Part shown: one piece after another, positions 1 through 64,000 of the stretch
Layout: each line of letters opens with the position of its first letter
Numbering within the stretch: position 1 is the stretch's first letter
Source of the DNA: Anolis carolinensis
Taxonomy: Eukaryota
DNA length: 64,000 bases
Direction: 5' to 3'
NCBI RefSeq assembly: GCF_035594765.1
Contig: NW_026943824.1
Span: 13,587,451 to 13,651,450 of the forward strand
Program-made: the position numbers and the translations under genes
Notes under the pieces: model-generated
What the model was told of the DNA's origin: nothing
What the model saw: the letters and a program-made list of their open reading frames with translations, nothing else
The model's database searches: none

Positions 1-17
1 TTGCTGTGTCATAATAA

Positions 18-48
<31 letters not shown>

Positions 49-689
49 TAAAAACCTTCCTGCTTGTGAGTCACATTTAAGACCACCTGCATTGCAGTTT
101 TGGGTCCCTCTTAATGTAAATATACCAATTAGAATATGCTAATAATAACAACAATAAATATACTAATAACAAGCCCGTTCCTTGATTTATTGCCCTTTAT
201 AAATGAGGTTTTAAGATCCCACAGATGCAAATCTTGGGTCCCCCTCCTTTAAATGTCATATCAGTAATGTACATGAGTAATAATAACATAAATTTAAAAA
301 AAAATCTTCCTGCAAAAAAGGGGGCTTATAAGACTTGGGCCTAGCCCTTCATTCAAATATAATAATCCAAAATTGTGATTCATTTCACCCAATAAATTAG
401 GATTTTAATAAAAACTCTCTGGGCAGATTGGGCCACATTGAAGTCCCTCAACCTGATGCCAGTCTTGCTTCTCCCTTCATTTAAATATATTAATAATAAC
501 AACAATAATAATAATAATTTAAGAACCTCTTCCTGCATCAGCTATGGATACCAGCCTTTAATAATAATAATAATACCAAATTGTGATTCATTTCACCCAA
601 TACATTAGGATTTCAATAAAACCTCTCCTTGCAGGTGGGTCACATTGAAGCCCCCATTGAATGCCAGCCTTGCTTCCCCCTTCATTTAA

Positions 690-731
<42 letters not shown>

Positions 732-780
732 CTTCTTCTTGCAGGTGGGTCACATGGATGCCAGTCTTGGTTCCCCTTCA

Positions 781-829
<49 letters not shown>

Positions 830-831
<2 letters not shown>

Positions 832-1075
832 GACACAGCAAACAAGATCTATATGCTGGATTTCATATCACAAAATCACAAGTCAAACACTTCCCAAGTG
901 TCTAGGACTGTGTGATGTATTTTCGGATGATGCGCGCAGATCCCAGTAGGGTGGCCTTTTGCAGCTGGCAGATTGTGATTTTGTCAATGTCTATTGTTTC
1001 CAAATGCCAGCTGAGATTTTTTGGCATGGCACCCAGTGTGCCCATCATCACCGGGACCACCTGCACTGGTTTCCA
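830..1075 (-). mobile_element. R4/Dong non-LTR retrotransposon 3' fragment with (TAA)n tail
   Basis: Near-identical to the 3' end of the longer copy at 51447-52172; abuts a long (TAT)n tract. Confidence 0.85.
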
Positions 1076-1080
1076 CGTGT

Positions 1081-1186
1081 GATGATATTATTATTATTAT
1101 TGAGCCCATTCTCCCCTTCAAGGCCTGCAGGATGGAAATATATTAAATATAATATTATAATATTATAAATATAATATTAATAAATA

Positions 1187-1247
<61 letters not shown>

Positions 1248-1338
1248 GTATGGCACAGCAAACCAGATAGATATGCTGGATTTCGTATCACAAAATCACA
1301 AGTCAAACACTTCCCAGGTGTCTAGGACTGTGTGATGA

Positions 1339-1384
<46 letters not shown>

Positions 1385-1539
1385 GAGCCCATTCTCCCCT
1401 TCAAGGCCTGCAGGATGGAAATAATAATAATAATAATATATTATTATTATTGTATGACACAGCAAGCAAGATAGATATGCTTGATTTCGTATCACAAAAT
1501 CACAAGTCGAACACTTCCCAAGTGTCTAGGACTGTGTGA

Positions 1540-1579
<40 letters not shown>

Positions 1580-1614
1580 GAGCCCATTCTCCCCTTCAAG
1601 GCCTGCAGGATGGA

Positions 1615-1645
<31 letters not shown>

Positions 1646-1741
1646 TTGTATGACACAGCAATCCAGATAGAAATGCTGGATTTCGTATCACAAAATCACA
1701 AGTTGAACACTTCCCAAGTGTCTAGGACTGTGTGATGATGA

Positions 1742-1784
<43 letters not shown>

Positions 1785-1975
1785 GAACCCATTCTCCCCT
1801 TCAAGACCTGCAGGATGGAAATAATACTAATACTAATACTAATAATAATAATAATAATATATTATTATTATTATTATTATTATTGTATGACACAGCAAGC
1901 AAGATAGATATGCTGGATTTCATAACACAAAATCACAAGTCGAACACTTCCCATGTGTCTAGGACTGTGTGATGA

Positions 1976-2012
<37 letters not shown>

Positions 2013-2236
2013 GAGCCCATTCTCCCCTTCAAGGCCTGCAGGATGGAAATAATAATAATAATAATAATATATTATTATTATTGTATGACACAGCAAGCAA
2101 GATAGATATGCTGGATTTCGTATCACAAAATCACAAGTCGAACACTTCCCAAGTGTCTAGGACTGTGTGATGATATTATTATTATTATTATTATTATTAT
2201 TGAGCCCATTCTCCCCTTCAAGGCCTGCAGGATGGA
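1081..2236. repeat. Composite tandem array: 35-bp unique motif + (AAT)n/(TAT)n + R4 3' UTR
   Basis: GAGCCCATTCTCCCCTTCAAGGCCTGCAGGATGGA starts at 1102, 1385, 1580, 1785, 2013 and 2202, alternating with about 90 bp of R4 3' end. Confidence 0.9.
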
Positions 2237-2988
2237 GGAGGATGAAAGAGGAGAGACCTTGCCACCTGTCCTAGAAGGGACTCACCTGAGTTGGAAGAGC
2301 CTCCCCCCCCCCACCTGTCTCTCATGGCAACCGGCTCTTCCTTCCTCCTTCCTCCCCCCCCCCCCCCAATCTGCTTCCCATTCCTTCCTGGACTCACCTG
2401 GGCTCCTCTTCTTACCTGGCCGGGCCAGGTGAGCCCCAGAAGAGAAGGAGGGGGCTCCGAGGGGATTGCATCCGCTTTGGCATCGCCCAGCCCTGCAGCA
2501 CCAGCAGCACCAGCGCCGGAAGGGGGCGGAGCTTCAGCAGAGGGGGCGGAGCCAAGGAAAGCAGGCTGGGAGGGAGGCAGGGCAACTAACGCGGGATGGA
2601 TGCGCCACGGCGGCGGGGCGTCCGCACAGCACAATGCAACACACACAAACCCCATAAAGGTTCTCCCTTCCTGGGCTCCCCTTCTCCCTACTTATATCCC
2701 TCTTGCAATGTTTTTTAATAGGGTTGGACTAGATGACCTCTAGAGGACCCTTTCTAGCATTCTGCCCCATATGGAATTTGGAAAGAGCACATCCCTCCAC
2801 TTATTATTATTTTGAGATATTATTTTAGTATATTATTTACTATATAATTAATTATCACCATAATTATATTTACAGTAGAGTCTCACTTCTCCAAGCCTCT
2901 GGATTATCCAAGACATTTTTGTAGTCAATGTTTTCAATATATCGTGATATTTTGGTGCTAAATTTGTAAATACAGTAATTACAATATA

Positions 2989-3311
2989 CAGTAGAGTCTC
3001 ACTTATCCAACATAAACGGGCCGGCAGAACGTTGGAGAAGCGAATATGTTGGATAACAAGGAGAGATTAAGGAGAAGCCTATTAAACACCAAATTAGGTT
3101 ATGATTTTACAAATGAAGCACCAAAACATCATGTTGTACAACAAATTTGACAGAAAAAGTAGTTCAATATGCAGTAATGTTATGATGTAATTACTGTATT
3201 TATGAATTTAGCACCAAAATATCACGATATATTGAAAACATTGACTACAAAAATGCATTGGATAATCCAGAACGTTGGATAAGCGAGTGTTGGATAAGTG
3301 AGACTCTACTG
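2989..3311. mobile_element. Tc1/mariner-type MITE (about 325 bp, TIR CAGTAGAGTCTCACTTATCCAA, TA TSD)
   Basis: Long TIRs flanked by TA. Further copies at 6804-7127, 9937-~10236, 28164-28520, 43327-43649, 55252-55574, 55611-55933 and 57706-58026. Confidence 0.9.
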
Positions 3312-3493
3312 TATTTACTACATTTATATCCTGCTCTTCTCACCCCAAAGGGGACTCAGAGAGTCTTACAAATCAAATGAACATACAATATATTATTAGC
3401 ATAGCACAATATAAGCATTACATTACTATATTGTTCTGTATCATTACATGATAATATTATTAGTAATATTACATTTAATATATAATATATCTA

Positions 3494-4015
3494 TCTATAT
3501 ATATAAAAGAGTGATGGCATCAGGGCAGCGGACAAAACAACAAAACTACAGGCCCCCCAACCTCGAAATTTGACAACACAACCCATCATCCACGGCTCTA
3601 GGTTGATACAACAAAAAGAAAAGAAAAATAAAGTCCTAATTAGAGAGAGAGGAATAATTGTTTCTATCTAATTGCTGCCAGTTAGAAGGCTAAGCTCCGC
3701 CCACTTGGTCTCCTTGCAACCGACTCACCCCAGGGGACAGGCAGAGTTAGGCTTCACTTAGGCCTCTTCCACAGATTATCTAATTAATATCGCAAAGAAC
3801 ACCACTCTGAAAACAAGGGAATTCCAGACAGAAAACAATTCGGCCCAGCTAACACCTCCCAACAAAAAATTCACTCAGGGAGGAAACAGCCAGGCTTTAA
3901 AGCTGCAAGGCTATTACATGCTAATCATTTTCCCTAACTGCAGCATTCATACTTGCCTCCAACAGACAAAAAAAATCAGAAATATTGTATATTCACAACC
4001 TTTAGGAAATAATAT
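3494..4015 (+). mobile_element. Non-autonomous Helitron, 5' portion
   Basis: A|TCTATATATATAAAAG 5' end; shares internal sequence with the copies at 40910 and 54587-55249. No 3' CTAG end was found. Confidence 0.65.
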
Positions 4016-4343
4016 CCCCTGATGGCGCAGCGTGTTAAAGTGCTGAGCTGCTGAACTTCTGGACCGAAAGGTCGCAGGTTTGAATTGGGGGAGTGGAGAG
4101 AGCCCTCACTGTTAGCCCCAGCTTCTGCCAACCCAGAAGTTCGAAAACATGCAATTGAGAGTAGATGAATAGGTACCGCTTCAGCGGGAAGATAACGACA
4201 CTCCATGCAGTCATGCCGGCCACATGACCTTGGAGGAGTCTACGGACAACGCCGGGTCTGTGTCTTAGAAATGGAGATGAGCACCAACCCCCAGAGTCAG
4301 ACATGACTGGACTTAACATTAGGGGAAACCTTTACCTTTACCT
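4016..4343 (+). mobile_element. Sauria SINE
   Basis: tRNA-like head (TGGCGCAGCGTGTTAAAG...GGTTTGAAT) and (ACCTTT)n tail. Partial inverted copy at 4431-4575; full minus-strand copy at about 27787-28110. Confidence 0.88.
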
Positions 4344-5149
4344 TATATACAATATATTATATTATATATTTATAAATAATTACTATTAGGTATTATTGTT
4401 ATTATATTGAGATATTATTTTAGTATATTAGTAAAGGTAAAGTTTTTCCCTGACGTTAAGTCCAGTTGTGACCGACTCTGGGGGTTGGTGCTCATCTCCA
4501 TTTCTAAGCTGAAGAGCTGGCGTTGTCCGTAGACACCTCCAAGGTCATGTGGCCGGCATGACTGCATGGAGCGCTCCATGAATGCATGGAGACCTGTATA
4601 CCTGCTGTTTTACAAGTAAAAGGACAAAAAATATTAGTGGCTCCAGCTGTGACAAAGCATGTGTCTATTATTATTATTTTACTATATTATTATTACTATT
4701 ACTTAGTTATATATATATAGTATAGAGCCATGCCAGTTGAAGTGGTGCCAAACTGCGTTAATTCCAGTTGGGTTAGGTTTTTTAACGCTGTGCTAGGGAT
4801 TATGTGTAATCTTCTAACTTTATAAATTGCATTATTTATATATACACTATATTTATATAGTGTATGTGTATATATGTAATGTATATCTTTATTAATACAT
4901 GCATATATGTGTGTGTGGGTGCAATGCATTAATAGAGGTACATAAATATACATATATACAAACACACACACATATATGCACACATTGTATATATACTCTA
5001 TGTTAATTTGTCTTATTTTAACTATATTGATAGTTGCCTGGAGTCCCTATATTGGAAGACAGGCAGTATATATATGCATTATCATCAATCATCATTATCT
5101 ATATCATCATCGCCATCAATAGAATGAAAGTTTAACTGAGCTTCCCTGA

Positions 5150-5400
5150 CAGGCGCTACTGCGCATGCCCGAGTTAGGGCCTGCCCTGGCTTTGCCACTC
5201 TCCGCCAACAGGTGTCGCTGCCTCCTTATGGGGCGGCCATAGAACTAGGGAAAATCTGAAGGCTCTTCTGCGCATGCGGACTGGCTTTCTCTTTGCGCAT
5301 GAGCACCTGGCACTCGATGGATGCTCGTGTGCGCATGCGCCCTGGCAGTCTTGTTCCTGGTCTGCTTGTCTGCCCAGTAATCCATCCTTTAGTTCTGAAG
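5150..5400 (+). promoter_or_regulatory. Probable MLST8 promoter and non-coding exon 1 (NRF1-type motif cluster)
   Basis: Four TGCGCATG(C/A) motifs start at 5160, 5269, 5294 and 5330 in a locally CpG-rich patch. A strong donor AAG|GTAAGT lies at 5400/5401, and an acceptor CTCAG ends at 9367 just before the ATG. Confidence 0.7.
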
Positions 5401-5817
5401 GTAAGTGTCCACAATATTTATATTTATACTTACTTTTGTGTAATTTCTGTCTTGTAAGAAGCTCAAGGTTGTTCAGGTTTGTCCTTTTTTTTTGCTCTGT
5501 ATGATGAGAAAGTGAGGCTCAATGAGGACTGGAAACTTGGATCTCTCAGCTTAAGGCCTTCTAACCTCAGACCCTGCAACAACAACAACAATAATAGCAA
5601 TAATAATGATACAGATTGTGCATTCTTTACTCCAAAATACTCCAAAATTATCCCCATTTGCAAGAGTTTTGAAATGCATTTTGCTATTTTAATTTCTCCT
5701 TGCTTTAATGTCAGAAGGGCCTTCATTGTTTATTAATTCTATGTTTATATTTCAGTGCATGTAGTTTCAATATTAAATATTTTAATGTCTATTTGCTTTA
5801 GTGACAGAAAGGGCCTA

Positions 5818-6072
5818 TGTGTTGTTGAAGGCTTTCAGGGCTGGAATCACTGGGTTGCTGTGAGTTTTCCAGGCTGTATGGCCATGTCCAGAAGCATTCT
5901 CTCCTGACATTTCACCACATCTATGGCAGGCATCCTCAGAGGTTAAACCCCACTTGCCTAGTTTCCAGCAGACCTCACTTCTAAGGATGCCTGCCATAGA
6001 TGTGGGTGAAATGACAGGAGAGAATGCTTCTGGAACATGGCCAGACAGCCCAGAAAACTCACAGCGACCCAT
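5818..6072. mobile_element. Penelope-like inverted terminal-repeat pair with degenerate hammerhead motifs
   Basis: Two inverted copies of the same repeat seen at 32497-33124. Confidence 0.75.
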
Positions 6073-6269
6073 AAAGGGCTCATTTTTATTTTTTATTCAT
6101 TTATTTAGGGTATTTCTACCCCACCTTTCTCCGCAATGTAGACCCAAGGTGGCTTACAGTGTACCAGCATATAAAATCGATCAAACAGAAATACAAAAAA
6201 GAGGAAAAACCATAATTAAACATCAATCAATAACTTCTATAAAATAATTATTTATTATTTATTGACCAT

Positions 6270-6322
<53 letters not shown>

Positions 6323-7474
6323 GTTTATTTATATTCCGCCTCCATCTCCCCCAAAGGGGACTCGGGGCGGCTTACAGCAAAATCAAAATACAAGCAATGA
6401 TAAAATATAAAACATCAAAGGACAAAAACAAAACCTTACCACAAAATATTGCTCTCCATGCATTGTTACATTGCAGAGTCATTGAAAATGTGTTTTTTCA
6501 ATCCTCGAAATAATGTTTCCGATTCCCTTTTCCTACAATGATCCAGTAACCAGTTCAGTTGTGGATATGTTATAGTGCTTTCCTCCATGAACACAGTTTT
6601 ATAACAATAGGCTTGGTGTTGTACTTTCAAAACCTGGGGCCGGTGAATAAAAACACTGCAAAAGAGTAATATATTTTCCAAAAAAGTCTTTTAAAATTTG
6701 AAATATATATGTAAATGTATATCCCGCCTTTCCCTGCCCCGAAGGCGGCTTACAACTGTACTAGGTCAGTGCCTTGGGCATAAAAACATCAAATAAAATT
6801 ATACAGTAGAGTCTCACTTATCCAAGGTAAACGGGACGGCAGAAGCTTGGATAAGCGAATAACTTGGATAATAAGGAGGGATTAAGGAAAAGTCTATTAA
6901 ACATCAAATTAGGTTATGATTTTACAAATTAAGCACCAAAACTTCATGTTATACAACAAATTTGACAGAAAAAAGTAGTTCAATATGCAGTAATGTTATG
7001 TTGTAATTACTGTATTTACGAATTTAGCACCAAAATATCACGATATATTGAAAACATTGACTACAAAAATGGCTTGGATTATCCAGAGGCTTGGATAAGT
7101 GAGGCTTGGATAAGTGAGACTCTACTGTATTAAAATTGATAGCCTCCTCCCTGTGTATGCCTCTCTATGTACCAACATTAACACCCCCAATATCCTCCGA
7201 TACTTCATTTAAAAGCCTTATTAAATAGAAAAGTCTTGCTTCTATTTTAATGCATACTTCACTGAGTAGTTTTTAATGTCTTTAAATGTTTTCATGTGCA
7301 TTTGTTTTAATGGCAAAAAGGGAGGAGGGAAGGAAGGAAGGAAGGGGAGAAAGAAGAGGAAAGAAGGACGGAAGGCTGGAAAGAAGGAAGAGGGTTAGAA
7401 GAAGGATGGATGGAAGGAAGGAGCAGGGAAGGTCTATGAGGGAAAGCAAGAAAGGGAGGTGTAAAGAGCTATGA

Positions 7475-8129
7475 GCGCTGCCACCAATTTGTAATGATGC
7501 AACCACCAAAAGACTCAGAAAGGAAACCTTTTTGAAAAAAAATTCCCTTCTATCTTCTTATTCACTTTAGATGGTAACGCAACTTGGTTTATAATATATG
7601 CGACAGAGGAACAATAACAAGTTTATTCAGGCACAGAGCTTAGTGGTTACAAAAGATGTTTCTCACTTAGAGGCACTTTTATTAACAGTTACAATAGTAG
7701 AATGAGGTAAGACAAACTCCCTAAAGTGTCATTCCTTTCACTTAAAGTAGTTAGAACTTCTTCTTCTGCTACTTTTAAACCGCAGTCACCCTGTGATATA
7801 CAATCACAGATTCTCTGTTCCTTACCAGGACACAGACTACATTAAATAAGTCACCAAACTTATTTTAAATCGACTCAAAAATTGAACAATTGAGTCCCTT
7901 GATCCCCTCAACTTAGGATCAATCTTCCCTGTACCTCATCAGAGCACAGACTGAATCCCTTTTTTAAACTCTGCACTTTTTCAGCAGAACAGCAGTTGGC
8001 TCCGCCTACTTCTCCATGGCAACCAGCCTCTGAGTGCTGAGATGTAATAACTGTAATACTTACCCTTTTAAAACACAAACACACAATTAAACATAACATC
8101 TGTAAACCATAAATTCATACTTCATTACA
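7475..8129 (-). mobile_element. Gypsy-like LTR plus PBS (no internal coding region)
   Basis: Begins TGTAAT at 8129, homologous to 49465-50225, contains AATAAA, and is followed by the PBS-like TGGTGGCAGCG at 7486-7476. Confidence 0.65.
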
Positions 8130-8494
8130 GGAGGGAAGGAAGAAAGGGAGAAAAGGGAAAGAAGGAAGGACAAGGGAGAGAGAGAAGGAAGAGGAAGGAA
8201 CGGAAGGAAGGGAGGAAAGGAGAAAAAGGAAGGAAGGCAGGATGAAAGGCTGGAAAGAAGGAAAGAATGGGGAGAGAAGAAGGAAGGATGGAAGGAAGGA
8301 CAAAGGATGGAAAGAAGGAAAGGGGAGAGAAGGAAGGCAAGAAAGAGTAGGAAAGGTATATGAGGGAGAGCAAGGGAAGAAGGGATAGAGAAAAAGGAAG
8401 AAAGGGAGAGAGGAAGGAAAAAAGAGGAAGGCTGAAAGGAAGAGAAAAAAGGAAGGAAAGAAGTGGAACAGAGGAAGGAACAGAAAAGAGCAGA

Positions 8495-9229
8495 GGTGTT
8501 GGACTCATCGCTGACAATGGAGGCCCAGATCACTGCCATAAGTAAGCAGGCCTTTTTTCATCTTCGCCAGGCAAGGAAATTGGCATCCTACCTTTCGACA
8601 AAAGCATTGGCAACGGTAATCCATGCAACAGTCACCACTAGGTTGGATTATTGTAATGCCTTATACACCGGCCTCCCGAAGACAAAAACCCAGAAGATCC
8701 AAATGGTCCAAAATGCGGCAGCCAGGCTGCTAGCGGGATCATCTATAACATCCCATATTACACCGATTCTGAAACAACTGCATTGGCTACCAACAGAACA
8801 TCAGATCTCTTACAAGATACTGATCCTGACATTTAAAGCTCGAAATGGCCAAGGACCATTATATCTTAGGGACCACCTCATTCCTTTTTTCCATCAGTGG
8901 TCACCTCGATCCTCCCAGGAAAATCTCCTATATGTACCGGGCCCTAGGGAGGTACGCCTGGAAGCTACAAGGCATAGAGCCTTTTCGACCTATGCTCCAA
9001 TTCTGTGGAACTCATTGCCTCCATATCTTAGAGCAATATCAGAGTTGCGACCTTTTGGAAAAGCGCTCAAGACTTGGCTGTTTGGTTGTGCATTTAAGTA
9101 AATCAGATCTAATTTTCCAAATAGTCACCGTTGAATGTTTTTATGTTGTGGAATGATATTTTAAATTGTAAGGTGCTCAGAGCACTCTGGTGGAGAGCGA
9201 CTAATTAAGAAATAAAGTGAAGTGAAGTG
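8495..9229 (+). mobile_element. 5'-truncated L2-clade LINE in MLST8 intron 1
   Basis: ORF2 C-terminal motifs RLDYCNALY, VQNAAARLL, HITPILKQLHWLP and LWNSLP with the frame open to the stop at 9101; short-repeat tail (GTGAA)n. Confidence 0.9.
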
Positions 9230-9378
9230 TATAAGAGAAACCATAGAAAGAAGGAAGGAAGAGGGAGAAGGTGTAGGAAGGAAGCAGAGAGGAAGGAAAG
9301 AAAGAGCCATAACGAAAATGAGAACGGGGGTCCAGTAAGAAAGATCTTTGTGGTGATATCCCCTCAGGCCCCGGAGGC

Positions 9379-12300
9379 ATGAACACTGCCCAGGGCACCG
9401 TGGGCAGCGACCCAGTCATCCTGGCCACCGCCGGCTATGACCACACCGTCCGCTTCTGGCAGGCCCACAGCGGGATCTGCACCCGGACCGTCCAGCACCA
9501 GGACTCCGTATCCTTTAGCTGCATGGGAAGGCAGGACGCTGGGCCTTGCAACCTACTTACGCAGGGTTTAGAGGGCTGAATGGGGTTGCTTTCTGTTTGC
9601 CCCTTAACCTCTTTTTCCAGCAGGTCAATGCTCTAGAGATCACTCCGGACCGGACCATGATTGCCGCGGCTGGTAAGGATGCAGTCTACAGACAGCATGG
9701 ATGTTGCACAGTTTGTGTGCTTATTACAGTGGTTCCCAACCTTTGGACCTCCAGGTATTTTGGACTTCAACTCCCAGAAATCCCAGCCAGCTTACCAGTG
9801 GTTAGGAACCGTGCAGCTGAATCCCAAAACACCTGGGAGCCCAAAGATTGGGAATCACTGGCTTATTACATGTCTCCAAGGGGGCATCTTCACTGTGGAA
9901 GTAACACAGTTTGACATCACTTTTAACTGCTTAATACAGTAGAGTCTCACTTATCCAACATAAACGGGCCAGCAGAATGTTGGATAAACGAATATGTTGG
10001 ATAATAAGGAGGCATTAAGGAAAAGCCTATTAAACATCAAATTAGGTTATGATTTTACAAATTAAGCACCAAAACATCATGTTATACAACAAATTTGATA
10101 GAAAATGTAGTTCAATGCGCAGTAATGCTATGTAGTAATTACTGTATTTAGGAATTTAGCACCAAAGTATCACAATGCATTGAAAACATTGACTACAAAA
10201 ATGGGTTGGATAATCCAGAACGTTGAATAAGTGAGTTTTATGTGTTTTTAATGTAATTTTTATCCTGTATTGTTTTAATTGATATATTGCATTACTGTTT
10301 TATCTGTTTTATATTGTGATTGTATTATGTTGCTTATATTTTGTCCTTATGTTGTTTGGGCCTCTGCCCCATGTAAGCTACCCTGAGTTCCCACGGGGAG
10401 ATGGTGGCAGGATATAAATAACGTATTATTATTATTATTACTACTACTACTACTACTTTTTGGGCTTCTCTGCCAAAAAGCATGGGTGCCTCACCTACAA
10501 TTTCAGAGCTTTGAGGCAGGGCAGTTAAAGTACTGTAGTGCCAAACTTCATTACCAGGCCTTTGGGAGCTGAGACGGTATCTCTTCTGCAGGCTACCAGC
10601 ACATCCGGATGTATGACTTGAATTCTAACAACCCGAACCCTGTTATCAACTATGATGGAGTGAGCAAGAACATCACCTCGGTGGGCTTCCACGAAGACGG
10701 GCGCTGGATGTACACTGGGGGAGAGGACTGCATGGCCCGCATCTGGGACCTCCGGTTCGTGGCCCCTTTCCTCGCCTTGCTAGCCTTAACCCCAATGGGG
10801 CTTTTGCACAGCACTGCCATCCCCCTTAGCATGGCTACAGGACTTGGGGTTTCCAGTTCAGGAGGGGCAGCTGTTCTCTGCTGACTTCTTTACACACTAT
10901 AACGTATATTATATCTTTGTCGCTGTTCTCAGATGCCTTTCCATCACACATTTTAATGTATATTATATCTGGGTATAATATATCCAATCCTCCTCACCCA
11001 TCCGGAATTGGTTTCTGCTTTCCAGGTCACGCAACCTGCAGTGCCAGCGCATCTTCCAAGTGAACGCGCCCATCAACTGTGTTTGCCTGCATCCCAATCA
11101 GGTATTTGTGTTCCAGAGTGATGGGGAATGAGGCCCTTCTTTCCTTCCTTACCGCCTCCCTCCTTTCCCTTTGTTGCTGATGCCTCTTGTATGTCTCTCA
11201 GGCAGAGCTCATTGTCGGGGACCAGAGCGGGGCCATCCACATCTGGGACCTGAAGACAGACCACAATGAGCAGCTCATCCCAGAACCCGAGGTCTCCGTC
11301 AACTCTGTCCACATCGATCCCGACGCCAGCTACATGGCCGCTGTCAATAGTTCGGTCAGTGCAAAGGGGGGACTTTATTATTTTGCCTGCCAGAATATCC
11401 GAAACTGGATCCCTTAGGTTCTGTGTTCCTTGTCTCTTTCTCGCAGGGCAACTGTTATGTGTGGAACCTGACTGGTGGCATTGGAGATGAGGTGACGCAG
11501 CTCATCCCCAAAACCAAGATCCCTGCCCACAACCGCTATGCTCTCCAGTGCAAATTCAGCCCAGACTCCACGTGAGTAGCAGTGTTAGCAGAGATTTTGT
11601 TTCGTCCATTCACTTGCCCTTGGAATAACCTGAGGGATCCAGTGTGGCCCAGTGGTTTGAGTGCTGGCTTAGGACTCTGTCTCCAGAGGTTCTTTTTCAT
11701 TGTCTGCCCCTAAATGGTGGACTGTTGTATTAGAAATGCACAACAACTTGGTTGCTTCCTTTGCCCTTTCACCAATTCAGAATGTCGGGAGGCTGAAGTC
11801 TGAAGTTACTATGTGTGTTAAATGCTCAGAGCAATGGCTCTATGTTCCTAACCTCTCTTTCCCTTCCAGGCTTCTGGCTACTTGTTCTGCCGACCAAACC
11901 TGCAAGATTTGGAGAACCTCCAACTTCTCCCTCATGACAGAGCTGAGCATCAAGAGCAACAACCCTGGGGAAACTTCCCGAGGATGGATGTGGGACTGCG
12001 CCTTCTCGGGGGACTCCCAGTACATTGTCACAGGTGAGGGAGCTGGTCTCAATGGCAGGAAAATAAGATACTTTTAGCACCAAAGTTAGAAAACATAAGA
12101 TTATGGTGGCCCCAATATCCATCCCTTGACAGAGGAATTCTGAATGATAGGGTCCAAAAGAGGGAATTTTTTTGTGTATTCAGAATACTTCTGGAGGGTA
12201 AAATTGTTTGCTGCAAGGTGGACAAAAGAAGGGTGTTGCTTAATTTGCAAGAAGCTTCCATTCAGCGCTGAAATTTGTAGCCTTGCAGTAACTAAGTATT

Positions 12301-12608
12301 CAAGAGGGCGGACAGATTTGATGGCTTAAAAAAGGAAGTGGTTAAATTCAGAGCTTCTGTAAATGGCTTTATCACCTGTTGTGTTTACTTGATTGTGGGA
12401 AACGTAATTGTCCCTGTCTCTTGCTGGGAGGCTGCTGTTTGAATTGAATAATGGCCACTCACAATCCTTTCTCCTGCTTTCCTTCCCAGCTTCCTCAGAT
12501 AATCTAGCCCGGCTCTGGTGCGTGGAGACGGGAGAGATCAAAAGGGAGTACAGCGGGCACCAGAAGGCCGTCGTCTGCCTCGCTTTCAACGACAGTGTCT
12601 TGGGCTGA
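9379..12608 (+). CDS. MLST8: MTOR-associated protein LST8 homolog (WD40; mTORC1/2 subunit), 326 aa
   Basis: Coding exons 9379-9507, 9621-9672, 10592-10754, 11026-11101, 11202-11354, 11447-11571, 11870-12033, 12490-12608 total 981 nt with consistent phases. Translation [32 protein letters not shown]...[17 protein letters not shown] is recognisably LST8. Confidence 0.98.
9508..9620 (+). other. U12-type (minor spliceosome) GT-AG intron in MLST8
   Basis: 5' splice site GTATCCTTT; branch point CCTTAAC at 9602-9608, about 10 nt from the CAG 3' splice site. Confidence 0.92.
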
Positions 12609-13755
12609 GCTGCAAAAGAAAGTACATTCCAGGAATTCTCAGACTCCCTGTTGCTGTCATTTGGGTCAAACCGACAAATGTTGGCCTAACCTCCAGCCTC
12701 AGGACCATAGCTGACTTCCATACTTTCTACCTGGAATGCGACCCACTTCCCCTCCAAACAATAGCAACTGTAAAGATTTGCTTCTTGTAGAAGCAGTGGC
12801 CTTTTGTAAGTGAAATGAACAACTTTGGTACTGAACTTATAAGAAGGGAGGTGTGTTTTTTGTAACAGTTCAGTTTATGCACCTTTCCCTCTCCATCCAA
12901 AAGGCTCCATCGTATTTGCACACAGGTATGTCACTTGGGGGCGGATCTATAAGCTCACTGTTGCAGAAAGAAAAGTGGCTTCTTGAAGGAATTGCATATA
13001 AGATTATGGTGAACCATAGAATTGGGCACATATGATGTTTAAAATCAAGCTGAGGAGCCAATAGCCTTATTCAAGGCTCATGATAAGGAGCGGAAGCAGA
13101 GTAGCTTCATCCCTTTCCATTATTGCTCTCTTTATGGTAAAGAAAGACATCACTTCTCATGTCATCTCACCATACAGTCCAGAACCATGAAAAACATCAG
13201 CATTTCCTATAGATGCTTCCACTACTCATTTTCCAACTGTACTGTTCTCCTCATGCAAACTGACTGAATAGAGCTGATCTTTCTTTAGAAACATCTCCGC
13301 ATTCCTGAATTCTGCTGAGATATTTGCAAACTTTGCAAATAGAGGAACGAACTGTTGGTTTCTCACTTTTCCTGGTAACACAATAGTTGCATGGGCTTAT
13401 TTCCTCATTTTGTGCTTTTTACTTCGTTACCTAATTGTGTACAAAATGTTTGTAAAAACCCATAAGATTTCATTTTACATAGCAAGGCACGTATGACCCA
13501 GGCTTAAGGGCACCTTTTCTACCCCACCAATGCAGCTACTTCTAGACAACAATGGTTATTTACAGATTACAAGTGGAAGACAACAGTTCTTGTAAATAAA
13601 ACGTATATACTGATAAAGATTGCAATACAACACAGCTGTTTGTGTGTGCCATTGCTCTTCCAGCTCAAGCCCGGACTGGATCATAAAATAGGCAGAGAGA
13701 GGGTTTTTCAAGTGTAAAAGAGCAGGGGCAAAGAGAGGCCAGACTCCTGGGAGGG

Positions 13756-19958
<6,203 letters not shown>

Positions 19959-21878
19959 TCCCGCTGCAGCCCTGACTTCTCCAACTCTGTCTTCTGACAA
20001 TGCAGGAGTTGTGCATCATCAGAGCCCTCCAAATCTGGCTGGAAACATGATAATCTTCCCACAAAGGCCAGGTAAAAGAGGCACACCTAGGCACCTCAGT
20101 TTGGAGAGAGACACGTGGAAGTGAAATTCTAGATCCCCGCAGCAGGGGGGCAGGGAGCGGGACTGCAGAGAGATGTTGTCTTGGGCACGATGATGGGTTC
20201 CTTGCCCTTCCTTCCCAGACAGACAGAGCATTCATGAGGAACACAAACAGGGGCTTTGTGTAAGGTCTTAGCCTGCTGGCACACACCCTAAATACCTCCA
20301 TAGATGTAGAACAAGAAAAAGTGGCTTGCCCCCCAACCCTCTGGACAGGTGAGATGTTAGCAACCGTTACAGGAATATTCACTCCAATATCATTTATTGG
20401 TCTTGCTTCCAAAGTACGAACTTAAACATCTAGTGTTTTTTCACTACATTAGACTGCAGCTCTCCAAAGTAAATAGTAATGTCAAGGTGAATGGGTTATC
20501 CAAACCTAGATATATATGTTTCACATTACAAGCTGTCAGTAAAGTTAGCTGCCATTTTTGAGAAGCCAAGATTCAGCTTAAAGGTTTGTGAAAATGACTT
20601 CCTTCCTTCCCTTTTCTCCCAAGACAGATAGAAAGAGAAGAGATGGCTTTACAAAATGAAAAAGCCCATCTAACAGAATCTATATTTGCTTAGCACCCAT
20701 CAGTATTGTGAAAGCTCCAGGCTCCAACAGTCTCATTAATTCAATTTCTGCTGGACACTGTCAACTCTACTTGATATAAAGAATGCCAGAGCAAAGTCAC
20801 AGAAGAAAAGAGTACTATCTGCTCCCTGGCAATTAAAGTGGAAGAACCAATACTGACAGGTTTTCTTTTTAAAAGAAAATCCAATGCAACGAGCTGAGTC
20901 ACTTTGGTCAGTTGAATAGGACAGCCAGTTAAAGTCTGGGATGTTTACTCCAAAAACTTGTAGCCACATTGAACAGACAAGTCAAAAGAGTAGTAAGAAT
21001 GTAGCTACGGAGCAGTAAGCCTTCAGGGGAAAAAAAAATCAGAAAGCTGTGGTGAGGACTTTGACATATCATTAAAATATGTCTGATGTAAGACTCCCAT
21101 AGTATTTGAAATGGCCCAAAGGAATTTCTGAATTATGCTTTTTCCCAAGATATGGGGCAAGACAAAGATGTCAGCTTGTCAGCATGAATTCCCTTCCTTG
21201 CTTGAAGCGCACCTGCCATCTTTTGATTCTAAGCTATTTTGTCTGGCAAAAGATCACAGTGCCTCCTTGAGTGAAAGAGAGAAAAAAAGAGGTGTAAGGG
21301 AGGCAAGAGAGAGAGGAATGCTTTTATGCCACATTCCCAGACTTTAGAATTCAAGTGAGCATACTGTGTGCTTCATGCCTCAAAGGTTAAACCTGGGCTC
21401 ATTTCCTCCTGGCAGACATCCATCCTGCTTTAGCTCTACTATGGCTCAACTGTCCTTTTCATGCCCCTCAAGAATAAAGAGAAAAACAGTGTCAGTTTCA
21501 TTATTGGTAATGAACATTTAGATGATTAGAATGGTTAGATGCTTTAAGGAAAGCAGCAAGCAGGTTTAAAGAGTTGAAAAGGTTTTCAAAAGCACTCAAC
21601 AAGTTTAAGTACAGATTTCTCTGCAAATGTAATATATCCCCTACTCCTTTGTGATTAGCCTGAAGTTAAGTAGTTTTGGTCTTTTTAGCATCATAACCCA
21701 TTAAATGATGAAGGGGTACTAACTCACCCAATGTAATAACACTTATTTATTTATTTAAAACAATTATATTCTGCCCTTCTCACCCCGAAGGGGACTCAGG
21801 GAGGAGCACAAAATATATGTGGCAAAGGGTTGTTGTGTGTCTTTTGGGCTGTGTGGCCATGTTCCAGAAGTATTCTCT

Positions 21879-21919
21879 CCTGACGTTTCGCCCACATCTA
21901 TGGTAGGCATCCTCAGAGG
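21879..21919 (-). ncRNA. Minimal type I hammerhead ribozyme motif in a Penelope-like repeat fragment
   Basis: Minus strand reads CCU-CUGAGGA-U-GCCUAC-CAUAGAU-GUGGGC-GAAA-C-GUC-AGG, with an intact catalytic core. Confidence 0.75.
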
Positions 21920-24203
21920 TTGTGAGGCATGGATAAACTAGGCAAACATTCAATATATGGCAAACATTCAATGCCAGAACATAAAATAAATCATAAATAA
22001 ACATAAACACTAAAATCAGTTAGCTTCACATTAAAATCATTATTTAAAACCATCACAAGTCAGCCTTACCATATCTGGTCAGCAGGATGAACACTTACAA
22101 CACTCTGACAACAAAAGCCACTGAATTTGTTTGAATATAGCATAGCATTTTACTGAAGTGTTTTTCTAATAAAATATTTCACTAAAGAAACCTGGCAAGT
22201 GGAAAAACCCAGATTATTTGTTTGTCATGACTATTTCTATCTCCCCAAAATACAGTTCTCAGTAATCCTACACTAGCAATCCCGCCATATCATTTTTGCA
22301 ATGCAACTTGTAAAATTCCTGAGACATAAAATGAAAAGATGACAAACACAGAAAACCAGTGACACTTTTGTTTAATATGACTCAAGTATAGGACTGGCGT
22401 TCCTTAACGCCACAACAGTGACTGTGTGGTCATTCACCATAATACAGTTTCACAACAAGGGCACAGAACAGTAGAGAGATGACAATTCCACCATATTCAA
22501 ACAGGCCTGAGCCACCATTGAGAGGGTCTAAACATTCATCATAAATGACACATTCCTCAATTTTTCCCAGAATTGCACAAGTCCCAGGAAAAGGACCACA
22601 AGAGAAAGAAACAGTTTCCATTACTGAAAGTAGAGAACAGCATTTAGGGTTACAAACAACTTTGATAAAGAAAAAAAGAAAAAGATGTTGAGAGAAAAAT
22701 TACAAGAACAGAGTAGAATCACTATGCATCTTTAGTACCTCCAAGCAGATGCCCATGCCATACAATTATTGCTTTATGAAACAGTGGCAAGCTCAAACAA
22801 GTTTCAAGTGTCTTCAGTATAGAAAGTGTAGCCTGCACACAAGGTCAGGGTGATCTGGGCTAGGCCTGCAAAACAAAGTACTGCTAAGTGTCTTCTCTTG
22901 GTTGCTAGGCGTGACTTTTCCGTTTTAAAACCTTATATCTACAGTGCTAAGGTATTTGGCATTGACGCCCAGAACAAAACTGAAGACTGGCATTTAGTGC
23001 AGCTAGGCACTAGAAAAAAATGCAGCTCATCATATTAACTGAAAACGTGCAACTCAGAATAGCAATTTTCCATTTTTACCAGAAGAGATATGCAAGGAAT
23101 TTTTCTTCTGTCTTCCGCAACACAGAAATAATACATTAGCAGGAAACCCTGGACTTGTTATTGTTGCTGCTTCATGAGTACTGACTCCAAAATGGCTGCG
23201 GAGCACCTGTTTACACCAGAGGACTCTCCCTGAAGGTGCCCCTTATATAAAGTCATCTACTCTTGCAGCCACAATATACCAGCATCGGTGAGGCATGGAG
23301 GGAAGCATGAGAGCTTTTGTTTCACCATTTAACAAATAATTCTAATACAACTACAGTTTAGAAATCATCAAGTAAACCTCAACTATTCTTCCTTAAAAGA
23401 GTGTTAAACCCTGTGGATAATTCTAATGATACTTTGGTATGTGCACAAGAATATGAGGAAGATCTATTAGAAATAATCAATCCCTTTTGACCAATACAAC
23501 TACATTTTCAATATATTATATTCACTTTTAAAATAGACATCTTGCTTTTAAAATAGACATCTGAAGCTCTTTATGTCGCTATATACATTCACCAATTTCA
23601 ACAGGGGCATACAGGAAACACAATAGAATCATCCATATTTTGCATATTAAGCAAGTGCAAATGGCAGAGTGAGGAGAGGGCTACAACAAGACTACCTGAC
23701 AAACAAAGGGTTTCCTTTTTCCTGACATCACCTCAGGATCAGGTCATCGAGAGATGGGACCTGAGTAACCATTAAAACCAAGCTTAAAGTTAAGCTCTAA
23801 GGATCAGATAAGGACAAGTGCCCTCAAACTATTCATTTCCCTGAATTTCCAGACGAAAAAGAAATAAACCACAGTGCAATGTTTTAACAGTAGTCTGCCC
23901 AACACCCTTCAAATCAGGTGGGAAAGACTCTTCCCTGACACTGGAGCACTGCAAAAACCTTTAAGACATACTGGATACTTTCACAACACTTGAAAACTGA
24001 CTGACACAACACACTTCCCTTTTTGGTTCAAAGTGCATTCTTACAAGGAATTTGTAAACAGATAATCCCAATTGAAATGTATGCATAAGAAGCATTTTAA
24101 GGTGCAAGGATCAGCTCTGTGCAAACTGAGGTGACACTACCAGCCTCAAGCCACTGGGGATGGAGGGGAAAATACCTTTCAAAATCTGGGTAATCTCCCT
24201 TTT

Positions 24204-25490
24204 CTAATCTTGGAGGGCAGGAAGAAGATCAGCTATGCTATCAACATAGTAATCAGGGACTAGGCTTCTGCGCTCAGGGCAGTCGCTTTCTAAGTGGCCC
24301 TGGACTTCTTCTAGTGTGCTGACTCCCGTAAGGGTCAGCAGAGTCGTCAGGCCACAGTTGTTACCCATGAGGATGTCTGTGTCCAGGCGATCTCCCACCA
24401 TGATAGTGCGAGCAGGGTCGATGTTGAACTCTTTCATTACGCACTCAAAGATGTAGCGGCTGGGCTTGCCCACGATGAAGGCCTCCCGCTCCGCTGCTGT
24501 CTCCACTGCTTTGACGAGGCAGCCAGTGCCTGCAGGAAAAAGAAAAAGTAAGCAACCACTAAGCCATGAAATGTGGAATGAGGGAAAACTCAGAACCCCT
24601 TTCCAGACCTTGCCAAATCCTTTTAGAGACTGAAGCTTTTTTCCATTCCCTTGATCATTATGATAAGGGTGCACTGGAAGATTTTATTATGCAAGTGACC
24701 TCCAGTTTGGACAAGTTCCCTTCTATGTAGTTTTGTGAGATGGAGAGTGGGGGGGGGGGGGGGGGGACGGGGACGGACGATGCAAACCATTGCATTTATA
24801 AGTAGTAGAAATGTCTTTAGGTCTAGGAAGCTTCTAGAGTCACAGAGGCTTTGTAGTCCTACCCCCTGCTTGAGATCAAGTCTATCCTGGAGAAATAAGA
24901 TGAAGGTCTGCACATAATCCATCCTAATGGTGCCAAGTCCTACTCCACCCCTAAAACTTTTCAGCTCATGTAAACTACATGCTGTTATAAAAGGCAGCCC
25001 TCTACACATGTCTTGATGCCCTGTACTGGGCACAGAGCAGCCTCCCTTGAGATATGGGGACTTGGGGAGCTGTGGTCCAGAGCATAACCTTTCCCAAGCT
25101 CTGCCACTATTCACAGTGCTGGTGAAAAATCCTATGCCCCAGCCCTTTTCCAGGTCAAGCATATTGTGTGTGGACTGGGCAGAGCACTGCCTCCCTCAAG
25201 GGGGTTAGTGGGGGTTCTGGGCATTAGAGTTGCACTCTACCCCCTTTCATGTCATGGCTATTGTGGGGGAAATATACCTGCCATTCACCCCCCCCCACCT
25301 TTCAGGATGACCATATTGTGTGCGTATGCTTATAAGGGAACATTTTGCATCTACCCTGGATCCATGAATTGGGTACTATGTTGCTTCACTCGAGGGATAG
25401 GATTCGGGAACTGTTGTCCAAAATACAACATTCCTGCACTTGGTCCTTTTCAGGACAAGCATAAGCTGTGCATATATATCTTTGCTATAT

Positions 25491-25530
<40 letters not shown>

Positions 25531-28500
25531 AATTGATTTTAATCTTGGATATGTTTAACATTTTATATAATGTGATTTTATTTTGTAATGGTATCTGCTT
25601 TTATATGAATTGTTGTTTTGTACATTGTTTTTAGGCACTGAATGTTTGTCTATTTAGTGTAAGCCACCTTGAGTCCCCCCGGGGAGAAAGGCAGGGTAAA
25701 AATGATGTAAATAAATAAATAATTGAGTGGGGATTCTGCTAACTGTAGTGCAGAACATAACCTTTCTCACTTGGTCCCTAGCCATCCTACTCCCTCCTCT
25801 TACAGAGCAACTAGCTGGATATCTAAGCTAGTTATCTATACACATAATAAAAGTGAAAAATTTGTATGTGCGTATGTGGAAAAAGCCTCCCGCCTCCACA
25901 AACAGCTATAGTTCCCACTGTGAAGAAGACACCAATAGCCCCCCTTCCACTGAAATGCAGGTTATAGTGAGTGCCATGAACATGAAGCCCAAACCCTGCC
26001 AGTGTTTTCCACAAACACCATTCTGCCCCCCCACCTAAGTGAAGGCTTTCATGCAGGGACAATTTCATCCTAGATGTTCTGTTTTTCCTCCAGAATGGAC
26101 ATCCCAGGGTTCCTTAATTTGCATGACCCCACCAACTGCCTCTACCGTAACCTTTTCCTATGGTACACAGTTAACAGAGGAATTGATCAGCAACTGAACA
26201 AGAGGTTTGGGGAGAATTTACAATGATTTACAAGAGTTGTACTTAACCTACATCCAGAGAGCAGTGCTAACCCAACCAACAATGGATATGGACCAAACTT
26301 GCCACTGATAATGGGACTTGCAGTGCCTTCACTGATACTGTGACCCCCACCAACAATGAACTGGGACCAAACTTGGCACAGAGAAGCCCCATGACCAACT
26401 GAACATACTGCAGGGGTTGTGGGAATGGACCTTGACTCTGGGAGTTATAGTTCACTGAACCAGTTGACGTCAGATCTGGTCCAAACTTGGCACACAGACC
26501 CAATATGACCAACTACGAATACTGGCAGGATTTGGGGGTGATTGCCCTGGGAATCTGGGAGTTGTAGTTCACCCTTATCCAGACAGCACTGAACTCAGCC
26601 AGCCATGGATCTGAACCAAACTTCAACAATATTGCCTAACATCTCAAAACCTACCTAACATCCCAAAACAAACAATGCTTTCTTCTAATAACACGGGCAC
26701 TGCCGGGTCCCTAAGCTAGTAAATAATACAGTGTTGGGGGCCCCTCCCCCACAAAAACATAGTATTATATAATACTAATACTGTGCTTTGGTAATAATAT
26801 ATTATATATATAGAATATTGATAATATTTTAATGTAATACAATATAATACTAACAATAATACAATGTAATAATATCAATTATATGATGTATATTAATGTA
26901 CTACTACTAATAGTATCAACTACCTCTTGTTTACAAAACTCACTTAGCGCACTTTTACCCAGTTCGTTTTTATGATTCTACTGTTGTATTTTAATATGCT
27001 TTTTATCAATGTTGTTGCTATTTTTTAATGTTGATGTTTATTCTCATTTGTGCGTTGTTTTTGTTAATTGTTGTGTTTTATGTTTCTTATTGTATTTGCC
27101 TGGGCTGTCACCCCATTTAGCCACCCCGAGTCCCTTTGGGGAGATGGAGGCGGGGTATAAGAATACACAATGCTAATATTGTGCAATGCTAATTATATAA
27201 TATATTGTATGTACATATAACTAGTAAGCTGCTCTGAGTCCCCTTCGGGGCAGGGTATAAATGTAGTAATGAAATGGATTTGCCTGAAATGTCATCTGGA
27301 TGCCTCAGGCTAACCTGTTTCTTATCCCTGTGGAGGTTGGAGCCTCCAAGAAGCAGAAGTGTGGAAGGCCCATTCCACAAAGCTGTATAAAATCCTGCAT
27401 TATTTTCTTTGAACTAGGTTATATGACAGTGTGGACTCAGATAGCCCAGTTCAAAGCAGAGATTGCGGATTATCTGCCTTGATATTCTGGATTATGTGGC
27501 TGTGTGGAAGGGCCCGAAGAAGCCTCAGAGAACTGTGCTCTGCTTCTTTACGTGGAATGCCAAATTAAACTGCAATTATTATGTTTTCCAGCCATTTGTT
27601 ATAGCACAGGTGGAACGTGTGGAATGTGGGCTCAAAATCTTTCCACCATGTCTCCTTTACCATCAGATGGCAGCACTCCCCCCCACCCCCAAGGTCTAAC
27701 TGCCATTCTGGACCAGAATGAAGAAGATGGGGCCAGGAAGACATCTTTCCACCTGTATCAATTTAATGATATAATAATATATAATAGGTAAAGGTAAAGG
27801 TTTTCCCCTGACATTAAGTCCAGTCGTGACCGACTCTGGGGGTTGGTGCTCATCTCCATTTCTAAGCCGAAGAGCCGGCATTGTCCACAGACACCTCTAA
27901 GGTCATGTGGCCACTGGCATGACTGCATGGAGCGCAGGAGCGGTACCTATAGATCTACTCACATTTGCATGTTTTCAAACTGTTAGGTTGGCAGGAGCTG
28001 GGGCTAACAGTGGGCGCTCATTCCGTTCCCAGGATTTGAACCTGGGACCTTTCGGTCTGCAAGTTCAGCAGCTCAGTGCTTTAACACACTGCGCCACCAC
28101 CAGGGGCCCCAATATATAATAATATTATACTATATTATATATTATAATATAATATACTATATACAGTAGAGTCTCACTTATCCAACACTCGCTTATCCAA
28201 CGTTCTGGATTATCCAACGCATTTTTGTAGTCAATGTTTTCAATATATTGTGATATTTTGGTGCTAAACTCGTAAATACAGTAATTACTACATAGTATTA
28301 CTGCGTATTGAACTAAATTTTCTGTCAAATTTGTTGTATAACATGATGCTTTGGTGCTTAATTTGTAAAATCATAACCTAACTTGATGTTTAATAGGCTT
28401 TTTCTTAATGCCTCCTTATTATCCAACATATTCGCTTATCCAACATATTCGCTTATCCAACATATTCGCTTATCCAACATTCTGCCGGCCCGTTTATGTT

Positions 28501-29981
28501 GGATAAGTGAGACTCTACTGTAATATAGTATTAGTTCTCTCAGGTGCCTCAGGCTCCAATATATTATACTATACTACTATGTAATATTAATAATATTATT
28601 ATGATGTAATACAATGTAATAATTATAATTCACTATTATAACTGTATATTTTTATTACATGCAATATTACTATTAATATTGCAATATACCCTGTTTCCCC
28701 TAAAATAAGACATCCCCAGAAAATAAGACCTAGTAGAGGTTTTGCTGAATTGCTAAATTTAAGGCCTCCCCCGAAAGTAAGACCTAGCAAAGTTTTTGTT
28801 TGGAAGCATGCCCAACGAACAGAACACCGGAGCATGCAGGATCGGTAAATGTACGTACCATAGAATGTTGTACATGGAAATATTGGTAGTAACAAGAAAT
28901 TCTTGATAGGATTCACAGTTTGTCTGGTTATGCTGGTTTGTGATGGCAACTACTGTACAGTATATACTAAATGTTCATTTTTTTGTTCAACAATAAATGT
29001 GAATTCTTCTTCATGGAAAAATAAGACATCCCCTGAAAGTAAGACCTAGCACATCTTTGGGAGCAAAAATTAATATAAGACACTGTCTTATTTTCGGGGA
29101 AACACGGTAGTCGTATAATATAATATATTGTATGTTTATATACTTGTAAACCGCCCTGAGTCCCCTTCGAGGTGAGAAGGGCGGGATATAAATGTCGCTA
29201 ATAAATAAATAATAAATAATAATAAAGAAATAAATAATAAACCCACTATTCCATATGTGTATGTGTGTGCCCCTCTTCTCTCTGTCTGCGCATGCTCCGC
29301 GCGTGCCTCGCTCCACGTACCGGGCAGGGCGCTGCCTCCTTCGAGCGGGAGGCGGTGGTCGCGGTTGGTGCCGACCAGGAGGCACTGCGGGTCGCGGCGG
29401 AGGTAGCGCAGGGCCAGGCAGAGCTTCCCGTAGGAGAAGTGCTCGTCGTAGCCGACCAGCACGGCGCCCACCGAGGGGTCCAGAGCGGCGCGGGTCCCGA
29501 AGAGCACCGCGGGGGACTCGGAGGGCGACGACAGCGACTCCGGAGTGGGCCCGGCTCCCAAGTGGGGCACTCCGGCGGCCTCCAGCTCGGCTGCCAAGGC
29601 GGGCCCGCCTAACACGTACGTGGAGGAGGCTCCCCCGGGAGGCAGGGCGGCGCGGAGGAAGCGGGCGGCGCAGAAGCCGGAGCCGAAGACCTGCCGGGCC
29701 TCCGCCGGAGGGAAGCCCAGCCGCCGCAGCTTCTCCGTGTAGGCCTCGCGCGTCCGGGAGGAGTTGTTAGTCACGTAGCAGAGCAGGCGCCGCTTCTGCT
29801 TCTTGTCGTTCTCCCCCTCCAAGCGGCGCAACGTCTCCGCGGCGCCGGGGACGGCCGTGTCGCCCCGCCACAGCACCCCGTCGCAATCGAAGAGCACCGC
29901 CTCCGCGCCCGAGAACACCGAAGGCGCCAAGGACGGGTCCAGGCGCCGGCAGCGCTTCCCGCCTCCTCCCGCCGCCGCCAT
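24204..29981 (-). CDS. PGP: Glycerol-3-phosphate/phosphoglycolate phosphatase (HAD IIA), 328 aa
   Basis: Two exons, 29981-29321 and 24529-24204 (987 nt, phase-1 intron). HAD motifs [18 protein letters not shown] and GDRLDTD are present. Position between BRICD5 and E4F1 matches the known gene order. Confidence 0.97.
25835..26719 (+). mobile_element. Non-autonomous Helitron in the PGP intron
   Basis: A|TC...CTAG|T termini, GC-rich subterminal hairpin-like sequence, no TSD. Confidence 0.8.
28689..29107. mobile_element. pogo/Tc2-like MITE
   Basis: TIR CC(C/G)TGTTTCCCC(T/G)AAAATAAGAC flanked by TA on both sides. Confidence 0.8.
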
Positions 29982-29989
29982 GATGGAAG

Positions 29990-30715
29990 AAAGCGCCTCA
30001 GAAGGCGCCCTCAGGTTTTCCGGCGACGGCGGTTGGCTGAGGCGCCTCCTGGCCCCGCCCCCCGAGCGCCCCCATTGGGCAAGAGGTTTCGCAAGTGGCC
30101 TTAGAATTGCCTTCAGGTCACCTCTGAGGGTCCGGCGATGCCGGTTGGTTAAAAAACCCACGAGAGCCCGCCCCCCGAGCGCCCCCATTGGGTGAGGAGC
30201 TTCAAGGCTCCGAGAGGCTTCAAGACCCCCCTCCCTTCCTTAGCTTCAGGTGCCTTCAATTCCCCTCAGGGCTTCCGACGACGCTGGTTGGCTGAAATGC
30301 CTCTTACTCCCGCCCCCCGAGCTCCCCCATTGGGTGAGAAGCTTCAAGACTGAAGCTTCAAGACTCCCCCTCCCTTCCTTAGCTCTCTCTCAAGTGCCTT
30401 AAGTTCGCCTCAGAGTTTCCGACGACGCTGGTTGGCTGAGACGCCTCCTAGTTCCACCCCCCGAGCGCCCTCATTGGGCGAGAGGTTTCGCAAATTGCTT
30501 TAAGATTGCTTTTAGTGTCCTTCAGAGCTTCCGACGTCGCCGATTGGTTAAGACCCCACGAGAGCCCACCCCCCGACAGCCCCCAATGGTTGAGAAGCCT
30601 CAGGACCCGCCTCCCTTCCTTAAACTCAGATTTAAGGTTCCCTCCATTCAATTCACCTCAGGGTTGGTTTAAAATCAACCTCCTGAATGCCCACATTGGA
30701 CATGAGGTTTCGCCA
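29990..30715 (-). promoter_or_regulatory. PGP promoter built of about 6 diverged tandem modules (CCAAY, GC box, CCAAT)
   Basis: Recurring ...CCGRCGACG..GGTTGG...CCCGCCCCCCGAGC.CCCCATTGGG... units start near 30010, 30121, 30263, 30408, 30521 and 30656. Confidence 0.75.
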
Positions 30716-30729
30716 GTCAACACTTAAAG

Positions 30730-31767
30730 CAGGGGTCCCCAAACTTTTTAAACAGGGGGCCAGTTCACCATCCTTCGGACCATTGGAGGGCCGGACTATA
30801 GTTGGCCAGCAAGCAATAATAATAATAATAATAATATCAAGTCCCACCTCCCAGCAACAAAGAACTGGTGGGATCACAAACCACAAAATAAGAAAATTGC
30901 ACAGACAGACTATAAACAGAGGCACAACTATGTGGCCCAAATGATTCATTGGAAATTATGCCTCAAGTGCCACCTCCCAGCAGTAAAGAACTGGTGGGAT
31001 CACAAACCTGCAAAAGTATTGGAAAATGAGCACGCAAAGAGACTTTGGGACTTCCGAATCCAGACTGACAAAGTTCTGGAACACAACACACCAGACATCA
31101 CAGTTGTGGAAAAAAAAAGGTTTGGATCATTGATGTCGCCATCCCAGGTGACAGTTGCATTGACGAAAAACAACAGGAAAAACTCAGCCGCTCTCAGGAC
31201 CTCAAGACTGAACTTCAAAGACTCTGGCAGAAACCAGTGCAGGTGGTCCCGGTGGTGATGGGCACACTGGGTGCCGTGCCAAAAGATCTCAGCCGGCATT
31301 TGGAAACAATAGACATTGACAAAATTACGACCTGCCAACTGCAAAAGGCCACCCTGCTGGGATCTGTGCGCATCATCCGAAAATACATCACACAGTCCTA
31401 GACACTTGGGAAGTGTTCGACTTGTGATTTTGTGATATGAAATCCAGTATATCTATCTTGTTTGCTGTGTCATAATAAAATAATAATAATAATAATAATA
31501 AAGAGGGTTGGAAGAGACCCTTTGGGCCATTGAGTCCAACCTCCTTCTGCCTTTGTGCACCAAAAGCACAAGAAAAGCACCCCTGACAGATGGCCTCCCA
31601 GCCTCAATGTTGTTGTTAATAATAATAATAATAATGATAATAATAATAATAGAGGTGACCCCTTGGGTCATTTAGCCCAACCCCCTTCTGCCTTTGTGCC
31701 GTGGGGGCCGGATAAATGGCTTCGATGGGCCGCATGTGGCCCCCGGGCCTTAGTTTGGGGACCCCTG
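30730..31767. mobile_element. hAT (OposCharlie1/OC1-like) non-autonomous element with a nested R4 fragment
   Basis: Perfect TIR CAGGGGTCCCCAAACT; 8-bp TSD ACTTAAAG at 30722-30729 and 31768-31775; R4 3' fragment at about 30837-31500 inside. The family name is from memory. Confidence 0.88.
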
Positions 31768-31775
31768 ACTTAAAG

Positions 31776-32050
31776 CGTCGCTTATTGGGCATGGCCAGGC
31801 AAGGGCTTCCTCCGATTGGGTGATTCTTACCCGGGGTCCGATTTTCCCTATTGGTGGGGCTTTTCCCTGCTCGTGTGCCTATTGGCCAACGGCGAGCAGC
31901 AAGGGCCCGCCTCCACCTTGACGAGCGGACGGTCGGGAGCTCTCCCTTCGGCCCCGCCCCTGTGCCCAGTAGCTCCGCCCACCCGATCATCCGTTGTTAT
32001 GACGACACGGCCGTAAAGCCGCCATCTTAGCGGTTGCGGCGCCTTGCGAC
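31776..32050 (+). promoter_or_regulatory. E4F1 CpG-island promoter
   Basis: ATTGG (reverse CCAAT) at 31784, 31815, 31850 and 31881; GC boxes around 31950-31980; YY1 motif CCGCCATCTT at 32019-32028. Confidence 0.8.
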
Positions 32051-35000
32051 ATGGAGGCCGCGACGGCAGCGAGCGCTGGGCCGGCGGCGCTTACGGCACC
32101 AGAGGAGGAGGACGGGCCCAGCCGCCAGGCCAGCAGCGCCGCCGCCTTCCTCAGCCTCCGGGCCTCGTTCGGAGAAGAAGGTAGCGAGAGTGGGAGTGGG
32201 CAGGGAGGGAGGGGCCTCTCTCCCCCTAGGCCGCGTCGCTGGAAAAAAGTGAGTGCCCCGCTCTTCTGTACAATACGGTCATCCGTCTTGGGCTGCGCTT
32301 TACTCAGATGACGGCGCCAGGGCCCTTTCAGCGCATGCGCGGAGGAGATGCTGAAGGAAGCAGTACTCCTGTAGCAGCAGGACCTCAATTATTATTATTA
32401 TTATTATTGACACAACAACATTGTATGACACAGCAAACAAGATAGATATGCTGGATTTCGTGTCACAAAATCACAAGTCGAACACTTCCCAAGTGTTGTT
32501 GTATGTCTTTCGGGCTGTGTGGCTATGTTCCAGAAGAATTCTCTCCTGACGTTTCGCCCAGATCTATGGCAGGCATCCTCAGAAGTTGTGAGACATGGAG
32601 AGACTAGGCAAGGAAGGTAAATATATATCATGCTTGACCACTCCAACAACTATGTCAGACTATGTCAGAGAAGCCATTGAAATCCACAAGGATGTGGACA
32701 ACTTCAACAGAAAGGAAAAAAACCATGAAAATGAACAAAATCTGGCTTCCAGTATTAAAAAACTCAAAAATCAGAACAGTAGATGGGAAGCAACACTCTG
32801 AGGGCAGAGGAGCCCCAGGGATGGCTAATGACTCTGAACAAAGGATGCCCCCCAGGCAAGAGACAAACCTTTCCAATGCTAATTAGGGTGATTAAATGCA
32901 ACATTAGCGCTGGCATCCAACTGAAAAAAGGACTCTTGTCACACCCTGGACTCTCCATAGATATACATTTACCTCCCTTTCCTAGTCTCTCCATGCCTCA
33001 CAACCTCTGAGGATGCCTGCCATAGATGTGGGCGAAACGTCAGGAGAGAATACTTCCGGAACATGGCCACACAGCCTGAAAGACATACAACACTGTGATC
33101 CCGGCCATGAAAGCCTTCTACAAAACTTCCCAAGTGTCTAGGACTGTGTGATGTATTTTTGGATGATGCGTGCAGATCCCAGCAGGGTGGCTTTTTGCAG
33201 TTGGCAGATCGTAATTTTTGTCAATGTCTATTGTTTCCAAATGCTGGCTGAGATCTTTTGGCACGGCACCCAGTCTGCCCATCACCACCAGGACCACCTG
33301 CACTGGTTTCTGCCAGAGTCTTTGAAGTTCAATCTTGAGGTCCTGATAGCGGCTGAGTTTTTCCTGTTGTTTTTCGTCAATGCGACTGTCACCTGGGATG
33401 GCAACATCAATGATCCAAACCTTTTTCTTTTCCACAACTGTGATGTCTGGTGTGTTGTGTTCCAGAACTTTGTCAGTCTGGATTCGGAAGTCCCAGAGTA
33501 TCTTTGCGTGCTCATTTTCCAATACTTTTGCAGGTTTGTGATCCCACCAGTTCTTTGCTGCTGGGAGGTGGTACTTGAGGCATAAGTTCCAATGAATCAT
33601 TTGGGCCACATAGTTGTGCCTCTGTTTGTAGTCTGTCTCTGCGATTTTCTTACAGCAGCTGAGGATATGATCCATGGTTTCGTCAGCCTCCTTGCATAGT
33701 CTGCATTTTGGGTCATCAGCTGATTTTTTGATCTTGGCCTGAATTGCCTTTGTCCTGATGTCTTGCTCCTGGGCTGCAAGGATCAGGCCTTCTGTCTCCT
33801 TCTTCAGGGTCCCATTCGTGAGCCAGAGCCAGGTCTTCTCCTTGTCAACTTTTCCTTCAATTTTGTCAAGGAATTTTCCATGCAATGTTTTGTTGTGCCA
33901 GCTGTCAGCTCTAGTTTGTTGTGCGGTTTTCTTGTACTGGTTTTTTTGTCTGCTGTGCTTTCAGGAGTTTCTGATTTTTGACAAAAATTAGCATTATTAT
34001 TATTTTAAATGTTATATTCTATATTATCATTGTGAAGTCTTTACATTAGCACATTATTATTTGTATACTATGCTGATACTATAGTATACTACCGTATGTT
34101 GATACTATATTCTGTTCTATATCATATTATCATTATGATGTATTTACATTATTATTATTTATCTTTAACCCACTTTTCTCCCATGGGTGGGATTCAAAGC
34201 AACTACAAAATCGACATAAAAATACAACAGAAAATCATACAAGCAAAGTAAACAGAAATACACACTACATAAACCAGATTTTAACAAATTAAAACATTAT
34301 ACCATTAAAAAATTCCCTGACCATCAGGCCATTAAGGTTATCAATTAAAAGAGTTATTCTAGTGTCCTAAAATTCAATTTCCTTTAATAATAATAATAAT
34401 TTTATTTTTATACCCTGCACACTGAAATGGATTATATGGCAGTGTGGAGTCAAGATAATCCAGTTCAAAGCAGATAATATAATATTATAAATGGGCTATA
34501 TAGCTGTGTGGAAGGGCCTGGAGTCTACACTGCCATATAATCCAGTTCAAATCAGATAATCTGTATTTTATAGGCAGTGGGGAAGAGGCCTTAGTGAGGC
34601 CTAACTCTGCCTGTCCCCTAGGCTGAGTGGGTTGCTAGGAAACCAAGTGGGCGGAGCTTAGCCTTCGAACTGGCAACAATTGGATAAAAGCAATTACTCC
34701 TCTCCCTCTAATTAGGATTTTCTTTTTCTTGTATGAACGTAGAGGCACAGATGAGGGGTTGTGCTGCCAAGTTTAGTGTTTCTGGGGTGTGTAGTTTTGT
34801 TGTTTTGTCCTAGGCCGAAATTTCATTACCCTTTTATAAGTAAGGTATAGATATACAATGAAAACTCAAGTATGATAGCATAAAAGATTAGGGCCCTTTT
34901 CCATGCCTTGGGCAAGATCCACAGTTATGAACAAGATAGATTCTGTAGGTTGAATTTGTGTGTGTGTTTTGAATTGCATAGAGAAGGGTTAAGAGCCCTG

Positions 35001-36902
35001 TGTGAGTTTGTTATGCTGTCTGTGCCCCTGTTCAGAAGATTTTTCTCCTTGTGTTAATTGGATTTCATGCTATCTTGGCATAATGTGGCAAGTTATGCTG
35101 TCCCTTCTAAAGATGTGCTTCTTTCCATTCTTTTGGACAACAGACGAAGACGACCGGCACAAGTGCGGCCGCTGTGGATCTGAATTCACCTCTTTGGAAG
35201 AATTTGTGCAACACAAGCTTCAAAAGCTTTGCCAGAAGCAACAAAATGCCGCAGACACAGCAGTAACAACCTCGGCAAGTTTACTAGTGCCAGAAATGGA
35301 TGCTCATCCTGGAAAGGGGTGGGGGTGGATAGCATAACAGTATTGCCATTATAGTTTTGGGTAAGAGCTGGATGACTGGAGAAAAAAATCATTGATTTTT
35401 TTTGGTGTAGTAACAGTAAGAAGGCAGTAGGACTGATGCTGGTTTAAGTCAAGATGATGAGGGAGGAGTGGTTCTGCTTTGAAGCCATTCAGATTTCAAA
35501 CCTTCCTAGAAAAGCATTTTAAACATTATGAATTTAATAGGGTTGTATTTACTCCTTTTATGGTTTCAGGTGATTTCCTCTGTTGAAGAACCCATAACTG
35601 TCGCCCACATTGTAGTGGAAACTTCTCCCATCACAGAAGAAATTAGCAACGCATCTGCCATTGTAGGTAAGTCAAACAATTTTTGCAAGTTGGTGTGATC
35701 ACCTCCCTTGATGCAGGAACCTATCCAGGTTTTTGCTCTTTCTGCCCCTGGTGCCCCAATTTCTCTTTAAAAAGTAATGATTATTTTATTATTTATTTAC
35801 AGTATTTATATTTCGTCATTCTCACCCCAAAGGGGACTCAGGGCGGATCACATTACACATAAAGGCAAACATTCAATGCCTTAACATAGAACAAAGACAT
35901 GACAAACACGGGGCTCTGAGCTGGCCTCGAACTCATGACCTCTTGGTCACAGTGATTTGTTGCAGCTGGCTGCTCAACAGCCTGCGCCACAGCCCGTCCT
36001 GGGTTATCTCTGACTTGGAAGGTATACACTTGGACATCCAGAGAGCATTTCATCAAATTGCTTATTATAGTAATGGAGTCATGGGATACAATGGCATGAG
36101 ATGATGTTGGGATGCAACTTCCTAATGTTTCTCACTGCAATCCAGTATTTGCAATGGGTCTATGCTTTCCTCACCAGGATAGGAGGACAAACCGTTCCTC
36201 TTATGAATCATTAACATTTTTGGCCAGTCATTCCCTTGGCATCTTCCTTGCAGAGAGCGGGGTCATCAAGGAAGTCATTGTCACTGACGGCCAAGTCTTC
36301 GAAAGTCCCAACGGCCACATCGATGGCAATGGCCTCGGAGAGGAACAGCGCAGCCCCGAGGGGGAGGAGGAAGAGGAAGAAGACAGACCAGGCTCCGTGG
36401 AACTCATCAAGGTCAAGCTCTTGGTCAACAAGGAAGGCCGCTACGTGTGTGAGCTCTGCCACAAGACCTTTAAGACGGTATGTGGCATGGCCTGCCCATT
36501 TTGTTGTCAAGGGCTGTCAGATTGGTGTAGGGTTATACTGGCAGGCACGAGCAAACTGGCTCTCGTTCCACGTGTTTTGGACAGTCGATAGGTTGTTAGG
36601 AATGGTGGGAGTTGAGGTTTTAGGAAGGGCTGAAGTTTGTCCATGCCTGGCTTGCAGTAATTGAATGAGGGATCTTCTGTAAGGCCCTATCTGCACTGTC
36701 ATATACTGTCCTTTAGCTGCACCGAACTGGGTTATATGGCAGTGTATATACCCATATTTCTTCCATTATAAAACATCATCGATTGTAAGACGCACCCTCA
36801 TTTCGGTACCAACAACAGCATAAATACGTGAAGATACACCTGTGATTCTAAGACTCATCCCATTTTTAGAGATGTTTATATGGGAAAGTGCATCTTAGAA
36901 GA

Positions 36903-36941
<39 letters not shown>

Positions 36942-39900
36942 TCTTTATTTGTAACCCGCCCTATACATCAATCAGGTATACAGTAATTCAGTAATCCAGT
37001 TCAATGCAGTGTAGATGGGGCCTGAGGGAAGCAGCCATGACTTCCTTGATGAAGTCCATCCACCTTAATCATGTTCTCCTCCTTTTTCCTACTGTCCTCT
37101 CATGTTGTGTGAGATAGATCAATAATACCATGCTATAGCACCTCACTACATTATCTGTAAGTAATGCCTTTTTGTGCAACTCATGAGGAGTGGATTATTA
37201 TTATTATTATTATTATTATATCTGGTCTCCTCCCCAAAGGGACTCAAGGGACCTAAGAAATAAAACACCTGTGTTGCTATCTAGCTTTGACATTCCCTGC
37301 AAGAGAACACTCTGTGCCTGACAGTTTAAATGTGTTTGATTATTTTAATTGATGTATTTGTTATGGTTATGTTGTATGTTTATGTTGGCAATTAAATGCT
37401 TTATCTATGTTGGAAACTGCCCTGAGTCCCTTCGAGGAGATAGAGCAGTATACAAACAAAATGTATTTATTTATTTTCACCTTCTCTTTGCCTCCTCTTG
37501 CTGTCTGTAGGCCAGCATCCTCAAGGCCCACATGATCACACACAGCACCAGGAAGGACTATGAGTGCAAGTTGTGCGGGACCTCCTTTCGGACCAAAGGC
37601 TCGCTGATCCGGCACCATCGCCGCCATACAGGTGAGGGACCTGCCTTGCTTTGGGGAAAAAAAGTGACTCATTCATACGCAGCATTCAGTCAGTGAGTTA
37701 AAAGGAATTTTCCCGGCTGCTTGGCTTCCTCCTTGAGCCTACCAGCTCTGCCTTTCCCCCTTCAGATGAGCGCCCTTACAAGTGCAAGAAGTGCGGGAAG
37801 AGCTTCCGGGAGTCAGGGGCTTTGACGCGGCACCAGAAGTCCTTGACTCCCTGCACCGAGAAAATACGCTTCAGCCTCAACAAGGAAATCCTTATCAGTA
37901 AAGAAGACTTGGCCGCAGGTGAGCAAAAAGGCACCTCCTCTCTCCTTTCGGGGTGGAGTTAGAACTGGTCACCTCCTTTCAGCAAAAAAATAAAGCCACT
38001 GTAAGAAGCAGAAGGAGAGGGCCACTAAAATAATCAAAAGCCTGGAAGCCACGAATAATCCTGAGGAAGAGCAGCTTAAAGAGCTTGGTCCCTTTATCCC
38101 GCAGAAGAGAAGGTTAAGATGAGACATAAGAGCTATGTTTACATATTTCTTAAGGAAAAAGGAGGAGGCTTGTTTTCTGCTGTCCTGGAGATTAGGCTTC
38201 AATGAAGCCATGGGTTCAAATGACAGGAAAGGGGATTCAGTTGGGGCAGACTGCAGGATTATTTGTCGTGTTGGGAGCAGTGTGGCAGCGCATGTGTCCC
38301 ATGGGCTGCAGGGCCAGAGGTTACATGACGTGTCCCCCTTTTCTTTGAAGAGCCCATCAGCCCCACTGCCGAAGCTGTCCCCTTGCTCCCCACTCCCCCT
38401 GCAGAGCCTTCGCCTGTCATCCACCTGGTGACGGACGCCAAGGGCAACGTCCTCCATGAAGTCCATGTCCGGATGCAGGAACTCCCCAAAGCCTTGGGCC
38501 AAGAGGTTAGTAGGAACGTTGTTGCGTGTAAATGCTGTAGGTGAACTCCGAGAGACTTCTGCCTGGGGCAAACATTTCTGTAGGCTCTGCTAGAGACAAA
38601 ACGCCTGGCTTCTTGGAAAGGGTAAATATCAACAAGGCTTGCAAAGGAGAATGATTTAAAAGGGGTTCTCTTTCCTCCATCGTGGTCAACTGTGAAATAC
38701 GCACATATGGTAACCCTCAGCCTATGCTGACAATTCACGGAATCTTCTAGAGCTCTCCCAGCGGAAGCCCCGCCCACTCTACCCCATGACCTATATATAG
38801 CCAGTCTGAGGGGCTGCCGCCCAGTTCCCTGCCGCGATAGTAGCAAGGTAAGAGGCATGACATAGTGGGGAGGATGGGCGGGGATGTGCGAATTTCACAG
38901 GTGACCACTCGGAGAAACAAGGTTACAGGTAAGCAACCTTTTCTTTCCTCCATCGTGGTCAACTGTGAAATATGCACATATGGTAGATTAGCGAGCTACT
39001 AACCTTGGCTGGTGGGAGTCACACCACCGTAGAAAAAAATACTGCTCTTCCAAATGAAGCATCCTTTCGAGACACTGCATCAACCTTGTAATGTCTGATG
39101 AATGCTGATGGATTGGACCAAGCAGCTGCACGGCAAACGGCATCTATGGGCACACCTTTCATAAAGGCCACTGAGGTGGACATTGATCTCGTTGAGTGGC
39201 CTCTAACATGTTCTGGCAACTCTCGGCCAGCTAGCTTGTACGCGTATCGAATTGTAGCTACAATCCATGCCGACAGCCGTTGTGTGGATACTGGTGCACC
39301 CTTAGTATCTTCATGATATTTCAGAAATAATCTTGGAGATTTACGAAATTCAGCTGTTCTGTCAATGTAAAAAGCCAGCGCTCTTTGAACATCTAGCGAC
39401 AAAACATGGAGGGCTTGAGAAGAGGGCTATCTTGCTTTGTTAACGCAGGCCTGTTGCTCTTGCAGCCTTCGAACGCCGAGGAGCTGCCCCTCGACGCCGA
39501 AGAGAACGAGAACTTGCTGAGGGAAGCCATGAGAAATTCTGGGATTGTGATTGAACGGGTTTCTGTGGAGGAGAGGGCCGACTCGGTTGCCACTGATGCC
39601 ACATCTGCTGCAGAGGAACCAAAGGGCGAGGAGGCCTCAGTAAAGCTCTGCGGGGAGCAGTTTGTGGAGATTGAGGAGGCTGAAACGGTGAGCACCATCC
39701 AAGGCAACTCCAGCTTATAATATTCAGACCCGGTCTGCTTTCTCTACTGCTCTTGAAATCCACTTTGCTGTTGCGTTTCTGTCCTAACATTTTCTCTCTT
39801 TTTGTAGCAAGAAGCAGATGTGACGGAGGAAGGCAAGGGCCATGCGTGCCCCTACTGCAGTGAAACCTTCAGGGAACGTAGCTCACTGGATCTCCATATC

Positions 39901-42434
39901 AGCGGGCATCTAGGTGAGGCCTCAGCCTGCTTCATTGTCCTAAAAACAAGTTTTCTTTCTCAAATTGTAACCACATTGCTAACTGAGAGGCTTCATTAAG
40001 TTATGCAAACAGTTAGGGGCCATTAAAGGGCATCATGGCATTGCGGTTTCCTTGTGCTTCAGGAGGTGCTAAGTTTCCTGGGCTTCCATCCCCTTCACCT
40101 TCTCTCCCTCCAGATTACAAGCCTTTCACCTGTGAGGAGTGCGGCAAAGAGTTCACCAAGGGCTACCTGCTGAAGAAGCACCAGGAGGTGCATGTGAACC
40201 AGCGGCGTTTCCGCTGTGGGGAGTGTGGCAAGCTCTACAAGACCATCGCCCACGTCAAGGGCCACCGGCGGGTGCATTCGGACGAGCGGCCCTACCCCTG
40301 CGCCAAGTGCGGCAAGCGGTTCAAGACTAAGGTAGGCCCTCAATTTCCTGTCACACAAGCATAGGTCTTCAGCTACCTGGATACCGTTGACTCTTTGCAG
40401 AACAACCCTGCATATCAGACCAGAATGGTATGAGCAAATATTTGGAAAAAATTCTTTGCCTTTTTTTTCTGTACTGTAAATGTGTAATGTTATACTCTAC
40501 TTATATAATCTAATAATAATAATAGCAACAATAACTTAGGGCAATGATGGGCAACCTTTTGCGCTTGGTGTGTCAAAATTCACCAAAAATCCTAGCATGA
40601 CTTGGGTGGTGTGTCACTTCGAGAAAAAAACCATAATTTTGCAATATGTATAGTTTAAATAATAAAAATATATAATTGTAATATATAACTGTATTGAATA
40701 AATCAAAAACTATTTACTACCATTATTTCCTTGTACAACAATCTATGGTACCTCTTGCAGTTTCCATGCTGATTTCTCTCTATTCTAGTTTCAATGTAGT
40801 CATGAATAATAATATAATAGTAATAATATGATAATATACCACAATAATTATAGAATTATATAATAATTATAAATTGTATATATATACATTATTATGCACA
40901 TTACATTTATCTATATATATAAAAGGGTAATGAAATTTCGGCCTAGGACAAAACAACAAAACTACACATCCCAGAAACACTAAACTTGGCAGCACAACCC
41001 CTCATCCATGCCTCTACGTTCATACAACAAAAAGAAAAGAAAAATAAAGTCCTAATTAGAGGGAGAGGAATAATTGTTTTTATCCAATTGCTGCCAGTTA
41101 GAAGGCTAAGCTCTGCCCACTTGGTCTCCTAGCAACCCACTCAGCCCAGGGGATAGGCAGAGTTAGGCCTCATTTAGACCTCTTCCACACTGCCTATAAA
41201 ATACAGATTATCTGATTATCTGACTTTGCCACAGCAATGCGNNNNNNNNNNNNNNNNNNNNNNNNNNNNNNNNNNNNNNNNNNNNNNNNNNNNNNNNNNN
41301 NNNNNNNNNNNNNNNNNNNNNNNNNNNNNNNNNNNNNNNNNNNNNNNNNNNNNNNNNNNNNNNNNNNNNNNNNNNNNNNNNNNNGTAATGTGCATAATTC
41401 CAATGGACTAAACAACAAAACCACTGGACCAAATCACATCAAATTTGGCCACAAAAGACATAGTCATCCAATCAATCTGCATGCGGCAGCGTGTCAGCAA
41501 AAATGGCTAGGTGTGTCAGTGCTGACACGCATGTCATAGGTTGGTCATCACTGACTTAGGGTCTTCCGTTCAGGGATCAGGAAGTTCACCTTTGCACCCA
41601 AACCCAAGACTGAGATATAATAATAATAACAATTATTATTAGTATTATTTAAGGGGGCAAATACATGGCTATAAAATAAAATAATTCAAATGTAGCGGGT
41701 ATGTCACTCCAGGAAGATGGTTTAAAGGCTGCTCTTGGGAAGCCTTTGCAGAATTTGACATGCTAAGAAGTGCCAAAGAACAGCGTTTGAGAGAAGTGAG
41801 TGTGGAAGGGCTTTTAGCAAGTGTGCAGCTTTGCTTTAAGGAGCCCCTTCTTCCTTGGTCTCTTGGCAGAATGCCCAGCAGGTCCACTTCCGGACCCACC
41901 TGGAGGAGAAGCCCTACGTCTGCCAGTTTTGCAACCAGGGCTTCCGGGAGAAGGGCTCCCTAGTGCGCCACATCCGCCACCACACCGGAGAGAAGCCCTT
42001 CAAGTGCTACCGCTGTGGCCGTGGCTTTGCGGAGCACGGCACCCTCAACCGGCACCTCCGGACCATAGGTGAGACAATGTTATCCTAATGTAAGATCCTT
42101 GGCCGTTGTGTTTAACATCCCCCTTTGATTTCTGCCGCACATTTGGCATGCCTTGACACAGAATTCTTTTAAACCAGCCATTCCTTTTCAACCGTGAAAT
42201 ACCTTCCCCATTCTGGCACATTCTGTACTGGATTTTATGAATTAGTCTCCTGTTTTAATATTGTATGCTTCATGTTGATTTTATCGATTGTTTTACTGAT
42301 AATTGAGGTTTTATTGGTATAATTGTTTTCTTGTTGTTTCATTGATATTTGATTGTTTTATCGGGCTAAGCCCCATGTAAGCCTCCCCGAGTCCCTTCGG
42401 GGAGATGGGGCGGGGTATAAAAATAAAGTTGTTG

Positions 42435-42488
<54 letters not shown>

Positions 42489-45332
42489 CTTTCTGCCGTT
42501 CAAGAAGAACCTCTGAGTTGTGTCTCTCTCTGCCTTTACCCAGGGGGTTGCCTGCTTGCCTTGAAGGAAGCCGAGGAGGCCGTGGTCTCGGAGGAGGGCC
42601 AGTCCACAGAGCGCTTGGCCGCCACCGTCATTTCGGAAGACCCTCCCACCGTCTTGGTAGAGTTCTCTTCGGTGGTGGCTGACACCCAAGAGTACATCAT
42701 CGAGGTAGTGTAACAGAGCAGGGCAGGAGACAGGTGGAATGCTAGTGTTCCATACATTGCAAATATATTTGTGTGAAGGGTGTTTCTACTTCTTGGGTTG
42801 AGTGACGCACCAGAAACCACTCCTGTTGCCTTCATTTCAATGGAGAGAGTGGCAGGAATTAAGTAGTCGCACAGGGTTGTTCTTCTACAGCTTCTGTTGG
42901 CCAAGGTGTTTGCTTCCCATCTAACATGTTTCCCTTGGGGGAATGGGTGTTCTTTCTCTCTTATAGACTGCCACCGAGGACATGGAGACCAGCGAAGCAA
43001 CTGAAATCATAGAAGGAACAAGGCACGAGGTAGGTTGCCGCACTGCAAATGTTCCTGACACTCCAGTAGCTGCCACTGTTTTTTTCCTTTGAGATGGGAG
43101 TATTTCTTGACCTTCTGACTGAATAAAAGCTGTTGGGATTTTGCAGAGCAGGCTGAGACCCATAGGAACTTGTGCTTAAGATGTGCTCCAAAAAAAAAAA
43201 AAAACCTTGCACTGGATCCCACTCTTCCTTCCAGGTGGAATAATAGAGTCTTTTACCATTGGACCTTTGGGAGAGGAGGAGGACGTTGCCAGTGGAAATT
43301 TGGAAGGATATTTAGTTTTAAATATACAGTACAGTCTCACTTATCCAACATAAACGGGCCGGCGGAATGTTGGATAAGCAAATATGTTGGATAATAAGGA
43401 GGGATTAAGGAAAAGCCTATTAAACATCAAATTAGGTTATGATTTTACAAATTAAGCACCAAAACATCATGTTATACAACAAATTTGACAGAAAAAGTAG
43501 TTCAATTCGCAGTAATGTTATGTTGTAATTACTGTATTTATGAATTTAGCACCAAAATATCACGATATATTGAAAACATTGACTACAAAAATGTGTTGGA
43601 TAATCCAGAACGTTGGATAAGCGAGTGTTGGATAAGTGAGACTCTACTGTAATTTTAATTGCATGAGTATTTTTATTGTATCTTAACGGTATTTTAGCTT
43701 ACATCCACGATACATGTATTTAATTGTTAGAAATTTTTATTTGCTCTGTTTTCAAAAATTGAGTTATTTCATGTTATTGTAAAGCTCCTTGAGTCACCAT
43801 GGGGAGAAAGGCAGGGTAGAAATAAGATTAATAATAATGGTAATAGTAATAATTATAGTGTTGGAAGAGAACACAAGGGCCGTCCTTGATGCCAGTTTCA
43901 GCTTTGGCAAACCTTTGATGTAAAAACAATAAGAATTATAAGAGACTAGGTTGGATAACTCGCGTTATCTGGGTTATTTGAAAAAGTCATTTTTTATTTT
44001 ATAAAATGCGTAAGGTTGTGGGTGAACTACAACTCAAGTCATGGCAGGTTAACCCCCTGAAACCCCATCCGTGGTTAAAGTTTGTCATGTTGGGCATTGG
44101 TAGGGTCTCATCAACAGAGAAAGTAAGGAACACTGGGATATCTGTGGTGGAGGAAAAACAGAAAATCTAGGATAAAATTGTCCCTGTATGAAAGCCTTCA
44201 CTTGGGTGGTGGGCAGAGTGGTGTTTGTGGAGGACATTGGCAGGGCTCTTGGACATGTTCATGGTGCTCACTATAACCTGTAATGTCATTGGAGGGAGGG
44301 CCATTGGTATCTCCTGAGTAGTGGGAACTAGGGCTGTTTGTGAAGGCAGGTGCGTGTCTGCCACATATACACATGCATATTTTCACTTTTTATTATGTGT
44401 ATAGATGTTTTAAAAAATTATTGGGTTATGTTATTGTAAAGTGCCTCAAGTCTTCATGGGGAGAAAGGACAGGTAGAAATAAGATTATTAATAATAGTAG
44501 TAGTAATCATAATAATAATGGAAAAGACCACAGGGGGCCATCCCGGATGCCAATTCCGGCTTTGGCAAACCCTTGATGTGGTAATAAGGCCCGGGCTGTG
44601 GCGCAGGCAGGAGAGCAAGCCAGCAGCAACCAGCTGCAATGAATCACTCTAACCAGGAGGTCATGAGTTCGAGGCCTGCTCGGAGCCTATGTTTGTCTTG
44701 TCTTTGTTCTATGTTAAAAGGCATTGAATGTTTGCCTATATGTGTAATGTCCCCTGAGTCCCCTTCGGGGTGAGAAGGGCGGAATATAAATGCTGTAAAT
44801 AAATAAATAATAAGAACAACAAGAATTGAAAGAGACTTGGAAGAGATCACAAGGGCCACCCTTGGTGCTAATTCTAGCTTCAGCAAACCCTTGATGTCCT
44901 AATAGGAATAGTAGTAATTTTGTAAGAGACCATAAGGGCCACCCACGGTGCCCACTCTAAATCCAGCAACCCCTTGATGACTTTCCTTCCTGCCTCTCTC
45001 TTCCCCTGTAGGTGGACAGCCACATCATGAAGGTGGTCCAGCAGATCGTGAACCAGGCCAGTGCCGGCCACCAGATCATCGTCCAGAATGTGACAGTGGC
45101 GGAGAGCCCCACGGTGGGAACTTCGGAGGCCGAGCCCCTTGCCGTTGCCAGCCCCGAAAGCCTGACGGAGCAGGTGGCTCTGACGCTGGCCTCCGCCATC
45201 CGCAAAGGGGAGGCCGAGGAGGGGACTGCGGTGACCATGGTGGCCTCTGAGGACATCGAGATCATGGAGCCGGCCGGGGAGTATGTCATCGCTGCCCAGG
45301 AGGAGCTAGAGGTCCAGACGGTCATCGTCTAG
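32051..45332 (+). CDS. E4F1: E4F transcription factor 1 (C2H2 zinc finger), about 766 aa
   Basis: 14 exons: 32051-32180, 35144-~35274 (donor uncertain), 35570-35666, 36254-36477, 37511-37631, 37766-37918, 38351-38505, 39466-39687, 39808-39913, 40114-40331, 41870-42068, 42544-42704, 42967-43029, 45012-45332. Peptides EEPITVAHIVVE, KLLVNKEGRYVC, NAQQVHFRTHLEEKP and the ending LEVQTVIV* match E4F1. Confidence 0.97.
32497..33124 (+). mobile_element. Penelope-like element 3' fragment with inverted pseudo-LTR
   Basis: GIY-YIG C-terminal remnant (VREAIEIHK..NFNRKE / MKMNKIWLPVL), inverted terminal repeats, and a 13-bp duplication ACTTCCCAAGTGT at 32484-32496 and 33125-33137. Confidence 0.85.
33004..33044 (+). 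ncRNA. Minimal type I hammerhead ribozyme motif
   Basis: CUGAGGA 33007-33013; stem II GCCUGC/GUGGGC; GAAA 33034-33037; GUC cleavage triplet 33039-33041; stem I CCU/AGG. Confidence 0.8.
34420..34851 (-). mobile_element. Non-autonomous Helitron, 5' portion
   Basis: Same internal sequence as 54587-55249; minus-strand TC start at 34851. Confidence 0.65.
38666..39405 (-). mobile_element. DIRS1-like tyrosine-recombinase retrotransposon 3' end (YR C-terminus + ICR + terminal repeat) in E4F1 intron 7
   Basis: ORF 39019-39402 has YR motifs GHSTR, AAAW and FIRHY. A 43-bp direct repeat lies at 38670-38712 and 38943-38985, with an inverted copy at 38884-38908 and a TATA-like box at about 38793. Confidence 0.88.
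40542..41553. mobile_element. hAT (hAT1-like) non-autonomous element with a nested Helitron
   Basis: TIR CA(A/G)TGATG..CAACCT; 8-bp TSD ACTTAGGG at 40534-40541 and 41554-41561. A Helitron runs from 40910 into the gap at 41242. Confidence 0.82.
43946..44405 (-). mobile_element. Non-autonomous Helitron
   Basis: Minus-strand A|TCTATACACAT...GATAAC-GCGA-GTTATC hairpin...CTAG|T. Confidence 0.82.
44590..44812 (+). mobile_element. tRNA-derived SINE with L2-like tail (AnolisSINE2-like)
   Basis: A box TGTGGCGCAGGC, B box GAGTTCGAGGCC, and tail CCCTGAGTCCCCTTCGGGGTGAGAAGGGCGG..(AAAT)n. Other copies at about 35785-36000 (-) and 54810-54950 (+). Confidence 0.75.
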
Positions 45333-45850
45333 GGCTGCCCCTGGTCCCGACATTGAGTGGGTGGGAGAGAGCCACATACAGAGGCTCCCAAACACATGGG
45401 CTCCCCTATGTGTGTGGAAAAGGCAAGTGAGGGCCAATCCAAAGACTCCTGTGATGTTGTTGGGCTGCAACTCCCTGCATCACTCTTCCTGGCCTTTGTT
45501 GCCTGGGAGATGCAGTCCATCCATCCATGCATTGAGGGCCAAGCAATTCCTCCTAGTACTTCCAGCTCAGCGATGGAGCCAAGCACTTTATCTCAGCTTA
45601 AAAGAGGAAGGACAGAGCTTGCAGGGAACTTTTGCAGCTGCTCCTTTCTGGAATGTAAACTTGCTTGAACATGAACCTTTAAAGGAAGGTTTGAAAACGC
45701 TTTACTCTACATAGTATTACAGATTATTATTTTAAGAAATGCTCTGGGAATTTACCAAAAAAAGGTCACTGTATGTTTTTTGTAACAATGTACAGCTCGA
45801 GATTATAAATAATTTTTAAATGCATAAATTTTATATATACTGTCTGACGT

Positions 45851-45856
45851 AATAAA
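45851..45856 (+). terminator. Probable E4F1 polyadenylation signal AATAAA
   Basis: AATAAA about 520 nt after the stop codon, in an AU-rich UTR and followed by GT/T-rich sequence. Confidence 0.7.
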
Positions 45857-46015
45857 AAATACCTCTTCCAACTTGAAGAACGTCATTGTTTCTCTAAAAG
45901 GGACTTTTGTGTTCTGTGCAAAGGAAATGGCATAATGAAAAGTCTTTACATTGGGTTTCTAGCTCTTGTGTCAAGCATGGCTCAAAGCAGGAGCAGACCA
46001 CATCCTAAACACGGT

Positions 46016-46021
46016 TTTATT
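46016..46021 (-). terminator. Probable ZDHHC4 polyadenylation signal AATAAA
   Basis: TTTATT on the + strand, about 230 nt beyond the ZDHHC4 stop codon. Confidence 0.6.
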
Positions 46022-46247
46022 CCCAATTTCTCCCTTCTGCTGCCTTAAAGTCTCTTGGCATAGGTGCCCTTATCTCCACAGCAGCAGAAGAGACCAACTT
46101 CAATATCAGTTCCAAAATAAAAAGTAGGCCAAATCAAATGTCAAATATCATTTGACATTTGAAGCACTCACAATTCAGCCTCATTGCACTCCGGTTGAGC
46201 CGTTTTCAGAAGGATCTGTGCAGAATCTGTTGAATGTCCAGGACTCC

Positions 46248-49200
46248 TCACTTTCTCTTTCTTGTAGGGCTGGTCAGAGGCCTGATGATTTCAGCCATAT
46301 TGCTCCAGACCCCTCTGGAGTAAATGTTACTGTAACTTCTGTGCTTGAATCTTGAGGATTTAAACCACTCGTTGCTTGTCTGGTTGGTCATAACCAGGTA
46401 CAGAATAAAGCAGAAGTAGGAAGCAAGGATAATCAAGAGGAAGACCACAGAGCCGAGCATGAACACAATCCTCGGGAAGGTCAGGAAAAGGTGCTGCAAT
46501 GAGAAGGGAAAACATATAGCTGGAGCCAAGACACACTGACTAAACCAAGCATGGCCAACCTTTGGCCCTCCGGGTGCTTTGGACTTCGACTCCCACCATT
46601 CCTAACAGCCTCGGGCATTGACTACAAAAACACCGACTACTAAAAGGCAGACTATCCAGTATGCTGGATGTTGACTATCCAGTATGCTGGATAAGCAAAA
46701 GTTGGATAAGTGAGAGACTACTGTACCAGGAAAAAACAGGGCTAACCTTTGAGAGTCCAAAATGTGTTTTTGGCCAGTGTTATTTTAATAAAAAGATCTG
46801 TAATTTGTCAGGGAAACAAATCTATATATATAAAATGATAAAGTTGTTTGCGCAGTGACTATAACAACAAAACTAAACATCCCAGAAATACGAAATTTGG
46901 CAACACAATGCAAAAGGCTTGCCTCCAGGTTACAACAACACAACCACACCACAAAACCACAATCCAGACCCACAAAACTCACAACAACGCATCATGCGAT
47001 AACAACACAACTAAACGCTCCAGAAATACAAAACTTGGCAACACAATGCAAAAGCCTTGCCTCCCAGTTGTAACAACACAACCACACCACAAAACCACAC
47101 AGGACCCACAAAACTCACAACAACGCATCATGACTATAACAACACAACTAAACGCCCCAGAAATACAAAACTTGGCAACACAACGCAAAAGCCTTCCCTC
47201 CAGGTTGTACCAACACAACCACACCACAAAACCACAATCCGGACCCATAAAACTCACAACAACGCATCGTGACTATAACAACACAACTAAACGCCCCAGA
47301 AATACGAAACTTGGCACACAACTAAACGCCCCAGAAATATAAAACTTGACAACACAATGCAAAAGCCTTGCCTCCCGGTTGTAACAACACAACCACACCA
47401 CAAAACCACAATCCGGACCCACAAAACTCACAACAATGCATTGTGACTATAACAACACAACTAAATGCCCCAGAAATACGAAACTTGGCACACAACTAAA
47501 CGCCCCAGAAATACAAAATTTGACAACACAACGCAAAAGCCTTGCCTCCCAGTTGTACGAACACAACCAGAACACAAAACCACAATCCGGACCCACAAAA
47601 CTCACAACAACGCATCATGACTATAACAACACAACTAAACGCCCCAGAAATACAAAACTTGGCAAAACAATGCAAAAGCCTTGCCTCCCAGTTGTAACAA
47701 CACAACCACACCGGACCCACAAAACTCACAACAGTGCATCATGACTATAACAACACAACTAAACGCCCCAGAAATACAAAACTTGGCACCTAAATAAATG
47801 CCCCAGAAATACAAAACTTGGCAACACAACACAAAAGCCTTGCCTCTCAGTTGTAACAACACAAACACACCACAAAACCACAATCAGGACCCACAAAACT
47901 CACAACAACGCATTGTGACTATAACAAATACAAAATTTGACAACACAACTCATCCACCTCCCCAATCCCTACATTCACACTTGGCCTCCAAAAAAACAAT
48001 TACAATAATAACAATGACAACAACAACAACAATAAGAATCAACACCATCACAGGCAAGAAACAGCCAGGCACTGAGGCTGAGAGGCCAGTCAGTGCTACA
48101 CTGGGCCTCCAAAAAACAATACAGTAGCATCTAACTTATCCAACCTTTATGACCACTACAACAACAATAATAATAAACACCTACACAGGCAAAAAAAAAA
48201 AAGACTATTGTACCACAATAAAAATATAAACCGCACTCAGCAGAATCAGACATTACAACCAACAACAAACCAAAGACAACAGGGATCTCAAGCAATTATC
48301 AATCAACACAAAAATTGAAGAAGGTAACAGACTTCAAATACTACTACTAATGTGAGTATAAAGAAGGTGGAGGTCACAGCATAAATACAACCTAATGTAG
48401 ACTGACCAACACCACCAGACTCAGCCACAGCAAGGCGTGGCCGGGCACAGCTAGTTTTCTTTTAGAGGAGACAGGAAGCTAGGAAGGATAAAACGACTTA
48501 CTCCGAATGGTAGGCGCACTGCAAACCACAGCCATTTTATGTCAATATAATTAAGTAGCAGTCCCTGCTTTCCAAATTATAAACGTTAAAGCATTATTTA
48601 ATTCCAAGTATCCTAGCATTTCATGCAGACCTCAGATTTGACAAAAGAAAATTCTAGTATAATAATAATACTACCACCACTTGGGAAGTGTTTGACTTGT
48701 GATTTTTTGATACGAAATCCAGCATATAGATTTCGTTTGCTGTGTCATACTATGTCTTTGTGTTACTAATAATAATAAAAAAAAACTTTATATATCACCC
48801 TATCTCCCCAGGGGACTCAGGGCGGTTTCCAACATGATTAAAAACAATACAATACAATACACATAATAAAAACAGAACCATACAACAATTTAAAAATAAT
48901 ACAAGTAATAAACATAAATACACAACATACAATCCAACAACGAAAAATAAAACTAGTAACAATACTCCATTTATGGGCCGGTTATAGTGACCCAAAGTTC
49001 AACACTGGAATGGTCTAGGATGATACGATAGCGTTCAGTATTTCCCATTTGCTAACAAGCAAAGCATTTGGTAACAATGGTGGATCCACCTTTACCTGAA
49101 TTAGGAAAAAGACATCAACCGGGTGCTCTTCTCCGTGGACGTCGGCATAATGTCCCTGCATCAGGTTTGACAAAAGGGCCACCTGGACGAGGAAAGCGGC

Positions 49201-51407
49201 TGTCAAGCCGGCGATGGAGGCAGCCATGGAGATCAAGGTGAGCAAGTAGGCCAGGAAGTACTTGATGTTGAAGGCACCAATGCAGTTGTTGACCCAGATG
49301 CAGTGATGGTCAAAGCGATGCATGCAGCGGTTGCACACTCCTGAGCAAAACCAGAATAAGAGGGTGACGGTTCCAAGAAACAAGACTTGCCACCAAAGAA
49401 CAGGTAACCACAGCAGTACATCCATTCTGGGAGGGCTATACTGCTCACCTTTCTATAATAATATTGTAACAAAGTGTGATTTTTTTTATTTACAGATGCC
49501 ATGTTTAACTGTGTTTTAAAAAGGGTTAATATTTCAGTTAGCACTCAAGAGTTGGTTGCCATGGAGAAGGGGGCGAAGCCAACTGGGTTAGCTGAAGAGA
49601 GAGCAGAATTTGGAGGAAAACTCAGTCAGTCAGTGTCTGTGGTCAGCGAACCACAGGGAAGTCTGATTCGCAGTTGGAGGATCAGGGTGGCTCAAATGTG
49701 GGATTTTGAGTCAATTCTAAAATAAGTTTGGTGACTTATTTTAGATAGTCTGTGTCCTGATAAGGTACAGGGAAGTCTGATTCTCAGTTGAGGGGATCAG
49801 GGAGGCTCAAGAGCTTATTTGAGTCAGTTTAAAATAAGCTTGGTGGCTTATTTTAAGGTAGTCTGTTAGTGGAGAAAGAACTGACGTTTTAAGAAGTTTG
49901 GAACACCTCAATATAGTTTTGTAACTGTTCAGTAACGTGCCTCAAACAAGAAGAAAAGTTATTGTAACCATTAAGCTGTGCCTAAATAAACTTGTTATTG
50001 TTCTCTCAAACATCTCAGTCTGTCATATATACACACATTAAGAATAAACAAGAAGAAGAAAGAAAAACAAAATTTAAAAAGTCTCCTCTCTAAGTAGCAG
50101 TGGCTAAATCTTCCAATAGTGGTGGCAAGAGTTGATAATCCCCTTAACATTTGGTGGCAGCATTATAAACCCTTTGTAATTTGGTGGCAGCGTAAATAAA
50201 CATCTTTAATAACTGGTGGCAGCGGATATAGTTATATATATAATATAAATATAATTAATTAATAGGAACTCCTCCACGTCTCCGCAATCAGTGTCAGAGG
50301 TGGGATTTTTGGAAGGATTTCTCCCCCTTTCTGACATCGCCACAAATATAAAAAATGAGAAAGAAGAAGGAGAGGAGGAAGTAGTAGCAGTAGCAGCAGC
50401 AGTAGTATTATTTCTTGCCTGCCTCTTCCCAAGGCTCAGGGTGGATACAACATAGAATTGCAACAGATAACTAAAAACGTAAAACTACCCCAAAGCCAAT
50501 CATCCTACCGCAATGCTTCGACCGGGCGGGTTTCTTCACTTTACAGGTAATGCACTCGGCACCTGTCTCGAACATCACACCATCATAGGGATAGGAATGG
50601 AGGAACAGGGCCTGGTTGGATTTGGTGATGGCACCTGAGGAGAGAAAGCGGGGAGAGTGGAATCGCCCCAGCCCATTCGAGTGCGATATGGAACCATTCA
50701 GACACAGATTTATTATTACCACACCTTTTGTGTGCAGAGGATTTACCTGGCACTATCAGCCTCAGGCCAAAGAGCCCTTACCTGGGTCACTTCTGGAGCA
50801 GAGGATGAAGAAGACCATGTTCACGATCAGCAAAAGGTAAGGCAGGAGGAGGGAAGGAGTGCCAAACTCCAGTTTCTTGCAATAGCCGAAGACTTCCCAG
50901 GTGAATTCGGCAAACACCAAAGCCTCCAGGACCAGGTGCAGGGCCATAAATAGCCTGTTTTTGGAAGAAGAAAAAGGACACACAGCAAAAAAAAGAGGTC
51001 GGTGATGTTTTCAGATGGAAATGCTACACTCTTTTCAAGGATAAACTATCCTTGAGAAGGAGCAACAATAGCCCAATTTAACATTTTTGAGTAGGGAAAT
51101 CCTAAGGCTAATTGCTTCAAACCAGTGGTTCTCAACCTGTGGTTCAACTGGTTTAACTGCTTTAAACCCATTTTGCAAAGTGGTGGCTATTCAAGAGCCC
51201 ATGAGGGCCAACAACCAGCCAAAGGGAGGAAAGAAGGAAGGAAGGATGGAAGGCAGGAGCAAATGGAGGAGCAGAACGAGCAGAACATACCTGGAATGGA
51301 AGAGTCCATTAAATACCCTCTGAACAGCTCCTTGAACCTGGACTGGGATTATATGTGAAATGGCCTGCATTAAAAAAGATGATGATAGTGATGATGATGA
51401 TGTTGAA

Positions 51408-51443
<36 letters not shown>

Positions 51444-52125
51444 AATAGCCAAGATCAAAAAATCAGCTAATGACCCAAAATGCAGACTGTGCAAGGAAAC
51501 CGACGAAACCATTGATCATCTCCTCAGCTGTTGTAAGAAAATTGCACAGACAGACTACAAACAGAGGCACAACTATGTGGCCCAAATGATTCATTGGAAC
51601 TTATGCCTCAAGTACCACCTCCCAGCAGCAAAGAACTGGTGGGATCACAAACCTGCAAAAGTATTGGAAAATGAGCACGCAAAGATACTGTGGGACTTCC
51701 GAATCCAGACTGACAAAGTTCTGGAACACAACACACCAGACATCACAGTTGTGGAAAAGAAAAAGGTTTGGATCATTGATGTCGCCATCCCAGGTGACAG
51801 TCGCATTGACGAAAAACAACAGGAAAAACTCAGCCGCTATCAGGACCTCAAGATTGAACTTCAAAGACTCTGGCAGAAACCAGTCCAGGTGGTCCCGGTG
51901 GTGATGGGCACATTGGGTGCCGTGCCAAAAGATCTCAGCTGGCATTTGGAAACAATAGACAATTGACAAAATTACGATCTGCCAACTGCAAAAGGCCACC
52001 CTGCTGGGATCTGCACGCATCATCCGAAAATACATCACACAGTCCTAGACACTTGGGAAGTGTTCGACTTGTGATTTTGTGATATGAAATCCAGCATATC
52101 TATCTTGTTTGCTGTGTCATAATAA

Positions 52126-52174
<49 letters not shown>

Positions 52175-52564
52175 TTAGTTCAGAATCCTTCTTCTGGATC
52201 AGGGTATTTCCTCCCTTCTAGTGTAGAGAAGCCTGCATTTAAAGCCAAAATGACTGAATGAAGAATGCTGTATTTTGAACATCTCTTTAAACAGTGGGAT
52301 CAATTGGGAAAGTCTATGATGTTTGGAAAAGATGAAGGCAGTCAGAAAATTGTACAAAGAGTTATACATTGGAGTTACAAGTTTAGAAGATCCTTGGCGA
52401 AGAGAAGTTACACGTAAAAGAGACCCTGAAGCCTTTCTTACCTGTGTGATTCCCGTGAAATACCTTGAGTGGAAGCTTTGATTACTTGTAGAATAGAGGC
52501 AGAGCAGGACGAGGCACAGTAGGACCAAGGCCAGGTAAAGCAGGAAGAGGACCAGGAAATCCAT
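46248..52564 (-). CDS. ZDHHC4: Palmitoyltransferase ZDHHC4, 328 aa
   Basis: Minus-strand exons 52564-52442, 51364-51291, 50954-50782, 50634-50509, 49340-49096, 46493-46248 total 987 nt in phase. Features: [12 protein letters not shown] start, DHHC cysteine-rich domain [53 protein letters not shown], basic C-terminal tail RKRK*. Confidence 0.95.
46821..48454 (+). mobile_element. Non-autonomous Helitron with an internal tandem array of about 140-bp units
   Basis: A|TCTATATATATAAAA start; GCCAC/GTGGC hairpin and CTAG|T end; about 7 tandem units at 46855-47930. Confidence 0.85.
49465..50310 (+). mobile_element. Gypsy-like LTR followed by reiterated tRNA-Leu PBS-like motifs
   Basis: TGTAAC start, AATAAA at about 49985, TGGTGGCA(G) at 50120, 50152, 50182 and 50214. 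Confidence 0.65.
51447..52172 (+). mobile_element. 5'-truncated R4/Dong retrotransposon flanked by (TAA)n on both sides
   Basis: CCHC + RLE coding remnant (ORF 51355-51966), 3' UTR and (TAA)n tail. Confidence 0.9.
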
Positions 52565-52655
52565 CCTGGAAAAAATGGACAAGGGTTGGTCAGTAAGAAG
52601 CCAGCCTTCCCCTATGCCTTTGGAGTCTGCCTTCCACATCTGCTAGGGTTAAGGG

Positions 52656-52886
52656 CAAGGGTCCCCAAACTTTTTAAACAGGGGCCCAGTTCATGATCCT
52701 TTGGACCGTTGGAGGACCGGACTATAGTTGGCCACCAAGCAATAATAATAATTAACAACAACAACAACAATAATAATAAAAAAGAGGGTTGGAAGAGACC
52801 CTTTGGGCCATTGAGTCCAATGCCCTTCTGCCTTTGTGCACCGAAAGCACAAGCAAAGCACCCCTGACAGATGGCCACCCAGACTC

Positions 52887-52928
<42 letters not shown>

Positions 52929-53036
52929 GAGGGTTGGAAGAGACCCCTTGGGCCATTTAGTCCAACCCCCTTCTGCCTCTGTGCACCAAAAGCACAAGCA
53001 AAGCATCCCTGACAGATGGCCACCCAGCCTCAATGT

Positions 53037-53096
<60 letters not shown>

Positions 53097-53512
53097 AGGG
53101 TTTTGGAACACAATACTCCTGACCTCACAATCGTGTTAAAAAACAAAGTATGGATTACTGATGTTGCAATACCAGGTGACAGCAAGATTGAGGAGAAACA
53201 ACTGGAAAAGCTGACACGATATGAGGATTTAAAGATCGAATTATAAAGACTCTGGCACAAGCCAGTCAAGGTGGTCCCAGTGGTGATCGGCACACTGGGT
53301 GCAGTGCCTCAAGACCTTGGCCTGCACTTAAACACAATCGGCGCTGACAAAGTTACCATCTGCCAGCTGTAGAAGGCCACCTTACTGGGACCTGCACGTA
53401 TTATTCGCCGATACATCACACAGTCCTAGACACTTGGGAAGTGTTCGGAATATGATCCAGTACAACAGCCAGCAGAGTGTCTGCTGTGGACTCATCTTGT
53501 TGTGTTTCAAAC

Positions 53513-53566
<54 letters not shown>

Positions 53567-53694
53567 TGTTGTAAGAGAAGAAGAGACCCCTTGGGTCATT
53601 TAGCCCAACCCCCTTCTGCCCTTGTGCCATGGGGGCCAGATAAATGGCTTCGATGGGCCGCATCCGGCTCTCGGGCCTTAGTTTAGGGCCCCTG
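52656..53694. mobile_element. Second OC1-like hAT element with a different nested R4 fragment
   Basis: Ends match 30730-31767 but the TIRs are degenerate and no TSD is recognisable. An R4 subfamily fragment lies at about 53095-53566 within an internal (AAT)n. Confidence 0.8.
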
Positions 53695-54586
53695 TGAATG
53701 TGGAAGAATGGAACCAAAAGAACCCAAACTCTATTATACTATGTAACAAAATTTGAAATTTTTTCTATTCCTGGTTTGAAAGTGATATTTCCTATTTAAC
53801 TATGCGGTCCTTATTTTGAATGTAGTTGTTCTGCTCTAGAAACTTCCTTTTTGTGGCTGCCACAAGGAGGCTTTTAAGCAGAGGCTGGATGGCCATAAGT
53901 CGGGGGTGCTTTGATAGTGCTTTTCCGCACAGAATTTATTTACCATATTTATACCCCACCCTTCTCACCAACCAAGCGATAACTATAACTCCTACCTTGG
54001 GGCCAACCAAGGTAAGAGTTATAGTTATTATTGGATTGCTGTGAGTCTTTCGGGCTGTATGGCCATGAAGCTTTCAACACCTCATAACGTCTGAGGATGC
54101 CTGCAATAGATGTGGGTGAAATGTCAGGAGAGAATGCTGCAGGAACATGGCCACTCAGCCCGAAAGATTCACAGCAACCCAGTGATTCCAGCCATGAAAG
54201 CCTTGAACAACACATACTGTAGTTATTATTGTTTGGAGTCATCAATGTTGTTGTTGTTGATGTTGTTTATTTATTTATTTCCATCATTTCTATCCCATCC
54301 TTCTCACCCGAAGGGACTCAGGGCGGCTTACAAAACTGGCAGAATTCGATTCCAATTGTTGTTGTTGTTGTTATTTGGGGTCAATCACGACAGGAGGAAG
54401 AGAATAGTTATTTATTTATTTACTTACTACATTTATGTCCCGCTCTTCTCACCCCGAAGGGGACTCAGAGTGGCTTACAAATCAAATGTACATACAATAT
54501 ATTATTAGCATAGCACAATATAAGCATAGTAATTTAATGAAATTAATATATTGTACTATATCATTATATGGTAATATTATTAGTAA

Positions 54587-64000: not shown

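What the first reader, a model, noticed from the sequence alone, without database searches (positions are those of the whole stretch)
32484..33137. Penelope element with sense and antisense hammerheads nested in an R4 element in E4F1 intron 1
Seen: a 13-bp TSD, a GIY-YIG remnant, an intact hammerhead at 33004-33044 sense to the E4F1 pre-mRNA, and its inverted copy at 32545-32585. Inference: in the transcript the two >100-nt inverted arms can pair, which would mask the ribozyme and create an ADAR/dsRNA substrate, a possible built-in off state. The palindromic ACGU in place of stem III fits the known dimer-dependent minimal hammerheads.
Basis: partly seen in the sequence, partly recalled or inferred. 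Interest (0 to 1): 0.7.

Follow-up and report, generated by a model that had tools for sequence, protein, structure and literature searches.

The report
Ordinary fold-back stub of anole Poseidon
This is an ordinary, decaying stub of a known lizard jumping gene (Poseidon) whose two mirror-image ends are predicted to pair in the E4F1 transcript, likely get RNA-edited and likely keep its small ribozyme silent, most likely as a by-product of how the element inserts rather than as an evolved switch.

Summary
There is an exact 13-nt target duplication, 133-nt inverted arms, an unmutated minimal hammerhead core on the E4F1 sense strand and a damaged inverted copy, all inside a non-LTR fragment in E4F1 intron 1. 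The element is a 5'-truncated Poseidon_Ac (PAc) copy. Its hammerhead was tested in print (PMC11167929): it cut only with PAc protein, and no RNA-seq ends were found at the cut. The genome holds 14,707 exact copies of the core. The inverted arm plus one-ended tail is the published Penelope layout: in a positional sample, 48 of 100 cores lay in target-duplicated head-to-head pairs, and all 36 pairs kept had one tailed and one tail-less arm. Folding predicts masking, but the ribozyme is predicted to misfold without the arm too. It has no sense partner in E4F1 and lacks RNA that the in-vitro insertion reaction needed. Heavy A-to-I editing of anole Penelope is also published (PMC5625713). Verdict: real, known kind, most likely inert. 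The 'off state' is likely a by-product of insertion. The one fresh angle is that this layout may explain that editing. The scan noted such stubs before, in this genome and others.

The parts
32051..32180 (+). E4F1 first coding exon
   Evidence: translation matches lizard E4F1 N-termini weakly (E 0.15), GT donor at 32181, phase fits exon 2
32181..35143 (+). E4F1 intron 1 (2,963 nt)
   Evidence: GT..AG, exon 2 from 35144 continues the frame; gene identity
32388..32408 (-). (TAA)n at the 3' end of the host non-LTR fragment
   Evidence: sequence
32409..32483 (-). 3' UTR of host element, beyond the insertion
   Evidence: 96% to paralog 31402-31474
32484..32496 (.). left target-site duplication, 13 nt
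   Evidence: empty sites
32497..32629 (-). inverted, tail-less PAc arm (ORF positions -53 to +80)
32545..32585 (-). antisense hammerhead copy, two changes, top stem II pair broken
32630..32886 (+). frameshifted C-terminal end of the PAc ORF (end of endonuclease domain, no GIY/YIG motifs)
   Evidence: tblastn to L073 ORF residues 242-324
32960..33092 (+). sense arm of the pseudo-LTR, pairs with the left arm
32996..33012 (+). predicted local hairpin (CCUCA/UGAGG) that takes up the CUGAGG core
   Evidence: fold; prediction only
33004..33044 (+). minimal type I hammerhead, predicted cut after 33041; PAc ATG at 33013
   Evidence: cut 26 nt past the start codon as in PMC11167929
33093..33124 (+). 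Penelope 'tail' (3 nt shorter than the family majority), ends at the second RT start region
33125..33137 (.). right target-site duplication, just after the host stop codon
33138..33960 (-). 5'-truncated host non-LTR ORF end (zinc knuckle, restriction-like nuclease region; R4-like by recall), frameshift near 33220

Best explanation
The insert is a truncated Poseidon_Ac retrotransposon copy with the family's usual head-to-head layout, likely made when both cut target strands primed copying of one template, and in E4F1 pre-mRNA its arms are predicted to form a 133-bp duplex that is likely A-to-I edited while the hammerhead likely stays inactive. Shown: identity with PAc, TSD, arm geometry, copy number, one-tail polarity and shared subfamily alleles between arms. 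Inferred: priming at the two published RT start sites, one per strand; joining of the two 5'-truncated cDNAs; neutral decay since insertion; duplex formation and editing in vivo. The ribozyme has four predicted blocks: no stem III and no cis partner, a competing local hairpin, the missing +115..+172 RNA tied to PAc protein action, and the antisense arm. E4F1 splicing is likely unaffected.
For: 33042-33124 matches the PAc RNA printed in Fig. S1 of PMC11167929. 14,707 exact cores genome-wide, 0 for the reversed control. Sample of the first 100 cores on contig C1: 48 of 100 lie in TSD-flanked head-to-head pairs, with only 1.5-2.5 kb of flank fetched. 59 arm combinations were examined and 39 had a TSD call; 36 were kept and all 36 are tail plus tail-less. 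25 of 36 TSDs are 12-13 nt; random control 1 of 300 at 9 nt or more. Either arm can be the longer (7 tail, 17 tail-less, 12 unresolved). Arms share subfamily alleles: site +40 13 both/0 one/22 neither, site +70 12/0/23; shared variants 57 against a shuffled maximum of 35. The window's arms differ at 10 of 133 sites, 5 derived on each arm. Core and downstream departure rates are equal in the sample, 44/2634 and 46/2640. Folding; 36 of 36 exact cores in paired inserts up to 1 kb lose stem II. Literature.
Against: No raw RNA reads were available, so pairing, editing and lack of cleavage at this locus are untested. Equilibrium folds ignore co-transcriptional kinetics; the arms are 330 nt apart. 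The sense core is unmutated while five changes lie elsewhere in that arm, though this is expected by chance about 16% of the time (my arithmetic, (92/133)^5). One tail-less/tail-less pair with a 16-nt TSD was dropped because it shares an end with an inner pair, and two rows were dropped because their 'TSD' was PAc sequence. Shared alleles cannot separate one RNA primed twice from a cDNA copied back on itself.
Confidence: 0.85

Rival explanations
1. Evolved off switch: the inverted arm is kept, by the element or the host, to mask an otherwise active ribozyme, and editing or unwinding releases it to cut E4F1 pre-mRNA.
For: Masking is predicted. The core is unmutated. On either strand a head-to-head insert reads antisense arm first, then sense ribozyme.
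Against: Stem I probability is about 0 without the arm. PAc hammerhead is inactive without protein and no RNA-seq ends lie at the cut (PMC11167929). The layout also occurs in Naiads, which lack canonical hammerheads (PMC8557442). Both arms decay evenly. Editing of core adenosines would damage the motif (inference). Intronic hammerhead cuts left splicing intact in cited work (PMC2995048).
Confidence: 0.05
2. Occasional trans activity: in cells making PAc protein and RNA, the sense core sometimes dimerises through ACGU before the arm pairs and nicks the intron, without much effect on E4F1.
For: Intact core; PAc is expressed; dimeric minimal hammerheads cut weakly in vitro (PMC4209133).
Against: The ACGU duplex is worth only -3.1 kcal/mol against -230 for the arms; the stub lacks +115..+172.
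Confidence: 0.08
3. The 628-bp fold-back is itself a non-autonomous unit that was copied whole.
For: Eight other loci align over most of the insert; 231 loci share one exact palindromic junction.
Against: Those loci differ in arm length and in which arm has the tail; junctions vary widely in the positional sample.
Confidence: 0.02

Closest known systems
PAc / Poseidon_Ac of Anolis carolinensis (Frangieh et al. 2024, PMC11167929)
   Same: Sequence, ATG at the start of stem II, cut 26 nt past the start codon, copy ends at the two RT start regions, tail between them.
   Different: This copy is 5'-truncated, has no RT or GIY/YIG motifs and no downstream ORF. The text I read does not discuss inverted arms.
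Inverted pLTR plus one-ended tail of endonuclease-bearing Penelope-like elements (PMC3846280, PMC8557442)
   Same: Inverted 5'-truncated copy next to the direct copy, 30-40-bp tail at one end, TSD around the whole unit, nesting in other non-LTR elements.
   Different: Those papers call the tail optional or 'often at one end'; here polarity was 36 of 36 in the pairs kept. TSDs are mostly 12-13 nt against 8-10 nt in Adineta.
Minimal type I hammerheads of Penelope-like elements (Cervera and de la Pena 2014, PMC4209133)
   Same: Core, bulged nucleotide before stem II, G10.1-C11.1, palindromic 15-16 positions, no stem III; opposite-strand pairs 100-700 bp apart already reported in Schistosoma.
   Different: Stem I is 3 bp and stem II 6 bp, shorter than their 4-5 and 7-8 bp examples.
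ADAR hyper-editing of inverted repeats; lizard Penelope with over 40,000 sites (Porath et al. 2017, PMC5625713)
   Same: Long near-perfect intramolecular duplex in pre-mRNA from a repeat.
   Different: One insertion supplies both arms. The section I read reports the editing but gives no structural reason.

Membership tests
Penelope/Poseidon EN+ elements (PAc) | Sequence identity to PAc pLTR-ORF junction | tested here: met
Penelope/Poseidon EN+ elements (PAc) | C-terminal GIY-YIG endonuclease after RT | tested here: inconclusive
   Only the C-terminal end is in this copy; sister copy L073 shows GVY..YIG by eye, but Pfam gave 0 families for it
Penelope/Poseidon EN+ elements (PAc) | Inverted 5'-truncated pLTR, one-ended tail, TSD | tested here: met
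Minimal type I hammerhead | CUGANGA and GAAA cores, NUH cut site, stems I and II | tested here: met
Minimal type I hammerhead | Palindrome in place of stem III | tested here: met
   ACGU at 33037-33040
Minimal type I hammerhead | Covariation in stems | tested here: inconclusive
   31 rows: 93.9% paired against 92.8 shuffled; 2 of 9 pairs with a two-sided change (37/500 shuffles as high); score 66/500
Minimal type I hammerhead | Self-cleavage | not testable with these tools
   family motif cuts with PAc protein in vitro (PMC11167929)
Rfam hammerhead models | Covariance-model match | tested here: not met
   no hammerhead among 4 matches at E<=5
R4-clade non-LTR host | Single ORF with RT, zinc knuckle and restriction-like nuclease; simple-repeat 3' end | tested here: met
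   nuclease motif read by eye
R4-clade non-LTR host | RT phylogeny within R4 | not tested
   no named R4 reference among the 40 hits; label is recalled
Non-LTR retrozyme | Head-to-tail tandem units each with a hammerhead | tested here: not met
   arms are head-to-head; definition from 10.64898/2026.07.22.740005

The most novel reading that the evidence does not exclude
PAc writes both ends of nearly every insertion from one template with fixed polarity, one strand from each RT start site, so any read-through transcript in either direction folds back. This would explain why Penelope is the dominant ADAR substrate of the anole, and it would mute thousands of intronic hammerheads whatever their orientation, letting the family spread into genes at low cost.
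Probability: 0.35. Interest if true: 0.45.

Novelty: already known. Interest (0 to 1): 0.18.

Why it matters
The locus itself matters little: it is one of many thousand similar stubs. The family-level counts give PAc biochemistry two testable constraints (one tail per insertion; both arms from one source) and offer a structural reason for a published but unexplained editing hot spot.

Tried and rejected
Rfam scan: no hammerhead hit. RNA evidence: no RNA holder listed. Contigs of four runs laid on 31950-32950 and 32630-33400 were swamped by paralogs, and none spanned the stretch, so they say nothing on editing, cleavage or presence/absence. Two independent RNAs per insertion: rejected by allele concordance. 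ADAR marks fixed in genomic copies: A>G 9/1687 against T>C 4/888; one double A>G core against five for a double G>A control; no sign. Loop-II pseudoknot, a lead from note e1-9296904: the best match was 6 nt with G-U pairs in the majority and was not kept in the window copy; 30 older-subfamily copies showed no consistent partner by eye. The 'arm removed' control kept 25 nt upstream and so some junction sequence in short stubs; I rely for the window. Pfam found no family for the L073 ORF. Lunse et al. 2017 was not held.

Full report
Observation. The sequence shows an exact 13-nt duplication at 32484-32496 and 33125-33137; a paralogous host copy carries it once, as do six copies in the window. 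Between the two lie an inverted arm (32497-32629), a direct piece (32630-33124), and within it the partner arm (32960-33092); the arms are 133 nt and 92% complementary. The 41-nt motif at 33004-33044 has all core nucleotides of a type I hammerhead with no stem III. Rfam does not detect it. The gene is E4F1, and the insert lies in intron 1, 32181-35143. The host is the antisense 3' end of an RT-encoding non-LTR element, hit just after its stop codon. 'R4' is a recalled label; PMC7561263 lists R4 as an anole clade (passages), but I did not test placement.

Identity. The stretch after the cut site matches the RNA printed in Fig. S1 of PMC11167929, and the cut lies 26 nt past the ATG codon as stated there. 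The insert is therefore a Poseidon_Ac (PAc) copy, and the genome is most likely the green anole. Only the frameshifted last part of the ORF is left, without the GIY/YIG motifs. The core occurs 14,707 times without mismatch.

Is the layout special? I fetched the first 100 exact cores on contig C1, chosen by position, merged into 80 tracts. Arm ends piled up at two places, +80 (74 hits) and +111 (65 hits) in window numbering. The second agrees with the published RT start at 111-118; the first lies one tail length upstream, where the paper places the other start. Of 59 head-to-head combinations, 39 had a TSD call. I dropped two whose 'TSD' was PAc sequence and one tail-less/tail-less pair sharing an end with an inner pair. 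All 36 kept were one tailed plus one tail-less arm, 25 with 12-13-nt TSDs; 1 of 300 random controls reached 9 nt. These pairs hold 48 of the 100 cores, a lower bound given short flanks, and in 26 of 36 both arms cover the whole core. The inverted copy with a one-ended tail is described in PMC3846280 and PMC8557442 (passages), including in Naiads, which lack canonical hammerheads.

How it forms. The two arms of one insert share subfamily alleles far beyond shuffles (57 against a maximum of 35), so they come from one source. Either arm can be the longer, which a fixed-order fold-back does not explain simply. PAc nicks and extends both strands in vitro. I infer priming on both strands, one from each start site, then joining of the truncated cDNAs. 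A cDNA copy-back is not excluded, and PMC3846280 favours self-priming.

What it does in E4F1 RNA. Folding predicts a duplex of -230 kcal/mol and 0.95 mean probability that core nucleotides pair with the left arm; the duplex has five A-C mismatches and two G-U pairs among ten non-Watson-Crick sites. Without the left arm stem I still does not form: a local hairpin takes the CUGAGG box and a distal helix takes the 3' strand. No other PAc piece lies in E4F1. In print, the PAc hammerhead cut only with PAc protein, the insertion reaction needed the first 172 nt of ORF, and no RNA-seq reads ended at the cut; this stub stops near +112. Slow intronic hammerhead cuts left splicing intact in work cited by PMC2995048 (passages). 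Porath et al. report over 40,000 hyper-edited sites in Penelope of Anolis brain, against 8,663 in all SINEs, so editing here is likely but not shown.

Selection. The arms differ at ten sites, five derived on each. In the sample, cores depart from the majority as often as downstream sequence (44/2634 and 46/2640), although the sample was chosen on exact cores. Covariation across 29 of the 30 loci (L126 left out for an insertion) plus the two window copies was inconclusive. No editing marks are fixed in genomic copies.

Novelty. The element, ribozyme, layout and family-level editing are all in print. Searches listed no paper that ties the layout to the editing or to twin priming. Arkhipova 2006, Evgen'ev and Arkhipova 2005 and Lunse 2017 were not seen, and Fig. 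S2 and the GenBank file of PMC11167929 could not be read; they may already cover this. Papers seen: PMC11167929 parts 1-2 of 4, passages and two supplements; PMC4209133 parts 1-2 of 4; 10.64898/2026.07.22.740005 part 1 of 5 and passages; PMC5625713 section 7, passages and supplement rows; passages only of PMC3846280, PMC8557442, PMC7561263, PMC2995048, PMC6765202, PMC4640811 and PMC10085705. Earlier scan notes reached similar readings on other DNA; they are not counted as support.

Verdict. Real, already known in kind, and most likely inert. Interest 0.18.

Noticed in passing
L078 (G000:C1, near 3014590-3014620): The junction between two PAc arms holds a short TTAGGG-repeat filler, one case among 22 junctions printed; suggests telomerase-type addition or a template switch.
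   Followed up: no
loci L031-L116; 231 loci genome-wide: Many arms stop near ORF position -17, at the 5' base of the predicted CCUCA/UGAGG hairpin; 231 loci share one exact palindromic junction there. Could be a transcription start or an RT stop.
   Followed up: partly
window 30837-31474 and 32409-33960: A second copy of the host element sits on the + strand between PGP and E4F1, forming a larger inverted repeat across E4F1 exon 1; probably not in one transcript.
   Followed up: no
window 30009-30717: Degenerate 110-144-nt tandem repeats with CCAAT-like and GC-rich boxes near the start of the PGP-like gene.
   Followed up: no
L147-L176: Older related Penelope subfamilies with G-C in place of a G-U pair in stem II; many copies carry an A-A mismatch in the same stem.
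   Followed up: partly
window 39019-39426 (-): ORF resembling the C-terminus of a tyrosine recombinase (DIRS-like, by recall) inside an E4F1 intron.
   Followed up: no
window 5822-6050, 21831-21945, 54080-54210, 57633-57681: Further PAc-like pieces in the window, one of them a head-to-head pair.
   Followed up: no
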